DNA from: Anaerolineae bacterium
Lineage (GTDB): Bacteria > Chloroflexota > Anaerolineae > SpSt-600
Length of the DNA stretch: 64,000 nucleotides
NCBI GenBank assembly: GCA_025062375.1
Contig: JANXAG010000003.1
Span: forward strand, 35,613 to 99,612
Reading direction: 5' to 3'
The notes under the pieces were generated by a model. That model saw nothing but the letters and a program-made list of their open reading frames with translations. It had not been told where the DNA came from and made no database searches. Shown piece after piece: positions 1 to 64,000 of this stretch. The position numbers and the translations under genes were made by a program. Position 1 is the stretch's first letter. Each line of letters starts with the position of its first letter.

Positions 1-173
1 AAGGCGAACGGCTGCTGGATAAACTGAAACTGGCTCTGCCTCCTGACCTCCCCCCCGGCCTCTACAGATTGATAGCTGGGATGTATGACCCTGATTCCGG
101 TAAAAGGGTCCCAGTGATTAAGGGAGATGTGGCTCTGGACCACGTGGTTCTCGGGTTGATGGAATTGCCCTGA
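1..173 (+). CDS. C-terminal fragment (N-terminus outside the window) of a GT39/DUF2723-like membrane glycosyltransferase paralog
   Basis: Frame 3 reads open from the window edge to TGA at 171-173 (..LALPPDLPPGLYRLIAGMYDPDSGKRVPVIKGDVALDHVVLGLMELP). The PG-Y-L-G-YD-SG-R pattern matches the C-terminal domain of the 42775-44565 protein. Confidence 0.4.
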   Translation, partial: GERLLDKLKLALPPDLPPGLYRLIAGMYDPDSGKRVPVIKGDVALDHVVLGLMELP

Positions 174-279
174 GATAACGCCTCAAAGTTTTTCCTTTGT
201 GGTTGTGGCCACAAGCGCCCAACTTGGAAGTCCGGGCACTTTTGATGTGGAACTACCATGGTTTTTCTTCTGTCCCAGG

Positions 280-317
280 CCCCTCAATTTGCCTAAACTT
301 GCCTGGCGTGCTATAAT
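280..317 (+). promoter_or_regulatory. sigma70-like promoter of the btu-like operon (-10 TATAAT at 312-317, weak -35 near 287-292)
   Basis: TATAAT hexamer with a TTTGCC-like -35 about 18 nt upstream, immediately 5' of the riboswitch aptamer. Confidence 0.35.
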
Positions 318-339
318 GCCTTTGCACCTTACCAGTTGA

Positions 340-535
340 ATAGGCGGCGAGGTGAGCCTGACCGAAAGGCAGGCCTTAAAAGGGGAAGTCCGGTGATCTA
401 ACCTGAAGCCCCGTCAGGTTAGAGAGGCCGGCGCTGTGCCGCAACTGTAATCCTGTCCGGGGGTACGCAAAAGGCCGGGGCTTTTTAAGCCGCACCCTGC
501 GGACAGGAGAGCCAGGATACCTGCCTCGTCGCAAG
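340..535 (+). ncRNA. cobalamin (AdoCbl) riboswitch aptamer
   Basis: Conserved core aaaaGGGGAAgtcCGGTGAtctaaCC..GCCGCAACTGTAA (B12 box) around 385-460. Candidate P1 pairs gcggcgagg (344-352) with cctcgtcgc (524-532). It sits directly upstream of a B12/siderophore-type ABC importer. Confidence 0.7.
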
Positions 536-658
536 GGCTCCGTTAACTTTTCCATGAAGAGCGTTTTCGGGGCCCGGTTCCAGGAACCTGCGAGCACAGG
601 GGAATGGAATGATGAGTTCCCCCTTGTCTGTAGCGCAGGCAAGGGGTTTTTAGTTTCT

Positions 659-685
659 GCCCCCCAGCCAGCAGGGGGGCTTTTT
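659..685 (+). terminator. intrinsic terminator; likely riboswitch expression platform
   Basis: gCCCCCC(659-665)-agccagca-GGGGGGc(674-680) followed by TTTTT (681-685), ending 19 nt before the AAGGAGG RBS (704-710) of the first transporter gene. Confidence 0.7.
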
Positions 686-716
686 GTTTGATCAAACCTG
701 AGCAAGGAGGTGCTCT

Positions 717-1691
717 ATGAGGCGATTAATATCCGTAGCAACCATAATCCTGACCATCATCGCTTTCCTTATGGCGGGATGCCAACCGGCACCCACACCC
801 ACTCCCACTCCTCCGCCTCCAACTCCAACCTTCACCCCTGTGCCTCCGACACCCACCCCGACCCCCTCGCCTTACCCCATGACTGTAACGGATCCGGCCG
901 GCCGTCAAGTTACCATCAAAGCCGAGCCTAAAGCCATCGTCTCCCTGGCCCCTTCTATAACCGAGATTCTGTACGCTCTTGGGCTTGAGGATAAAGTAGT
1001 GGGGGTAACTGAATTCTGCAATTATCCGCCCGAAGCTCAGGCCAAACCAAAGGTTGGAGGCTTTGCCGACGTTAGCATTGAGAAGCTTCTGGCCCTGAAC
1101 CCCGATCTGGTGCTGGTCTCCAGCATCCATATCGCCCAAGTCCTTCCCGAGCTGGAAAAGCTCGGCCTTACAGCAGCGGTGATAGATGCCCACGACCTGC
1201 CTCAGGTTCTTGATAGCATTTTGCTCGTGGGAAAAATGACCGGCAGGGAAAAAGAAGCAGAAGCCCTTGTGGCCGAAATGCGGAAGAGAATGGACGCTGT
1301 GACTAAAGCAGTGGAAGGAAGGAAGAGGCCCAAGGTCTTCTGGGAGCTATCCAGCGACCTTTGGACGGTAGGGCCGGGCTCCTTCGTCCACGACCTCATC
1401 GTGAGGGCTGGAGGTGAAAATATCGCCACAGGCCAGCCTTACCTGCAGCTTACCAGCGAGGCCATAATCTCCGCAGACCCGGAGGTCATAATCTTGGCCG
1501 ATCATCCTTACGGGGAAACGGCCGAAACCGTGGCCAAGCGTCCGGGCTGGAACAAGATAACGGCTGTGAAGGAGGGACGCATCGTTGAGCTAACCCAGGA
1601 ACAGACAGACATCGTTTCAAGGCCGGGTCCCAGGGTTATAGACGCCCTGGAGCTCATAGCCAGGACGTTACATCCAGATGCTTTCCGTTAG
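717..1691 (+). CDS. btuF: ABC transporter periplasmic substrate-binding lipoprotein, BtuF/FecB (cobalamin/siderophore) family
   Basis: Lipoprotein signal with lipobox LMAGC, a Pro/Thr-rich linker, then a class III SBP fold. RBS AAGGAGG precedes the start. Sits downstream of the B12 riboswitch. Confidence 0.8.
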   Translation: MRRLISVATIILTIIAFLMAGCQPAPTPTPTPPPPTPTFTPVPPTPTPTPSPYPMTVTDPAGRQVTIKAEPKAIVSLAPSITEILYALGLEDKVVGVTEFCNYPPEAQAKPKVGGFADVSIEKLLALNPDLVLVSSIHIAQVLPELEKLGLTAAVIDAHDLPQVLDSILLVGKMTGREKEAEALVAEMRKRMDAVTKAVEGRKRPKVFWELSSDLWTVGPGSFVHDLIVRAGGENIATGQPYLQLTSEAIISADPEVIILADHPYGETAETVAKRPGWNKITAVKEGRIVELTQEQTDIVSRPGPRVIDALELIARTLHPDAFR

Positions 1692-2718
1692 GCTGAGCTT
1701 AAGGAAGCGGCGATGGCTCTCCTTGGCTGTCGCCGCTTTCTTCCTAATAATCGTCGGGTTGCTGGCTACAACCTGGGGTGCTGCTGGCATCCCCGTCTCG
1801 GCGGTGGTGAGAATACTGATGGGCGCCAGTGTGGAGCCAGCGACCTGGGAGACCATAATATTTCAAATTCGCATTCCCCGGATCGTGCTTGGGGGGATTG
1901 TGGGAATGACTCTGGCCATAGCCGGAGCTGTCTACCAGGCTATTTTCCGCAATCCCCTGGCTGACCCTTACCTCCTCGGGGTTTCTTCAGGGGCATCCTT
2001 TGGGGCAGCGGTGGCCATTTATTTTGTCTGGCGTTTCTCCTGGGGAGGATTGAATGCCGTATCCATAGCGGCCTTCGGGGGAGCTTTGCTGGCCACCGCC
2101 ACCATCTATTCATTAGCCAGAGTGGGAGGCAAGGCCCCTGTAACAACCCTTATCCTGGCAGGTGTGGCTATAGGAGCTCTGCTCTCATCAGCCACTACCT
2201 TCCTCATGTTTACTACTCGCGAGGCCTTCCACACCATTAACCTTTTAGGCTGGCTGATGGGAAGCCTGGCTCTGGCTGACTGGACCCGGGTTAAAACCGC
2301 AGCCACCTATATAGCTATAGCCTTAAGCGTCATCGCCTATTATTCTTACACCCTGAATGTCCTCCAACTGGATGAAGACCAGGCCATGGCTTTAGGGGTG
2401 GAAGTGGAAAGGGTCAAGTTTATCATTATAGCTGCCGCTTCCCTGGCCACAGCTGCTGCCGTCTCCGTTAGCGGGGTTATCGGCTTCCTTGGGATAATAA
2501 TCCCTCACACGGTGAGAATTCTGTGGGGTTCCGATTACCGCTTTCTTTTACCCATGAGCGGAATTTTGGGAGGCCTTTGCCTCATCTTGGCTGATGGTTT
2601 TATCCGTCTGCTCTTTGCCCCCAGAGAACTGCCCATTGGAGTGGTGACAGCTTTCTTAGGAGCTCCTTTTTTCATTTATCTATTGCGCCGCTATAAGAAG
2701 GAGGTTTTTCCATTTTAA
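1678..2718 (+). CDS. btuC: FecCD/BtuC-family ABC transporter permease
   Basis: 346 aa, about 9 TM helices, typical FecCD motifs (GLLATTWGAAG, ..LLGVSSGASFGAA..). Overlaps the upstream gene by 14 nt. Confidence 0.85.
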   Translation: MLSVRLSLRKRRWLSLAVAAFFLIIVGLLATTWGAAGIPVSAVVRILMGASVEPATWETIIFQIRIPRIVLGGIVGMTLAIAGAVYQAIFRNPLADPYLLGVSSGASFGAAVAIYFVWRFSWGGLNAVSIAAFGGALLATATIYSLARVGGKAPVTTLILAGVAIGALLSSATTFLMFTTREAFHTINLLGWLMGSLALADWTRVKTAATYIAIALSVIAYYSYTLNVLQLDEDQAMALGVEVERVKFIIIAAASLATAAAVSVSGVIGFLGIIIPHTVRILWGSDYRFLLPMSGILGGLCLILADGFIRLLFAPRELPIGVVTAFLGAPFFIYLLRRYKKEVFPF

Positions 2719-2730
2719 GGGAGGGAGGAC

Positions 2731-3516
2731 ATGTTACCGCTGGTGGTCAGAGGAGTTCATTTCAGTTACGATGGTAGACCGGTGCTCAGAGGGGTTAGCT
2801 TAAGCGTTGCTGGAGGAGAGGTGGTAAGCCTCATAGGCCCTAACGGGGCTGGAAAATCCACCCTGATCAAGCTCATAGCTGGCATTCTGTCACCACAAAA
2901 GGGGGAGATTGAGGTTCTGGGTTGTCCCCTGCGAAGGTGGAAAAGAAAGAGCCTCGCCCGAGTAATAGCCCTTGTCCCCCAGGGAGCTTACATACCGCCT
3001 ACTTTTTCCGTTTGGGAAAGCATCTATCTGGGCCGAACGCCTTACCTTAATTTCCCGGGAATCGCCAGAGACAGGGATATTAAAGCCATTGAGAGAGCCA
3101 TGCGCTGGGTAAAAGTAGAGCATTTGAAGGACAACCTAGTGGGGGAACTGTCGGGTGGGGAACGCCAGAGGGTGATATTAGCCAGGGCGCTGGCGCAGGA
3201 ACCGAAGATCCTGCTTCTCGATGAACCAACAGCTCATCTGGATATACACCATCAGGTATCAATCCTAAAGTTTATCCGAAAACTTGCCCGTGAAGAGGGC
3301 CTGGCGGTTTTAGCCGTGCTTCATGACCTCAACCTGGCCTCTTCTTTTTCCGATAGAATTGTCCTTATGGCGGGGGGAGAAGTTCTGGCCCAGGGGGCTC
3401 CGGAGGAAGTTATAAAGTGGGAGAGGCTCCGAGAAGTTTACGGCACTGGCATTATAGTGATGCCAAGGCCCGATGATTCCCGCCGCCCTGCAGTGCTCCC
3501 GGAATTTTCCCTTTAA
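2731..3516 (+). CDS. btuD: ABC transporter ATP-binding protein (BtuD/FecE family)
   Basis: Walker A GPNGAGKST, signature LSGGERQRV, Walker B LLLDEP. Confidence 0.9.
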   Translation: MLPLVVRGVHFSYDGRPVLRGVSLSVAGGEVVSLIGPNGAGKSTLIKLIAGILSPQKGEIEVLGCPLRRWKRKSLARVIALVPQGAYIPPTFSVWESIYLGRTPYLNFPGIARDRDIKAIERAMRWVKVEHLKDNLVGELSGGERQRVILARALAQEPKILLLDEPTAHLDIHHQVSILKFIRKLAREEGLAVLAVLHDLNLASSFSDRIVLMAGGEVLAQGAPEEVIKWERLREVYGTGIIVMPRPDDSRRPAVLPEFSL

Positions 3517-3542
3517 TGGCTGACCTTCTTCTGGCTAAAACA

Positions 3543-3574
3543 AAAAGCCGGGGGTCTTCCTGTCCCCCGGTTTT
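3543..3574. terminator. bidirectional intrinsic terminator between convergent btuD and nuoN
   Basis: aaaaaGCCGGGGG-tcttcctgt-CCCCCGG-tttt. A-run and T-run flank the hairpin, so it can terminate on both strands. Confidence 0.6.
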
Positions 3575-5045
3575 AGAAAAGGGCAGAGCCCAGGATATGA
3601 ACGGCTTCGGTTCCTACGGAGATGAAGGGGTGTGGGTAAAGGCCTATGATGAAAACCATTACCAGGCTTACCACCACAGCCCATCTGAGGGAACTGCTCA
3701 CCGAAATTGGACTTTCGTCCCCGGGCCTGAAGAACATTTGCTTGACCACATTTAGATAATAGAAAGCTGAAATCACGCTGTTTATTATCCCCACAAGAGC
3801 CAGGATGTAAAACTGCATCTGAATAGCAGCACCAAAGACGAAAAACTTCCCCACGAACCCTCCGGTCCCCGGTATGCCGATGAGAGATAGCAGAAAGATG
3901 ATCATGGCGCCTGCCAGAAGAGGGTCGCGCTTTATAAGGCCGGCATAATCGGCGATGCGGTTGGAACCAATAGCTCTTTCCACCGCTATCACTACGGCGA
4001 AAGCACCGAGGTTAGTGAAAAGATAGGCCATGAGGTAAATGAGCACCCCGTTCAGCCCGGTGAAATTGCTGGCCACTCCGCTCACCATGCATACGATACC
4101 CATGAGGATGTAGCCGGCGTGAGCGATGCTGGAATAAGCCATCATTCTCTTTATGTTTTCCTGACGAAGGGCTATCAGGTTCCCCAGGGTCATGGTCACC
4201 ATAGAAATTCCCGCCAGGAGGGCAGTCCAATCCGGCTGGAAATCGGCGAGGGCGGTGATGAAAACCCTCATGAGCACTGCCAGGCCAGCAGCCTTGGGCC
4301 CCACCGAAAGGAAAGCTGTCACTGGAGTGGGGGCTCCCTCGTATGTGTCAGGGGACCACTGATGGAATGGGACGAGGGCGATTTTGAAGCCAAATCCTGC
4401 CAGAAGAAGGATCATGGCGGGAAAGGCCAGCCATCCTCCTACCTCGCTTTTCTTTAAGGCCGGCCCTATTTCAGTCAGATACAGCGTTCCCGTGACCCCG
4501 TAGAGAAGCGACATGCCGTAAAGCATCAGAGCCGAGGCTGTAATTCCGTAGAGGAAGTACTTTATAGCCGCTTCGCTGGACTTGCCTTCCTCCCGCAGGT
4601 ACCCCACCAGGATATAGGAGGTGAGGCTGAGGAACTCAAAGGCCAGGTAAAGCATGAGCAGGTTTACGGAGCCTACCACCAGCAATATGGCCAAAGTTAC
4701 CAGGAGAAAGAAGGCGTAGAATTCTCCCCGGTAAGGGGTGTGGCCCTCCAGATAGCGGTAAGAAGAAAGGAGGACAAGCCCCGTGCCTACCAGAACAAGC
4801 CCTTTGAAGAAGAGAGCAAACCTGTCGGAAGCCAGCATACCAAATAGAGGGGAGGCGGAAACTTTCCCGAAAAGGAGGAGCAAGAGGAAGGAAAGAGCTG
4901 TGAAAGCCACAGCCAGGCTCAAAATTACCGCTTCTTTCCTTTCTTCTGCCCTTCTCCAGGCCATATCCAGGGCCAGAAGGGTCAGCCCTCCCAGGAAAAG
5001 GGCCAATTCCGGAGCAAAGGCTGAAAGAATGTCCATGACGCTCAA
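3573..5045 (-). CDS. nuoN: NADH-quinone oxidoreductase subunit N
   Basis: 490 aa polytopic antiporter-like subunit at the 3' end of the nuo operon. Confidence 0.85.
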   Translation of the reverse strand: MSVMDILSAFAPELALFLGGLTLLALDMAWRRAEERKEAVILSLAVAFTALSFLLLLLFGKVSASPLFGMLASDRFALFFKGLVLVGTGLVLLSSYRYLEGHTPYRGEFYAFFLLVTLAILLVVGSVNLLMLYLAFEFLSLTSYILVGYLREEGKSSEAAIKYFLYGITASALMLYGMSLLYGVTGTLYLTEIGPALKKSEVGGWLAFPAMILLLAGFGFKIALVPFHQWSPDTYEGAPTPVTAFLSVGPKAAGLAVLMRVFITALADFQPDWTALLAGISMVTMTLGNLIALRQENIKRMMAYSSIAHAGYILMGIVCMVSGVASNFTGLNGVLIYLMAYLFTNLGAFAVVIAVERAIGSNRIADYAGLIKRDPLLAGAMIIFLLSLIGIPGTGGFVGKFFVFGAAIQMQFYILALVGIINSVISAFYYLNVVKQMFFRPGDESPISVSSSLRWAVVVSLVMVFIIGLYPHPFISVGTEAVHILGSALF

Positions 5046-5058
5046 GGCTGACCTCCTT

Positions 5059-6570
5059 TTACAGTTTGCCCATGAGAGCTGTTGTAGCCGTGTTAATTAT
5101 GTTGAGCAGAGGTGCGGGATACAGCCCGAATCCCACCATGAAGAGCAAAAGCGGCCACATGGTTACTTTCTCAAAGGCTTCCATATCGGTTAGGTAGCCC
5201 CACTTTTCCTCGTTGAAAGGTCCCAGGAACATAAACTGCACTACTTTCCAGAGGATGTATCCAGCCGTGGCTACTACGCCGATAACTCCAAAAGCGGCAA
5301 TGTACGGGATAATATGGAAAGCGCCCCTGAAGACCAGGAATTCTCCCCAGAACCCGGCCAAACCGGGAAGACCGAGGGAAGCCAGACCAGTAATCATAAC
5401 CACCGCATAGTAATAGGGGAGCTTGGCTCCGAGACCTCCGAAAACCTGAAGGTCTCTGGTGTGAGCTCGCTCGTAAATCATGCCCACCAGGAAGAAGAGC
5501 CCCCCAGTGATGATACCATGGTTGAACATTTGCATTGTGGCACCGTTCAAGGCAATGGCTGCGCTCTCCTTGAATGAAGGGTGGTTGAAGTTGAGGCTGG
5601 CAGCCGCCGCTGCAATCCCCAGAACCACGTAGCCCATGTGAGCTACCGATGAATAGGCGATGAGGCGTTTGAGATCCCACTGAGCCATGCACACGAAAGC
5701 CCCGTAGACTATGCTTATAAGCCCGAGGATAGCCACGATGGGAGCATAGAACCTGAAAGGTTCGGGGAAAATGGGGAGGACTATCCGGAGGAGGCCGTAA
5801 CAACCCAGCTTCAGCAGTATTCCGGCCAGGATAACGCTGCCGGCGGTGGGAGCTTCAGTGTGAGCATCGGGCAACCAGGTGTGGAAGGGGAAGCTCGGGA
5901 CCTTTATGGCAAAGGCGACAAAGAAAGCCCAGAATGCCAGGCTGGCCAGAGTGAAATTGTCAGCGAAGGGGTGAACTTCCGCTGCCTTGAGGATATCAAA
6001 GCTCCCGGTGGTGAAGTAAATTCCCAGAATGGCCAGGAGCATAAAAACGCTGCCGGCCAGAGTGTAGAGGAAAAACTTTATGGCTGCATACTCACGGTAC
6101 TTACCACCCCAAACTCCGATAAGGAGATACATTGGCACGAGGCCTATCTCCCAGAAGACGTAAAAGAGGACAAAGTCCAGAGCCACAAAAACGCCATTCA
6201 TGCCGGTCTGAAGCAGGAGGAAGAGGAAGTAATACTCCTTGACTCGTTCATGGATGGTGTAGGCAGAGTAAAAGTAGCCCAGGGTTGAAAGGAGAGAGGT
6301 GAGAAAGAGCATTGGGACGCTTATCCCATCAACGCCCACGTGATACCAGACATTGATAGCGGGTATCCAGCGGTAGCGCTCCACGAACTGGATTCCGCCC
6401 TCGCTCTGGTTATAAGCAATCCAGAGATAGGTTGAAAGGGCCAGAGGTATGAGGCTCACTGCGATGGCGAACCACCTTATGAGGTTGACCCTCTCCTTGG
6501 GGAAGAAAAGGATGATCAACGCTCCAAGGGCTGGGATAAAAGTTATAGCTGAGAGAATCGGGAACTCCAT
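5059..6570 (-). CDS. nuoM: NADH-quinone oxidoreductase subunit M
   Basis: 503 aa antiporter-like subunit, operon position. Confidence 0.85.
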   Translation of the reverse strand: MEFPILSAITFIPALGALIILFFPKERVNLIRWFAIAVSLIPLALSTYLWIAYNQSEGGIQFVERYRWIPAINVWYHVGVDGISVPMLFLTSLLSTLGYFYSAYTIHERVKEYYFLFLLLQTGMNGVFVALDFVLFYVFWEIGLVPMYLLIGVWGGKYREYAAIKFFLYTLAGSVFMLLAILGIYFTTGSFDILKAAEVHPFADNFTLASLAFWAFFVAFAIKVPSFPFHTWLPDAHTEAPTAGSVILAGILLKLGCYGLLRIVLPIFPEPFRFYAPIVAILGLISIVYGAFVCMAQWDLKRLIAYSSVAHMGYVVLGIAAAAASLNFNHPSFKESAAIALNGATMQMFNHGIITGGLFFLVGMIYERAHTRDLQVFGGLGAKLPYYYAVVMITGLASLGLPGLAGFWGEFLVFRGAFHIIPYIAAFGVIGVVATAGYILWKVVQFMFLGPFNEEKWGYLTDMEAFEKVTMWPLLLFMVGFGLYPAPLLNIINTATTALMGKL

Positions 6571-6602
6571 TTCTCAAGCCTCCTCTTTACAAGATTTCGG
6601 CT

Positions 6603-8657
6603 TCATCTGACCATGTATAGTCCAATGAGCATCAGCACGGTAAGGACTGCTACCAGAAGGTAGTTTTGAGCTTTGCCAGTCTGGGTAAGGCGCAGAACAC
6701 CACCGAAGGCTGAGGTAATTATCCCCAAGCCGTTGACAATCCCATCTACAACCTTAACGTCAAAGAGCCCACCTATTTCGGAAAGCTTCCGGCCTAGTTT
6801 TCCAACCCCATCCACAATGGGGTCAATGATCCAGCGGTCATCGAACTTAAAGGAGATTTCCGAAAGCCAGAGAGCGAAGCGCACAACAGTGGCCTGATAG
6901 AGTTCGTCAATGTAATACTTGTTCTTGAGGACAGTGTAGATGGGGCCCAGGGAGATGGAAAGGGGATCGGGCTGGCCAGCCTTGAGGGGCTCACGCCCGT
7001 AGACCACCCAGGAAAGAGCGAGGCCTGAAAGGCCCATGAGCACCGAAAGGCCCATAACCCCCAGGTTGAGAGGGGCAGCCGGGAATTCTTTTCCTACCAG
7101 GTGATGGAATGGGTTGTTGAGAGCAGGGCCGAGGATCGGGAAATCGTGAGGAACTCCAATGAATCCCAGGAAAGTGGAGAAGATTGCAAGGATTATAAGG
7201 GGCACAGTCATGACCCATGGGGTTTCGTGAGCCTCTTCAGCGTGGTGGCTGCGGGGCTCACCAGCAAAGGTGAGGAAAACCTGGCGGCCCATGTAAAAAG
7301 CCGTTAGGAAAGCCGCCAGAGTCCCCAAAATCCACACAAACCCGGGCCAGGATAAGAACCCTTCTTTGGAAGCGTGATAAAAAGCATGTCCGATGATTTC
7401 ATCTTTGCTCCAGAACCCTGCCCAGGGAGGGATTCCCGCCAGAGCCAGAGTTCCTGCAAGGAAGGTCCAGAAGGTTATGGGCATCCGTCTGCGGAGCCCT
7501 CCCATCTTCATCATGTCCATTTCGTGATGGGTGCCGATGATCACAGAGCCGGAGCCCAAGAACAGCAAAGCTTTGAAGAAAGCGTGCGTTACCAGGTGGA
7601 ATACGGCAGCTACATAAGCTCCAACTCCAAGGGCAGCGATCATATAACCAAGCTGGCTTATGGTGGAATAGGCCAGCACTCTTTTTATATCGTTCTGAGC
7701 GATGGCTATGGTAGAGGCGAAGAAGGCCGTGAAGGCTCCGATAAAGGCTACGAGTCCCAGCTGAGGCCCGTGCTCCACCACGGAAAAGAGGGGGAAAGAA
7801 CGGGCGACGAGGTAAACCCCCGCAGCTACCATGGTAGCAGCGTGGATTAAAGCGCTCACAGGGGTAGGACCTTCCATGGCATCGGGGAGCCAGACGTGGA
7901 GGGGGAACTGAGCGCTTTTGCCCACCGCTCCACCGAAAAGCAGTATCGCTATAACTGTGGCGACAGGGAGTTCACCCACAAGCGGCAGGGTCACTGTAGA
8001 GTGGGCGAGCTCTTCCAGGACTTTGGGCTTGAAAATTTCGGAGAAAGTCAAAGAGCCAGTGCGGGAGTAAAAGTAGATAATTCCCAGAAGCATCATAACA
8101 TCGCCGATGCGGGTGGTGATAAAGGCTTTGAGACCTGCCCGCATAGCTGAAGGCTTCTCAAACCAGAAGCCAATGAGTAAATACGAACAAAGGCCCATAA
8201 CCTCCCAGAAAATCATGAGCATAAGGAGGTTATCCGCGAGAACCATCCCTAACATTCCGCAAGCGAAAAGAGAGATATAGGCGAAATAGCGAGAGTAACG
8301 GGGATCACCGTGCATGTAGCCCACTGAGTAAATGAAGATAAGAAGGCAAACGAAAGGCACCATGAAGAGCATAGCCAGAGTGAGGGGGTCCACCATTACG
8401 CCCATCTTGAACCAGGTGGGGCCAGTAGGGAACCAATTCCAGCTCATATGAAAAGCTTTTTCACCCGTGCCTACGTGGTGCTTTATCCCTTCGTAGAGGG
8501 CACCCCAGGAAAGTATCCATGCCAGAGCGATGCTTCCTATAGCTACGGAATGACTGAGCTTCTTGCTGGGGTTGGTGAAAAGCACTATTATCCAGAAAGA
8601 AGCCAGGGGCAGAAGAGGTATCAGCCAAACCAGCTTAAGGAAGAAGATCCCCTCCAT
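6603..8657 (-). CDS. nuoL: NADH-quinone oxidoreductase subunit L
   Basis: 684 aa antiporter-like subunit with a long C-terminal extension. Confidence 0.85.
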   Translation of the reverse strand: MEGIFFLKLVWLIPLLPLASFWIIVLFTNPSKKLSHSVAIGSIALAWILSWGALYEGIKHHVGTGEKAFHMSWNWFPTGPTWFKMGVMVDPLTLAMLFMVPFVCLLIFIYSVGYMHGDPRYSRYFAYISLFACGMLGMVLADNLLMLMIFWEVMGLCSYLLIGFWFEKPSAMRAGLKAFITTRIGDVMMLLGIIYFYSRTGSLTFSEIFKPKVLEELAHSTVTLPLVGELPVATVIAILLFGGAVGKSAQFPLHVWLPDAMEGPTPVSALIHAATMVAAGVYLVARSFPLFSVVEHGPQLGLVAFIGAFTAFFASTIAIAQNDIKRVLAYSTISQLGYMIAALGVGAYVAAVFHLVTHAFFKALLFLGSGSVIIGTHHEMDMMKMGGLRRRMPITFWTFLAGTLALAGIPPWAGFWSKDEIIGHAFYHASKEGFLSWPGFVWILGTLAAFLTAFYMGRQVFLTFAGEPRSHHAEEAHETPWVMTVPLIILAIFSTFLGFIGVPHDFPILGPALNNPFHHLVGKEFPAAPLNLGVMGLSVLMGLSGLALSWVVYGREPLKAGQPDPLSISLGPIYTVLKNKYYIDELYQATVVRFALWLSEISFKFDDRWIIDPIVDGVGKLGRKLSEIGGLFDVKVVDGIVNGLGIITSAFGGVLRLTQTGKAQNYLLVAVLTVLMLIGLYMVR

Positions 8658-8969
8658 TCACTGCCTCCTTAAGAAGGTGCTTATGGATTCCCCAAAGGCT
8701 TCAAAATCACCTGTGTTTTCCCGGACAAAATTAAGAAAGGGGCGAAAGCGCACCATCCTCACCAGGCCCCTGGCCAGGGTTTCGCCCGTGCACTCCATAT
8801 TATTGGTTGGAGCCCGATACGCCACCCTGGCAAAGGGGAAGCAAAGGTCCATCTCATAACCGAAGGCATTCAGGATCTTGGCCCGGTCCAGGTCGTTGAA
8901 GGAACCGTGGATATAGGCGAAAATGCTCTTTTCCTCTGGCTTCAGAAATTCCTTAAGCCTGGTGCGCAT
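8658..8969 (-). CDS. hypothetical 103-aa soluble protein embedded in the nuo operon between nuoK and nuoL
   Basis: ORF packed with 1-2 nt spacing to both neighbours, which suggests translational coupling. No recognisable family (MRTRLKEFLKPEEKSIFAYIHGSFNDLDRAKILNAFGYEMDL...). Confidence 0.5.
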   Translation of the reverse strand: MRTRLKEFLKPEEKSIFAYIHGSFNDLDRAKILNAFGYEMDLCFPFARVAYRAPTNNMECTGETLARGLVRMVRFRPFLNFVRENTGDFEAFGESISTFLRRQ

Positions 8970-8970
8970 C

Positions 8971-9279
8971 TTACCCCCGCATAAGGTCCACTTCTTCCAC
9001 GTTCACGGTATCGCGGTTGCGGTAAATGGAAATAATTATGGCTAAGCCTACCGCCGCTTCGGCAGCGGCCACCGCTATAACGAAAATGGCAAACACAAGG
9101 CCTGAAAGGTCGGAGGGATTAATGTAGCGCCAGAAAGCTACAAGGTTGAGGTTGACGGCATTAAGCATGAGTTCCACGCCCATCAGGATTCCTATAGCGT
9201 TACGGCGGGCCAGCACCCCGTAAAGGCCGATACAGAAAAGAGCTGCTGCCACTAAAAGATACCAGCTAAGAGGAATCAT
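8971..9279 (-). CDS. nuoK: NADH-quinone oxidoreductase subunit K
   Basis: 102 aa, 3 TM, typical NuoK N-terminus. Confidence 0.85.
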
Positions 9280-9282
9280 CGC

Positions 9283-9771
9283 TCACCTCTCCCGGGCAAT
9301 AATTATGGCTCCGATAAGGGCCGCCATTAGCAGTATTGAAACCACCTCAAAGGGGACAAGGTATTCCCCAACAAAGGAGGCTCCGAGGTTCTCTATCAAG
9401 TTCTGAGGCACAGCCACCGCTCTGACCGGCCAGGGGACGCGCACTATCATGGCCAGAAGGATCAGGAAAAGAAAGCCAGCGGCCAGCGCCGCAATCCACC
9501 ACTGGTCGTTAAAGGCCCTTGCCTTTGGATCCATGAGATGCCTTGTTAACATTATCGCAAACAGGATGAGGAGAGCGATGGCTCCTACGTAGATGAGAAT
9601 CTGAATGGCCGCCAGAAATTCAGCTTCCAGAAGGATGTAGAGGCCAGCTACCCCTACGAAGGAGAGGACGAGGGCCAGAGCGCTGTGGAAAAGCCTCCTG
9701 GTGGTAACCACCAGTAAAGCTCCGACTATGGCGATCAGGCTAAAGAGGAAAAAAGCGATCTGCATTCCCAT
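9283..9771 (-). CDS. nuoJ: NADH-quinone oxidoreductase subunit J
   Basis: 162 aa membrane subunit. Confidence 0.8.
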   Translation of the reverse strand: MGMQIAFFLFSLIAIVGALLVVTTRRLFHSALALVLSFVGVAGLYILLEAEFLAAIQILIYVGAIALLILFAIMLTRHLMDPKARAFNDQWWIAALAAGFLFLILLAMIVRVPWPVRAVAVPQNLIENLGASFVGEYLVPFEVVSILLMAALIGAIIIARER

Positions 9772-9787
9772 AGCTTTACCCCCGAAG

Positions 9788-10312
9788 TTATTTCCAGGCC
9801 CATCCCTGTTCGGTTATCCCGCTTCGGTCACCGATTTTGAGCAAATCCTCAAGGCGGAGCACCATCCTGTTCTCGTAAGTAGCCAGTTCATACTCGTGGC
9901 TCATTTCAATGGCTCCGAAGGGACAGGCTTCCACACAAAGCCGGCAGAAGATACATCTTCCCAGGTCGTAGAGATAATCCACAAGCTTCCTCTCCTTGCC
10001 TTTCCCCTCCGCTACAACCTCAATCACCCCGTGAGGACAGGCCAGGACGCATGCTCCGCACGCTGTACACTTGGGTTGTCCGGTTTCAGGATCCCTCAAG
10101 TGCACAAGGGCTCCTCTGAAACGGGGGAACATGGAATACCTTTCTTCGGGGTACTGGAGGGTGAAAAGCCCAACCCCTTCCGGTTCCAGCCTGGGGACAG
10201 GTCCTTCGGTAAAATAGCGCTTGAAGAAGGGGTGCTTGTATCCTTTGAAATAGGTCATAATTCCGTGCTTAAGGGTCGTAAAAAGCCCCTTGAGAAGTCC
10301 CGATCCGAACAT
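9788..10312 (-). CDS. nuoI: NADH-quinone oxidoreductase subunit I (2x[4Fe-4S])
   Basis: Two CxxCxxCxxxCP motifs (CTACGACVLACP, CIFCRLCVEACP). Confidence 0.9.
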   Translation of the reverse strand: MFGSGLLKGLFTTLKHGIMTYFKGYKHPFFKRYFTEGPVPRLEPEGVGLFTLQYPEERYSMFPRFRGALVHLRDPETGQPKCTACGACVLACPHGVIEVVAEGKGKERKLVDYLYDLGRCIFCRLCVEACPFGAIEMSHEYELATYENRMVLRLEDLLKIGDRSGITEQGWAWK

Positions 10313-10327
10313 TTCCCATCCCTCACT

Positions 10328-11461
10328 TCAGGCTAAAGCTTTCTTGGGGGTAAGGCGGCCGAGAAGGTAAAGGCCCAATCCTCCCACCAGGATATTTCCG
10401 ACCCAGTAAGCGATTACCCTCACTCCGTAACTTATTTCCAGCTTCGCTACGAGCCCCGTCACCAGAAGGTTCGCCATGGCCAGGGGGACCAGGAATTTCC
10501 AGGAGAAGTTAAGGAGCTGGTCTATCCTCAGGCGAGGGAAGGTGGCCCGGAGCCAGAAGAATACGTAGACCACTATAGCCACTTTGATGAAGAACCAGAG
10601 GTAAGACGGGAGCAAAGGTCCCCTCCATCCGCCAAGGAAAAGGGTAACCACCATGGCAGAAATGGCAAAAGTGTTTATGTATTCGGCCAGGAAGAACATC
10701 GCCCATTTTACACCTGAATACTCAATGTGATAGCCAGCGATAATCTCCGATTCGGCTTCCGGAAGGTCAAAGGGGCTCCGGTTGGTTTCTGCAACGCCGC
10801 ATATAAAGTAGATGAGGAACGCTACTGGTTGAAGGAAGACAAAAGGCAGAGGGCTTTGAGCTTCCACGATTTTTTGGAGGGACATGGAGCCTGCAGCCAT
10901 AACCACGCTCAAGACGGCAAAAGCCATTGGAACTTCATAGCTGAAAAGCTGGGCTACTGCTCTGAATCCCCCCAGCAGGGCGTATTTATTGCCCGAACCC
11001 CACCCGGCCATGAGGATGGCGATGGAAGCTACGGAACCAAGAGCTATGACGTAAAGGACGGCAATGTTGAGATCGGCGGCCACAAGCTTCTTGCCGAAGG
11101 GTATCACAGCCCACACCATAAAGGCCGGGACCACTATTATCACTGGGGCCAGGAAATGGAGGAGTTTATCAGCTTTTTCCGGGATTATGTCTTCTTTCAC
11201 TAGGAGTTTTAAGACATCAGCTATGGGCTGGATGAGGCCGTAGGGGCCAACCCTATTGGGGCCAAGCCTGTCCTGAAGCCGGCCCAGGATCTTGCGTTCC
11301 ATGAGGGTGAGAGCCATGACCACTATTACCATCAGGAGAATTATGAGGAGCCCCACTATCACCATCATCACCAGATCAACAAGCCATGCCGGAAGGAAGC
11401 CTTTAAGCCAGCGGGCTATTAGTTCTCCCAAGTAAGGCAAGATGTTTTCAAGATCTATCAT
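10328..11461 (-). CDS. nuoH: NADH-quinone oxidoreductase subunit H
   Basis: 377 aa polytopic membrane protein of the NuoH/ND1 family. Confidence 0.85.
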
Positions 11462-12567
11462 CGGTCCACCTCTCCCATGGTTATGTCAATGCTTCCCAGG
11501 ATAATGACCACATCGGCCACCTTGTGGCCTACTGTTATTTCTCTCAGGACTCCCAGGTTTACAAAGGAAGTGGGGCGGATTTTGAAACGGTAAGGCTTAT
11601 CGGAACCATCGCTCACCAGGTAAAAGCCGAGCTCGCCTTTAGGGGCTTCTATCCGACCGTAAACTTCCCCTTTGGGTGGGCGAAGCCTTCTGGGGACTTT
11701 CTCCGAAACGGGCCCATCTGGAATCTGGTCGAGGGCCTGTTCCAGGATGCGGAGACTCTGCTTCCACTCCAAAAGCCTCAGCATGTATCGGTCATAGACA
11801 TCGCCGTTGGGCAGGGTGGGAATTTCAAAGTCAAAGCGATCGTATATGGAATAGGGTTCAGCCCGGCGAACATCATATTTAACGCCCGAAGCTCTCAGGA
11901 CAGGGCCAGTGACCCCGTAAGCTATAGCGACTTCTGGGGGAAGCACCCCGACCCCTCTTGCCCGCTGCAGGAAGATTTCATTTCCGGACAGGAAAGTGTC
12001 CAGCTCATCGGCGAACTTCCACAGGTGGTCCACCAGTTTTTTAGCCTGAGGTATGAAGCCTTCGGGTAGATCGCCCGCCACTCCTCCGGGGCGAATGTAG
12101 TTGGGCATCATCCGCGAGCCTGAAGCCCATTCAAAGAGGTCCAGGATATGTTCCCTGGCTCTGAAGGCGTAAAGCACGGGGGTAAAATAGGCGCCGAGAT
12201 CGTTGAAGAGAAAGCCTATGGCCATCATGTGGTTCAGGATACGAGTGAACTCGGCCATTATGACTCTTATGTATTCGGCCCTTTCGGGGGGTTTGATTCC
12301 AGCCAGCTTCTCTACTGCCACAGCATACGCAAATTCGTTAGTCATAGCGCACATGTAATCCAGGCGGTCGGTTATGGGGACGGCCTGGAGGTAAGAACGA
12401 CCTTCGCTCAATTTTTCAATTCCCCGGTGGAGGTAGCCATAAACAGGTCTCAAATCCGTTATAGTTTCTCCTTCCAGGGTTAGGACCATACGGAACACCC
12501 CGTGAGTGCTGGGGTGCTGGGGTCCCATGTTAAGGACGATTTCCTGGGTTTTGAGGGCCACGGCCAT
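11458..12567 (-). CDS. nuoD: NADH-quinone oxidoreductase subunit D (49 kDa)
   Basis: 369 aa with the HRGIEKL-type motif. It is separate from nuoC, not fused. Confidence 0.9.
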
Positions 12568-12582
12568 GGTTCTTTTCCTCCG

Positions 12583-13089
12583 TTACCAGTAGGGTGGTTC
12601 TGGCCTTGTGGGTTCCAGTTCTTTAAAGGTGAAAATTCGGTTTTCAAAATCTTTGCGCAGGGGCCAGCCCGGGAACCCTTCCCACATGAATATCCTCCTC
12701 AAATCCGGGTGGCCTTCGAAAACTATTCCGAACATATCGTAAATTTCCTGCTCCTGCTGGAAAGCCGATGGCCATATATCGCTTACTGTTGGCAGGGAAG
12801 GATTAGTTTTATCTTCAACGAAAACCTTGATGGCTAAGGGGCCAAGGTTATTGCGAATAGGCTCTCGTCCCATGGAGTAAAGGTAATAGACCACCTCAAA
12901 GCGCTCTGGAAGGTCCACGCCAGCCATGAAGGAAAGGTAATTGAAACCAATCTCATCGCGCAGGAAAAGGGCCACTTCCCGGATGTGTTCTTTCCGGACA
13001 ATTACAGTGGGGTCTTTGGTTTCTGCCGGGATTTCTACTATTGCTTCGGGGAACTTTTCTTCGAGGAGCTGGAAGATTTCTTCCGTCAT
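12583..13089 (-). CDS. nuoC: NADH-quinone oxidoreductase subunit C (30 kDa)
   Basis: 168 aa, operon position. Confidence 0.85.
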
Positions 13090-13598
13090 GCTTTTTCCCT
13101 CCTGTACCAGGGGACCGTAAGGATGGACTGGCGGTCAATTTTCTTCTGGAGTTTGATAAGGGCGTCCAGCAGGGCTTCGGGCCTTGGGGGGCAACCCGGC
13201 ACATAGACATCGACAGGGATTATCTCATCCACTCCTTGGAGGACAGCGTAGGAGTTAAAGATTCCTCCTGAAATAGCGCAGCTTCCCATCGCTATCACGT
13301 ATTTTGGTTCGGGCATCTGGTGGTAGAGCCTCAGGACCTGGGGGGCCATTTTATGGGTAACAGTTCCGGCCACAATCATGAGGTCAGCCTGACGGGGGCT
13401 TGCCCGGAAAACCTCAGCTCCGAAGCGAGCTATATCGTAGCGCGAAGCGGAAGCCGCTATCATCTCTATAGCGCAGCAGGCTAAACCGAAAGTAAGGGGC
13501 CACAGAGAAGAGCGTCTGGCCCAGTTATAGAGTTTATCCACAGTGGTAATAAGGATATTGCGTCGGAGTTCGGGGGGGACGAGAATCTCTTCAGCCAT
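13086..13598 (-). CDS. nuoB: NADH-quinone oxidoreductase subunit B (N2 cluster)
   Basis: GLACCAIEM and [11 protein letters not shown] motifs. Confidence 0.9.
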
Positions 13599-13602
13599 GA
13601 TT

Positions 13603-13959
13603 TCACCTCCACATTAGTGCCCCTTTGCGCCAGGCATAGGCCAGTGCTACCAAGAGGATACCCAGGAAAATGAAGACATCCAGAAGGGCTACGAGGCCCA
13701 GTTTATTGTAAGCCACAGCCCAGGGCAAAAGGAAAGCTATTTCCACGTCAAAGATAGCGAAGATGAGGGCATAGAGGTAATACTGGACCCTGAACTGGAC
13801 CCAGGTTTCTCCGACGGTTTCAAGGCCGCATTCGTATATAGATTGCTTTATGGGGTTAGGCCTTTTGGGGCGGACAAGCCAGGCGAAGCCTATGCCTATT
13901 AGGGGAACAGCCAGAGCCATAAGCATTAGAAGTCCTATGAAGAGATATTGGTTCAACAA
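13603..13959 (-). CDS. nuoA: NADH-quinone oxidoreductase subunit A
   Basis: 118 aa, 3 TM, first gene of the operon. RBS AAGGAGGAG lies upstream on the minus strand. Confidence 0.85.
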
Positions 13960-14000
13960 GGTCTGGCTCCTCCTTATCAGGTTTGTGAAAAACCTCCCAT

Positions 14001-14028
14001 ATTATATCCGTTCCGGTGAAATTGGCAA
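14001..14028 (-). promoter_or_regulatory. predicted nuo operon promoter (minus strand: TTGCCA-16-TATAAT)
   Basis: Reverse complement of 14023-14028 is TTGCCA. Reverse complement of 14001-14006 is TATAAT with a 16-nt spacer, about 40 nt upstream of the nuoA RBS. Confidence 0.45.
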
Positions 14029-14081
14029 ATCTCCGACCGCAAGCCGAAGCCAGGACTCCTCGCCCGCACTTGAGAGATATG

Positions 14082-14504
14082 GGAGCGATCAACCACCCTT
14101 TGTATCCCACCCACGAGGGCGGAAAAAAATCGGGGGATGGATGGGGGCTTCGCCTTCATCCCCGGGACTTTGAGAGTGTCCCCCAAAACCTCAAAAAGGG
14201 AGCCATCAGCCACCCCCTGCATCCCGCCCACGAGTGGGACCCTAAACCCTGGCAAACCCTATGCCCACGAGGGTGGGAAAAATTTGGGGGGTCCAGGGGG
14301 CTTGCCCCATGGCAGGGGACTTGGGGGATGTGCCCCCAGAAACCTTAAAAAGGGAGCGATCAACCATCTCTCGCATCCCGCCCACGAGTGGGACCCTAAC
14401 CGTGGCAAACCCTATGCCCACGAGGGCGGGAAAAACCGGGGGGTTGGTGGGGGCGGCCCCCCCCATCCCGGGGGTTTGGGGGTGTCCCCCAAAAACCTTA
14501 AAAG
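14082..14504. repeat. imperfect tandem repeat, three units (116 bp, 154 bp, 153 bp), G/C-tract rich with internal hairpins, between the radC 3' end and the nuo promoter
   Basis: Units start at GGAGCGATCAACCA (14082), GGAGCCATCAGCCA (14198) and GGAGCGATCAACCA (14352). Each ends in a G5-8/C5-8 hairpin followed by AAACCTTAAAAAG. The GCCCACGAG[G/T]G[G/C]G motif recurs five times. The six-frame ORFs here show repeated peptides (KPYAHEGGKN..), which are artefacts of the repeat. Confidence 0.8.
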
Positions 14505-15208
14505 GCTTCAAACCCTAAATTCTTTTCCTTCAAACTTATGAACCTCTGCTTGCCTATGATAATATGGTCCAGGACTTCAATATCTAAAAGCTTACCAGCC
14601 TGAACCACCTGACGGGTGAGGGCAATATCTTCAGGAGAGGGAGAAGGGTCTCCCGAAGGATGATTGTGCACAAGAATTATAGCCGAAGCATCAGCCTTTA
14701 TAGCTTCTCTGAAAATCTCCCCAATCCTCGCCGAAGCCATATTGAGAGCGCCCACACATATGGTGGGTATGCTTATGACCCTGTTCTTAGTGTCAAGAAG
14801 GATCGTCCTCAGATGCTCCTTGGGGAGAAAGCCCATCTCCAGAAGAAGGAGGTTAGCTGCATCGTAAGGAGAACGAATTACAGGTCTTTCCTGAGGCGAA
14901 GCCACCAAAAGCCTTTTGCCAAGCTCAAAGGCAGCTTTAAGCTGTGCAGCTTTAGCCTCCCCTACCCCTTTCTCAGCGCAAAGGTCGGAAAAATCGGCTT
15001 CAGCCAAACCTGTGAGACCTCCATATCGGGCCAGAAGGCGAGTAGCCAGTGCCAGAACGCTCTCGCCTTCCACTCCAGTCCTCAAAATTATAGCCAGAAG
15101 CTCAGCAGTAGAAAGGGAAGAAGCCCCGTAAAGCTTCAGCCTTTCCCGGGGCCTTTCCGAAGCTGGAAGTTCCTTTATAGTAGGGTGATACTCAACTTTA
15201 TTGCCCAT
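14498..15208 (-). CDS. radC: RadC-family (UPF0758) JAB/MPN-domain protein
   Basis: HhH N-terminus and the JAMM motif [14 protein letters not shown]. Confidence 0.85.
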
Positions 15209-15236
15209 AAGCCCTCCTTATCAGGGAGTAAAAAGC

Positions 15237-16202
15237 ATGAGAAAGTGCATTCCCTTATTTCTTGCAACTTTTAGCCTGTTGAGCCTGAGCCTTGCCTGCG
15301 GGCAAATAATAACTCTTCCAACCCCCACCCCCCCAAGAGCTCCCACGAGCGACTTTACCCCTTCACCCTCGTTTGCTTTCACCCCTTCCCCCTTTACTCC
15401 TCCGCCAACCTTCACTCCTACCTTCACCCCCACCCCCATAATATACGTAGTCCAACCTGGCGACACCCTCTCAGGTATCGCCGCAAAATTCGGGGTCAGC
15501 ATCCGTATTATTCAAGAAGCCAACGCCATCACCGACCCCAAAGCCCTGCAGGCAGGCCAAACCTTGATCATACCCCAGGGGGAGGAAGCTCTGCCAGGCA
15601 CTCCAACGCCCACTCCCACTCCGATCCCTCTCAAAATAACTGGAATTAACTTTTACCGGGAGCCCGGGGGAAACCTCTGGTGCTTTGGCGAAGTCCTCAA
15701 CCCTGGTGAAGTAACTGTGGAAAGCGTAGCAGTAAGAGTCAGGCTCTATGGACCCGATAGCTCCCTCTTAGCTGAAAGCCAAACCTTTGTCGCCAGAGAT
15801 TTAATTCATCCTGGGGAAAAAGGGCCCTTTGCCGTTGTCTTCACCCAGCCCCCCGAAACTTTTTCCCATTATGATGTTACCGTGATGAGCGCATACCCTG
15901 CTCATCACCCGTCGGCCCTGGTTCATTCCCTGGTTTTAAAAGAGCACTCGTGGGAAAAAGGCCCGGGCAATTTCTTCTCCGTAAGAGGGGTTATTTTCAA
16001 TGCCGGGGAAAAAACTGTGAAAGACATAAACGTAATAATAGTGGCTTATGACATCTCCGAAAGAGTCGTGGCCCTTAACAAAATCGTGCCTGAAAAAGAA
16101 ATCCTTCAGCCAGGCGAAGAAACAACCTTCTACTTTACCTTCTTTCCTGCCAGCAACCTTCCGGTCACTTATACCCTTTACGTTCAAGGATTAACCCCCT
16201 AA
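15237..16202 (+). CDS. LysM-domain lipoprotein with a Pro/Thr-rich linker and two C-terminal beta-rich repeat domains
   Basis: Lipobox LSLAC. LysM region YVVQPGDTLSGIAAKFGVSIRIIQEANAI...GQTLIIP. Two similar roughly 100-aa C-terminal repeats. Start moved to the internal ATG at 15237 to avoid overlap with the radC start. Confidence 0.7.
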   Translation: MRKCIPLFLATFSLLSLSLACGQIITLPTPTPPRAPTSDFTPSPSFAFTPSPFTPPPTFTPTFTPTPIIYVVQPGDTLSGIAAKFGVSIRIIQEANAITDPKALQAGQTLIIPQGEEALPGTPTPTPTPIPLKITGINFYREPGGNLWCFGEVLNPGEVTVESVAVRVRLYGPDSSLLAESQTFVARDLIHPGEKGPFAVVFTQPPETFSHYDVTVMSAYPAHHPSALVHSLVLKEHSWEKGPGNFFSVRGVIFNAGEKTVKDINVIIVAYDISERVVALNKIVPEKEILQPGEETTFYFTFFPASNLPVTYTLYVQGLTP

Positions 16203-16831
16203 TCCAGCTCTTCCACTACTATTCTATCGCCCTGAACAAATGCCACCTCTGGTTTAGGAGGGCTTTCCCTGGTCTCTTCTGGGGCACGAGCAAAATATGG
16301 CCCAATCTTTATAATAGAGGGTTCCAGGCGCAGAGCATAAATCCTGCGGGATGGATCGTTTGGAGTTCCAGCAGAAGCTACCCCTTTAAGATGTCCTAAA
16401 ACGATTATATCCCCTCCCGCTACTATCTCCGCTCCAGGGTTTACGTCCCCGATAACCACAATAGAACCCTCGTATATAACCTTCTGGCCGGAACGAACGG
16501 GGCCGCGCTTTACCAGGGCAAGCTCAGTTTTTTCCTCGCGGCCTTTTTCCACCTCCAGCCCAAGGGCGTAGGCTGCCTTTCGCACCCTCTCCTCATCGCT
16601 TACAATCTTTTCTGGAAAAAGGCCATGGTTTCTCAAAATTTCCATAGCCTTGCTTAATTCATCCACCCCCATATCCGGGACTTTTATCTCTAAGACGACC
16701 TTGTTTCCTTCCAGCAAGGAACCCGCGGAGCTCAAGGTTGCTTCCAGTTCCAGAAGCACCTTTTCACTATTTCCGCCTCTGAGAACTATGACAATCCCTT
16801 CACGGGTCCCCTTTATAACCACAGCTTTCAT
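16199..16831 (-). CDS. minC: septum site-determining protein MinC
   Basis: C-terminal beta-helix signature GSIVVIGDVNPGAEIVAGGDIIVLG. Confidence 0.8.
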   Translation of the reverse strand: MKAVVIKGTREGIVIVLRGGNSEKVLLELEATLSSAGSLLEGNKVVLEIKVPDMGVDELSKAMEILRNHGLFPEKIVSDEERVRKAAYALGLEVEKGREEKTELALVKRGPVRSGQKVIYEGSIVVIGDVNPGAEIVAGGDIIVLGHLKGVASAGTPNDPSRRIYALRLEPSIIKIGPYFARAPEETRESPPKPEVAFVQGDRIVVEELD

Positions 16832-18738
16832 GGCTGCCTTTCCCAGTCCAGATAATCAAAATAATAGCGGATGATCTTAGCTGCTATGGGGACAGCATTT
16901 TCAGAGCCTCCCCCTCCACCCTGGAGGAACACCACCAATGCTATTTTGGGATTTTCATAAGGAGCAAAACCTGTAAACCAGGCGTGGGTCGGTAAATCGC
17001 CTTTGGGCCCTCTTGGCCCATAGAATTCAGCAGTTCCTGTTTTCCCGGCTACGGGGATATCAGGCCAGTTGGTCCGCCAGGCAGTTCCTCTGATGACAGT
17101 TTCCCTCAACCCTCTCCTCACCAGTGCGATGGTCTTTTCCGAAGCGGGGAGAGTGCGGATTATTTCTGGCTTGAATTCTTCCACCACATTCCCCTCGTGG
17201 TCCACCATTTTGTATAAGAGCTTGGGTCTGTAGAGGGTGCCACCGTTAGCGATGGCAGCGGTGGCGTTCAGAATTTGTAGCGGAGTGGCCAGGAAGAACC
17301 CTTGGCCTATTGCCATATTGTAAGTATCGCCCAGAACCCATACTTCTCCATAATTCAGGCGTTTCCAATCGGCCGTAGGAACAAGACCTTTGCTTTCACC
17401 TGGCAGGTCAATCCCTGTCTTTTCTCCGAAGCCAAAGAGCCTCGCCCAGTAAACGAGTCTATCAAGACCAAGCCCTCGAAAATCCTTAAATCCTCCGGCA
17501 ACCTTGTAGAAAAAGATATCGCAGGAGTGGACAAGAGCATCTATCACGTTTATAGGACCATGCCCTTTTCCGTACCTGTGAATCCAGCAGTAAAAGGGCT
17601 GGGCCAGGGTGGGGTCATCGGGAAAATACTGGTTGGGGACCCAGAGGATACCTTCGCAGTTCAGATAGCTCTTTTCGGTTATAACCCCCTCCTCCAAAGC
17701 AGCGGTCGCTGGGACTATTTTGAAAGTTGAACCCGTGGGATACTGGCCTATTATGGCATGGTTCACTAAGGGATGGTTTGGGTCTTTTTCAAGTTTGGAA
17801 TAATCTTCGTAGCTTATACCCCTGGCGAACAGGTTGTTATCGTAGGAAGGAAGGCTCACCATAGCCAGAATCTGGCCGTTTCTGGGATCCATCACTATAG
17901 CTACCCCCACCGGTGACTGGGCTTTCTTCATACCTTCTTCCAGAGCTTCCTTGACCATAGCCTGCAAGTCCCAGTCAATCGTAAGGTAAAGGCTGTATCC
18001 AGGAATTGGCGCTCTTTCATAGCCTATGGTGCGGATTTCTCGGCCTGAAGCGTCCACTTCCACGAGTTTCTGTCCCTTTTCTCCCTTGAGGTAATCTTCG
18101 TAAACAAACTCAATACCCGTAAGACCAACCTTATCGCGGCTTAAGTCGTATCCCTTCTCCCTGTAACTGGCCTCCCATTCCTTCGGTATAAGGCCAGTGT
18201 ATCCGATTATGTGCGAAAAGAGAGTGCTGCTTATATACTCCCTGATAGGTTCCACTTCCACCTGAACCCCAGGAAAGCTCAAGTGCTCCTGCTGGAGAAA
18301 GAAAGCTGTTTCTCTATCCACATTTTTCTTGACCACAATAGGCTTATAAGGGTTCTTCATCCCTTCCTTCACCAGAGCTTCAAGGTCCGGAGAAGCCCTG
18401 ACGGGAGAGGCAAGTGCGGCGCTTTTCCCAGAGGAGAAAAGGAGTTCAGAAAGCCTCCTTAAAACCTGGCGGCGCTCCCCTTCCTCTTCGGGAAGGTAAG
18501 CAGGGGTAATGGACACAGTGTAGCTCGGAGTATTCCTGACCAATGGTCTTCCCCATCTATCGTAGATTATTCCGCGAAGAGCTTCAGTCTGAACCAGTCG
18601 GAGGCGATTTTTCTCCGAGAGAACTTTGTAGTAATCGCCTTTCAAAATCTGAAGGTGCCAGAGACGGAAGACAAAAGTGATAAGAACTAAAATAGCCCCT
18701 ATCTGGAAAACCAACAATCGGCTCCTGCTTCCGTTCAC
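16828..18738 (-). CDS. mrdA: penicillin-binding protein 2 (elongasome transpeptidase)
   Basis: N-terminal TM, a dimerisation domain, and transpeptidase motifs STFK, SxN-like and KTGTAEF. Sits in the mre cluster. Confidence 0.85.
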   Translation of the reverse strand: MNGSRSRLLVFQIGAILVLITFVFRLWHLQILKGDYYKVLSEKNRLRLVQTEALRGIIYDRWGRPLVRNTPSYTVSITPAYLPEEEGERRQVLRRLSELLFSSGKSAALASPVRASPDLEALVKEGMKNPYKPIVVKKNVDRETAFFLQQEHLSFPGVQVEVEPIREYISSTLFSHIIGYTGLIPKEWEASYREKGYDLSRDKVGLTGIEFVYEDYLKGEKGQKLVEVDASGREIRTIGYERAPIPGYSLYLTIDWDLQAMVKEALEEGMKKAQSPVGVAIVMDPRNGQILAMVSLPSYDNNLFARGISYEDYSKLEKDPNHPLVNHAIIGQYPTGSTFKIVPATAALEEGVITEKSYLNCEGILWVPNQYFPDDPTLAQPFYCWIHRYGKGHGPINVIDALVHSCDIFFYKVAGGFKDFRGLGLDRLVYWARLFGFGEKTGIDLPGESKGLVPTADWKRLNYGEVWVLGDTYNMAIGQGFFLATPLQILNATAAIANGGTLYRPKLLYKMVDHEGNVVEEFKPEIIRTLPASEKTIALVRRGLRETVIRGTAWRTNWPDIPVAGKTGTAEFYGPRGPKGDLPTHAWFTGFAPYENPKIALVVFLQGGGGGSENAVPIAAKIIRYYFDYLDWERQP

Positions 18739-19253
18739 TTCTTACCTCCCTGGTAAATCCTGGCCAGGATTAGACACATTGGAACCGCTACAAACGCATT
18801 CAGGAGAGCCGATGGCAGTGTTATAAGGGAAAAGTTTTCAATTCTGAGAAGGTTAATCCCAAGAAAGCGCAGGACTGCCAGCTGAAAGAGGTCATAAAAA
18901 ATGAAGAGCAAAGCAGCCACCGCAAAAGAGGAAAAAGGATTGGCGTAGGATACATGTTCAGATATAAGGGCCACCATAAAAGCTATAACTGGCAGCGAAA
19001 TGGTGAAAGGTCCCACCGGCCCGCCGGAAATGAGATCCAGAAGTAAACCTGTTCCAAAGGCCCAGGCCAGCCCTGCGTTCCCGCCTCTGGTGATAGACCA
19101 GAAAAAGACCAGGATGAAGACCAGATCTACCCTCGCAGGGCCAAGCCTGAAACCGGAAATCAAGGCCTCCTGCAATAAAACCATCGTTAACATGAGGGCT
19201 AAATCCAGGTAAAAATTAATGGCCTTCCTCCTCAGGGATTGAAGCTTTGCCAC
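18735..19253 (-). CDS. mreD: rod shape-determining protein MreD
   Basis: 172 aa polytopic membrane protein in the mreBCD position. Confidence 0.7.
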   Translation of the reverse strand: MAKLQSLRRKAINFYLDLALMLTMVLLQEALISGFRLGPARVDLVFILVFFWSITRGGNAGLAWAFGTGLLLDLISGGPVGPFTISLPVIAFMVALISEHVSYANPFSSFAVAALLFIFYDLFQLAVLRFLGINLLRIENFSLITLPSALLNAFVAVPMCLILARIYQGGKK

Positions 19254-20091
19254 CCTTAAGCACCAGCACCAGCTCTAACCGGTCAAAATTCACCGAAGGC
19301 TTTATGCGAACTTCCTGAAAAGGGGCATAATCCTTTCTCTCAATTTCAATCACCTGGCCTATCACTAAACCCTTGGGAAGAGTTCCTCCCAATCCCGCAG
19401 TTAAAGCTATTTCCCCTACCGAGACTTTCGCTTCTAAAGGAATATAGCGCATAATAAGCATTCCTTCCGGTGTCCCTTCCACCATTCCGGTGGCTTGACT
19501 TCCCTGAAGGTAAGCAGCTATGGAGCTTGTGGGGTCCGTTATGAGCAAAACTTTTGAGGCAGTGTGATAGACATCAACCACTCTTCCCACGAGCCCCCTT
19601 TCCGTTACCACCGCCATCCCTGGCAGCACCCCTTCCCGCTGCCCAGCATTAATGAGCACATAACGGGTAAACCCCGAAGGGTCAAATCCTATAACTCTGG
19701 CCGTAACCCTGGCGGCTGTGTAATCAAAGGCTGGATTTTCCTGAGTGAAACGAAGGAGCTCTCTTAAATTTCTGTTTTCGGCTTCAAGTTCCCGGAGCTG
19801 GACGTTTTCAATAATGAGGCGCTCTAATTCCTTCTTGAGCTTCTCGTTTTCTTCCCTCAGGTGCCTTAGCTCTTCAATGGAAACCACAGTCTGACGCAAG
19901 AAGGAAGAAGCGATGGAAATTCCATACTGGGCGGGAGTGGTAATCCTAAGGATAAGATCCTGCACCGGATTTAGAAGTTTAGCCCTGTAGAAGGCTGAAA
20001 GGAGGAAGCCCAAGAATAAAAGAAGCAGGAGAAAGCGCCAGTTGGGCTTTTTAGCCCCTCCTGAGTCCAGAAAGAACCTTGTAGTAGACAT
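19216..20091 (-). CDS. mreC: rod shape-determining protein MreC
   Basis: N-terminal TM, a coiled-coil region (ELRHLREENEKLKKELERL), and a C-terminal beta domain. Confidence 0.8.
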   Translation of the reverse strand: MSTTRFFLDSGGAKKPNWRFLLLLLFLGFLLSAFYRAKLLNPVQDLILRITTPAQYGISIASSFLRQTVVSIEELRHLREENEKLKKELERLIIENVQLRELEAENRNLRELLRFTQENPAFDYTAARVTARVIGFDPSGFTRYVLINAGQREGVLPGMAVVTERGLVGRVVDVYHTASKVLLITDPTSSIAAYLQGSQATGMVEGTPEGMLIMRYIPLEAKVSVGEIALTAGLGGTLPKGLVIGQVIEIERKDYAPFQEVRIKPSVNFDRLELVLVLKGGKASIPEEEGH

Positions 20092-21100
20092 CTAAATACT
20101 CCAAGATTTTAGCGGCCCCCCTTACCACACAGGTTATCGGATCTTCGGCCACGTAAACTTTAATCTTGAGTTCTTCGCTCAGCCTCCGGTCAAGGCCTTT
20201 GAGGAGAGCTCCTCCTCCCACCAGAGCAATACCCCTTTCCATAAGATCGGCCACGAGTTCAGGAGGTGTATCATCCAGGACATCTTTGGCCGCATCGATT
20301 ATAGCGGAAAGGGAACCAGAAATTGCCTCCCTTATTTCCACACTGGAAACTTCCACCTCATCGGGGAGGCCAGTGATGAGGTTGCGTCCTCTTAGGACAA
20401 AGGTTTCCTCCTTAGGCAAGGGGTAAGCCGAGCCTATGGCTATCTTGGCCTGCTCCGCCATCCTCTCCCCTATCAGGAGATTGTATTTCTGCTTAGCGTA
20501 GCGAATTATATCCTCGTCCATCTCGTCACCAGCCACCCTTATGGAAGCACTTTGAACGATTCCTCCCAGGGATAAAACGGCGATTTCAGTGGTCCCCCCT
20601 CCAACGTCAATGACCATACTGCCCACGGAATCGTTTATCGGCAGGTCAGCTCCAATGGCAGCAGCTACGGGTTCTTCTACAAGGTAAACTTCTCTGGCCC
20701 CCGCACTTACGACTGCATCGTAAACCGCTTTCTTCTCCACCTCGGTCACTCCACTGGGTATACCCACTATAACCCTGGGCCTTGGGATCCGAAAAAGGAG
20801 CTTTTCGTGGACTTTGCGGATAAAGTAATGGATCATTGCCTCAGTGACGTCAAAATCGGAAATAACCCCATCTCTTATGGGCCTCACCGCCTCTATGGTG
20901 ACCGGAGTTCTGCCGAGCATTTCCTTGGCTTCTGCACCTATGGCCAAGATTTTACCGCTTTCCTTTTCCAGGGCCACAATGGAAGGTTCATTGATTAAAA
21001 TCCCTTTGCCCTTAACGGCTACCAGAGTTGTGGCTGTTCCGAGGTCAATAGCCATATCAAAGGAGAAAAGACCAAGGAAAGCATTCACAGGGTTAAACAC
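20051..21100 (-). CDS. mreB: rod shape-determining actin homolog MreB (GTG start)
   Basis: IDLGTATTLV, IGIPSGVTEVEKKAV and VIDVGGGTTEIAV actin-fold motifs. AAGGAG lies 9 nt upstream of the GTG. Confidence 0.9.
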   Translation of the reverse strand: MFNPVNAFLGLFSFDMAIDLGTATTLVAVKGKGILINEPSIVALEKESGKILAIGAEAKEMLGRTPVTIEAVRPIRDGVISDFDVTEAMIHYFIRKVHEKLLFRIPRPRVIVGIPSGVTEVEKKAVYDAVVSAGAREVYLVEEPVAAAIGADLPINDSVGSMVIDVGGGTTEIAVLSLGGIVQSASIRVAGDEMDEDIIRYAKQKYNLLIGERMAEQAKIAIGSAYPLPKEETFVLRGRNLITGLPDEVEVSSVEIREAISGSLSAIIDAAKDVLDDTPPELVADLMERGIALVGGGALLKGLDRRLSEELKIKVYVAEDPITCVVRGAAKILEYLDVYYKVLSGLRRG

Positions 21101-21130
21101 TTTTCCTCACTCCTTGCCCGATTTTAGCCC

Positions 21131-21160
21131 ATTATACCACACAAAGGAAAGGTTAGCCAA
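21131..21160 (-). promoter_or_regulatory. predicted mreB promoter with extended -10 (minus strand TGGTATAAT)
   Basis: The minus-strand reading TTGGCT-18-TATAAT is preceded by TG, about 30 nt upstream of the mreB start. Confidence 0.4.
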
Positions 21161-21541
21161 AAATTTGAAGTCAGGCCCTTCGGAATTAACCTAAACGCAA
21201 GAGGTTTGAAATGTACACCCCTGGAGAACTTCAGAGGGGCAGGTGAAACCCACCCGATATTTTTTCGGCCAGGCTTTAATTGCGTTGAGCGTGTGGATCG
21301 TGGTGGTTGTGAATGCGGGCTTAATTAGCCCAATCAACTGTTTAGGCTGGAGGGTTTAGGAAGGGGCATAACGACCTTGCTACGAAACGGTCTTTATTCC
21401 AGGGGCAGGTCGGTCTATCACGTCCCACCTTATTTTGCCACGTTGAGAAGATATAAGGAGCGGGTTACAGTCACCCGCAGTTTGCTGCGGCAGAGGCCCA
21501 GAGCTACAGCAAAACTCCGCAGAAAAAAGGCCAGGAGATGC

Positions 21542-21570
21542 TTGCATACAGACCATGGCTCGGATAAAAT
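21542..21570 (+). promoter_or_regulatory. predicted promoter of the aor gene (TTGCAT-17-TAAAAT)
   Basis: -35 at 21542-21547, -10 at 21565-21570. RBS AAGGAGG at 21595-21601. Confidence 0.5.
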
Positions 21571-21605
21571 GAGATAAACCAAATTCCCCAGGCCAAGGAG
21601 GTGCT

Positions 21606-23462
21606 ATGCCCTACGGTTACACCGGGAAAATTCTCCACGTTAACCTTTCAACGGGATCTTTTGGGATAGAAGAAACCGATGAACTGTTCCGGCGCTACTT
21701 TTTCGGAGGATGGGGTTTTATCCTCCACTATCTCTTCAAAGAGATGGATCCATCTGCAGACCCCCTGGGGCCAGACAACGTTCTGGTCTTTTCCACAGGC
21801 CCCATAACCGGTGCCCCTATATCTGGAAGCGGGCGCCATGCCGTTGGAGCAAAGTCTCCGCTTACAGGAGGATTTGGAGCTTCGGAAGCGGGGGGGTTCT
21901 GGGGTGCTGAGCTTAAGAGGGCTGGCTTTGATGCTATAGTTATAAAGGGCAAAGCCCCTTCACCAGTATACCTATGGCTCCACAATGGCCAGGTGGAAAT
22001 ACGAGAAGCATCTCACCTCTGGGGAAAAACCACAGCCGAAGTCCAGGAACTCCTTCACCAGGAACTCGGGGACAGAAGCATTAAGATTGCTCAGATAGGC
22101 CCGGCGGGCGAGAACCTCGTCCGCTATGCCTGCATAACTCATGACCTGCGGCACTTTGCTGGAAGGTGCGGCCTGGGGGCAGTGATGGGCTCCAAAAACC
22201 TAAGAGCCATCGCCGTAAAGGGAGAAGGCAAATTGGAAGTGGCCGACCCTGACCGTCTTGCCAACATAAGGCAGTGGCTCAGTAAGAACGATGAAGCCCT
22301 TCTGGCCGGATTCCGCCACACAGGGACAGCAGGCATCCTTCCATACCTCAATGCTGCAGGAGGACTCCCCACCCGTAATTTCACCCGGGGCCACTTTGAA
22401 GGGGCCGATGAAATTTCTGGGCAGAAAATGGCTGAAACTATCTTAGTGGATAGGGGAAGCTGTTATGCCTGTATTGTCCGCTGCAAAAGGGTTGTAGAGG
22501 TTAGAGAAGGCCCATACCCCGTGGATCCGGTATACGGTGGACCCGAATACGAGACCATCGCTGCTTTGGGCTCATCCTGCGGGATAAGCGACCTCAAAGC
22601 TATTGCCAGAGCTAATCAGCTCTGTGGAGCTTATGGCCTTGACACCATATCCGCTGGAGTTACCATAGCTTTTGCAATGGAATGTGGAGAAAAAGGGTTG
22701 CTCAAAAGCGATGAAGTGGACCTCCGTTTTGGCGACCCTGAAACCCTTCTCAAACTTCTGGAAATGATTGCCTTCCGTCGTGGTCTGGGAGATTTGCTGG
22801 CCGAAGGGGTCAGAAGGGCCGCCGGAAAGATAGGACCTGAAGCCTACCCTCTGGCTATGGAAATAAAAGGCCAGGAAATACCCATGCACGAACCCCGTTT
22901 CAAGCAGGCCCTCGGCCTCGGCTACGCCATCAGCCCAACCGGAGCTGACCACAACCACAACGTCCATGATGATGGTTATGTCAAGGAAACCAGAAGCGCC
23001 TTCCGCAAAGCACGTGCCTTGGGCGTCCTTGAACCCCTCCCCCGCAATGACCTCGGTCCCGGTAAGGTTCGCCTTTTCTTCTACGAGCTCCTCTGGCAAA
23101 TAGGCTATGAACTCTGGGGTCTGTGCCGCTTCCTGCCTTACGATAAACACCAGGTTTGTGAAATCCTGCAGGCTGTAACAGGGTGGGATGTAAGCATATG
23201 GGAAATGATGAAAGCGGGCCAGCGCATTTACACCCTGGCCCGAATATTCAACATCAAAGCCGGATTCTCTCCTTCTGACGACCGCCTCCCGGAGCGTTTC
23301 TTTGAACCTTTCGTTGATGGCCCCCTGGCGGGCGAAGCTATAAACCCCGAAGCTTTTCAGAAAGCCAAAGAGCTCCTGTACGGAATGATGGGATGGGACC
23401 CGCAAACAGGCATGCCTTACCCCCATACCCTGGCGGAGCTGGACATTAAGTTCAATCTTTGA
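21606..23462 (+). CDS. aor: tungsten-containing aldehyde:ferredoxin oxidoreductase (AOR family)
   Basis: 618 aa with an AOR N-terminal domain (MPYGYTGKILHVNLSTG..) and Cys ligands for the 4Fe-4S cluster and tungstopterin (CYACIVRCKR, ..LCRF..). Confidence 0.85.
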   Translation: MPYGYTGKILHVNLSTGSFGIEETDELFRRYFFGGWGFILHYLFKEMDPSADPLGPDNVLVFSTGPITGAPISGSGRHAVGAKSPLTGGFGASEAGGFWGAELKRAGFDAIVIKGKAPSPVYLWLHNGQVEIREASHLWGKTTAEVQELLHQELGDRSIKIAQIGPAGENLVRYACITHDLRHFAGRCGLGAVMGSKNLRAIAVKGEGKLEVADPDRLANIRQWLSKNDEALLAGFRHTGTAGILPYLNAAGGLPTRNFTRGHFEGADEISGQKMAETILVDRGSCYACIVRCKRVVEVREGPYPVDPVYGGPEYETIAALGSSCGISDLKAIARANQLCGAYGLDTISAGVTIAFAMECGEKGLLKSDEVDLRFGDPETLLKLLEMIAFRRGLGDLLAEGVRRAAGKIGPEAYPLAMEIKGQEIPMHEPRFKQALGLGYAISPTGADHNHNVHDDGYVKETRSAFRKARALGVLEPLPRNDLGPGKVRLFFYELLWQIGYELWGLCRFLPYDKHQVCEILQAVTGWDVSIWEMMKAGQRIYTLARIFNIKAGFSPSDDRLPERFFEPFVDGPLAGEAINPEAFQKAKELLYGMMGWDPQTGMPYPHTLAELDIKFNL

Positions 23463-23512
23463 AGGAGGGAAGCCTTTAACCGGTGTGTGCAGCAGCCGCA
23501 ACTTTAAGGTAT

Positions 23513-23545
23513 TTTGACAAAAAATACGGGAAAGGTTAAACTTTC
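23513..23545 (+). promoter_or_regulatory. predicted hisS promoter (TTGACA-17-TAAACT)
   Basis: A consensus -35 with an acceptable -10, about 30 nt upstream of the hisS start. Confidence 0.4.
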
Positions 23546-23571
23546 ACAAACCACTTGAGCTGGAGGAAGAA

Positions 23572-24855
23572 GTGTTATATAAAGCCCCAAGGGGAACGCA
23601 GGATATTTTGCCTCAAGAGCAGCCATACTGGATTCACGTCAGAAATACTGCTCTACGTTTGCTGCACCTCTACGGCTACCAGCCAATAGATGTACCTATC
23701 TTTGAAGACACAAGGCTTTTCGTCAGAAGCGTGGGGGAAACCACCGATATCGTGGAAAAAGAAATGTATACTTTCCTGGATAAAGGGGGTGATTCCCTCA
23801 CTCTGCGGCCAGAATTCACAGCAGGAGTAGTCAGAGCTTACATAGAGCATGGTATGCATCTGTGGCCCCAGCCTGTCCGCCTGTACTCCATAGGCCCCGC
23901 CTTCCGCTATGAAAGACCTCAGGCTGGGCGTTTCCGCCAGTTCCACCAGATTAATGTGGAAGCTCTGGGGGAAGGGGATCCGGCCCTGGACTTTGAAGTC
24001 ATGAGCCTGGCCTGGCAACTTTACGAGGAACTGGGCTTCAAAGGCCTCTCCTTTCAAGTTAACAGCACCGGTTGCCCTATATGCCGCCCCTCCTATGTCG
24101 CTGCCCTTAAGGATTACTACAAGGATAAAATTTCCTCCATATGCGAGGATTGCCAGAGGCGTCTTGAACGCAATCCCCTGAGGCTGTTAGACTGCAAAAA
24201 TGAGCAGTGTCAGCCCTTCATCGCGGAAGCTCCCAAAATGATGGATTTCCTGTGCGATGAATGCGCCTCCCACTTCCGCACCCTGCTGGGTTACCTCGAT
24301 ATGGAAGGCCACCCCTATACCCTGAACCACCGCCTGGTACGAGGGCTAGATTATTACACCAAAACGGTGTTTGAAGTCTGGGCTGAAGGTATAGGAGCTC
24401 AGAATGCCGTTTGCGGAGGGGGCCGATACGATGGCCTTGCTCAGGAGCTTGGAGGCCCCCCAACGCCAGGAGTTGGTTTCGCTGCTGGGATTGAGCGAAT
24501 CGTAATGATCATGAAACATCAGGGAATAAAAGTCCAGCCCATTGAAGGGCCAAAAGTTTTTATAGCTTTCGCTAACGAAACCCTTAAAAAAGAGGCAGTG
24601 AAACTAACCTCCAGACTGAGGCGTTTCGGCATTGCTGCCACCCACGCCCTGGGTGATCGCTCTCTGAAAGCGCAGCTCAGAAGAGCCGATAAGGCTGGCG
24701 TCCTCTACACCGTTATAATAGGAGAAGAAGAACTCGCCCGTGGAAATGTCAGCGTGCGAAACATGAGCGATGGCACTCAAAGGGAAGTGAGGATTGAGGA
24801 GCTAAACCAATGGCTTGAGGAAGCCCTTTCGCGATTTCCGGTGTTTGTCCCCTGA
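23572..24855 (+). CDS. hisS: histidine--tRNA ligase
   Basis: Class II aaRS motifs and a HisRS N-terminus (MLYKAPRGTQDILPQE), plus a C-terminal anticodon-binding domain. Confidence 0.9.
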   Translation: MLYKAPRGTQDILPQEQPYWIHVRNTALRLLHLYGYQPIDVPIFEDTRLFVRSVGETTDIVEKEMYTFLDKGGDSLTLRPEFTAGVVRAYIEHGMHLWPQPVRLYSIGPAFRYERPQAGRFRQFHQINVEALGEGDPALDFEVMSLAWQLYEELGFKGLSFQVNSTGCPICRPSYVAALKDYYKDKISSICEDCQRRLERNPLRLLDCKNEQCQPFIAEAPKMMDFLCDECASHFRTLLGYLDMEGHPYTLNHRLVRGLDYYTKTVFEVWAEGIGAQNAVCGGGRYDGLAQELGGPPTPGVGFAAGIERIVMIMKHQGIKVQPIEGPKVFIAFANETLKKEAVKLTSRLRRFGIAATHALGDRSLKAQLRRADKAGVLYTVIIGEEELARGNVSVRNMSDGTQREVRIEELNQWLEEALSRFPVFVP

Positions 24856-24895
24856 AAAAGGCGCACACGAGCTTCTGCTAAGCCTCTTTTAGGTC

Positions 24896-26428
24896 TCAAG
24901 GACAGGGTTCAGGAGGCGAAGAAATACCCAGTTCCCACGGGTGTACGGGAGAACTCAGACGGTAATATACCCGGAAATTTTTCACTGTAACTTCTTCCCA
25001 GGTAATTCCAAGAGCCTGGAAGCCTTTTCTGAGAGCCTGGTCCAGGGCTGGTGGGCCGCTGGTTACGTAAGCTATATCCTCGCTCCGCACTACTAAACAA
25101 GTATACAAGGGGTAACGGTCATCCCACGGAGAATAGCGCAAGTCAAAATGATATGGAAGACGCGGGGCAAAAATCAGCTTTTCTCCGGATAAAAAAGCTA
25201 AAGGGTAAGCAATCCAGTAGTTTGTGTATCCGTGAACAAGACGGTTTCTCTCCAAGAATTCCGCGAGCTCTGGCAATCCGCTCAAGTCAATGCGGCTGGC
25301 AAAATTGAATTGAGGGTTCAAAAAGCCTGGTCCCCACGTTAGGATTAAAAGGCTTAAAGCATAATAGCCTGTGAAGCCCCAGAGCAAAATGGCGCGTAAT
25401 TTACGTTGAGAAACTTGCGAGATGCTTCCAGCCAGAAAAAGAATCCAGGCATGTGTGGAAGGCAGGGCATAGCGTCCGGAAACGTCCCCGGCAAAAGGGG
25501 TAGCCCACCACAAAAAGAGATTGAATCCAGCCAAAACCAGAGGCCAGGTCAGAGCCGAACTAATGGGTTTGCGGGTCACCTTTACAAGAAGCAGGAAAAG
25601 TAGCAGAGGAACCACTGCCAGCGGCCCGCCGATAAAGATAAATTCCCAGGGTGGGCGCACTCCCATCACGACTGTGAACCACGCCAGGACTAACAGGCCA
25701 AGGCGTTGCAGGGGATCGCTAAGCAATGGATGCTGGGGAACGCGAGCTCCCCTTAGGTCCGCCAGGACCGCGTACAATCCTTTTGACCCGATGTGTAAGA
25801 GATAAGGGATGAGCCCTATGGTTAAGCCAGCAGCGAGACCTGCCCAGAAAGGCCATCGAACCTGTAAGCCACGCCATTGTTTGTAAAGCAAAATGAAAGC
25901 CAGTGGCAAAACGTAGATAGCAGTAAGGTGAGTGCACCAGAGGCCGATGCCCGCCAAACTTCCCCAGAGGAAACCGTCCCGCAGCAAGATGCGCTGTCTT
26001 TGTGAGCAGCGCCAAGTCCACCAGAGCAAAACAGATCCAAAAAATAAGGCCTCACCATAACCACCCAACGAAAAAGCTGTGTAGAGAAGAAACCCCACAG
26101 GTGGAAAGAGAAGAAGCAATAGAACAGGACACTGGCTTGATTTTCCCGCCACCTCGTAAAGCCACGCTGCGGAAAAAACCATGGTGCCTGCATATAGCAA
26201 AGCCTGAACCATCCGGATCACCGTTACCGATTCGCCGAAGAGGGCAAAACCCAGGGCAGTTAGATAAGCATCAAGAGCTCCCATGTAGGATTGTCCGTAG
26301 AAAAACAAGGGGCGTTCTCCCTGGAGAATGTGGCGAGCCATGAGGGCCACTACAGCTTCATCGGCGTGAAAGGGTAGTTCATCCTTCCACCATAAAATCA
26401 AACGCAAAAGCACCGCTGCCACCAGCAT
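24896..26428 (-). CDS. polytopic membrane glycosyltransferase, GT39/ArnT/PMT-like (DUF2723-type) paralog
   Basis: More than 10 TM helices in the N-terminal two-thirds and a soluble C-terminal domain. The ORF track extends to 26608, but the first 60 residues are atypically basic, so I chose the internal ATG at 26428 (MLVAAVLL..). Confidence 0.55.
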   Translation of the reverse strand: MLVAAVLLRLILWWKDELPFHADEAVVALMARHILQGERPLFFYGQSYMGALDAYLTALGFALFGESVTVIRMVQALLYAGTMVFSAAWLYEVAGKSSQCPVLLLLLFPPVGFLLYTAFSLGGYGEALFFGSVLLWWTWRCSQRQRILLRDGFLWGSLAGIGLWCTHLTAIYVLPLAFILLYKQWRGLQVRWPFWAGLAAGLTIGLIPYLLHIGSKGLYAVLADLRGARVPQHPLLSDPLQRLGLLVLAWFTVVMGVRPPWEFIFIGGPLAVVPLLLFLLLVKVTRKPISSALTWPLVLAGFNLFLWWATPFAGDVSGRYALPSTHAWILFLAGSISQVSQRKLRAILLWGFTGYYALSLLILTWGPGFLNPQFNFASRIDLSGLPELAEFLERNRLVHGYTNYWIAYPLAFLSGEKLIFAPRLPYHFDLRYSPWDDRYPLYTCLVVRSEDIAYVTSGPPALDQALRKGFQALGITWEEVTVKNFRVYYRLSSPVHPWELGISSPPEPCP

Positions 26429-26836
26429 CGGAGCCCAGCACACTTTATCCTCCAGCCATTTGGAGAAGGCTCTTCGAACAAGTTTTCGGGACGAGGCACC
26501 TTGAGTTTTGGCCTTCAGGGCCACCTTGCACCTCTGCAATGGCCTCCCCTGATGGGCGGAATTCTGGACTGCTGTGCAATGGGGTACAAAGCCAGCTCTA
26601 AACCTCACAGCTCAGTAATTGCTCCTTTCCGTTAGCCAGAGGTTCCTGGAGAAAGAAGCATCACCCAACCCTAAAATCCAGGGAAAAACACTGCCCATAG
26701 CAAACCTGACCCGCAGGTAAATATATCAGATGACCACGGTGGGAAGCAAGAGAAAGGTGCAGCCAGAGTTCAATAGCAACCAGGGCAGCTCTACAGGCGA
26801 AGCGACGCCTCTACCACCTGATGGCGCCTTCTGGCT

Positions 26837-26865
26837 TTTGCGCCCGTTTCGGGCTATGGTATAAT
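26837..26865 (+). promoter_or_regulatory. predicted promoter with extended -10 (TGGTATAAT) for the citrate synthase-like gene
   Basis: TTTGCG-17-TATAAT with an upstream TG. Because of this promoter, the true start is more likely the ATG at 26901 (RBS AAAGGAG) than 26868. Confidence 0.4.
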
Positions 26866-26900
26866 CTTTGGCGCTTTTGAACCCTTATAAAGGAGAAAAG

Positions 26901-27686
26901 ATGGCAACCCGTCGCTATTTCTGGCGAACTTCCATAACCTATTTTGAACCAAACGTTATCCGCATCCGCGGTTACGCCATAGAGGAGTTAATAGCCAGGC
27001 TTTCCTTCGGCGACGTTTTCTACCTCCTGATTAAAGGAGAAGTTCCCAGACGTAACGAAGGAAAATTGATAGAGGCGATCCTGGTTTCCTGTTGCGACCA
27101 CGGTTTCCTTGCCCCTTCGGTAAATGCCGCCAGGTTCGCAGCCTCCAGTGGAGTACCCCTCCCTCAGGCGATAGCTGCAGGACTCTTAGCCATTGGCAAA
27201 TACCATGGAGGAGCGATAGAGGACTGCGCTTTCTTTCTTAAAACAATAGCCGAATCCAGTTCACCCCTGGAAGAAGCCCGCAGGATAATCAGAGAAAAGC
27301 TCTCCCAGGGGGAACGTATCCCCGGTTATGGCCACCCCATCCACACTACTGACCCCCGCATTGAGGCCCTTGTTCGCAAAGCCAGGGAATTGGGTTTTGC
27401 TGGAAGCTACGTGGATCTTGCTTTTGAAGTGGAGAAAATCGTCAGAGAGGAAACGGGTAAGCCCATAACGATGAATGTAGATGGAGTTATAGCGGCGCTG
27501 GTGCTGGAAATCGGCTTTGACCCCCGTATAGCTTCGGCCTTCTTCCTCATCTCCAGAACTTTAGGGCTTGTGGCCCACGTATATGAAGAAACTGTCAGGG
27601 AAAAGCCTTTCCGAACTGTGCCGGAGGGAGACATCCTCTACGATGGCCCTCCGCCTCGCTCTTTAGACTTTCCCAATAATCCCTGA
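26901..27686 (+). CDS. short citrate synthase-like protein (citryl-CoA lyase-like, about 260 aa)
   Basis: Citrate-synthase fold residues (..GYGHPIH.., ..HVYEE..) in a truncated roughly 260-aa form. This resembles the citryl-CoA lyase lineage rather than a full citrate synthase. Confidence 0.65.
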   Translation: MATRRYFWRTSITYFEPNVIRIRGYAIEELIARLSFGDVFYLLIKGEVPRRNEGKLIEAILVSCCDHGFLAPSVNAARFAASSGVPLPQAIAAGLLAIGKYHGGAIEDCAFFLKTIAESSSPLEEARRIIREKLSQGERIPGYGHPIHTTDPRIEALVRKARELGFAGSYVDLAFEVEKIVREETGKPITMNVDGVIAALVLEIGFDPRIASAFFLISRTLGLVAHVYEETVREKPFRTVPEGDILYDGPPPRSLDFPNNP

Positions 27687-27701
27687 AAAGGAGGAATAAC
27701 C

Positions 27702-28916
27702 ATGGATTTTAGCTGGAGCGAAGAGGAAAAGATTTGGCGCAGCACCGTAAGAGATTTCGCCCAGAAGGTAATAGCCCCCAGAGCAAGAGAAATAGATACA
27801 GAAGAACGCATCCCCGAGGACATAATCAAGGGGATGGCTGAGCTCGGGCTTCTGGCTTTAACCGTCTCAGAAGAGTACGGAGGTATGGGAGCCTCCTGGA
27901 CTATGGCAGCCATTGCCGCAGAGGAGCTCGGCCGGGCCGATATAAGCCTTGCTGTTCCTGTGCTGTACCTTGTGGAAGCTGCATGGGGCTTCATCTTTGA
28001 CCGCTACGGCACACCCCAGGCTAAGGAGGAGTACCTCCCGCGAGTCACCAGAGGCGAGGCTTTCCTGGGAATCGCCACCACTGAGCCGGAAGGGGGCTCC
28101 GATATCCTCGGTGCTTGCCGCACCAGAGCGGTTAAAGAGGGAAACTCCTGGGTCCTGAACGGAGAAAAGGTCTATATAAGCGGGGTGCTGGAATCCCTCC
28201 GCTGGGGTGGTATACACCTCACCCTGGCTCGTACTGATTTCCGCCCCGAAGCAGGACATCGGGCCTTCACCTTCTTCGCCGTTCCCCTCAAAGATACGCC
28301 CGGTATCACTACCACCCGATTTGTAGACATGGGAAGGATGGGCATATCCACTGGCGGTTTCCATATGGATAACGTCCGCATCCCCGAACACTATATGGTG
28401 GGTGAATTTAACCGTGGTTTCTACCACGCTATGGAAGGCTTTACCGCCGCCCGGGTCCTCATCGGTGCTACCTGTATCGGCGCTACAGAAGCGGTTCTGG
28501 AAATGGGGATAGAGCACATAAAGCAGCGACACGCTTTTGGCCGCCCCCTTGCTTCCTATGAAGGAATTCAGTTCCCCCTGGCTGAACATTACGCCAACCT
28601 GGAACGCAACCGCCTCCTGGTCTATAAAGCTGCATGGATGCTGGACAAGCTTTACCAGGAGAAAGCTTTCACCCATCACGAGACAGCCCTCGTAGCCGCC
28701 ATGGTCAAGCTGAGAACGCCTATCGATGGCTTTGCTGCCATGAACGAAGTGGCTGATTGGTTCGGAGCCCTTGCGTATACCAAAGAGGCGCCCATTGAGA
28801 TGGCTATAAGAGGGATTCGGTCCTATTCTATCGGTGCAGAGGGAGCTCAGAACATAATGCGCCTCATCATCGCCCGGGAAATATTGGGGCCAGAATTCCT
28901 GCCTTACAGACGATGA
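27702..28916 (+). CDS. acyl-CoA dehydrogenase
   Basis: 404 aa ACAD fold with N-terminal helical, middle beta and C-terminal helical domains (..GIATTEPEGGSD.., ..YEGIQFPLAEH..). Confidence 0.85.
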   Translation: MDFSWSEEEKIWRSTVRDFAQKVIAPRAREIDTEERIPEDIIKGMAELGLLALTVSEEYGGMGASWTMAAIAAEELGRADISLAVPVLYLVEAAWGFIFDRYGTPQAKEEYLPRVTRGEAFLGIATTEPEGGSDILGACRTRAVKEGNSWVLNGEKVYISGVLESLRWGGIHLTLARTDFRPEAGHRAFTFFAVPLKDTPGITTTRFVDMGRMGISTGGFHMDNVRIPEHYMVGEFNRGFYHAMEGFTAARVLIGATCIGATEAVLEMGIEHIKQRHAFGRPLASYEGIQFPLAEHYANLERNRLLVYKAAWMLDKLYQEKAFTHHETALVAAMVKLRTPIDGFAAMNEVADWFGALAYTKEAPIEMAIRGIRSYSIGAEGAQNIMRLIIAREILGPEFLPYRR

Positions 28917-30007
28917 GCAAACTTGAGCTTTTGCTGGATTCCGAAATAAACTCTAGCGAGTGGGATGATTTCACACGGCACGCCCAGTATGGGCATCTCC
29001 TCCAGAGCTCTCTCTGGGGAAAGCTAAAGGAGGGCTTCGGCTGGAAGGCAAGCCGGATTCTGCTTTTAGAAAATGGCTTCCCTCTGGCCGGAGCCCAGAT
29101 TCTCTTCAGACCCCTCCTGCCAGGTCTCTGCAAGCCCGTGGTGGCCTATGTGCCCAGAGGCCCGATTTTACCGCCTGAAGAGGGAGAAATTTCCAGGGTT
29201 CTACTGGGTGCCATCCATATCCGGGCCCGAGAAGAAGGTGCTATATTCCTCAAAATTGAACCCGATTGGGTTGAATTTTCCTGGCCTGAAAGGATAGAGG
29301 AGCCTTCTCACTGCCAGCATTCTATTCCTTTGCAAAAGTGGGGTTTCATTCCAGCTCGCACCATTCAGCCCCGCAGCACCATAATCCTTGACATTTCAGT
29401 GCCGGAAGAAGAAATCTTGTCCAGAATGAAACACAAAACCCGCTACAACATTCGGCTTGCCTCCCGGAAAGGGGTCAGGGTGCGCAGAGGCAGTACCGAT
29501 GATTTGCCCGTCTTTTACGCCCTGATGGAGATAACCTCAAAGCGCGACCGATTCGGAATCCATACCTGTGACTACTATCGGAAAGCCCTGGAACTTTTCG
29601 CCCCTTCTGGCGATGCGATCCTCCTCCTGGCAGAATATGAGGGGGAGGTTCTGGCAGGGCTTATGGCCTTCAAATGGGGAAAAAGGGCTTTCTATATGTA
29701 CGGAGCCTCCTCCAACTTCCACCGAAATCTCATGCCCAACCACCTCCTTCAGTGGGAAGCCATTCTCTGGGCCAAAAATGCAGGCTGCCTGACCTACGAC
29801 CTCTGGGGCATACCTGATGAAGTGGGACAGGATCCAAAGCGTTACTGGGACGAACCCCCGGAACGCCACGACGGTCTATGGGGGGTTTACAGGTTCAAAC
29901 GGGGATTCGGAGGTAATGTGGTCCGTTACACAGGAGCATGGGATTACGTCTACTCACCCGCCTGGTATACCCTTTACAGGCTGGCCTTAAAATTCCTCAG
30001 ACCTTAA
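28913..30007 (+). CDS. FemAB-family peptidoglycan interpeptide-bridge aminoacyltransferase
   Basis: 364 aa with two GNAT-like lobes typical of FemX/FemAB (..LQSSLWGKLKEGFGW.., ..FYMYGASS..). Confidence 0.7.
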   Translation: MSKLELLLDSEINSSEWDDFTRHAQYGHLLQSSLWGKLKEGFGWKASRILLLENGFPLAGAQILFRPLLPGLCKPVVAYVPRGPILPPEEGEISRVLLGAIHIRAREEGAIFLKIEPDWVEFSWPERIEEPSHCQHSIPLQKWGFIPARTIQPRSTIILDISVPEEEILSRMKHKTRYNIRLASRKGVRVRRGSTDDLPVFYALMEITSKRDRFGIHTCDYYRKALELFAPSGDAILLLAEYEGEVLAGLMAFKWGKRAFYMYGASSNFHRNLMPNHLLQWEAILWAKNAGCLTYDLWGIPDEVGQDPKRYWDEPPERHDGLWGVYRFKRGFGGNVVRYTGAWDYVYSPAWYTLYRLALKFLRP

Positions 30008-30153
30008 ACAGAGCACAATTTATTGAAAAACGCCTCTAGACCCCCTGGGAAAAGCTCTTAAACCTACTCTGCCTCAGATTACCCTGCGAGCGGGAGAGCG
30101 CCCGATGCTTTCAAGAGATATTCCGAATCCGCTTACTCATGGATTACAGGATT

Positions 30154-30182
30154 TTGGCCCCAGGCCTAAGCCAGGGTATAAT
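30154..30182 (+). promoter_or_regulatory. predicted promoter (TTGGCC-17-TATAAT)
   Basis: A consensus -10 at 30177-30182, 20 nt upstream of RBS AAGGAGG and the TTG start at 30202. Confidence 0.45.
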
Positions 30183-30201
30183 TTAGAAAAACTATAAGGA
30201 G

Positions 30202-31425
30202 GTGAAATTGACGGCCAAAATCTTCCGGGGACTTCTCAATTTGGTGATCCTCGCCAGCTTTCTCCCCATGGTTAACACCTGTGGGTTGACCCCTCTCCTT
30301 TCAGAAGCCAAAGTATGGCCAGAGCACATAACCCCTAACGCCGATGGCTACGTAGACGTGGCCGTGATAAGCTACCGGCTAAACCGGAACGCCTTCGTTT
30401 CCATTTACTTTTTGGATGAAAACAACCAGGCCCATTACTTTCGGAAAGAACAGAGGCGCTCCATAGGCGAACACACCGTGTATTTTGGGGGCGTAGTTCA
30501 AGATCGGGTCCTGCCCGATGGCCGCTATACTTGGGTGATTGAAGCAACCGATGACTACGGTAAAAGGGAAAAAGCCCAGGGCACTCTGATAATAACCAAC
30601 GCCGATACAAATCCCCCCCAGCTTCTGAACTTCACCGTATACCCGGAAGAATTCACCCCCAACCAGGATGGCCTGGACGATAGGGTTACCATATCTTACT
30701 ACCTTACCAAGAAAGCCGAAACCCATGTTTACCTTGTAGGGGCCGACGGCCGACGTTATCCACTGGTGGAAAAGGAAAGGGATATAAAACCTGGAGAGCC
30801 AGGGATACACATCTACGACTATGAAGGAGGTGTGGACCAGCGAGCTGAACCCCCACCCGACGGCACCTATTTCGTAGTAGCGGAGGCCCGGGACCTCGCC
30901 GGCAACCGCACGGTAGTAACCAGGACTTTGGTGATCAGAGAAGGAGGCGTCCCCAGAGCCGACATTTTAGAGGGAGAAGTGGAATTTAACCCTAAAATTG
31001 TGCCTCTGGGCTCAACCCTCTGCTTCACCCTTACTGTGGAAAACTATGGTGCTGTCCCCATCCGCACCAGTGGCCCACCCCCTGGCACCACATACAAAAG
31101 CATTGAAAACTTCAACACCTTGGGGTGGTATGAAGAACCGGGAGTATGGAGGGTAGGGATAGATTTTGAAACCAACTCCAGCGGACGACCCTACCCTTAC
31201 CGATGGGCAATATGTGGCGATAACTGCGAGGTCCGGATAAAGGATGGCCGTGAATACCGCTTCCTGATGCCTGGCCAGCGGTCTCTCGTAACCGGTTGCA
31301 TCCAGATAGTTCACAAACCTCCTCGCAATCCCATCCATTTCTGGGCTGGCCTTATCCATGAAGATGTGCGCATAGACCCCTTCAACGACCGCGTGGACCC
31401 GCAGGAGATTTCCATTGGATTTTAA
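30202..31425 (+). CDS. secreted/lipoprotein with two FlgD-Ig-like domains and a C-terminal Cys-containing domain
   Basis: Signal peptide. The repeats ITPNADGYVDVAVISYRLNRNAFVSIYFLDE..LPDGRYTWVIEATDDYG and FTPNQDGLDDRVTISYYL..THVYLVGADG match the FlgD_ig pattern. Confidence 0.6.
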   Translation: MKLTAKIFRGLLNLVILASFLPMVNTCGLTPLLSEAKVWPEHITPNADGYVDVAVISYRLNRNAFVSIYFLDENNQAHYFRKEQRRSIGEHTVYFGGVVQDRVLPDGRYTWVIEATDDYGKREKAQGTLIITNADTNPPQLLNFTVYPEEFTPNQDGLDDRVTISYYLTKKAETHVYLVGADGRRYPLVEKERDIKPGEPGIHIYDYEGGVDQRAEPPPDGTYFVVAEARDLAGNRTVVTRTLVIREGGVPRADILEGEVEFNPKIVPLGSTLCFTLTVENYGAVPIRTSGPPPGTTYKSIENFNTLGWYEEPGVWRVGIDFETNSSGRPYPYRWAICGDNCEVRIKDGREYRFLMPGQRSLVTGCIQIVHKPPRNPIHFWAGLIHEDVRIDPFNDRVDPQEISIGF

Positions 31426-31429
31426 ACTC

Positions 31430-32572
31430 TTAAGGCAAAGCCAGAATCTTCTTAAAGCGGTCAATTTGCTCCAGAACCCAGGAAGGGATGAGGAAATGGC
31501 TCTCATCCTTCAGGATAGAAACGAGGTTATCCAGAACGTTTATGCAGGCTATCGCTAAGATTATCTGCTTATGCAGGGGGGCTTGACCGGCCCTTTTGAT
31601 TTCGTAGGCTAAGGCCTCTACGAATTGAGCTTCGACATAAGCTCGGGCCTCGTTTTTAATCCGTAAAGCGGATACTTCTGCTTCGGCCTCTCGGGCTCTG
31701 AGCTTTGCCAGCCTCAACGACCTCCACAATCCAAAGTTTTTGTCTCTTACCCTTTCCCTTATTTCTTCTCCAGCGTCCAACATATTGACCTGAAGGCGAT
31801 TTATCTGGTATCCCCAGCTCCTTAGAGGAACCCTTAAAGCGTTGAAGAGTTCTGATTCCAGAAGCAATATTATACCTCTTGAAAGCAGCCCATGCCCTTC
31901 TTCCGGCATAACCTCCGGGTAAGAAACAAGAAGTTCGCTGAAATTATACTTCTCTACAACCCGTTGAAACCAGTAGGAAACTTCTTCTTCAACAATCTCT
32001 CTATGAGGCACCAAAGCTCCTTCTCTGACGGGAGTTCTATAAACGGCGTTAAGCATTCCTTCCCAGGAGAAAGTGTAAAAGGCTCTGAACCTGCGATCCC
32101 TCTGATCAGTCTGGTCTAATTCAATCCTGCTCAATTGGCGGCTCTGATATTCTATTTCCACTTCCCCCTGTACCGGGATCCCATCCTTAGTAAAACCCCT
32201 CACCTGGACTCTGTGGACCTGGGGGCGCAGATCTACAGCTCCTCTTAGCCTTTCAAAGGGCACAAGCCGGTGGTAACCAGGGCCCAGAACACGCGTGATT
32301 CTGCCATACTGCTCAAATACAGCGGCACTGTCTTCCCGGATAATCACATATCCAGGCCCCCCAATCTTGACTGCAGGGTGTTCCGGATCGACTATTTCCC
32401 CTTCCCTGATCGTAAAGTCAATAAACTCTCTGAAAAGGGGACAGATGGAGCTCAGGAGCCATATGATCGCATCGCCCAGCCTTCTTATTTCGTGAAAATC
32501 CCTTAGAAAATTGCACACCGTTAGAAAGGCTGCCAGAATCCCTGCAAAACCAGCGATAAAAACTAAATGCAT
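31430..32572 (-). CDS. SPFH/band-7 (stomatin/prohibitin-like) membrane protein, paralog 2
   Basis: N-terminal TM, then an SPFH core (GYVIIREDSAAVFEQYGRITRVLGPGYH..), then a long helical C-terminal tail. Confidence 0.6.
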   Translation of the reverse strand: MHLVFIAGFAGILAAFLTVCNFLRDFHEIRRLGDAIIWLLSSICPLFREFIDFTIREGEIVDPEHPAVKIGGPGYVIIREDSAAVFEQYGRITRVLGPGYHRLVPFERLRGAVDLRPQVHRVQVRGFTKDGIPVQGEVEIEYQSRQLSRIELDQTDQRDRRFRAFYTFSWEGMLNAVYRTPVREGALVPHREIVEEEVSYWFQRVVEKYNFSELLVSYPEVMPEEGHGLLSRGIILLLESELFNALRVPLRSWGYQINRLQVNMLDAGEEIRERVRDKNFGLWRSLRLAKLRAREAEAEVSALRIKNEARAYVEAQFVEALAYEIKRAGQAPLHKQIILAIACINVLDNLVSILKDESHFLIPSWVLEQIDRFKKILALP

Positions 32573-32573
32573 C

Positions 32574-33734
32574 TCAACTACCTCCAGGCGAAAGGGCTTT
32601 GAAAACGCCAGCTTTTTCTAAAGTTCGAGCGATGTCAGAAGTTAAAAGCCCCTTATTGGCCAGAGAGTAAGCCAGTTCCTCCACAATCTTGGTTAACCGC
32701 ATAGTCAAGGTCATTTCCAGATCGCCCGGGCTCACTCCGGTGAGCACTTCAGCAATTTTCTCCACTATATCCTGAAGGAAGTTAAACCGTGCTTCACTCA
32801 ATTGCCTCCAGTAGGCTGCTTCTGCCCTTGCCTCCCAGGGCTTCTCTTTTACTTCTACGCTCGCTTCCCAATTCCTCAAGGAATATTCCACGACCCTTGA
32901 TGGCACTTTATGTAATGTGATTCGCATCAGGTTAATTTTATAAGGCCAAAAGTTACTCCCCAGCTCTTTTCTTAGCCCCTCTTCAAGGATTTCTGATGAA
33001 ACTGTTTCGTGGGAATTCCCGTAAAGGTCTCCCAGAGTATAGCGGGAAACAACTTTAATTAGCCCAACTCTGGCGATGGAAAAAGCCCTTTCATCCCATC
33101 CGTCTGGGCCTTTAAGGTAAAAGGCGCTGAGCAACTCCGCCGGTTCATAACGATAGTAAAAATCCCCTCCCCTTTGTCCATAGTCTGCTAAGGAAAGGTC
33201 CAGGAGGAGCCGCAGTTCAATCTCCATATTATCGCTTGTTATGGCTTTAACATAGCTTATCCTGCGCTGAGGTCTGAGGTCAATGACTCCTCTTATACGT
33301 TCATAGGGTTCAAGGAAATAGATGGTAGTGCCCTGGTTGTATTCACCTTCTATAATCAGCCCCCGGCGGCGGTTTATGTTGGGTCTAAAGACTGCCTGGT
33401 TCCCCACAACCCGAGAAGGTTCCACAAATAATTGGACCACAGCAACGCTGTCGCTTCTTACTAAAACTGGGCTTCGCAAGTGATCCCTCAATAAATATGA
33501 GGCAAACCCTGCAGGAATTTTTTCTTCGTAATGGTCCCCTTCCACCGTGTAAGCTGAAGGATGAAGGTGTAACGCTCTTTTGACAATATACCGCCAGAGA
33601 AGCCAGCGAACGCGGTTGAATTCCTGATGATGGCGGGGAAGAGGGGTTATATAACGCGTCAGCCAAAACAGCGTTAACAGCCAAAACAACCCAAATACAG
33701 CGAGTAAGCCTAAACATTTAAGCAAATTGAACAC
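32574..33734 (-). CDS. SPFH/band-7 (stomatin/prohibitin-like) membrane protein, paralog 1
   Basis: N-terminal TM, an SPFH core (..IIEGEYNQGTTIYFLEPYERIRGVIDLRPQ..), and a helical tail. Lies 2 nt upstream of paralog 2. Confidence 0.6.
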   Translation of the reverse strand: MFNLLKCLGLLAVFGLFWLLTLFWLTRYITPLPRHHQEFNRVRWLLWRYIVKRALHLHPSAYTVEGDHYEEKIPAGFASYLLRDHLRSPVLVRSDSVAVVQLFVEPSRVVGNQAVFRPNINRRRGLIIEGEYNQGTTIYFLEPYERIRGVIDLRPQRRISYVKAITSDNMEIELRLLLDLSLADYGQRGGDFYYRYEPAELLSAFYLKGPDGWDERAFSIARVGLIKVVSRYTLGDLYGNSHETVSSEILEEGLRKELGSNFWPYKINLMRITLHKVPSRVVEYSLRNWEASVEVKEKPWEARAEAAYWRQLSEARFNFLQDIVEKIAEVLTGVSPGDLEMTLTMRLTKIVEELAYSLANKGLLTSDIARTLEKAGVFKALSPGGS

Positions 33735-34128
33735 ATTTTTCCCTCTTAAAAGGACAAAACTGTAAAGGCTCCCATAGCTTTAACCTCAAACGGCTTCTGT
33801 TTACCCCTAAACTCTGACCCACAAGGGGTGCAATGTTTCCACTTAAAATTTTAGCCTCAGATTTTAAAGATGTCAATTAAATTTAGGATTGCAGATAATG
33901 GCTTCAAAAAAACAGCAAAAGCTTTTATACCTCTCGGCCCAAAACCTTGAATCAACAAAGAGGAAAAATAGCCCGAAGACTTCAATCCCTGGCAAAGGGT
34001 ATGGACCTTGCAGCCTTCCCGCAAGTAAGCTTCAGGGCAGCAGGAAGAACAAACCTCACCTCCCCTGCGCACAAAGCAACTCCCCACCCGCACCCGAAAG
34101 ATTGCTTCGCCACAGTAAAACACTACTT

Positions 34129-35406
34129 TCAAACCGCCCCTCTGATGTAGGGGATTGTCTGAGGGCCTTCGGGGAGTATGCACACCCTGGCTTCAGGGCC
34201 GTATCTGGCTAAAAGCTCTTCCAGAGTTTCCTCTATAGAACGGCAGGGCTTCAGAAGAGCCTCTTCTATTTGTCTATCCGTAAGGTAGGAGCTTTTAACG
34301 TAAACGTCGGCTTTAAGTTGTATGAGGGCCTGGATCTGAGCCTCCCACTGATCCTGAACCAGAAAACCCGGCTGGCGTATTATCCTTAAAAGCTCCGCTG
34401 GAGAAGAGGCCATCTTCAGGATATTTTTGTATTCCCCGTGGTCCGGAATACCATCTTTGCATTCAGCAGCTATGATTATACTTCCCCCTTCCTTGACTAT
34501 TCGCGCTGCTACTGACATGCCCTTGACCGCCTGGTAGAGGTTTATATCCAGGGGGTAGCCTGAGTTGGTAGTTATAACAATATCAAAGGGCTCTTCCACT
34601 TCCACCATGGCCGAAGAGGCAGCAAACTTCACCCCTTCAGCATGAGCTTTCCAGACATCACCAGCAAAAACCCCCGTTATTTGTTTCTCCCGGTTCAAAG
34701 TTACATTGACCAGGAACGATGGCTGGGTTCGGGCGGCCACTTCCCTTATCTCTTCCCAGATGGGATTGCCTTCCGTTACACCCCAAGTAGCTCTGGGATC
34801 ATCTATCATTTCGGCCCCGTGGTTAAGAAGGATGGTATCAAGGCCAGCTATCCCCGGTAGCACTGCTTTGGGCCCCCCAGAAAAACCTGCAAAAAAGTGA
34901 GGTTCAATGAACCCGGTAAGGATTTTAACTGACGCTTCCATGTAGGCTTTGTTAACCCAGGCTGGATGACCAAAGCTCGTTTCTCCAAGGTATTGAAGGG
35001 TTGATTTGTCGTTACAATCGTGCTGAAGAATAGCGTAATTGGAAACGATGTCCGGACCCAGCATTTCCTCCAGTTCCTCTCGGGTCTGAGGACGGTGAGC
35101 TCCAAGGGCGTTTATGAGCAATATGTTTTGCCTCGGAACATGAGAGAGTTCTTCCAGAATTATCGGAAGGACCTTGCGGTTTGGCATCGGCCGGGTTATA
35201 TCACTGAAAACAATGGCTACAGTGTCGGAGGAGCGGACCAGTTCCCTGAGGGGAGGAGAAGCTATAGGTTCTCTGAGAGCTTTCCTGATAGCCTTTTCTT
35301 CCTCCGGCAAGCCAGGGAGGAACCGGGGCTCAATAATTTTTACCTTTAAATCATCGGGCAGCTCAATCCACAGCCCTTCTCTGCCGTAGGCCAGGCGGAC
35401 CTTCAT
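34129..35406 (-). CDS. LarA-like (DUF2088) nickel-pincer-cofactor-dependent racemase/epimerase family protein
   Basis: 425 aa with LarA_N-like N-terminal architecture. Overlaps the upstream 2Fe-2S gene by 44 nt. Confidence 0.5.
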   Translation of the reverse strand: MKVRLAYGREGLWIELPDDLKVKIIEPRFLPGLPEEEKAIRKALREPIASPPLRELVRSSDTVAIVFSDITRPMPNRKVLPIILEELSHVPRQNILLINALGAHRPQTREELEEMLGPDIVSNYAILQHDCNDKSTLQYLGETSFGHPAWVNKAYMEASVKILTGFIEPHFFAGFSGGPKAVLPGIAGLDTILLNHGAEMIDDPRATWGVTEGNPIWEEIREVAARTQPSFLVNVTLNREKQITGVFAGDVWKAHAEGVKFAASSAMVEVEEPFDIVITTNSGYPLDINLYQAVKGMSVAARIVKEGGSIIIAAECKDGIPDHGEYKNILKMASSPAELLRIIRQPGFLVQDQWEAQIQALIQLKADVYVKSSYLTDRQIEEALLKPCRSIEETLEELLARYGPEARVCILPEGPQTIPYIRGAV

Positions 35407-35881
35407 TTTTCTTTCCCCCTTTCATCTTAACCGCAGCGGCTTTTATAGCATCTATTATCTGGTAATAACCAGTGCACCGGCAAAGGTTACCGGCTATGGC
35501 TTCTTTGATTTCCTCTTCGGAAGGGTCTGCATTTCTATCCAGCAGAGCTTTAGTGGACATTATGAAGCCTGGAGTGCAGTAACCACATTGAGCGGCAAAG
35601 TGTTCTATAAAAGCTTCTTGGATAGGATGCAGTTTTCTGTCTAAAGAAAGCCCTTCAATCGTTTCTACCCACGCCCCATCCACTTTCATGGCTGGATAGA
35701 TGCATGAAGTGACAGCCTTACCGTTCACGATCACAGTGCATGCCCCGCACTCCCCCTCCTCGCACCCTATTTTAGTGCCCACGAGACCAAGCCTTTCCCG
35801 CAACGTATAGGCTAAAGTTTCAAAAGGCTCTATCTCAACGGTTCGTTTCTGCCCATTAAGGGTAAAAGTAATCACCGGCAT
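35363..35881 (-). CDS. (2Fe-2S)-binding small subunit of the xanthine dehydrogenase/CO dehydrogenase family (CoxS/CutS-like)
   Basis: Two 2Fe-2S motifs (CEEGECGACTV and C..C..Y). Confidence 0.8.
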   Translation of the reverse strand: MPVITFTLNGQKRTVEIEPFETLAYTLRERLGLVGTKIGCEEGECGACTVIVNGKAVTSCIYPAMKVDGAWVETIEGLSLDRKLHPIQEAFIEHFAAQCGYCTPGFIMSTKALLDRNADPSEEEIKEAIAGNLCRCTGYYQIIDAIKAAAVKMKGGKKNEGPPGLRQRRAVD

Positions 35882-35989
35882 AATTTGAACCCTCCTTTAA
35901 GTTTTGTTCAGCGATCCCTTCGCAGAAGTCACTGTTAACTTCAAGGGCAAAACAACCCCGGAGGCCTTCCGGAAACTGCATCATCGCTG

Positions 35990-38464
35990 TCACTTTGGCT
36001 TTAAGGTTAAGATAGCTTCAGCGTGATGTTTTACCTGCTCTTTGCTCCAAAGCATCGGGTGATATTCTCCCCTGGCCCATTTCATTATGAAGTCACCATA
36101 GTGAGGGTGGTAAGGGTGACCAGACTGGCCTGTAGTATGAATGGATAGAGAATTATCCCACGCTCCAACGTCTATGATCTGCCTGTACGACGGCAGAGCC
36201 ATCACTTCAAAGGGATTTTCAGGGTGATAAAGGTTGTTGTTCACCGTTTCGGAGCTCCCGCTTACAGGTACGGGACCGCGGTTGAAGATATTTTCAATGG
36301 GCTTTATCCCGGATCTTCCCAGGGTCTCGTTCTGGAAGATGGCTACGTGGACTTTGCCCCATTGCCACTTCTTCATATCTTTGCCCAGCCTTTCCTCAAG
36401 CTCATCCACAGCTTCCTTGAAAGCTTTGAGGAGTATTTCGTCCCTCGTCTCAGTTTGAGGTGTATAAACGTTATCGTACCAGGGAGAGTGGGGTTTGGCC
36501 AGGATGGAAGCTAAAACTTGCATTGTGAGGGATTCAAAGTCCAAAAACTTTAGGAAAGCCTTCTCCCCAAGCTCATCGGCAAAGATGTTCCTGAGGAGGC
36601 TAAGCCTAACGGCCTCAAAAATGGTAGCTCCAACCGATTCCGTGGTAGCATAACGGTCCCATCGCCGGAGAATTTCCAGAGCCTCCTTGAGGCGAGGGTC
36701 CTCCAGGGAAAGAGTGGCAAGGTGAGGGATAACTTCTTCGGCATGGAGGACGTAGGAATCCATCTGAATGGCTTTGAAATCTTCAATGCTGAGCTTGTCC
36801 TTGGCCGTTATTAGGTTAACTATGCGCTGAGCCCGATAGCCTCGGTTCCAATCCAGGGTGATAAAATGCGGGAAATCTGGCCTAACCACGGCATTATTAG
36901 CTGTGACCACGTAGCCCTCTGGAGGGTTAAAGGTGCGGGGAAGTTCATCAAAGGGAACGTAGCCAACCCATTCGTATTCGTTGTTCCATCCCGGCACGGG
37001 AATTGAGCCGTCTCCTTTCTTGCGGATAGGGATTTTGCCAGGCATCTGATAGCCAATGTTACCGTTCACATCAGCGTAAACGAAGTTCTGGCTTGGAACA
37101 TCCCAGTAACGGAGGGCCTCCCTGAACTCCTCCCAGTTGCGGGCCTTGTTCAGAAGGAGCACAGACTTCACGATGGTGCATGGTTCGAGCGCTGTCCAGC
37201 GGAAAGCCAGAGGCTGCCACCCGTAAGCCCACGCTTCTTCAGTCCCACCAGCCACATCGTTTATTATGGGCCCATGGCGGGTAAGACGAACCCGCACCCT
37301 CACCGGTTCTTCTCTCCCCCGCACTTTTATCTCTTCCCAGATTATCTGCATATTTTCCCATTTCCCATCAACTTCATACTGGTCGGGGTTTTCAGGGTTA
37401 ATTCGCTCCACATATAGATCCTGAACATCAGGGTTGACATTGGTTACACCCCAGGCTATGTATTCATTGTGGCCTATTATAACTCCAGGGACTCCGGCAA
37501 AAGAGGCTCCAACCACTCTGAAAGGACAATCTTCGCTTACTGGTTCACAATGAAGGCCTATTTCATACCAGATAGATGGCATCTGAATCCCTAAATGGGG
37601 GTCGTTGGCCAGAAGAGGGCGGCCGGTGGTGGTACGGCTGCCGGAGACCACCCAGTTGTTGCTTCCCAGGCCAGGCCCCATGCGGAGGATTTCCAGAGCT
37701 TCCCACGGAATGCTTTCAAAAGTGGCCTGGGATAAAGGGATCAATGTTTCGGGAGCGTGAGAGGAAGACCCGGTTTCAGGATGAGGTACTATAACTGGCT
37801 TATCAGGAGGATAAGGTGGATCTATATCCTTTAAACGAGTGGAGCCAACTCTGCTCAAAACCATCGCTCTGAAGATTTCATTTTCCCAGTTTCCTCCCAG
37901 GTTCCAGGCCATAACTTTTGCCCAGGTTAAAATGTTATAGGGAGTCCAGGGTTCAGGCTCAAACTTTGCTCCTATAAGGCCAAGGATGGTAAACTCCAGG
38001 CCCAGTTTCCCCTTGTTCTCCTTGAGATAAGCGTTGACCCCTTTAGCGTAAGCTTCTAAGATGGCCTTTACCTCAGGCTCCAGCTGTTCAAGCTCCCGGG
38101 CAGCGACCCTGTGCCACCCGAGGGTGCGGATGAATCGGTCTATTTTGAGGGTGGCTTCTCCGAAGATTTCCGAAAGCCGTCCACTTCCGATCCTCCGCCA
38201 GTATTCCATTTGCCAGAAGCGGTCCTGAGCATGAACGTAACCCTGAGCAAAGAAGAGATCATGGGTATTGGAAGCATAGATGTGAGGCACACCCCATTTG
38301 TCTCTTACAATGGTTACCGGAGCTCTGAGCCCCTCCACAATTATAGTTCCGGTGGTCCTGGGCCAGGGTTTACGGATGGTATAGTAAAGAAAGCCGGAAA
38401 GGGATAGCACCAGGATTATGAGCACTGCTATTACTATAGTTACAGCTTTAAGCGCTCTGCGCAT
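35990..38464 (-). CDS. penicillin acylase (Ntn-hydrolase) family protein
   Basis: 824 aa with an N-terminal signal anchor and the SNNWVVSGSRTTTGRPLLANDPHLG nucleophile region. Confidence 0.85.
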   Translation of the reverse strand: MRRALKAVTIVIAVLIILVLSLSGFLYYTIRKPWPRTTGTIIVEGLRAPVTIVRDKWGVPHIYASNTHDLFFAQGYVHAQDRFWQMEYWRRIGSGRLSEIFGEATLKIDRFIRTLGWHRVAARELEQLEPEVKAILEAYAKGVNAYLKENKGKLGLEFTILGLIGAKFEPEPWTPYNILTWAKVMAWNLGGNWENEIFRAMVLSRVGSTRLKDIDPPYPPDKPVIVPHPETGSSSHAPETLIPLSQATFESIPWEALEILRMGPGLGSNNWVVSGSRTTTGRPLLANDPHLGIQMPSIWYEIGLHCEPVSEDCPFRVVGASFAGVPGVIIGHNEYIAWGVTNVNPDVQDLYVERINPENPDQYEVDGKWENMQIIWEEIKVRGREEPVRVRVRLTRHGPIINDVAGGTEEAWAYGWQPLAFRWTALEPCTIVKSVLLLNKARNWEEFREALRYWDVPSQNFVYADVNGNIGYQMPGKIPIRKKGDGSIPVPGWNNEYEWVGYVPFDELPRTFNPPEGYVVTANNAVVRPDFPHFITLDWNRGYRAQRIVNLITAKDKLSIEDFKAIQMDSYVLHAEEVIPHLATLSLEDPRLKEALEILRRWDRYATTESVGATIFEAVRLSLLRNIFADELGEKAFLKFLDFESLTMQVLASILAKPHSPWYDNVYTPQTETRDEILLKAFKEAVDELEERLGKDMKKWQWGKVHVAIFQNETLGRSGIKPIENIFNRGPVPVSGSSETVNNNLYHPENPFEVMALPSYRQIIDVGAWDNSLSIHTTGQSGHPYHPHYGDFIMKWARGEYHPMLWSKEQVKHHAEAILTLKPK

Positions 38465-38503
38465 GGTACCCCCTTATATCTGAGTCCTGAATTTGCGGTA
38501 AAA

Positions 38504-39088
38504 CTAAGGCCTTATGCGACGCAACAGGCTTTCAAGTCTAGTGGTATCTTTGTAAAGTAACCTGGTAAGCTCGCGGCCCACATCTACCAGAAAATAACGC
38601 CCCTCTTTACCAAGAGAGCCCGCCATCCGCCTTATGCCTACCGCTATCAAGTCATCGGCAGGGATGCCCGGGTTGCTGAGGATGGTACGGAGAAAATCCA
38701 AACCCGAGAGGGCAAACTCCCTAACTTCTTCATCGGAACAGCTTTCTACCACGCTGAAAGGCATCGGGGGCTGAGGCGGCATCTCTTGACGGATAAAACC
38801 ATAGCGCTTATATCCCACCACTACTACTGAAATTTCCACAGGAAGCAGCCTGTTTTCTATATGGTCCCTTATGTACTCCTCCGGCAGATTTTGCGCTGTA
38901 ATAAGCTGTCGCACGGACGAATCGCTCTGGATAGACACATTGTAAATAAAGCCGTAAACGATGCTACCATCCTGGGTGAGGACTTTGACGAAATCGCCGA
39001 AGGAAGGAATATCGTGAAGGAGAGTGCGACAGCCGGCAGTAAACTGGGTTGTATTGGCGTGGATTACTCTCCCTATCTCCTGCCCCAT
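38504..39088 (-). CDS. hypothetical 194-aa protein; its N-terminus resembles a HerA-type HAS-barrel and it has no ATPase domain
   Basis: IGRVIHANTTQFTAG....FGDFVKV..DGSIVYGFIYNV follows the HAS-barrel pattern. No Walker A or Walker B motif. Its start is 2 nt from the stop of the upstream NurA-like ORF. Confidence 0.4.
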   Translation of the reverse strand: MGQEIGRVIHANTTQFTAGCRTLLHDIPSFGDFVKVLTQDGSIVYGFIYNVSIQSDSSVRQLITAQNLPEEYIRDHIENRLLPVEISVVVVGYKRYGFIRQEMPPQPPMPFSVVESCSDEEVREFALSGLDFLRTILSNPGIPADDLIAVGIRRMAGSLGKEGRYFLVDVGRELTRLLYKDTTRLESLLRRIRP

Positions 39089-39089
39089 T

Positions 39090-40220
39090 TTACATTAACC
39101 TCTTCCACCTTTCCTTTGGAGAAAGCTGTGGGATTAGACCTTTCCGCATCATGGCGCGTTCTATCATCTCCTCAAGACTTTTCCTTTCCTGAGCCTTTAT
39201 CACAGCTAATTCATGAGCCCTTTCGAGAACATAAGGATACCCCCCAGTGTTTTCGCTCTGTTTCAGGATCGCTCCCTGGATAAAGGCCACAAGCTCTCTA
39301 TCTCTGGCTATCCATTCAGGCACTTCAACCCTGGCAATTTCTCCCTCAACGTTGAGGTAAAAGAAGAAAACGCGATTCTCTCCGTAGTAATCGTTCAGGA
39401 CTGATGGGCTTTCAAAGAGGGCAGAACGCCACCCTTTCGGCAGGAAGGAAAAGAGAGTGGCGTCGGTTAAGCGACCCCAAGGGCGCCGGAGAGTAGGTTG
39501 CTTTAAAGTTTCCTCTCCAAAATGCATCAGCCTTAAAAGGTCCACCACTTCGCAATAACGAGGACGACTTATGAACCCGGCCAGGAGAGCCCCGGCATTG
39601 CGGATTTTATCCATCTCTTCCGTGTAAGCCCTGATTTTATCCTGATGCAGGTTCTTTTCTTCCTCTAAAATCCAGAGGAGCAGTGTCCCATCAATCAGGG
39701 CCAGAATTGGTGTCTCTTCCCGCCTGGCTTTCTCCACCACTTCCTTTACCCTTTCAGAAATTTCCTTCAGCTCCGCCAGCCCCCTTCTGACATCTAGAAG
39801 GCTACCCTGCACCAGGCGGTTGCCTTCGTAAAGGTCTTCGTCTCTATAAAAAAGGAAAGGCATGCTTCTGGGGATAGGGGTTTCACCGCTGCTCTCTCTG
39901 AGAACAATGCTCCCTATGTTTATGAGATAGTAAAGAGCAATGCCGTGACGGTCAGGCTGAACCTGAGAGCCATCGGCAGCAATGGCGAAGAAAGAAGAGG
40001 GTACAGGCTTGGGAGGCTCCTGAAGATCTATGGGTTCATTGGATGGAACTGCAGCTCCTAACTCTTTGGCTTTAGTCCTGAATTCAAAAGCTGAAATGGA
40101 ATAACGTTTAAGAAGCTCCCGGGCTCTATCGGCCACCCTCTGGTAGCGAGCCCTTTCTGCAGTCAATTCCTCGGCCATTTTTTCCACTTGAGGAATCAAG
40201 TGAGGTAGATAAAGACTCAC
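39090..40220 (-). CDS. NurA-like nuclease domain protein (GTG start with a GGAGGT RBS)
   Basis: FFAIAADGSQ and ILALIDGTLLLW D-G-S/T motifs in an RNase-H-like context typical of NurA. The ORF track extends to 40292, but a strong RBS plus a GTG at 40220 fits better and leaves room for the divergent promoters. Confidence 0.45.
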   Translation of the reverse strand: MSLYLPHLIPQVEKMAEELTAERARYQRVADRARELLKRYSISAFEFRTKAKELGAAVPSNEPIDLQEPPKPVPSSFFAIAADGSQVQPDRHGIALYYLINIGSIVLRESSGETPIPRSMPFLFYRDEDLYEGNRLVQGSLLDVRRGLAELKEISERVKEVVEKARREETPILALIDGTLLLWILEEEKNLHQDKIRAYTEEMDKIRNAGALLAGFISRPRYCEVVDLLRLMHFGEETLKQPTLRRPWGRLTDATLFSFLPKGWRSALFESPSVLNDYYGENRVFFFYLNVEGEIARVEVPEWIARDRELVAFIQGAILKQSENTGGYPYVLERAHELAVIKAQERKSLEEMIERAMMRKGLIPQLSPKERWKRLM

Positions 40221-40298
40221 TTCCGACCTCCAATTAATTTTAGCACAAAAACGCCAATATGGGAAAAAGGAGCCTGGTGAAGTCAAGCTCACCTAAGT

Positions 40299-40327
40299 TT
40301 GACACCTGATAGCCTTTAAAGTATAAT
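40299..40327 (+). promoter_or_regulatory. near-consensus sigma70 promoter for secDF (TTGACA-17-TATAAT)
   Basis: TTGACA at 40299-40304 and TATAAT at 40322-40327. RBS AAGGAGG precedes the TTG start at 40360. Confidence 0.6.
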
Positions 40328-40359
40328 CCGCCACAGATTTTGCAAAAAAGGAGGAGCAA

Positions 40360-41826
40360 TTGCGAGAGCGAAACCTTCTAATCCTTCTTGGGATAATTCT
40401 TCTGGTTGCCTTTTGCCTGTGGATTGACCTACCCCAAACAGAAGCTCTTAGCCTTCAATTAGGGCCTCTTAAAATTTACCGGGAGATAAAGTTTCGTCTT
40501 GGCCTCGATTTGAGAGGAGGCCTTCAGGTAGTTCTGGAAGCTGATCCTCCACCGGGTGAGAAGGTTACCCCCGAAAGTATGGAGGCGGTTCGTAATATAA
40601 TCCAGAACCGAGTTGACGGCATGGGTGTAGTGGAAGCTGTAGTCCAGCGCCAGGGAGAAAACCGCATCCTTGTGGAACTCCCTGGCCTTGTAAACCCTGA
40701 TGAGGCTATTGCCACTTTAAAGGCTACAGGGCGATTGGAGTTTGTGGAGGCGGGACTGACCCCATTGCCTGAAGGCCTGAAAATCTTGACAACCTATGAA
40801 GTTCCCCTAGAGCCCTCACCAACCGAAACCATTACCCCCACCCCGGGAGCTGCTCCTACCCCCACGCCTACAATTACTCCTACCGTAACTCTAACCCCCA
40901 CCACCGAAATTACCCCCACCCCGCAGGTTTACAGGACCATAATGACCGGTAAACACCTTAAGTCGGCAAGGGTTGGGAGTGATGAATTCGGCAGGCCGGA
41001 AATAGACTTTGAACTCACCCGCGAAGGGGCCGAAATTTTCGCCAAATACACAACGGAGCACCAGGGGGAGTTCCTGGCTATCGTAATGGATGGAATTGTC
41101 ATCTCATGTCCCCAGATAAAAGAACCGATAACTGATGGGATGGGGAGGATAACCAGTGAAAAAGGTTTTACTCTGGAGGAGGCAAGGCGTCTGGCCATTA
41201 TCCTCCAGTACGGTGCTCTCCCTGTTCCCCTTAAAGTTATACAGACCAGAATTATAGGCCCAACTTTAGGGCAGGATTCAATCCAGAAAAGCATAAGGGC
41301 GGGTATAATAGGGGTAATAGTGGTCTTGACCTTTATGCTCACATATTACCGGCTCCCAGGCTTCCTAGCCGACCTCGCTCTTATCTCTTATGGTCTCATA
41401 AACCTTGCCATATATAAGTTTGGAATTCCTGGCTTATTCCCCGGGGTTACCCTGAGCTTACCAGGTATAACGGGCTTTCTCCTTTCCACAGGAATGGCCG
41501 TTGACGCTAACATCCTGATCTTTGAGAGAATGAAAGAAGAACTGCGTCAAGGTAGGCCACTGTCGGCAGCTATTGAGGCTGGCTTCAACCGGGCCTGGAC
41601 TTCTATCAGGGATGCTAACCTTTCAACGCTTCTTACCTGCATAGTCCTTTACTGGTTTGGTTCTAATTTCGGGGCGAGTATGGTGAAAGGGTTCGCCGTT
41701 ACCCTTTTCATAGGGGTTTGCGTAAGCATGTTCACCGCGGTCACCATGACCCGAACTCTTGTAACTTTCGTCTTCGACCTGAGCGGACGGTTCTTAGAGA
41801 AGAGACGGTGGCTTCTGGGAGTTTAA
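40360..41826 (+). CDS. secD: protein translocase subunit SecD
   Basis: 488 aa with a periplasmic domain carrying a Pro/Thr linker, and C-terminal 6-TM RND-like motifs. Confidence 0.9.
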   Translation: MRERNLLILLGIILLVAFCLWIDLPQTEALSLQLGPLKIYREIKFRLGLDLRGGLQVVLEADPPPGEKVTPESMEAVRNIIQNRVDGMGVVEAVVQRQGENRILVELPGLVNPDEAIATLKATGRLEFVEAGLTPLPEGLKILTTYEVPLEPSPTETITPTPGAAPTPTPTITPTVTLTPTTEITPTPQVYRTIMTGKHLKSARVGSDEFGRPEIDFELTREGAEIFAKYTTEHQGEFLAIVMDGIVISCPQIKEPITDGMGRITSEKGFTLEEARRLAIILQYGALPVPLKVIQTRIIGPTLGQDSIQKSIRAGIIGVIVVLTFMLTYYRLPGFLADLALISYGLINLAIYKFGIPGLFPGVTLSLPGITGFLLSTGMAVDANILIFERMKEELRQGRPLSAAIEAGFNRAWTSIRDANLSTLLTCIVLYWFGSNFGASMVKGFAVTLFIGVCVSMFTAVTMTRTLVTFVFDLSGRFLEKRRWLLGV

Positions 41827-41842
41827 AGGGGAAGGAGGCAAA

Positions 41843-42775
41843 ATGTATAACATCATTGAGAAAAGGTACTGGTTCTTCGGCCTTTCTTTGCTCATAATAA
41901 TTCCAGGCTTGATAGCTATGGCCATTTCTCTGGCACGATTTGGAGCCCCCTGGAAGCTTTCCATTGATTTCACCGGTGGAACCTTAATGGAACTGCGCTT
42001 CGAACAGAAAGTTTCCCCCGAAAGGATTTACACAATTTTCACCAATTTAGGCTACGGGGACACCACAGTCCAGACCACAGCCGACGAGAAAACCGCCCTT
42101 ATAAAATGCAAAACCTTAGACGAAGAAGCTAAGGTTAAGGTTCAAGAAGAACTGAGGAAAGAGTTTGGCCCCTTTGAGGAACTGCGCTATGAATCCATAG
42201 GGCCCGCTGTCGGAAGGGAAGTGACGAGGGCAGCCACCCTGGCGGTGATCGCGGCTTCCTTCATAATCCTGAGTTTCATTGTATTTGCCTTTCGGAAAGT
42301 CCCCAACGCCCTACGCTATGGAGTCTGTGCTATAATCGCCATGGTTCACGACGTCCTTGTAGCCACGGGCCTCTTCTCCATAGCCGGCCTGCTAATAGGG
42401 TGGGAAGTGGATGCCCTCTTCATAACTGCTCTCTTAACGGTGATAGGCTTTTCAGTGCAGGATACTATTGTTGTTTTTGACCGGATAAGAGAAAATACTC
42501 CCAAGCGCCGGGGCGAACCTTTTGAGGTCATAGTCACCCGGAGCCTTCTGGAGACCTTCCATCGTTCTCTGGTCACTCAGCTAAACGCCATATTTGTCCT
42601 TTCGGCAATTCTTCTTTTCGGAGGTGCTACCATAAAGCAATTTGTGACCGTCCTCCTGGTAGGGCTTATGAGTGGAACCTACTCCTCAATCTTTAACGCA
42701 GTCCCCCTTCTGGTGGTGTGGGAGAACAGAGAAATCCAAAAATTTATAGCCAGAGTCTTTGCTCGGAGTTCTTAA
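41843..42775 (+). CDS. secF: protein translocase subunit SecF
   Basis: 310 aa, SecF topology and motifs. Confidence 0.9.
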   Translation: MYNIIEKRYWFFGLSLLIIIPGLIAMAISLARFGAPWKLSIDFTGGTLMELRFEQKVSPERIYTIFTNLGYGDTTVQTTADEKTALIKCKTLDEEAKVKVQEELRKEFGPFEELRYESIGPAVGREVTRAATLAVIAASFIILSFIVFAFRKVPNALRYGVCAIIAMVHDVLVATGLFSIAGLLIGWEVDALFITALLTVIGFSVQDTIVVFDRIRENTPKRRGEPFEVIVTRSLLETFHRSLVTQLNAIFVLSAILLFGGATIKQFVTVLLVGLMSGTYSSIFNAVPLLVVWENREIQKFIARVFARSS

Positions 42776-44565
42776 TGAAAAGGGCCAGCTTTCTGGCGCC
42801 CCTGGCCTTAGGAATCGGAGGGCTTTGTCTTTACCTCCGCACAATGGCCCCTTCGGTTTCAACGATTTTTGACGATAGTCTGGAGTTCCAGGTCGTTTGC
42901 CCAACACTGCGCATAGCTCATCCGCCCGGATACCCCCTTTACACCCTTTTAGGCTGGCTATTTTCTCACCCTCCCGGAGTAGATCCTGCCTGGGGGGTAA
43001 ATCTGCTTTCGGCAGTAGCAGGAGCCGCAACCCTCGTAGCCCTCTACTTTCTCGCCCAACTGTTCTCACCAGAAGCTGCCTTCATTGCTCCTCTTTATCT
43101 TGCCCTCTCGCCTATTTTCTGGTCACAAGCGACCGTAGCTGAAGTTTATGCCCTTCATGCTCTAATCGTAGCCTCGGCCCTTACCTTTATTTTCAAAGCC
43201 ATAGAAAACAAAAAATTCTTGCCCTGGGCAGCTCTTATGGTGGGCCTTGGTCTCGCCCATCATAGAACTTCCATCTTTTTGCTCTTGCCTCTTGCGTTGG
43301 TCTTCTTCAGGGACAAAACGCAAAATAAAAATAAAATTTTAGCCCTTTTTGCCCTTATTCTGCCACTGGCTTTTTATTTTTATCTACCCTTAAGGGGGAT
43401 GAAAGTCACCTCCCTTGACGGAACATACACCAACACCTTTGAGGGCTTCCTTCGCTGGGTTACGGCTTCAGACTACGGAGTTTTCTTCAAAGAGAGCCCT
43501 CTGGCACGCCCGACTCCTCTGAGCTGGCATTTGAAACTGTGGCTCTCTCAGTTCGGACCCATTGGAATTGTTTTAGGGCTTATAGGCCTGAGCCGGTTGA
43601 GGTCATATAAAGCAATTTTGTGGTGGTTAACCTTCATGCCTTTCACCCTCTTTGCTTTCATATACCGTGTCCCCGACCCCGAGGTGTTTTTCATACCGTC
43701 GTTTCTCCTTTTTTCATTAGCTATAAGTGAAGGGGTGAGCTTGATTTTGAGCCTGAGGCGCTTGCTTCTGAGGTGGGCTCTGCTGGTTATGGCGTTGCTT
43801 CAGCCTCTTTTTATTGGAGTAAAAAATTTCCACAAACTGGATCGCAGCCAAAATGTTGAAGTTTACGCTCTTGGGGCATCTATGATTTCATCCGCAGCAG
43901 GGAACTCACCGGTAGTAATTGGACTTCTTGGGGAAAGGACTCTCATGAGCTACTTTCAAGATCTATATGGCCTCAATCCTGATGCCACTCTGATTGCCGC
44001 CGACCGCGAAGAGGAAAGGCTAAAAGCTGTAGAAAAGGCTCTGGCTGAAGGTCGCGCGGTATATCTTACCCGGCCCTTGCCTGGCCTTCCGAATCATTTC
44101 AGGCTCTGGGCTCAGGGCAATTTAATCCGGGTTTGGGATTCTTCCCCCCCCGAGGTTGTTCCTAAAAAAGTGGTGGGAGCTGAAATAGCAGAAGGACTTA
44201 AGCTTGAGGGTTATGAGCTTTTAATTCTTCCGGGACCACCCAGGCGCTGGCCTGTACCTCCCGTACCTCTTCAAATCAGGGTTAACCTTTACTGGAGAAC
44301 TTTAAAACCCTTCAACGAAGAGCTCAAAATATCGGTGCGCTTCTACAATGCCGAAGGCGAAATGCTTATCCAGAGTGACAAAATTCCGGTGCACTTTGCT
44401 TATCCCATTACGAAGTGGAAACCGGGGGAATTAATTTTGGATTCTTACGATTTTCTATTAAAAGCCACCAAAGGCCCTCCGGTGAAGCTGGTGATAATAG
44501 CTTATGAACCATCCTCTTTGGCTGAGAAAGGGCGAATAGAACTTGCAGTAGATAAACACCCATAA
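42775..44565 (+). CDS. polytopic membrane glycosyltransferase, DUF2723/GT39-like paralog
   Basis: Start overlaps the secF stop (TAATG). More than 10 TM helices, then a soluble C-terminal domain (..VRFYNAEGEMLIQSD..PGE..LDSYDF..). Confidence 0.6.
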   Translation: MKRASFLAPLALGIGGLCLYLRTMAPSVSTIFDDSLEFQVVCPTLRIAHPPGYPLYTLLGWLFSHPPGVDPAWGVNLLSAVAGAATLVALYFLAQLFSPEAAFIAPLYLALSPIFWSQATVAEVYALHALIVASALTFIFKAIENKKFLPWAALMVGLGLAHHRTSIFLLLPLALVFFRDKTQNKNKILALFALILPLAFYFYLPLRGMKVTSLDGTYTNTFEGFLRWVTASDYGVFFKESPLARPTPLSWHLKLWLSQFGPIGIVLGLIGLSRLRSYKAILWWLTFMPFTLFAFIYRVPDPEVFFIPSFLLFSLAISEGVSLILSLRRLLLRWALLVMALLQPLFIGVKNFHKLDRSQNVEVYALGASMISSAAGNSPVVIGLLGERTLMSYFQDLYGLNPDATLIAADREEERLKAVEKALAEGRAVYLTRPLPGLPNHFRLWAQGNLIRVWDSSPPEVVPKKVVGAEIAEGLKLEGYELLILPGPPRRWPVPPVPLQIRVNLYWRTLKPFNEELKISVRFYNAEGEMLIQSDKIPVHFAYPITKWKPGELILDSYDFLLKATKGPPVKLVIIAYEPSSLAEKGRIELAVDKHP

Positions 44566-44710
44566 GCTTCGAAAATAGAACCCTGGGCGGACTAGCCTTC
44601 TCAACTTCACCCAGTGCAAAACAGAAAGCTGGATTAGACATTCCCTCCAGACAGCACTCCCACCACCTTAAAATAGCCTTGCCCTCCTTCCTGCAAACCC
44701 TCCGCGTTCC

Positions 44711-44739
44711 TTGACAAAATAAAAAGCATAAATTAACAT
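44711..44739 (+). promoter_or_regulatory. predicted pstS promoter (TTGACA-17-TAACAT)
   Basis: A consensus -35 with a weaker -10, 30 nt upstream of the RBS GGGGAGGAG. Confidence 0.35.
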
Positions 44740-44771
44740 TCTGGAAGCAAACTGGCGGGGAGGAGAAACGG

Positions 44772-45725
44772 ATGATGAGAAGATGGCCTTTGCTTTTTAT
44801 CGTTACGATTTTTACTTTAACCATGTGCAAGGCACCCCCCACTCCCCAAGGCCTTAGCGGCAACATTATTGTAGACGGCTCCAGCACTGTTTATCCCATC
44901 ACCGAAGCTATGGCCGAAGAATTCCAGAAGTTAAATCCCAACGTCCGCATTACTGTGGGTATTTCAGGGACAGGGGGCGGTTTCAGGAAATTCTGCGCAA
45001 AAGAGATCGATATAGTAAACGCTTCAAGAGCCATAAAGGCTTTAGAAGTGGAGGAGTGCCGTAAAAATGGGGTGGAGTTCATAGAACTTAAGGTGGCCTT
45101 CGACGGATTGGCGGTGGTGGTTAACCCCCAAAACGATTGGGTGGATTACCTGACAGTGGAAGAATTAAAGAAAATATGGGAGCCTGAAGCCCAGGAGAAA
45201 ATAACCCGCTGGAGCCAGATTCGGCCCAACTGGCCCGATAAAGAGCTGCGCCTCTATGGCCCAGGGGTTGATTCAGGAACATATGATTATTTCACTGAGG
45301 TAATAGTCGGAAAAGGTGGAAGCAGCCGAGGAGATTTCCTGGCCAGTGAGGATGATAACGTGTTAGTTCAAGGAGTGGCTTCAGACCCGCTGGCTCTGGG
45401 CTATTTCGGTTTGGCCTATTACGAAGAGAATGCCGATAGACTTAAACTTGTTCCCATAGACGCAGGGGCTGGCCCCATCCTCCCCTCGTATGAGACCGTA
45501 ATTAAAGGACTCTACAAACCTCTTTCACGGCCCCTTTTTATTTACGTGAACAAGTCTGCAGCAGAGCGCCCAGAAGTCCAGGCTTTTGTGGAATTTTACC
45601 TCAACCCCCAGAATGCTGGGAAGCTGGTGAGAGAGGTGGGCTATATCCCTCTGCCTGAGGAAGAGCTGAGAAAAGCTCTTGAACGATTCAGAAAAAGGGT
45701 GACAGGCTCTGAATATGCTCATTAA
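44772..45725 (+). CDS. pstS: phosphate ABC transporter substrate-binding protein PstS (orphan, no pstCAB nearby)
   Basis: Lipoprotein signal (LTMC) and the PstS family motif [20 protein letters not shown]. Confidence 0.8.
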
Positions 45726-48657
45726 AAGGGCTGAGCGAGGGCTAAAAAAGAGCGCCTTTGCCCTGTATGCTTTGGCTTTAACTTTCATTCTGATTTTAGC
45801 TTTGGCCTTTGTACTGAAGCCCAAGTCGAAAGATTTCACGCCTTTCCTTCTGCCTGCCTCACCTTACATCACCTCACCTGGTATAAATGTGGAACTTGAA
45901 AGCCTCAACGATGAAGAGCTACAGAAGACTCTGGACCTTCTATACCAAGCGGGTTTTCAATGGGTCCGGCAGCGTTTCCCGTGGGAAAAAATAGAACCGG
46001 AGAAGGGAAATTTTGACTGGGAAAATTGGGATAGAATTGTTAACGCCCTCAAAGACCGCGGCTTTAAGATCCTGGCAGTTCTTGACACTTCACCAAGGTG
46101 GGCTCGCCGCCCAGAAGACGCTTCCTGTTCAACAGCCCCACCAGCTGAAAGTTATTTCTTTGGAGATTTCGCTGAAGCCTTTGCTCGCCGTTACGGCCCC
46201 TTTATTGATGCCTATCAAATCTGGGATGAGCCTAACATCTATCCCCACTGGGGTGAAAGATGGGTTGACCCTGAGGGCTATGTTGCCCTGCTCAAGGAGA
46301 GTTTCATCCGGATAAAGAGCGCCGACCCCAATGCCCTCATTTTAACGGCAGGGCTCGCTCCTACTTCCGAAAAAGGCCCCATTAACTTGAACGAAGAAGA
46401 TTTCCTTCGGAAAATGCTGGCTTCCGGCGCAGAGGAGTTTTTTGATATATGGGCCTTCAAAGCTTTTGGATTTGATTATCAGCCCTCTGATCCACCTTCT
46501 CCCGAAAAGCTTAACTTCCGCCGGCCTGAGCTTCTGGCTCATCTGGCCCAGGGGAAACCTGTATGGATTGTGGAGGCAGGATGGAATGCTCTTCCTGCTG
46601 ACTGGCAAGGCGGGAAATCCATCTGGGGGTCTGTTACGGAAGAAGAGCAGGCTCAGTGGACCAGAGAGGCTATGCGATGGGCTGGGGAGAAATGGGGATG
46701 GCCTGTATTTTTAACCCACTTCAGACCCCAAGCTGCCCCCGATGACCCCCGCTGGGGCTTCGCCCTCGTGTGGCAGGATTGGACCCCCCGCCCTGTTTAT
46801 TATGCGGTTGCAAGCTTCAAACCCTCCCCAGTGCTTCCCCCCGGCGCTCACAAACCTGACCATCCAGCCATCCGTTATCGAGGAGCTTGGCGTATTTCCC
46901 CCTACGGAGCCGATATTCCCCATGGAGCTCAAGGCAATGTTTCCCTTGAGTTTTCCTTTAGCGGAACCGGACTTGATATCCTGGTGCGGAGAGGCAGCTA
47001 CAAGGCTTTCCTTTTCGTTAAGGTGGACGGCAAACCCTCAAATGTCCTGCCTAAGGATTCAGCCGGAAGAAGTTACTTGGTCCTCTACGATCCCCTCTAT
47101 CGCACCTCGGCCATTTCCATAGCCCGAAACCTCACCTATGGTATACATCACGTAGAAATTACCGCCGATGGTGGATGGGGCCAGTGGGCAATTGCTGGGT
47201 TCAGGGTAAGAGGGGAGGAAAAGGTTTCCCTCTGGCCCATCATGCTTATTTTAGCTTTATACTTGCTTGCCCTTTTTGCCCCCTTTTTGCTGAAAGCCCT
47301 CGATTTTATCCCCATCCCCAAGGTGCAGAAGAAATGGCTCCTGGCTTTCTTACCTCTGGCTATCCTTTGGTATTTACTGCCACCTTCGATCTCATTGCTT
47401 TCCATTCCGCTGTGGCTTCTGGCCTTCTATCTTTGGCCAGAGATAGGCCTCGCCCTCACCGTTTTCGCTACCCCTTTCTTCCTTCTGCCTAAAGATCTCA
47501 TAGTAAAGAGCTTTTCCCCTCAAGAGCTCGCCCTAGCGTTAACAACTGTGGCTGTTCTCTTTCGGTACAGAAAAGACCTCAGATTTCACCTGACGGGGGT
47601 GGATCTGGCAGTGAGTGCTTTGGTCGCGCTGGGAGCTTTGTCCCTCCTCTGGGCTGATAATTTCGGGGTTGCTGCCTATGAGTTCCGCAGGGTCGTGGTG
47701 GAATCGGCCATCTTCTACGGCCTCATCGTTTTGGTCCGAAGGAAAGACCCCCATTCTTTGCCCCTTTTAGCTGATGCTCTTGTGGCTGGTGCCCTGGCAG
47801 TTTCTCTGGTGGGAATTTGCCAATTCTTCCAGGGTCAGGTCATTGCAGTGGAAGGGGTGAAAAGGGTTAAGGCTTTTTATGGGTCTCCCAACAACCTTGC
47901 TCTTTTCCTGGGAAGGGTAGTGCCTGTCATCCTGGCGTTGGCTCTTTCGGGAGGGAGCATTAGAAAATGGCTTTACCTGGCAGCAGGAGCTTTTATTCTG
48001 CCTGCCCTTTACCTCACCTTCTCCCGGGGAGCTCTTTTCCTCGGCATCCCGGTGGCCATGCTCTTTGTCTTTTACATGAGGGGTAAAAGGGCCATCGTGC
48101 CCGCTGCCCTTACCCTGGCCCTTCTGGTTCTGGCCCTCCTCCCCTGGTTCTGGACCGCCCGCTTTTCTTCCCTTCTGGATTTGGAAAAAGGCACTGGCTT
48201 TTTCCGCATAAAGCTGTGGCAAGCCTCTTTGAATATGCTCAAAGATAGTCCCGTCCTGGGAGTAGGCCTTGATAATTTCCTATACCAGTATAGGACCCGT
48301 TACGTTCTGCCAGAAGCCTGGCAGGAACTCAATCTCTCCCACCCCCACAATTTTTTCCTGGATTGGTGGACAAGGCTGGGCATAGGAGGGCCTGTTGTTC
48401 TGGGCTGGATCCTCTGGGAATTTTTCCGACGAGGTGCGAAATATTACAGGCTTATGCCGGAGGGCGAAGCAAAAGCCTTATTGTTGGGCTTCATGGGGGC
48501 GATGGTGGAAACGTTAGCCCATGGGCTTGTGGATCACTCTTTTTTCCTGCCTGACCTGGCTTTTGTATTTATGCTGACTCTGGCATGGGTTCGCCATGAA
48601 GGAGAGGATAAAGAGGTGGCTGAAAACCCTGGTGGAAATCCCGAGTCCTACGGGTGA
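45715..48657 (+). CDS. fusion protein: N-terminal TM anchor, a GH-A (GH5/GH42-like) glycoside-hydrolase-like domain, and a C-terminal O-antigen ligase/polymerase (WaaL/Wzy-like) polytopic domain
   Basis: N-terminal half: [23 protein letters not shown] (NEP-like acid/base) and WIVEAGWNA (nucleophile-like). C-terminal half: about 10 TM helices with the [10 protein letters not shown]-antigen-ligase signature. Confidence 0.6.
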
Positions 48658-49648
48658 GGAGGGGGGTTTTCAGCTCTACCTTAGAGAAAACCTCCACAAG
48701 CTTGGCTTTGAAAGTGAGCTTCAGGAGGTAGCTCCCTCCAGGCCCAACTTACTGGCGTGGCGGGGCGTAAGTCCTCTCCTTATTGTCACCCACTCTGATA
48801 CATCACCTGCGTCGGAATACAACCTCAGGGAGGAAGGAGGTTTCTTCTATGGCCCGGGCGTGGCCGATGCTAAGGGCCAAATTGCTGCTCTCCTCAGCGT
48901 TCTGGAGATAAACCCTTCCCCATTAACCTTAGCTTTCACAGTAGATGAAGAAGCCCGAGGAGAGGGCAGCAAGAATCTCTGCCTTCCCCCATGGGTCAAG
49001 ATGGCAGTGGTTCTGGAGCCCACGGAACTCAAGGTAGCTATAGCCCAGTCCGGCTCTCTGGACCTGGAGATGGTGATAAAAGGGGAAAAGGCTCATGGTG
49101 CCTATCCGGAAGCAGGAGAAAATGCCATCCTCAAAGCCTTTGAAGTTATAGCCAAAATTCAAAGTTTGGAGTTCATGCAGCTGGAACATCACCTCCTGGG
49201 CAAGCCTCACATAATGCCTTACTGGATAAAAGGAGGACACCCTGAGCTTTACCTTGTGCCCGATGAGGCCTTGCTCCGCTTTGATCTCAAGCTGGTACCT
49301 CCTCTTTCGCCAGAAATGGTTCTGGCGGAAATACAAGAAGCTGTAGCTCATTACGGCTATATCAAAGTGCTGGATTTTGATCCACCTTTTGAAATCTCGC
49401 CCGAAGCTCAGATAGTCAACCTGGTCAAGGAATCTATCCGTTTGGCCTCAGGGCAAGAAGCTGAGCTTACGGGCATGCCCAGCTGGACCGATGCTGAACC
49501 CCTGTATCGTAAAGGGATTGAGGTAGTCATTTTTGGAGCAGGAAACCTTTCGCTGGCCCATACGGAAAAAGAGCAAATAAATATCGGAGAGTTGATGGAA
49601 CTGGCAGCAGTGTTAGATAAGCTTATTCTTCTGACTTCTCAGGGTTAG
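48596..49648 (+). CDS. M20-family metallopeptidase/deacylase (ArgE/DapE-like)
   Basis: N-terminal [13 protein letters not shown] plus metal-binding H/D/E pattern. Overlaps the preceding gene by about 60 nt. Confidence 0.7.
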   Translation: MKERIKRWLKTLVEIPSPTGEEGGFQLYLRENLHKLGFESELQEVAPSRPNLLAWRGVSPLLIVTHSDTSPASEYNLREEGGFFYGPGVADAKGQIAALLSVLEINPSPLTLAFTVDEEARGEGSKNLCLPPWVKMAVVLEPTELKVAIAQSGSLDLEMVIKGEKAHGAYPEAGENAILKAFEVIAKIQSLEFMQLEHHLLGKPHIMPYWIKGGHPELYLVPDEALLRFDLKLVPPLSPEMVLAEIQEAVAHYGYIKVLDFDPPFEISPEAQIVNLVKESIRLASGQEAELTGMPSWTDAEPLYRKGIEVVIFGAGNLSLAHTEKEQINIGELMELAAVLDKLILLTSQG

Positions 49649-50111
49649 TTTCGTCAAGAACCCACCTTTCCCACACGTCGTAAGTGTCGGAAGGGCGAAA
49701 GCCGAATTTCCGGTAAAGCCTTTTAGCAGGCTTATTTTCCTTCCCCACCCACAGACCTATGCGTTTCCTTTTCTTGGAACGTAGGAACTTGATAATGTGT
49801 GAGAGAAGAGCGGTCCCCAGCCCTCTCCTGCGGTAAGCGGGGGAAATCACCAGTTCATGTATTTCGCCCACGATTTCCTTCCCCCAGAACCACCGGCTAT
49901 GGGCTGAAACAAAACCCACAACTTTTCCCTCCTCTTTCACCACGAAGAAGCCGGACGGGTCGCCCTTGTAAAGCCAGTTTAAATAGCGTCTGACCATCCA
50001 TGGCTCTCTGTATGCATACATTTCCAGACCCTGGTAGCCCTCCAAGTAAATTTTCACCAGTTCCTCCCGAAGACGTTTGAACTCTTCTTTGCTCAAACTC
50101 TCTATCTCCAT
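49623..50111 (-). CDS. GNAT-family N-acetyltransferase
   Basis: Acetyl-CoA binding motif RRRGLGTALL. Confidence 0.75.
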   Translation of the reverse strand: MEIESLSKEEFKRLREELVKIYLEGYQGLEMYAYREPWMVRRYLNWLYKGDPSGFFVVKEEGKVVGFVSAHSRWFWGKEIVGEIHELVISPAYRRRGLGTALLSHIIKFLRSKKRKRIGLWVGKENKPAKRLYRKFGFRPSDTYDVWERWVLDETNPEKSEE

Positions 50112-50265
50112 GTTGCCTCCATTAAAATTCTACTCCTGTTGCAACTTAAGCTCAAGGGAAGAAAAGTGGCCTCAGCTTCCTGCTGGACAAGACCTTTTCT
50201 TTTAACCCTTGTTCCGGTATAATGGTGCTGGGATGGGTCGAAATGCAAAGCGGAGAGGAAAGGCT

Positions 50266-51243
50266 ATGCTGTTTAAATGTAGCCGAAGGGACTTCCTGAA
50301 ATACTTAACAGGCTGGACAATGCTTTTTCTGCTGGAGGGATGCAGAACCAGAACAGCACCTGTAACCCCTCCAGGTCCAACCCCCGTGCCAACCTTTACC
50401 CCAACTCCTACTCCGGCTCCAACTTCTACCCCTCCGATTCTCGAAGCTGAGATCGCGCTTGCCAGAGGCAAAGATTGGGAAGCCGTTACAAGAGCGGCAG
50501 TGGAAGCCATTGGTGGGATGGAGCGCTTCGTTAAGCCTGGAGATACTGTTCTGATAAAGCCCAACATATGCACTGCGGGGCGTCCTCCGGAATATGCTGC
50601 TACCTCGCATCCCAAAGTCGTGGCAACAGTTGCCAGAATGTGCTGGGAGGCCGGAGCCAGAAAAGTTATGCTTTTTGACCTCCCATTCTCCGGAACTCAG
50701 GAAGCTGCCTATAAAGATAGTGGCATTGCCGATGCTCTAAAAGGCCTGGATGTAGAGCTGCTTTTTGCTTCCCCGAGGCATTACGAAAATGTTCCCATTC
50801 CCAATGGTAAAGACCTCAAGGAGTGGAAATTCCTCCGTCAGGCGCTGGAAGCCGACGTCTTTGTAAATATTCCCATTGCCAAGCACCATGGAATGGCAGG
50901 CCTGACCCTGGGTATGAAAAACGTCATGGGCGTTATTCTGGACCGACCCTACATCCACTGGAACCTTCACCAGCGCATCGCCGACCTGAACACTGTCATC
51001 CGCTCTCACCTTGTGGTTGTAGATGCTACCCGCATCTTGTTGAGGCATGGGCCCCAGGGCGGAAACCTTGAAGACGTCTTAATAACCGATACTGTGATCG
51101 CTTCAGGAGATGTGGTGGCTGCTGATGCTCTGGCCGCCACCCTTTTCGGAAAGAACTGGAAAGACATAGGTTACATAAAGATTGGGGCAGAAATGGGCCT
51201 GGGTCTTCCTGAAGGCCGCCCCCTGGTGGAGATCGTGCTCTGA
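50266..51243 (+). CDS. Tat-exported DUF362-domain protein with a Pro/Thr linker
   Basis: Twin-arginine motif SRRDFLKY, a PTPTP linker, then a DUF362 core. Start set to the ATG at 50266 (RBS GGAGAGGAAAGG), because a TATAAT box lies inside the longer ORF. Confidence 0.6.
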   Translation: MLFKCSRRDFLKYLTGWTMLFLLEGCRTRTAPVTPPGPTPVPTFTPTPTPAPTSTPPILEAEIALARGKDWEAVTRAAVEAIGGMERFVKPGDTVLIKPNICTAGRPPEYAATSHPKVVATVARMCWEAGARKVMLFDLPFSGTQEAAYKDSGIADALKGLDVELLFASPRHYENVPIPNGKDLKEWKFLRQALEADVFVNIPIAKHHGMAGLTLGMKNVMGVILDRPYIHWNLHQRIADLNTVIRSHLVVVDATRILLRHGPQGGNLEDVLITDTVIASGDVVAADALAATLFGKNWKDIGYIKIGAEMGLGLPEGRPLVEIVL

Positions 51244-52763
51244 TGGCCTGGAGAAAATCCCGCATCGCCTCTCAGATTTTCTTCTTTATCCTTTTTCTGG
51301 CCTTGGGGATAAAAGTTTCCCAGGGTTTCACCGGAGCACCCTGGAATTTGTTCCCTCGCTTTGATCCGCTGGCAGCTTTTATTGTCTCCTTGGGAGCGAA
51401 AGAGCTATCCCTGGCTTTCTTTTGGGGCGCCATATTAACCATAGCCTTAACTTTTCTTATGGGAAGGATCTTCTGCGGCTGGATATGCCCCCTTGGCTCT
51501 CTCCTCGAATGGACTTCCAGGCCGATACCCAGAGGGCGCAGGAAGATAGGGTATTTTTACATTTACGCTGGCCTTTACCTCCTCGTCTTTGCCCTCTCCT
51601 TCGCTGCGGTCGGTAAACTCTGGCCCGTTATCCTTGACCCTATAACCATAATTCAAAGGACTTTTGTCGCTTCCCTTCATCCAGCAGTTGGATGGCTTCT
51701 GAAATTTGCGGGAGATGTCTTTTACTTGATCGACCCGTTTCAGGGAATTGTTGATTTAACCGATAAACTGTGGCGCTGGGTGGGCCTTTTACCTCAGGGC
51801 GAGCTGCGATTCTACCGTTTTTCCCTCCTTTTCCTCGGCTTTGTTCTCCTCCTGATTTTTCTGAACAAACTGGCACCACGCTTCTGGTGCCGGGCCCTTT
51901 GCCCTCTGGGAGCTCTCCTAACCATGATGGGACGTTTATCACCCCTGAAGTTGGGAATCAACAAAGAGGCCTGCAACTGGTGCGGTCTGTGCGCCGATCT
52001 CTGCCCCATTGTACCTCCAAAAGCGGAAAGAATTGACGTCAGAGCTGATTGCTGGCGCTGCGCCGATTGCATTGCCTTCTGCCCACAGAAAGCCCTGAGC
52101 TTTGTCTGGACAAAGCCTGTCATCCAGCCCTTGACCTTTAATCCATCCCGTCGGGCCTTTATCGGAAGTGTGCTGGGAGCTGCCGCTACTATGATTTTTT
52201 TACATTCCGATTCCATGATTCGCCCCAACTCTCTCTTCCTCATTAGACCGCCAGGAGCGAAGGTTAAATTGTCCCACGGAGGCCTGGATGAAACCGAATT
52301 CTTGAGCCGTTGCATCCGCTGCGGCTTATGCTGGAAAGTCTGCCCCACCAACGGCCTGCAGCCTGCAGGCTCAGAGGGAGGCCTTGAAAGCTTCTGGACC
52401 CCTGTCCTGATTCCCAGAATAGGCTACTGTGATTATGGGTGCACTGCTTGTGGGGAAGTATGTCCCACGGGGGCTATTGAAAAGCTAAAGCTTGAAGATA
52501 AAAGAAAGAGGCAGATAGGTCTTGCCTACATAGACCAAAAACGTTGCATTCCCTACAGCTTGGGCCTCCCCTGCACTGTATGCGAAGAAATGTGTCCAGT
52601 TCCAGAAAAGGCCATACTAATGGAGGAACAAAGAGTCGGAGGATCATCCATACTTCTACCTCGGGTTCTCCCTGAAAGATGCATAGGATGTGGGATATGC
52701 GAAAACAAATGTCCTGTCTCTGGAGAGGCCGCTATCAGAGTTTACACCCCTTTCGTGGTTTAG
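51243..52763 (+). CDS. NapH/MauN-like membrane-bound polyferredoxin
   Basis: N-terminal TM segments with the CGWICPLGSL motif and six CxxCxxCxxxCP-type 4Fe-4S motifs. Start overlaps the upstream stop (TGATG). Confidence 0.7.
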   Translation: MAWRKSRIASQIFFFILFLALGIKVSQGFTGAPWNLFPRFDPLAAFIVSLGAKELSLAFFWGAILTIALTFLMGRIFCGWICPLGSLLEWTSRPIPRGRRKIGYFYIYAGLYLLVFALSFAAVGKLWPVILDPITIIQRTFVASLHPAVGWLLKFAGDVFYLIDPFQGIVDLTDKLWRWVGLLPQGELRFYRFSLLFLGFVLLLIFLNKLAPRFWCRALCPLGALLTMMGRLSPLKLGINKEACNWCGLCADLCPIVPPKAERIDVRADCWRCADCIAFCPQKALSFVWTKPVIQPLTFNPSRRAFIGSVLGAAATMIFLHSDSMIRPNSLFLIRPPGAKVKLSHGGLDETEFLSRCIRCGLCWKVCPTNGLQPAGSEGGLESFWTPVLIPRIGYCDYGCTACGEVCPTGAIEKLKLEDKRKRQIGLAYIDQKRCIPYSLGLPCTVCEEMCPVPEKAILMEEQRVGGSSILLPRVLPERCIGCGICENKCPVSGEAAIRVYTPFVV

Positions 52764-52772
52764 GAGGAAGAG

Positions 52773-54032
52773 GTGCGAACTAAAAACATCGTCAAACTGT
52801 CCATTTGCCTCGTAAGTTGCACCTTGATCTTAACTTTCACCGCGCTTGCCCTGCGCCCAATGCCCTTATCACCAGGGCTCTCCAGTACACCGCCAATCCT
52901 CTCTTCCGAAACCTCCCGGGCTATCCGGATTATGGTCCTTCTTGTGGAAGGATCTGATATAAGTCTGCTGGATTTAGCCAAGCCCGGTGGACCGCTTTCC
53001 CCCCTTCTGTTGACCAAGCTTAGCGGCCCTGATGACCCAGTCGTTGCCCTCGCCTCGATTGTGACGGGCCTTCCTCCAGCAAAGCTTTCGGCTCTTTCTC
53101 CCGAGGAGAATGAGCCTGAACCCTTCTGGTGGACAGCAATGCGCCAAGGGTTCAGGGCTGCCGTCCTCTTTTGGCCTGAAATTTACCCCGACTCCCCTTT
53201 CAGTGCTGATTACACAGTGGCTCCAGAACTCTGTTACGGCTCCTCTCAACTTCACACCATAACCTTTACCGAGGCTATTTCCCCCTGGGCCAGTTCGCTA
53301 TCCTCCTTCAGTCCACCCCTTGAAGGGATCGTAGAAATAAAAGCACCTGAAGGCGGCACCATAGCCTATCTCCGTATTTTAGCTTTGGATACCACTGATG
53401 ATGGTAAAGTTAACCATGAAGCCTTAATAGTGGAAGGAAACCTTAAACCTATGCGCCAGGGGGAATGGCTTTCCCTGAAGATCGACCCCCACCTTCACTC
53501 AGGTGCTTTCTTCAAGCTCCTGGAATTGCGCCCGGACCGAAAAAAGGCTCTTTTGTACCGGACTCCAATCTGTTATAATTACGCAGCTCCACCCCCTCTA
53601 CTCCGCGAACTAAACGAAGAGCTGGGCTTCTTCCCCCCTTTTCCTGATCCTCAGAGCACAGCGCAGGGGTGGATAAAGCCCGAAGACGTGGACCTTTTCC
53701 AGAGAGAAAGAGCGAGCTGGACTACAAAAGCAATAACCATCGTATGGGATAATTACAGGCCAGACCTGCTATTGGCTCGTTTTAATCTGATAAGGGAAAC
53801 AGCCACCCTGACCCCCACTGATAGCCATCTACTCAAAGCTTATAATCTAACTGGCGAAAGCTTGAGAACTTTAGCTGAAATGCTGGGAGAAAAAGAGCTC
53901 CTGATAATTTTATCTCCCCCGCCTGAGGGGTTCTTAGCCCTTTACGGGAAAAAAGAAGAGAGCCTTGAAAGTCCTTATTCTTTTAACGTGGAAAACGTAG
54001 TTCCTCTGATCCTATCGTTTTTATCCCGATAG
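52773..54032 (+). CDS. secreted hypothetical protein, possibly a degenerate alkaline-phosphatase-superfamily (NPP-like) fold
   Basis: Signal peptide. The segment ..ALASIVTGLPPAKL.. resembles the NPP motif YSIVTGLYPE, but the usual Thr nucleophile and DG metal ligands are not evident. Confidence 0.3.
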   Translation: MRTKNIVKLSICLVSCTLILTFTALALRPMPLSPGLSSTPPILSSETSRAIRIMVLLVEGSDISLLDLAKPGGPLSPLLLTKLSGPDDPVVALASIVTGLPPAKLSALSPEENEPEPFWWTAMRQGFRAAVLFWPEIYPDSPFSADYTVAPELCYGSSQLHTITFTEAISPWASSLSSFSPPLEGIVEIKAPEGGTIAYLRILALDTTDDGKVNHEALIVEGNLKPMRQGEWLSLKIDPHLHSGAFFKLLELRPDRKKALLYRTPICYNYAAPPPLLRELNEELGFFPPFPDPQSTAQGWIKPEDVDLFQRERASWTTKAITIVWDNYRPDLLLARFNLIRETATLTPTDSHLLKAYNLTGESLRTLAEMLGEKELLIILSPPPEGFLALYGKKEESLESPYSFNVENVVPLILSFLSR

Positions 54033-54226
54033 GCTTCAGAGGAAAAACACGCTACCATTATATTAGCCGATTTTTTATGTACCCAGAAAGCTAGGAAGTG
54101 CCTCAGATCACAAGCTGTTCTGCGCGTGTAACGCCGAAAAAATTGACCCGGCGCAGGAGCTGAGGCCCTTTGAGGTTTATCGTAAATTATGGCAAAATAA
54201 ATCAAGATTGTATTGGGGTGAAAAGA

Positions 54227-56071
54227 ATGCCCATCCCATGGGAAAAGCTGGAGAGATTGCTGGATAAAGTTACCAAACCAGCTCGTTACGTGGGCGGTGA
54301 GGTCAACAGCATCGCCAAAGATTGGAACGCAGTCAGGGTCAAAGTAGCTCTGGCTTACCCTGACACCTACGAAATTGGCATGTCCAACCTCGGCCTCGCC
54401 ATTCTCTACGATTTGATAAACAGCCAGGAGGAATTTGCAGCGGAGCGAGTTTATGCCCCCTGGTTTGATATGGAAAATTTGATGCGCCAGGAGGGAATTC
54501 CCCTTTTCAGTCTGGAAACCCGTCACCCTTTAAAGGATTTTGACTTCGTAGGCTTCAGTCTGCAATATGAGCTCACCTACACCAACGTGCTTAATATGTT
54601 GGATTTAGCGGGCATACCCATCATGTCTTTCAAGAGGAGCGATGAAGATCCTCTCATAGTTGCCGGAGGGCCCTGCGCTTTTAACCCCGAACCCATGGCC
54701 CCTTTTGTGGATTTCTTTGTCTTAGGAGACGGGGAAGAGATTATCCTGGAAATCCTCAGAGCCTACGCTGAATGGAAGGAAAGAGGGGGAAGGAAAAGAG
54801 AATTTCTGCGCCAGCTCACCTCTGTGGAGGGGGTATACGTACCTTTACTCTACCGAACTATCTACAATCCGGACGGAACCTTTGGAGGAGTGGAACCCCT
54901 TCTTCCGGATGTGCCTCACAGGGTGCGCAAGCGCCTCATACCGGTGCTTGCTCCAATTCCCACCAAGCCAGTTTTACCCCACGTAGAGACAGTTCATGAC
55001 CGAGGGAATGTGGAGATCCAGAGAGGATGCGGGCAGGGTTGTCGGTTCTGTCAGGCAGGTATAATTTACAGGCCTGTGCGGGAAAGACCCTTTGAAGAAA
55101 TTTTAGAGGCCATTAGCGAGTTGCTTAAGAACACTGGTTACGAAGAGATAGCCCTTGTCTCCCTTTCTACTGCGGATTACTCACGGATTGAAGAACTACT
55201 GAAAGAGCTGGAAGATAGACAATATCTATGGCCATTGTCTGTATCTCTTCCCTCCCTCAGGGTGGATTCCTTCTCGGTTTCTTTAGCTGAAAAGTTAGAA
55301 AAACCTGGCAGGACCGGCCTTACCTTTGCGCCCGAAGCTGGGAGCCAGCGCTTGCGAAATGTAATAAACAAAAAGGTAACCGATGCGGATATTCTGGAGG
55401 TGGCTGAAGCCTCCTACTCCCGTGGCTGGCACCGCCTCAAGTTTTACTTCATGATTGGCCTTCCCACTGAAACGATGGAAGACGTAGCAGAAATAGGCAG
55501 GTTAGCCCACCGAACCCTTGAGATTGGGCGAAAGCACCAGGGGAACCGTGCAGAGCTGGCTGTAAGCGTTGCTACCTTTATTCCCAAGCCCCACACTCCC
55601 TTCCAGTGGTTGCCCATGGCTAAAGAGGAAGAGATTGTGGAAAAGCACAGGCTTCTGCGCAAGCTGCTGAGGCGCAGGGGGCTTTTCCTGAGCCTCACAG
55701 ATTACCGAACTTCCCTGTTGGAGGGAATTCTGGCTCGAGGCGATAGGAGGTTGGGCGAAGTCATTTTCCGGGCCTGGAGAAAAGGAGCTAAATTTGATGC
55801 ATGGGGGGAGTTCTTCCGCTGGGCTCTATGGGAAGAGGCCTTTAGAGAAGCTGGGCTTGACCCCTCCTTCTACGCTCATCGTTACCGTCTCAGGGAGGAA
55901 ATTTTCCCCTGGGACCACATTGACATCGGTGTTGAAAAAGATTTCCTCTGGGAGGAATATCAAAGAGCCCTTCGCGGAGAGCTTACGCCGGATTGCCGGA
56001 GGGAATGTTACGGGTGTGGAATTAGAAAAGCTTTCAAAATTAAAGAGCCCGTTTTAGCCCAAACTTCATAA
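54227..56071 (+). CDS. B12-binding-domain radical SAM protein (TIGR03960-like, DUF2344 C-terminal region)
   Basis: N-terminal B12-binding-like domain and the CGQGCRFC (Cx3Cx2C) radical SAM motif. Start set to the ATG at 54227. Confidence 0.75.
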   Translation: MPIPWEKLERLLDKVTKPARYVGGEVNSIAKDWNAVRVKVALAYPDTYEIGMSNLGLAILYDLINSQEEFAAERVYAPWFDMENLMRQEGIPLFSLETRHPLKDFDFVGFSLQYELTYTNVLNMLDLAGIPIMSFKRSDEDPLIVAGGPCAFNPEPMAPFVDFFVLGDGEEIILEILRAYAEWKERGGRKREFLRQLTSVEGVYVPLLYRTIYNPDGTFGGVEPLLPDVPHRVRKRLIPVLAPIPTKPVLPHVETVHDRGNVEIQRGCGQGCRFCQAGIIYRPVRERPFEEILEAISELLKNTGYEEIALVSLSTADYSRIEELLKELEDRQYLWPLSVSLPSLRVDSFSVSLAEKLEKPGRTGLTFAPEAGSQRLRNVINKKVTDADILEVAEASYSRGWHRLKFYFMIGLPTETMEDVAEIGRLAHRTLEIGRKHQGNRAELAVSVATFIPKPHTPFQWLPMAKEEEIVEKHRLLRKLLRRRGLFLSLTDYRTSLLEGILARGDRRLGEVIFRAWRKGAKFDAWGEFFRWALWEEAFREAGLDPSFYAHRYRLREEIFPWDHIDIGVEKDFLWEEYQRALRGELTPDCRRECYGCGIRKAFKIKEPVLAQTS

Positions 56072-56104
56072 AGGTTTGGCTTTTCCCTTAGTGTATGGTA
56101 AAAT

Positions 56105-57820
56105 TTGTTAAAGAAAGCCATCTCCAGGAGGGCAGGGATGTTTGATAAAGAGGCCCTGAAAAAGATTGAAGAGAAGAAAGAGCAGTGGGAAGAAACTACC
56201 CTTCAGCAATGGCTGGCCAAACTCCCCGAAAGAGATGAGCTCTTCCGCAACCTTTCAGATATGCCCATCGCCCGCCTTTACACCCCCGCTGATATTCCCG
56301 ACTTTGACTATCTGGAAGATTTAGGCTTTCCGGGTGAGTACCCTTTCACCAGAGGAATCCATGCCACAATGTACCGTGGAAGACTCTGGACTATGAGGAT
56401 GTTCTCGGGGTATGGCTCTGCCGAGGAAACCAACGAACGCTTTAAATACTTGCTTAGACATGGGGAAACAGGCCTTTCGGTAGCCTTTGACACCCCAACC
56501 CTTTACGGTTACGATACCGATGACCCTATGGCGGAAGGGGAGTTTGGCAAATGTGGAGTGGCGGTTTCTTCCCTGGCTGACATGGAAATCCTGTTTGACG
56601 GCATTCCGCTGGACGAAGTTACCACTTCTATGACCATAAACGCCCCTGCTGCTATCCTGTGGGCTATGTATCTTGTGGTAGCAGAGAAGCGTGGCATCCC
56701 TTGGACTAAGCTTGGAGGCACTATCCAGAACGACATCCTCAAGGAATATATTGCGCAAAAGGAGTTTGTTTTCCCCCCAAAGCCCTCCATGCGCCTTATT
56801 GTAGACACTTTCGAATTCGGCGCTAAATATGTGCCCAAATGGAATACTATCTCCATAAGTGGGTATCACATCCGCGAGGCTGGAGCTACGGCCGTTCAAG
56901 AGTTAGCTTTTACCCTTTATGACGGTTTTGAATATGTCAAAGCAGGGATTGAGCGCGGACTTGATGTGGACGAATTTGCTCCACGCCTCAGTTTCTTCTT
57001 CAATGCCCACAACGACTTCTTCGAAGAAATCGCTAAATTCAGAGCTGCCAGGAGGATATGGGCCAGGGAGATGCGCCATCGCTTCGGGGCTAAGGACCCC
57101 CGCTCCTGGTGGTTGCGGTTCCACACCCAAACAGCTGGCTGCACTCTGACAGCACAACAGCCGGAAAACAACATTGTCAGGGTAGCCATTCAGGCCTTAG
57201 CGGCGGTACTGGGTGGAACTCAATCGCTTCACACGAATTCTATGGACGAAGCTCTTGCCTTGCCATCAGAATTAGCCGTGCGTATAGCTTTGCGCACGCA
57301 GCAGATCATCGCTCACGAGACGGGTGTGGTAAACACCATTGATCCCCTTGGAGGAAGCTATTACATTGAATATTTGACCCGCAAAATGGAAGAGGCAGCC
57401 TACGAATATTTCCGCAAAATCGACGCTATGGGTGGGATGATTGCCGCTATAGAGAAAGGGTTCCCCCAGAAAGAAATAGCTGATGCTGCCTATCGCTACC
57501 AGAAAGAGATTGATGAGAAAAAGCGCATAATAGTGGGCGTTAATGAATACGTTTCCGAAGAGCCTATTACCATCCCTATCCACAAGATAGATCCGGAAGG
57601 CGAAAAGCGCCATCGGGAGCGATTGGCTAAAGTTCGCAGGGAAAGGGACAACGAAAGAGTCCGGCAGTGTCTGGAGCGCCTCCGCAACGCAGCCATGGAT
57701 GAAAGAGAAAACCTTATGCCCTACATCCTGGATTGCGTACGTGCTTATGCTACCCTAGGTGAGATGATGAAAACGCTGAAGGAGGTCTTCGGAGAATATC
57801 GGGAGCCCATTATTATCTGA
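56105..57820 (+). CDS. methylmalonyl-CoA mutase family large (catalytic TIM-barrel) subunit, with no B12 domain
   Basis: 571 aa MCM alpha-like catalytic domain (..[18 protein letters not shown].., ..[11 protein letters not shown]..). The B12 domain is encoded separately at 58836. Confidence 0.85.
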
Positions 57821-58833
57821 TGGCCACCTTTAATCTTTTTGATCGGGTCCTTAAAATTTTGGCACGGGATTATGTAATTTCCTTTTTGAGGCTGGCATTT
57901 CCAAACCTCAATTTTGATCTTGTAGAAACCTTGAAGAACGTGGAACTGACCTTACCTGAAAGGAGGGTGGATTTCGTCCACAAAGCCAGATTGGGGGATA
58001 AAGAATATATAGTGCATTTGGAATTCCAGTTGCGCCACGAGCGGCATTTCCCTAAGAGGATGTTTGAGTATTCTGCCCTGCTTTCTTTACAGTTTGATAG
58101 ACCTGTAATTTCCCTGGCTCTTTACCTGAAACCACGCCGGACCCCTGTTCCGCAGGAGTATACGGTTAAGGTTGGGGGAACCGTGGTTAACTGCTTTCGC
58201 TACCCTGTAATTAAACTGTGGGAACTGAAAGAAGAGATATGGGAGGGAAAATACCGGGAGCTTGCGCCTCTGCTGATCAGTCTGGTAGAAAAACCTTCGG
58301 AAGAGGTCTTGGCCCGAGAAAAAGAGCTTATCCTGGGTGAAAAGGACTCTCGCAAACGGGCTGACCTCCTGGCGGCAGCAGTAACTGTAGCCTCTCGTTA
58401 TTTCCCGAGGGATTTCCTCTGGGAGTTCTTTAAGGAGGAGATTGATGAAATGAAGAATGTCTCCTTCATTCAAGAATGGCTTGAAGAAGAACGCCGAAAA
58501 GCATTACAAACAGGGTTTCAAGCGGGCAGGGAGCAAGGCCTTCAGCAAGGCCTTCAGGAGGGCCTTCAGCAAGGCCTTCAGCAAGGCCTTCAACAGGGCC
58601 TTCAGGAGGGTCTCATCAAGGGTCTCTCCCAGGGCCGAAAGGAAGAAGCCTTAAGGGTTCTCCGCAAGATAATTCTCAAACGCTTTGGCTCTTTGCCCGA
58701 ATGGCTTGCAGAGGCACCCGATGGGTGGGAAATTGAACAATTGGAAATCCTGCTGGATTTGGCCTTAGAAATGAATACCTTGAAAGAGTTTGAATCCGAA
58801 GCCAGGAAAATTCTGGGGCTGTCTGGAGGTTAA
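57820..58833 (+). mobile_element. Rpn/YhgA-like PD-(D/E)XK recombination-promoting nuclease / putative transposase with a DUF4351-like C-terminus, inserted within the mcm operon
   Basis: D-x(n)-E-x-Q nuclease core (RVDFVHKARLG..YIVHLEFQ), a (Q/E)GLQ tetrapeptide repeat tract, and a C-terminal DUF4351-like segment. Start and stop are coupled to both flanking mcm genes. Confidence 0.65.
58534..58620 (+). repeat. 12-bp in-frame tandem repeat (CAAGGCCTTCAG-like, about 7 copies) encoding (Q/E)GLQ repeats
   Basis: GGCCTTCAGCAA/GGCCTTCAGGAG units directly visible. Coding microsatellite inside the Rpn-like gene. Confidence 0.75.
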
Positions 58834-58835
58834 AG

Positions 58836-59258
58836 ATGACTGAGGAAAAAATCCGCGTTCTCATAGCCAAGCCAGGGCTTGATGGCCATGATCGAGGAGC
58901 GAAGGTGGTGGCGAGAGCCCTGAGAGATGCGGGGATGGAGGTAATTTACACTGGCTTGCGTCAGACTCCAGAAATGATAGCGGAAGCAGCTCTCCAGGAA
59001 GACGTAGATGTAGTAGGGCTTTCCATCCTCTCCGGAGCTCACATGGCTCTCCTGCCCAAGGTGGTTCAATTGCTCAGGGAAAAAGGCCTTGATCATGTTC
59101 TGGTAGTTGCTGGAGGCATAATACCTGATGAAGATGTTCCCAAGCTCAAAGAGGCGGGTATTGCGGAGATCTTTGGCCCGGGCACTTCAACTCAAACTAT
59201 CGTAGAATACATTCGCAACAAAGTTGCTGAAATAAGGAGAAGCCGCCAGAATGCTTGA
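58836..59258 (+). CDS. methylmalonyl-CoA mutase B12-binding small subunit
   Basis: DxHxxG cobalamin-binding motif ([12 protein letters not shown]). Confidence 0.85.
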
Positions 59259-60249
59259 GGAACTGGTCCGGGCCGCTGTCTTCGGAGACAAAAGGGCAAT
59301 CGCCCGCCTTATAAGCATTGCTGAAAACGACGGGGCTTCAGCGCGGAAGATTCTGAAATCCCTTTACCCCTACACCGGGAAAGCCCATATCATAGGAATA
59401 ACGGGGGCTCCAGGAACAGGCAAAAGCACTCTGGTGAATGAACTGGCCAAAGAATACCGCCTTCGGGGGTTAAAGGTTGGCATTGTAGCAGTAGACCCAT
59501 CAAGCCCCTTTACTGGCGGGGCAATTCTTGGGGATCGCATTCGTATGAGAGACCTTTACAACGATCCCGGCGTTTTTATTCGCAGTATGGCCACCAGAGG
59601 AAGCCTCGGAGGACTTGCCAGGGCCACGGCCGATGCCGTGAAAATCTTAGACGCAGCTGGTTATGAGAAAATTCTGGTGGAAACGGTAGGCGCAGGACAG
59701 ACCGAAGTGGATATTGCCAGCACTGCCCATACAACCATAGTGGTGGAAGTGCCGGGATTAGGAGACGATATTCAGGCGATAAAAGCAGGGCTTCTGGAAA
59801 TAGCGGACGTCTTTGTGGTGAACAAGGCTGATCTGGAAGGGGCAGATGGAGTTGTGCTGAATTTGGAAACGATGATGAGCCTTGGCAATTCAGCAAAAAT
59901 ATTCCATCATGGTATTCTCATGGAAATAAAAGCTTCATTTGATGCCCACAGGGTCCAGTGGCGTCCTCCGGTTTGCAAGACTATCGCTACCCGGGGCGAG
60001 GGGATAAAAGCCCTTGTAGAAGCCATAGAAAGGCACTGGGCTTTTCTAAAGGGGAGTGGTGCCTGGGAAGAGAAAGAGAGACTCAGAGCAAGCCGGGAGA
60101 TAGAGGAAATCCTGCGGATGGAGCTTTTGAGGCGTATCCTGGCGAAGGTTGATCGTGAGGCTATTGGTGAAATCCTGGACAAAGTGGTTAAGAGAGAGCT
60201 TGATCCTTATACCGCAGCCGAAAAGATAGCTGGGGTAGGGGAACTTTAA
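59251..60249 (+). CDS. meaB: methylmalonyl-CoA mutase-associated G-protein chaperone MeaB/ArgK
   Basis: P-loop GAPGTGKST, switch regions and NKAD. Confidence 0.85.
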
Positions 60250-60269
60250 ATCTAAGAAGGAGGCACACC

Positions 60270-60446
60270 ATGGAACGCGAGCCCAGATTCCAACTAAGCG
60301 TTATGGACGGTCTTAAGTTTGGATGCGGTTTCTACATCGCTGGATTTTTCTTCAGCATAGTTATGATGGTTATCACTCTCATTTTATTGGCAATTTTAGG
60401 CCTTTTAGGCGGTGGTCTGGGGGAGTTGTTCAGGCAGGGATTTTAA
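60270..60446 (+). CDS. unannotated 57-aa small hydrophobic protein with one or two TM helices (below the ORF-track length cutoff)
   Basis: ATG at 60270 preceded by AAGGAGG (60256-60262). MEREPRFQLSVMDGLKFGCGFYIAGFFFSIVMMVITLILLAILGLLGGGLGELFRQGF. Confidence 0.4.
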   Translation: MEREPRFQLSVMDGLKFGCGFYIAGFFFSIVMMVITLILLAILGLLGGGLGELFRQGF

Positions 60447-60449
60447 CTT

Positions 60450-60824
60450 ATGAAAGCCCGCAATTATACCCACAGGGTCGGGCGGCTGGGAGAAGACCTG
60501 GCCGCCCGATATTTGCAGAGCCAGGGTTACATCATCTTAGAACGTAATTACCGATGCCAGGGAGGAGAGGTAGACCTGGTAGCAAAGGAAGGCTCGTTCT
60601 TAGTGTTTGTAGAAGTGCGCGCCCGCTGCTCCAGCCGCTTTGGAACACCGGAAGAGTCCATCACACCCTGGAAGAAAGCCAGGCTTCTCCTGGCCGCTCA
60701 ATCCTACGTAGCGGAGAAAAACTGGGACGGTTTCTGGCGGATTGACCTGCTGGCCATTGAGATTTCCCCAAAAGGGAGCATAAAGCGTATAAGTTTGATC
60801 AAGAATGCTGTGGAGGAGCAGTAA
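60450..60824 (+). CDS. yraN: YraN/UPF0102-family endonuclease
   Basis: 124 aa with conserved E..D..E-V-K pattern (GEVDLVAKEGSFLVFVEVRAR). Confidence 0.75.
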   Translation: MKARNYTHRVGRLGEDLAARYLQSQGYIILERNYRCQGGEVDLVAKEGSFLVFVEVRARCSSRFGTPEESITPWKKARLLLAAQSYVAEKNWDGFWRIDLLAIEISPKGSIKRISLIKNAVEEQ

Positions 60825-61746
60825 CCCCCCTCTTATAGCCATTGTAGGGCCTACAGGAGTGGGAAAAACAGAGCTTGCCCTCTGCGTAGGGAGAACTTTG
60901 CCAGTTGAAGTTATTTCCGCCGATTCTCGCCAGGTTTACAGGTATATGGACATCGGAACAGCGAAGCCAACTCTGGAGGAACGCCTCTTAGTTCCTCACC
61001 ATATAATTGATGTGGTTAATCCAGATGAAACTTTTACCCTGGCTTTGTTCCTGGAAATGGCTCAGAAAGCTCTGGTAGAAATTCTCTCCCGGGGGAAGAT
61101 CCCTTTGCTGGTGGGAGGAACTGGCCAGTATGTCTGGGCTTTCATAGAAGGCTGGGAAGTGCCCCGCGTCCCTCCTTTACCAGAGTTGAGGCAAGAGCTT
61201 TTTCAAGAGGCCAAAGATAAAGGCCCTGATGTTCTCTTCCATCGCCTCCTGGAACTTGATCCCGAGGCGGCTCGTTTCGTAGACCCAAGAAACATCAGGA
61301 GAGTTATAAGAGCCTTGGAAGTATGCCTCACTACGGGAAAACCTTTCTCTCAACTTCGTCGCCGGAGCCCTCCTCCTTTCAGAACTCTTATCCTGGGTTT
61401 AACTCTACCCAGGCCAGAGCTTTATAAACGGATTGATCGGCGAATAGAGCTCATGCTGGAGAAAGGCCTTGTGGCGGAGGTGGATAGCCTTCTTAAAATG
61501 GGTTATTCCCTGAGTCTCCCTTCAATGTCTGGGGTTGGATATTTGGAAATAGGACGGTATCTGAAAGGAGAGTTGAGTCTGGAAGAAGCAGTGGCTATCA
61601 TGAAAAAACGCACGAGAAATTTTATCCGTCACCAGTATAACTGGTTCAGATTGAGCGATTCACGCATCCGATGGTTAGAGGCGAGGGAAGGAGCCTGCCA
61701 AAAGGCTATTGAACTTATTCAGGCTTTCCTGGAGGAAATGGATTGA
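60805..61746 (+). CDS. miaA: tRNA dimethylallyltransferase
   Basis: P-loop GPTGVGKT and MiaA family motifs. Confidence 0.9.
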   Translation: MLWRSSNPPLIAIVGPTGVGKTELALCVGRTLPVEVISADSRQVYRYMDIGTAKPTLEERLLVPHHIIDVVNPDETFTLALFLEMAQKALVEILSRGKIPLLVGGTGQYVWAFIEGWEVPRVPPLPELRQELFQEAKDKGPDVLFHRLLELDPEAARFVDPRNIRRVIRALEVCLTTGKPFSQLRRRSPPPFRTLILGLTLPRPELYKRIDRRIELMLEKGLVAEVDSLLKMGYSLSLPSMSGVGYLEIGRYLKGELSLEEAVAIMKKRTRNFIRHQYNWFRLSDSRIRWLEAREGACQKAIELIQAFLEEMD

Positions 61747-63620
61747 GAATTTTGAAGATTACACTGCTGCTGACCTTTGCGCTGGCTTTACCCTTAAATT
61801 TAGCCTGGGAACTCAATGCCCAGGCCCCGCCCGTTCCAGTTCTCATCCCTCTCAACATACCAAAAGAAGTCAGGCTTAATTCTCTGGCTGTGGACGTGAT
61901 AGTTCGCAGAGAGCCCTTATCTTTGGACTTTTCCTGCTCTTATCGTTTTGAAAACACCCACAAGCTTGAAGCTCAAACTATCTCCCTTCAAGGGAGCTTA
62001 CCGAAATCGGCTAAGAAAGCTCTGTTGAAACGAGGCCAAGAAGTCTTGGATTGGGAAAAGCCTGTGGAGATTACTTTAGAGCCTGGCTCAAAGGAGGTGA
62101 TAACTTTACAGAGTTCCGTGCTCATTACAGGTTATCCTACGATTAACATTTCCTACCCTCTTCCCCAGGGCTTTCCCGGAAAAATTGAAAGTATAAGAGT
62201 CACTGTGCATTTACCTACCCTTACCGCGCTGGAGGAAATTGTCCAGGCTGAGCCGAAAGGTTTTGAATTTGATGGCTTCAGGCTAACATGGCGCTGGATT
62301 AAAGAGCCTTTTCCGCCAGAGATAAAGCTCTCTCTAATGGTTCCCTCTCTGCAGGACAGGATCAGGGAGCTGAGGGGTAAAGCCGATGCACTTTCCCTTT
62401 ACGAAATCGGAACCATTTTCCGAACTCTGGCTATGGCTCTGCCTCCAGATTCGGAAGTTTTTGAGCGGTTTTACCGGGAAGCCGTGGCATACCTGGAAAA
62501 AGCGCGTTCAATGGATCCGACCCTCCATCGGGTTTCTTTAGATCTGGCTGCTCTTTATTACCACAGAGCTTTTCTGAGCGATGGTTCGGTGGACGTGCCC
62601 ACCCTCGCTTTAGCTGCCCGTGAGATGGAAGAAGCTATAAAAGCAGGAGCTCCCGAGAGAACCTTGGCATGGACCTTACAAAGCATATACCTAACCCTGA
62701 GCCAGGAGTTTCAGAAAGAAGGACTCTACAGAGAAGCCATAGCTTATCTAGATAAATCCAAATTCCTGGCAGAAAGGGGTTACCCAGTCCCCGCAGGAAC
62801 AGGGCAAGTAACTCAACTCAAGCGAGAATTGAGTGCCCTCCTGGCTATAAAGTTTCTGGAAGACGGAGAGTCGCAACAGGCAATTTCAATTGTAAACGAA
62901 GTTCTTGGCCGGGATTTCTGGGAAATCCTCGGGGCAAAACTTCCCCTCTGTCGTTCGGCAAAGGCGCTGGTGAAAGTGAAGCCTGGCACCGGAGAACTGG
63001 AGTGCTCCTGCGCTCTCGGACCGCTGTTTAATCCCCAGGATCCTGACCTGGTAGCCTTGCCTCCGCACAAGAGCGGTAATTTTGTTGTTAAAATAAATTT
63101 TCCCCTTGGAAAGAAATTTGCTCCCGAAAGAGAGGAGATAGCCAGTCGTTTTCCGGTAAGAAGCGATTTTGCCCTTTGCCTGGCTGCCCTTAGATCTTCC
63201 ACCATTGAGTGGGATGAGCGTTCAGAATTCCTGGGAAAGCGTTACTTTCTTGAGGGAGAGATTGATACTTCCGAGGCTCTGAGTCTTATAGAATTGGAGT
63301 TAGCAGCCCTGAGGAAGAGGGAGAGTCAACTGGCTTCAGAAAGGGTTCTTGAATCCGAAGCCCTTAAGAAGCTTGCCCTCAAAATTTTAGAGATTGGGAT
63401 TAAGGAGCTGGAAACCCTCAGGGTCAACTCTTCTCTGGAACTGGAATTAGGCATAGGAGGGCAAGAACAGAGGTGGTTTATAAAGCCGGGAGGGAGGATT
63501 TCTTTCCAGAGGGAATTTCTAAGATTTTATCCGTGGGTTAAACCTGTAGTATTTCTGCTGGCCCTCACAGCTGTAATCCTTATGCTTGTCCTACTGTGGA
63601 AGCTCAAGGTGCCGGCTTAG
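61743..63620 (+). CDS. hypothetical 625-aa protein with signal peptide, helical repeat region and C-terminal TM anchor
   Basis: The ORF overlaps the miaA stop by 4 nt. N-terminal signal, C-terminal hydrophobic helix (VVFLLALTAVILMLVLLW). No recognisable catalytic motif. Confidence 0.4.
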   Translation: MRILKITLLLTFALALPLNLAWELNAQAPPVPVLIPLNIPKEVRLNSLAVDVIVRREPLSLDFSCSYRFENTHKLEAQTISLQGSLPKSAKKALLKRGQEVLDWEKPVEITLEPGSKEVITLQSSVLITGYPTINISYPLPQGFPGKIESIRVTVHLPTLTALEEIVQAEPKGFEFDGFRLTWRWIKEPFPPEIKLSLMVPSLQDRIRELRGKADALSLYEIGTIFRTLAMALPPDSEVFERFYREAVAYLEKARSMDPTLHRVSLDLAALYYHRAFLSDGSVDVPTLALAAREMEEAIKAGAPERTLAWTLQSIYLTLSQEFQKEGLYREAIAYLDKSKFLAERGYPVPAGTGQVTQLKRELSALLAIKFLEDGESQQAISIVNEVLGRDFWEILGAKLPLCRSAKALVKVKPGTGELECSCALGPLFNPQDPDLVALPPHKSGNFVVKINFPLGKKFAPEREEIASRFPVRSDFALCLAALRSSTIEWDERSEFLGKRYFLEGEIDTSEALSLIELELAALRKRESQLASERVLESEALKKLALKILEIGIKELETLRVNSSLELELGIGGQEQRWFIKPGGRISFQREFLRFYPWVKPVVFLLALTAVILMLVLLWKLKVPA

Positions 63621-64000
63621 AGCCGATTATTGGCCATCCCTTTGTCTGGGCATAAGAAGCCAGCTCCGGATCAGGATAAACAGCTACAGGATGGCCCACC
63701 AGTTCCAGAAAGGGGAGGTCGTGAAAGCTGTCGGAATAAGCGTAGCTTCGGGATAAATCTATTGATGGATGTAAAGTTAGGAAGGCTTTCACTTTTTCGG
63801 CCTTACCCTCTCCGAAGCAAAGGGGGCCTTTAATCCTACCGGTAAGTTTTCCGTTTTTAACCTCAAGCTCTGTCCCAATAACTCCATCGGCTCCTAATTT
63901 ATCGCCCACAAGCTTTATCAGCGGCTCAAAAGAGCCGGAAGCTATCACCAACATACGGCCTTCGCCCCGATGTTTTTCCCAAAGGGACAAAATTTCCGGA
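63604..64000 (-). CDS. HAD-superfamily (subfamily IB-like) hydrolase, C-terminal portion (N-terminus outside the window)
   Basis: ..YSDSFHDLPFLELVGHPVAV.. (HAD motifs III/IV region). The ORF runs off the window edge. Confidence 0.45.
   Translation of the reverse strand, partial: PEILSLWEKHRGEGRMLVIASGSFEPLIKLVGDKLGADGVIGTELEVKNGKLTGRIKGPLCFGEGKAEKVKAFLTLHPSIDLSRSYAYSDSFHDLPFLELVGHPVAVYPDPELASYAQTKGWPIIGSKPAP

Follow-up and report, generated by a model that had tools for sequence, protein, structure and literature searches.

The tandem array upstream of a complex I operon in an Anaerolineae genome is probably one locus of a dispersed, mosaic, hairpin-forming repeat family

Introduction

Interspersed mosaic repeats of intergenic DNA are a known kind of bacterial sequence, and the described families differ in how they are built. 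A REP element, the unit of the bacterial interspersed mosaic elements (BIMEs) of enterobacteria, is an imperfect palindrome of about 35–40 nt that recurs in alternating orientation. BOX elements of Streptococcus pneumoniae follow a boxA-boxB(n)-boxC plan, in which only boxB is reiterated, and are present in roughly a hundred or more copies. The MIRU-type VNTRs of mycobacteria are repeats of 46–101 bp found inside operons, always facing the same way, with small ORFs that overlap. MITEs are bounded by terminal inverted repeats and target-site duplications, and REPINs are inverted REP doublets served by a RAYT. A CRISPR array consists of repeats of 21–48 nt and unique spacers of similar length. 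The functions reported for BIMEs are generic, namely gyrase sites, attenuation of transcription and stabilisation of mRNA 3′ ends; studies of them are cited in the reference list of PMC12306157.

Here we consider a tandem array located between radC and the complex I (nuo) operon of an Anaerolineae bacterium. By the window we mean the whole stretch of DNA that was analysed, 64,000 nt in length. A sequence-only reading of the window had described the array as structured and had offered three candidate identities: a genome-specific MITE/REP-like element, an array of regulator-binding sites controlling nuo, or a structured RNA. Comparison with homologous loci leads us to a reading to which we assign a probability of about 0.7: the array is one locus of a REP/BIME-like family whose members are dispersed between genes, form hairpins and combine into mosaics, in a group of uncultivated Chloroflexota of the class Anaerolineae.

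Results

Layout of the array between radC and nuoA

Repeat finding combined with a MAFFT register divides positions 14082–14505 into three units of 116, 154 and 154 nt arranged head to tail, matching the three imperfect units of about 116–154 bp proposed from the sequence alone. Tandem Repeats Finder reports a period of 154, with 2.2–2.6 copies and 73–80% matches, over 14110–14503. The features of the locus are as follows.

nuoA, 13603..13959, minus strand: 118 aa; first gene of the complex I operon
nuo promoter-like site, 14001..14028, minus strand: TTGCCA-16-TATAAT, 11/12 consensus matches; 54 nt from the array edge
Unit 1 (nuoA side), 14082..14197, minus strand: 116 nt
Unit 2, 14198..14351, minus strand: full 154 nt; covariance-model score 144.1 bits
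Unit 3 (radC side), 14352..14505, minus strand: full 154 nt; modules A, B and C; nhmmer E 1.6e-44
H1 hairpin of unit 3, 14478..14490, minus strand: GGGGG-ACA-CCCCC (plus strand GGGGG-TGT-CCCCC); helix 1, 89% of cells paired
H1 equivalent in unit 2, 14323–14337, read on the plus strand: GGGGG-ATGTG-CCCCC
H1 equivalent in unit 1, 14164–14182, read on the plus strand: GGGAC...GTCCC
H2 hairpin of unit 3, 14436..14471, minus strand: varies more than any other part of the unit, with family-wide covariation in its outer pairs (helices 2 and 3)
H2 equivalents, 14292–14314 in unit 2 and 14133–14163 in unit 1, minus strand: same hairpin position
Module B core of unit 3, 14380..14428, minus strand: two GCCCACGAG copies flanking the GGGTTTGCC stem-loop (helices 4–6)
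GCCCACGAG sub-motif, five copies: 14380–14392, 14416–14428, 14226–14238, 14263–14275 and 14109–14121
radC, 14498..15208, minus strand: 236 aa; Pfam RadC 6e-41; stop codon inside unit 3, overlapping the array by 7–8 nt

Unit 3 shows the modular build most clearly: module A comprises H1, H2, C-runs and a T-run, module B comprises two CTCGTGGG sub-repeats around a stem-loop, and module C is a 3′ hairpin. The last codon of radC and its stop codon fall within the first bases of this unit, and the overlap with the radC 3′ end noted earlier is thus real. According to the MAFFT alignment, unit 1 corresponds to a full unit in which about 38 nt separating the two CTCGTGGG sub-repeats have been lost; two other assemblies carry an identical copy. 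The five sub-motif copies that had been noticed from the sequence alone were recovered: with at most one mismatch, GCCCACGAGKGSG has five matches in the window, all of them within the array, against a shuffle expectation of 0.38, and none of 100 shuffles reaches five. The hairpins described at the unit ends are present as well, but their stems are 5 bp rather than 5–8 bp; likewise, each unit-end stem is followed on the plus strand by a tail, AAACCT(T/C)AAAA, which is not invariant but differs by 1–2 bases.

G+C content is 60–65% in the array region compared with 51% for the whole window, and no second copy of the array was found elsewhere within these 64 kb. The sign of the GC skew switches at about 14 kb, which is the position of the array, and again near 54 kb. 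Two other tandem repeats were also noticed in the window: a C-rich repeat with a 27-nt period at 795–872, and a AGCAAGGCCTTC repeat at 58532–58634 with a 12-nt period and about six copies (periods 24 and 36 were also called), which is probably coding.

Searches against known sequence classes

Searching the window with Rfam at gathering score gave no match to the array; the sole match is a cobalamin riboswitch at 333–542 on the plus strand (60.6 bits, E 1.6e-12), just upstream of the C-rich repeat. With permissive E-values, the best score within the array was 21 bits against a threshold of 50, which is at chance level, and a composite array from another locus (L126) gave nothing relevant at either stringency. 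A CRISPR can be rejected, as had been argued from the length and irregularity of the units: the 154-nt units abut without spacers, and the sole CRISPR-DR match in Rfam scores 14 bits against a threshold of 39. We also rejected a protein-coding array, since its ORFs contain no Pfam domain and the unit lengths are not multiples of three. No tRNA or tmRNA was detected in the array, and the unit had no match among viral contigs, phage records or plasmid records. An intrinsic terminator in each unit was likewise rejected, none being detected on either strand within 14082–14505; the T-run downstream of H2 is separated from it by about 8 nt of C-rich sequence.

The unit belongs to a dispersed and mosaic family

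When species-representative genomes were scanned for its exact pattern, the unit turned up in four further MAGs labelled 'Anaerolineae bacterium', and it is also present on many JGI metagenome contigs; the other matches of the genome scan were mostly chance or unrelated palindrome arrays. One of the four MAGs has the unit on at least 14 contigs, 13 of which carry it at a contig end. The metagenome scan located at least 120 loci with the unit, and an nhmmer profile built from five seed units extended this to at least 664 units in at least 207 arrays at no fewer than 147 loci, with 1–8 units per array among the matches listed. All 207 arrays among the matches listed lie between ORFs, and long contigs have several arrays per 10–15 kb. 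In every array the units occupy one strand, head to tail, and arrays occur in either orientation relative to genes and are often found at contig ends. Copy number of one unit in the genome and its relatives had been proposed as a check, and a dispersed, high-copy family is the outcome that had been named beforehand as refuting a regulatory role.

As a side observation of the same scan, Bacteroidales (Prevotella, Parabacteroides, Porphyromonas and Bacteroides) have iteron-like tandem arrays of a 12–16 nt palindrome, ACCCCACTCGTGGGGT, spaced every 22–24 bp, on several contigs per genome. Examples are L108 1065–1200, L117 4075–4290 and L072 1093–1200, and L110, L078 and L097 are among the further genomes with such arrays. 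They have a CCCAC-TC-GTGGG core in common with the Anaerolineae unit and are otherwise unrelated to it.

Across the family, the unit is about 150 nt long and consists of module A (two G5/C5 hairpins with flanking C-runs, and a T-run), module B (a stem-loop with a conserved GGGTT(T/C)GCC, enclosed by two CCCAC..GTGGG sub-repeats) and module C, the 3′ hairpin. Arrays preferentially start at model positions of about 1, 35 and 65 and end at about 72, 112, 128 and 152. Additional modules accompany them, mostly in the same direction. Among the matches listed, module T, which contains CCCCCTTCCCT-CGC-AGGGAAGGGGG, is co-oriented with the arrays in 96 of 105 cases; module S, in which GGTCGGCGAAGGCCGACC (GGTCGGC-GAAG-GCCGACC) is followed by TTTTT and which, judged by its sequence, looks like a terminator, is co-oriented in 36 of 38. 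Module V, GGGGCGTAGCGACGCTACGCCC, is a further co-oriented hairpin. Examples of these modules are at L126 9250–9515 and L252 5780–5900, and all three are absent from the array in the window. Given the preferred start and end points and the co-oriented extra modules, the family is therefore a mosaic.

Where orthologous loci have flanks that are 96–99% identical, their arrays differ in length by about 145–610 nt (677 vs 523, 705 vs 404, 696 vs 539 and 579 vs 989 nt). The majority of these differences come close to the length of one or a few units, although some are not whole multiples. Such change of array length between near-identical strains is VNTR behaviour. Units are on average about 84% identical within an array and 80% identical between arrays, and for 78 of 282 units the best match belongs to the same array, compared with 0.7% predicted by chance; this shows some local homogenisation and no recent bursts. 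Despite the divergence of whole units (about 84% identity), blocks of the CCCACTCGTGG type are nearly invariant, which suggests constraint beyond the neutral decay of a repeat.

High copy number and dispersal are also what would be expected of a non-autonomous MITE- or REPIN-like transposable element, whose single-stranded hairpins would be copied by a transposase encoded elsewhere and whose tandem arrays would arise by insertion beside an existing copy. Two further observations point in this direction: the hairpins are strand-asymmetric (see below), and the folding strand is the G-rich strand of the flanks in 99 of 155 cases, a weak tendency. Strand bias of this kind is shown by replication-coupled ssDNA transposons (IS200/IS605). 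On the other hand, the array boundaries share neither terminal inverted repeats nor target duplications, and the ends fall at module boundaries. A tblastn search of about 1.8 Mb of array loci for a Y1 transposase, with IS608 TnpA and E. coli RAYT as probes, gave no match, which is a weak negative. No empty site was seen among the loci fetched, all of which had been chosen as occupied. Finally, species with 82% identity have arrays at orthologous positions, and the units within an array are old (84%), which speaks for persistence over recent hopping. Overall, we regard a transposable element as possible but rather unlikely. The MITE/REP-like identity proposed at the outset is supported in essence, in that the element is high-copy, dispersed and intergenic; it does not extend to a classical MITE, as neither terminal inverted repeats, target duplications nor a transposase were seen.

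Gene context of the arrays

For orientation counts, we used as reference the strand that matches the minus strand of the window (the T-strand). Among the arrays in the matches listed, 57 have a co-directional and 81 a divergent gene upstream, while 53 have a co-directional and 82 a convergent gene downstream, with all four combinations present. The orientation of arrays relative to genes is thus near random. The neighbours are diverse housekeeping proteins, and no recurrent family was found across the proteins flanking the listed arrays.

Promoter-like sites within 150 nt of arrays are mostly directed away from them (47, against 8 directed inward); inward sites were found at 4 of 112 arrays on the 5′ side and at 4 of 112 on the 3′ side. 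The layout seen in the window, with a promoter past the 3′ end of the array and directed away from it, recurs at 18 of 112 arrays and is a common configuration. The intergenic siting and the outward promoters therefore place the arrays upstream of promoters or past the ends of genes, and not in 5′ UTRs. Because the flanking promoters point outward, the arrays are also unlike independent transcription units, and we rejected the idea that they have a promoter of their own.

Folding, covariation and strand asymmetry

Single-sequence folding of the units in the window gave, on both strands, energies no better than those of shuffles (z from −0.86 to +0.22), and structure was therefore judged from homologues. 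A five-helix model was built by hand from 34 full units and comprises H1, H2 with an outer extension, a nested set of helices in module B and a two-part 3′ hairpin. The covariance model derived from it has 239 non-overlapping matches from 95 sources. In an alignment of the best 150 of these 239 matches, 88.9% of cells are paired, compared with 86.0 ± 0.2% in shuffles (none of 500 reaches the observed value) and with 38–58% when the partners are slid. Both sides have changed in 20 of 39 pairs (13.5 ± 1.9 in shuffles) and in 120 cells (37.7 ± 5.1 in shuffles). These figures come from an alignment fitted to the hand-built structure; moreover, the sequences are related, so that counting cells exaggerates how many independent events there were. 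Covariation is clearest in the outer pairs of H2 (CG 105 vs GC 36, and CG 115 vs GC 27) and in those of H1. A structure-free HMM alignment shows this signal too. RNAalifold, applied to MAFFT and covariance-model alignments, missed some of the helices, as the G/C runs contain indels.

The helices are thus supported by complementarity and by some covariation, as the comparison of homologues suggested earlier was meant to reveal. The word 'structured', which had been applied to the array from the outset, finds no backing in the window alone, where folding equals that of shuffles, and becomes justified once homologues are compared. We infer that the hairpins are kept intact either by selection or by the copying process.

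The pairs of the model are asymmetric between the strands. Read on the minus strand of the window, they include 449 G·U/U·G cells compared with 117 A·C/C·A cells; at least 5% G·U is found at ten pair positions and at least 5% A·C at three. Canonical pairs account for 88.9% on the T-strand and 83.0% on its complement. Mean single-sequence energy opposes this asymmetry, being −72.5 kcal/mol for the G-rich complement and −69.0 kcal/mol for the T-strand. The minus strand of the window, which is the sense strand of radC and nuo, is accordingly favoured, but not proven, as the folding strand. The asymmetry hints at a functional form that is single-stranded, either RNA or ssDNA, since a repeat that was merely passive double-stranded DNA would have no need of it.

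One way to interpret these data is to see in the units the genes or domains of a functional structured RNA that is transcribed from the minus strand of the window. The arrays would then be multi-copy RNA loci, and the multi-hairpin RNA could bind a protein through the GGGUU(U/C)GCC loop and CCCACUCGUGG. Covarying helices (the H2 outer pairs above all), the excess of G·U over A·C on that strand, stems that vary around near-invariant unpaired blocks, and arrays of fixed polarity with a dedicated 3′ module would all fit such an RNA. Against it stand the rarity of promoter-like sites leading into arrays, neighbouring genes that are slightly more often antisense than sense to the folding strand, and the lack of intrinsic terminators in the units of the window. 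In addition, single-sequence energies remain at shuffle level, with the complement folding slightly better on average, and the array matches no Rfam family. We therefore think a dedicated RNA distinctly unlikely.

The relevant structure might instead form on the opposite strand. The G-quadruplex potential pointed out earlier for the plus strand is correct as a property of the sequence and is kept across the family. Among the units listed, a canonical G3+N1-7 motif is present on the complement of the T-strand in 295 of 327, compared with 17 on the T-strand, and four G-tracts of at least four residues with loops of up to 20 nt occur on that complement in 281 of 327. In the window, a four-tract motif is found in units 2 and 3 and the canonical motif in unit 3; unit 1 has neither. 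A G-quadruplex on the plus strand (with an i-motif on the minus strand) could then serve as a signal for replication, transcription or recombination, and the two C-runs per unit that are conserved yet unpaired in the hairpin model would be consistent with this role. However, two of the four G-tracts coincide with arms of H1 and H2, covarying hairpins whose pairing is maintained at 89–99%; one unit of the array lacks the motif altogether, and conservation of the tracts may merely mirror the G5/C5 design of the hairpins. A quadruplex as the relevant structure consequently seems to us very doubtful.

More broadly, the units could be polar, strand-specific and clade-specific structured elements (five helices within about 150 nt, loops that hardly vary and a dedicated 3′ end module) that act as single strands, whether RNA or ssDNA. 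We consider this unlikely. If it were true, they would perhaps be cassettes kept at positions upstream of promoters or at gene ends, including nuo, that insulate or punctuate transcription in thermophilic Anaerolineae; alternatively, they would be substrates of an undescribed enzyme that recognises hairpins. Set beside these possibilities, a REP/BIME-like repeat family remains our preferred reading of the array.

The nuo promoter and its relatives

TTGCCA-16-TATAAT is the only strong promoter-like site found in the scanned region, and the 54 nt between its −35 and the array agree with the roughly 55 bp estimated before. Each full unit also contains the nuo −35 hexamer TTGCCA on the minus strand (14250–14255 and 14403–14408), within GGTTTGCCA and lacking a −10 partner.

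Such proximity makes it tempting to regard the array as the cis-regulatory region of the complex I operon, with repeated binding sites or a DNA structure tuning the nuo promoter, and several relatives seem to agree. A sister species (NuoA 92% and DNA 84% identical) has family units upstream of nuoA, on a contig that ends in the repeat. In relatives that are about 82% identical, on contigs of 1.35 and 1.57 Mb, the gap of 0.7–1.25 kb upstream of nuoA holds about 3–6 units in the same orientation plus module T, and the array abuts the promoter, ending about 25 nt from the −35 in L252. The TTGCCA hexamer within each full unit could be counted on the same side.

The remaining observations argue against a device specific to nuo. 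Family units occur at hundreds of unrelated loci and in all gene configurations. The number and arrangement of units upstream of nuoA are different in every lineage, and in the sister species the main unit is inverted (L244). Homology to the window, in relatives with an array as in those lacking one, begins at the −35 (window 14032) and not in the array. Relatives whose NuoA is 81% identical lack an array altogether and still have this promoter (TTTGCC ... TATAATATGGGAGGTT), a histidine-kinase gene being its upstream neighbour at 106 bp. The arrays upstream of nuoA are therefore old and variable, and the promoter can do without them. These comparisons give no support to a regulatory role specific to nuo, which we regard as highly improbable. 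Of the proposal that the array consists of regulator sites for nuo, a generic effect on the promoter is compatible with the data, as arrays are kept upstream of nuoA in the closer relatives; this conservation fits old inheritance and equally fits a function retained at the promoter.

Elsewhere in the operon, L251/L252 carry an MNT/HepT-type toxin-antitoxin pair (PF01909/PF18765 and PF01934; 10989–11803) between nuoK and nuoL. At the corresponding position (about 8723–8898 of the window), L002, the copy identical to the window, has a 103-aa ORF that matches no Pfam family.

The radC–nuoA junction

The junction itself differs between assemblies. In MAG GCA_033580795.1, an identical RadC is followed by about 3.5 different units and then by a convergent lysS, not by nuoA. 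An identical NuoA is found on another contig of this MAG and on a Logan contig, both of which end inside the repeat and are 100% identical to the window over their reach. The RadC and NuoA of the window have consecutive NCBI accessions and are on one 110-kb contig in one MAG, whereas they are on separate contigs in the other. In the 82% relatives, the array upstream of nuoA has a divergent tatA or HMG-CoA reductase gene as its neighbour, not radC. The adjacency of radC and nuoA was seen in none of the other assemblies compared, namely the second MAG of the same population and the 82% relatives. Since the MAGs disagree and the relatives have different neighbours, the order radC, array, nuoA may have arisen by a rearrangement through arrays in this lineage, or else by a join made across the repeat during assembly.

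The two assemblies of this population also differ in minC, which is split into two ORFs (MinC_N and MinC_C) in GCA_033580795.1 (L001 3376–4010) and is a single 210-aa ORF in the window (16199–16831); from about L001 position 3681 on, their lengths differ by 2 nt.

Discussion

If the array is one locus of a REP/BIME-like family, its units would persist as non-coding DNA and turn over by recombination or slippage between units, possibly with the help of a trans-acting enzyme that recognises the hairpins on one strand. At the locus studied here, the array would be a passenger, with the stop codon of radC on one side and the promoter of nuo on the other. The only local effects that seem plausible are generic ones: it might provide stable 3′ hairpins on radC read-through transcripts, form a spacer or a barrier ahead of the nuo promoter, or serve as a substrate for recombination and perhaps be the source of the radC–nuoA junction.

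Several consequences would follow. The repeat beside the complex I promoter would be no regulator of nuo, which removes a tempting false lead, and a REP/BIME-like mosaic repeat family would now be documented in Chloroflexota. The repeat fragments MAGs of Anaerolineae, whose contigs end in it, and may cause chimeric joins or real rearrangements such as the radC–nuoA junction. Its arrays could be used as strain markers of the VNTR type. With its long multi-helix unit, its covariation and its strand asymmetry, the family is also a reasonable system in which to test how thermophiles maintain such repeats.

A full-text literature search found no description of a repeat family of this kind in Anaerolineae or Chloroflexi. 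The family is previously undescribed, its kind is known, and in behaviour it is nearest to REP/BIME, BOX and MIRU elements. It resembles MITEs and REPINs in being short, non-coding and high-copy with hairpin potential; however, neither the terminal inverted repeats and target-site duplications of the former nor the RAYT-served inverted doublets of the latter were seen here. With the MIRU-type VNTRs of mycobacteria it shares direct tandem repeats of one family at many intergenic loci and copy numbers that differ between close strains. Unlike them, its units are about 150 nt long, non-coding, strongly structured and found in either orientation. BOX elements offer a parallel in their modular A-B-C build, in tandem sub-units that vary in number, in a predicted stable structure and in their intergenic location. 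In BOX, though, reiteration is limited to boxB, whereas here the whole A-B-C unit is repeated and modules S, T and V are added; the two families are from different phyla and have no sequence similarity.

The Anaerolineae unit differs from a REP in its length of about 150 nt, in its four to five helices and in its head-to-tail arrangement. No sequence similarity connects the two, and no RAYT gene was found in the array loci searched with the two Y1-transposase probes. In other respects they are alike: both are extragenic, high-copy and hairpin-forming, and both are built as mosaics of modules in arrays of variable length that occur in both orientations.

Follow-up and report, generated by a model that had tools for sequence, protein, structure and literature searches.

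In archaea and in some bacteria, the HerA-NurA pair serves as the model helicase-nuclease for the resection of DNA ends. The NurA dimer sits on the HAS-barrel face of the HerA hexamer, and the same architecture is found in defence complexes whose structures were solved recently, namely Sir2-HerA, DUF4297-HerA and TdpAB. Among the closest known systems, TdpAB (8wet) consists of a HerA-like TdpA and a NurA-like TdpB, while in Sir2-HerA (Nezha) and DUF4297-HerA the HAS-barrel of HerA docks the effector; the HerA-NurA complex itself is described from S. solfataricus, T. kodakarensis and D. radiodurans and is encoded with Mre11-Rad50. The HAS-barrel is the surface of HerA that binds the NurA dimer (PMC3326311, PMC9960219). 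Its deletion abolishes formation of the HerA-NurA complex in Sulfolobus (PMC3326311), and the contact in Deinococcus is made between an acidic HAS patch and a basic NurA face (PMC9960219). In the characterised systems, the nuclease activity of NurA depends on HerA (PMC3326311).

Here we examine a two-gene locus in a 64-kb stretch of DNA, called the window and meant throughout at its full length. The first gene encodes a NurA of the same family and fold as that of the HerA-NurA complexes; the second, which we call X, encodes a small protein that resembles the N-terminal region of HerA. We consider it fairly probable that X is an undescribed accessory gene of the bacterial NurA-HerA(-Mre11-Rad50) machinery for double-strand-break end resection. 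The features of the locus are collected in Table 1.

Table 1. Features of the nurA-X locus, in positions of the window
Feature	Position	Strand	Description and basis
nurA	39090..40220	-	376 aa; start backed by homologues
nurA, longest ORF	39090..40292	-	400 aa from GTG at 40292
Gene X	38504..39088	-	194 aa; HerA-N-terminal-like, without ATPase domain; uncharacterised family
nurA-X junction	39086..39112	-	TAA stop, 1 nt, ATG (TAA-A-ATG); read from sequence
Promoter-like site, TTCCCA-17-TAAAAT with extended TG	40237..40265	-	consensus scan
X residues 1-116, HAS-type beta-barrel	38741..39088	-	secondary structure, pLDDT, Pfam, conservation in alignments
X residues 119-192, C-terminal helical bundle	38513..38734	-	AF2 model, pLDDT >90

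An earlier reading of this DNA, made from its letters (the sequence-only reading), had pointed to two adjacent minus-strand ORFs, and an ORF check of the window recovered both at the same positions; as an observation, that reading was correct in every respect that matters. The start of nurA deserves comment. The longest ORF opens 24 codons ahead of a second GTG, at 40220, which is the start of the gene in its GenBank homologue and in all relatives. NurA relatives are about 376 to 390 aa long, including P0011, a GenBank protein from an Anaerolineae MAG that is identical to the window NurA, and their alignment begins at residue 25 of the 400-aa ORF. Since P0011 and the relatives align from that residue, the GTG at 40220 is most likely the true start. 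The spacing between the two genes, first read as 2 nt, is in fact 1 nt (TAA-A-ATG), and a Shine-Dalgarno-like, purine-rich stretch (GGAAAGGTGGAAGAGG) lies ahead of X within the 3' end of nurA; because this stretch lies inside nurA, translation of X is likely to be coupled to that of nurA.

The pair is flanked by housekeeping genes, as the sequence-only reading had noted. A penicillin amidase gene follows X on the same strand after 39 nt, secD and secF lie upstream of nurA in divergent orientation, and a LarA-like gene and a gene for a 2Fe-2S subunit are found further downstream. The same reading had assigned to the pair its own divergent promoter region. The region upstream of nurA is indeed shared divergently with secD and holds a promoter-like site, upstream of the 40220 start and inside the apparent 5' extension of the 400-aa ORF; as a promoter this site is weak evidence, the count of such sites being at or below that of shuffled controls.

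The first protein, initially described as NurA-like, is a genuine NurA nuclease of the RNase-H fold that retains both putative catalytic aspartates. It matches the Pfam NurA profile (PF09376) over positions 4-254 of 254, with E=6.4e-24 and 85.3 bits against a cut-off of 21; a search of PDB sequences with the NurA sequence gave nothing useful. Its AF2 model, built on 51 homologues, has a pLDDT of 93.4 and an RNase-H-like fold, closest to the solved NurA structures and then to PIWI, EndoV and RNase H. Of the DG(S/T) motifs recognised at the outset, one is a DGS at residue 83 and the other a DGT at residue 177 (numbering of the 376-aa protein), and both aspartates are invariant in the 51 homologues. 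In the model, D83 ends beta1 and D177 ends beta4 of the RNase-H core, a predicted placement that fits D58 and D133 of Sulfolobus NurA, whose catalytic acidic triad is D58, E116 and D133 (PMC3326311). Three further acidic residues that are invariant in the 51 sequences, E132, D143 and E150, are candidates for the catalytic glutamate.

Protein X belongs to a large family. With the Pfam HAS-barrel profile (PF09378) the window protein scores 15.3 bits (E=0.021), short of the cut-off of 25.2. The same profile matches 28 of 60 diverse family members at E<=0.1, the best at 2.7e-9, and two relatives, P0211 and P0244, score 27.1 and 20.9 bits against the same cut-off. Neither the NCBIfam nor the PADLOC profiles matched X, and a search of PDB sequences with the X-family profile gave nothing useful. 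A word-indexed search gave ten relatives. In an exhaustive search with a profile, 811 clusters (at 50% identity) reached E<=1e-3 and 485 reached E<=1e-10, with lengths that are almost without exception 190-210 aa; the size of the family is far beyond chance. HerA chains ranked first in both of two fold searches, over 127-145 aligned columns, and were the only chains among the best 50 matches listed by Foldseek; the HerA chains of Sir2-HerA and DUF4297-HerA are among the structural matches. The HAS-barrel pattern that the sequence-only reading had seen in the N-terminus of X was borne out by the fold searches.

The AF2 model of X (pLDDT 84.6) has two parts. The N-terminal barrel is superposable on the N-terminal domain of HerA and, as modelled, is structurally a HerA HAS-barrel; a private helical bundle follows it. 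The barrel nevertheless differs from the HAS-barrel domain of HerA by a conserved insertion and a conserved loop. The insertion, at about residues 54-80, is helical, highly conserved and modelled with low confidence, and carries the motif D56-x-x-V-R-Q; the loop, LPPQPP, occupies residues 103-108. The bundle comprises five predicted helices, from H119-127 to H182-192, with a conserved motif GRELxxLL...D..RLE.ILRR and conserved residues D181, R184, L185 and L189, and it has no Pfam or PDB sequence match and no known homologue. The barrel carries a net negative charge in 91% of family members, although any argument from this acidic charge is weak, being confounded by shared phylogeny.

What X lacks is the motor. 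A Walker A motif is absent from the window X and from all 70 family members (0/70) but present in 30 of the 31 neighbouring HerAs described below, the DUF87 profile (PF01935) does not match X, and the model contains the barrel and the bundle alone, with no RecA-like domain. The absence of an ATPase domain from the 194-aa protein, claimed from the start, therefore extends to the family. Because the ATPase domain is what defines HerA, X does not count as one; it is a separate protein that carries a HAS-barrel of the HerA type. In some GC-rich loci, long stop-to-stop ORFs (400-688 aa) contain X; these are artefacts of an open frame that extends upstream over nurA, in a frame other than that of nurA.

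The loci of relatives were collected by a NurA-alignment scan with one genome per species, which found 262 genomes and from which 80 loci were retrieved. All 80 are from Chloroflexota (Anaerolineae, Thermoflexales, Ardenticatenales, Caldilineae and a Ktedonobacter MAG). Conservation of the neighbourhood, proposed earlier as a check, is extensive: X lies directly downstream of nurA and on the same strand in 60 of the 71 species-level loci (85%) whose sequence continues for 700 nt or more past nurA. Over 59 loci, a median of 1 nt separates the nurA stop from the X start; the two codons overlap in 28 of these 59 loci and are at most 30 nt apart in 45. L088 and L094 show an overlap of 4 nt. In this arrangement, nurA-X is a conserved and likely translationally coupled pair in most of the Chloroflexota genomes sampled. 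The remaining 11 of the 71 loci have nurA alone, with neither X nor HerA within 6 kb, and form a Thermoflexales-like subclade; X is therefore not obligatory beside every NurA of the clade. Members of the X family are also found in MAGs that bear the labels of other phyla; in a hot-spring MAG labelled Deltaproteobacteria (L088), for example, a 773-kb contig has the nurA-X pair alone. A single protein, P0211, looks like a fusion of NurA and X; it was considered as a 'Rosetta stone' and rejected as probably a frameshift artefact: its similarity to NurA ends after GYPVALAEA and is followed by an arginine/glycine-rich linker that looks out of frame.

When the flanking ORFs were clustered, 31 loci proved to share a further family, downstream of X, of proteins of about 570 aa. 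It is full-length HerA, with DUF87 (Pfam, 4e-30), its own HAS-barrel and Walker A. These 31 loci represent 63% of the 49 loci that contain X and have a downstream flank of 2.5 kb or more; in 15 of them no more than 150 nt lie between X and the start of HerA, and among the loci examined none has HerA without X. In many loci HerA is followed by an Mre11-like phosphoesterase, which in another group is found upstream of nurA. The order NurA-X-HerA-Mre11-Rad50/SbcC is found in a Clostridia-labelled MAG (L090), NurA-X-HerA-Mre11-Rad50 with overlapping gene boundaries on contig FWPU01000119 (L094), and NurA-X-HerA in L095. The cluster nurA-X-herA-mre11-rad50 is the ancestral or most complete context of the pair, and the HerA encoded there keeps its own HAS-barrel. 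Such relatives share with the known HerA-NurA systems a single co-oriented cluster of nurA, herA, mre11 and rad50, with a HerA built of HAS-barrel and DUF87 ATPase; they differ from them by the extra gene for a protein of 190-210 aa, X, which lies between nurA and herA and is translationally coupled to nurA. The genes that sometimes separate X from HerA were considered as a further conserved repair subunit, and their identities rejected this: they are MNT/HEPN toxin-antitoxin pairs, a PD-(D/E)XK gene, or a pentapeptide-repeat protein with a sensor kinase. Similarly, the unannotated gene for a 269-aa protein upstream of the relocated HerA of L086 encodes a hydrophobic membrane protein with matches, among the loci examined, in L086 and the near-identical L087 alone.

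Adjacent HerA genes raise the question of whether X is merely a piece of HerA; indeed, a HerA gene beside the pair in related genomes had been named beforehand as a sign of assembly or annotation fragmentation. HerA is adjacent, but X is a separate, additional gene. Aligned profile to profile (hhalign), the X family and 20 neighbouring HerAs match with E=0.036 over 30 columns in the barrel core, so that a relation of X to the neighbouring HerA barrel is barely detectable in sequence. Since the match is so slight and the HerAs keep their own HAS-barrels, we rejected X as a fragment, recent truncation or split of HerA; nor is it an assembly or annotation fragment, because no C-terminal extension was found in X-family members across 70 loci.

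X matches in structure the region of HerA on which NurA docks, is likely coupled in translation to nurA and stays with nurA when the operon fragments. From this we infer that the acidic, HerA-like barrel of X is most likely its binding surface for NurA. In our preferred reading X would be present in stoichiometric amount as an adaptor, regulator or gate at the NurA-HerA interface, either by bridging or positioning NurA on the HerA ring, or by occupying the HerA-docking face of NurA until HerA engages; contacts specific to X would be made by the helical bundle, the LPPQPP loop and the 54-80 insertion. In the 28 loci that have all three genes, mirror-tree correlations are r(NurA,X)=0.89, r(X,HerA)=0.86 and r(NurA,HerA)=0.80, and the partial correlations are 0.66 for NurA-X, 0.53 for X-HerA and 0.15 for NurA-HerA given X. 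These values are compatible with contacts of X to both partners, a weak indication that is confounded by shared phylogeny. The characterised Deinococcus and archaeal systems are two-protein complexes without X, an observation that counts against an accessory subunit.

The same resemblance allows another role, that of a decoy or inhibitor: by imitating the HAS-barrel, X would compete with HerA for the docking face of NurA and keep NurA, and with it resection, off until damage occurs. X does resemble specifically the NurA-binding N-terminal region of HerA, it is redundant as a docking domain because HerA in the same operons keeps its own HAS-barrel, and it remains with NurA, not with HerA, where the operon breaks up. 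However, strict co-orientation, overlap of stop and start codons and the place of X in the operon, between nurA and herA, are features seen more typically with a stoichiometric subunit than with a regulator, and we regard a decoy as unlikely.

A bolder proposal, and one that we hold to be improbable, is that X is a stand-alone 'HerA collar', which would oligomerise into a ring of HAS-barrels; this ring would clamp DNA onto the NurA dimer without ATP and, where HerA is present, would stack between NurA and the HerA hexamer. If true, this would imply a HerA-independent mode of NurA wherever nurA-X is unlinked or HerA has been lost, and a three-layer bacterial resection machine in place of the two-protein paradigm of archaea and Deinococcus.

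The window itself might suggest an autonomous pair. The sequence-only reading had seen its nearest analogy in a system of the NurA/HerA or Sir2-HerA type minus the motor, and the reading that follows from this is that nurA-X in the window lineage is an autonomous, motor-less module. X would then form a passive ring or clamp of HAS-barrels by which NurA is loaded or activated with no HerA ATPase, its role being possibly defence or specialised repair. Unlike the canonical nurA-herA-mre11-rad50 cluster, the window pair is unlinked from the other three genes: no HerA, Mre11 or Rad50 is encoded in the 64-kb window, where tblastn with 31 HerA and 27 Mre11-like proteins gave 0 matches, and none lies within 6 kb of the pair in the seven closest relatives (L006-L011 and L013, with 73-79% NurA identity). 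The pair is unlinked from herA in many lineages, for example L001, L088 and L014-L018, and stays tight there, and therefore selection acts on the pair itself. However, an unlinked pair does not imply that HerA is absent, because GCA_041300525.1 has both: its nurA-X pair lies at about 4.557 Mb of a 5.2-Mb scaffold, and the same scaffold encodes, at 3,271,397-3,273,091 and about 1.28 Mb from the pair, a HerA - a DUF87 protein of 564 aa with 85% identity to the query HerA of L042, the nearest HerA-linked relative. Together with the HerA that directly follows X in 31 of the 49 informative loci and in other lineages (L090, L094, L095), this genome speaks against a system without motor, as does the dependence of NurA nuclease activity on HerA in the characterised systems (PMC3326311). 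For the window lineage, a motor-less module is the less likely reading, and we assign it a low probability. By our preferred reading, nurA-X would have been separated from herA in this lineage by erosion of the operon, and the motor of the window genome is most likely encoded elsewhere in the genome, as it is in GCA_041300525.1.

A role in defence, which had also been suggested for the pair, fares no better. At E<=1, PADLOC-DB v2 contains no match for NurA or X, no relatives of nurA-X were found in viral contigs, and the flanks in the window are housekeeping genes. In contrast to Sir2-HerA and DUF4297-HerA, nurA-X comes without a Sir2 or DUF4297 effector, with no ATPase in X and with no defence-island context. 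Because PADLOC matches and relatives in viral contigs are lacking and the relatives link the pair to Mre11/Rad50, nurA-X is an end-resection system of the NurA-HerA type, not a defence system. Finally, that X is a DNA-binding small-beta-barrel factor acting beside NurA-HerA, such as a recogniser of DNA ends or a recruiter, which mimics no docking and resembles HerA through shared barrel ancestry alone, is very improbable, given that HerA chains come first in both fold searches and stand alone among the best 50 matches listed by Foldseek, that the 127-145 columns aligned with HerA exceed a bare barrel, and that a barrel whose net charge is acidic in 91% of members is poorly suited to binding DNA.

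A pair of this form had been thought undescribed, and no description of an X-like subunit was found in Pfam, NCBIfam, PADLOC or the searchable literature (subscription journals lay outside its scope). X is distinguished from the HAS-barrel domain of HerA as a stand-alone protein with a bundle of its own and no RecA-like domain. It is widespread and uncharacterised, and is probably one more component of a known machine. Since X is widespread (about 800 clusters at 50% identity), sits between nurA and herA and stays with nurA, our results suggest a third subunit, so far unstudied, in many bacterial systems, one that bridges or gates the contact between nuclease and motor. The family is currently labelled 'hypothetical protein', and its annotation would improve accordingly.

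In the window, the longest open reading frame for the nuclease gene nurA encodes 400 aa from a GTG at 40292. Because the nurA homologues and the GenBank protein begin at the GTG at 40220 (376 aa), the longer frame is, on sequence comparison, probably over-extended at its 5' end; a promoter-like -35/-10 site lies inside the extension. Downstream of nurA, the stop codon of X (the gene of the 194-aa HAS-barrel protein) is separated by 39 nt from the start of the penicillin amidase gene. No terminator-like hairpin was found in this interval, the penicillin amidase start is preceded by a good Shine-Dalgarno sequence (AAGGGGG), and nurA, X and penicillin amidase may form a single co-transcribed unit.

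On the other side, secD and secF adjoin nurA-X upstream and divergently. The same two genes adjoin a nurA-X-herA cluster downstream and convergently in L095, a contig unrelated to the window, which is probably a coincidence. Counted from its first GTG, a 615-aa TMEM260-like/PMT_2 glycosyltransferase frame shares 58 nt with the end of secF; its true start probably lies further downstream.

Gene order varies among related loci. In a Thermoflexales-like subclade, X and herA are both missing within 6 kb of nurA, and one of its loci (L004) has genes for DUF2344 and RNA 3'-phosphate cyclase (RtcA) downstream of nurA. In a more distant Anaerolineales/Caldilineae group (L065-L083), an Mre11-like metallophosphoesterase gene, at times in two tandem copies, lies directly upstream of nurA, an order that differs from nurA-X-herA-mre11. 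In two loci whose NurA proteins are 85% identical (L001 and L002), X is followed on the opposite strand by an unannotated conserved 86-aa gene and a sortase gene.

Coordinates of features in the window and in related loci
Locus	Coordinates	Feature	Position
Window	38465-38503	Intergenic interval	X to penicillin amidase
Window	40221-40292	nurA 5' extension	
Window	40360-42775	secD, secF	
Window	42718-44565	TMEM260-like/PMT_2 frame	
L095	12210-14535	secD, secF	
L001	7931-9153	86-aa gene, sortase	after X
L002	8045-9324	86-aa gene, sortase	after X
L004, L012, L019, L021, L024, L025, L027-L029, L039, L043, L062		nurA without X or herA	
L065	4603-5994; 2362-3678	Mre11-like	
L072	812-2077; 3014-4399	Mre11-like	
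L002	4062-5143	MNT/HepT or MNT-HEPN	upstream of nurA
L020	7781-8651	MNT/HepT or MNT-HEPN	between X and herA
L026, L030, L034-L038, L045, L053		MNT/HepT or MNT-HEPN	between X and herA
L061	7822-8265	PD-(D/E)XK nuclease superfamily (PDDEXK_3, E=5e-41)	between X and herA
L075	7806-10929	Pentapeptide-repeat protein, then PAS/GAF sensor histidine kinase	directly 3' of X, before distant herA
L083	7891-8469	Pentapeptide-repeat protein	directly 3' of X, before distant herA

Several kinds of gene occupy the interval between X and the ATPase gene herA. Besides the PD-(D/E)XK nuclease-superfamily gene of L061, they include pentapeptide-repeat proteins, which are frequently DNA mimics, followed in L075 by a PAS/GAF sensor histidine kinase. 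MNT/HepT or MNT-HEPN toxin-antitoxin modules (MNT-HEPN being a nucleotidyltransferase plus a HEPN RNase), some of them fused two-domain genes, also recur there: of the 31 related loci with a full-length herA downstream of X, at least 10 have one. This part of the DNA-repair operon therefore looks like either an insertion hot spot or the site of a functional association.
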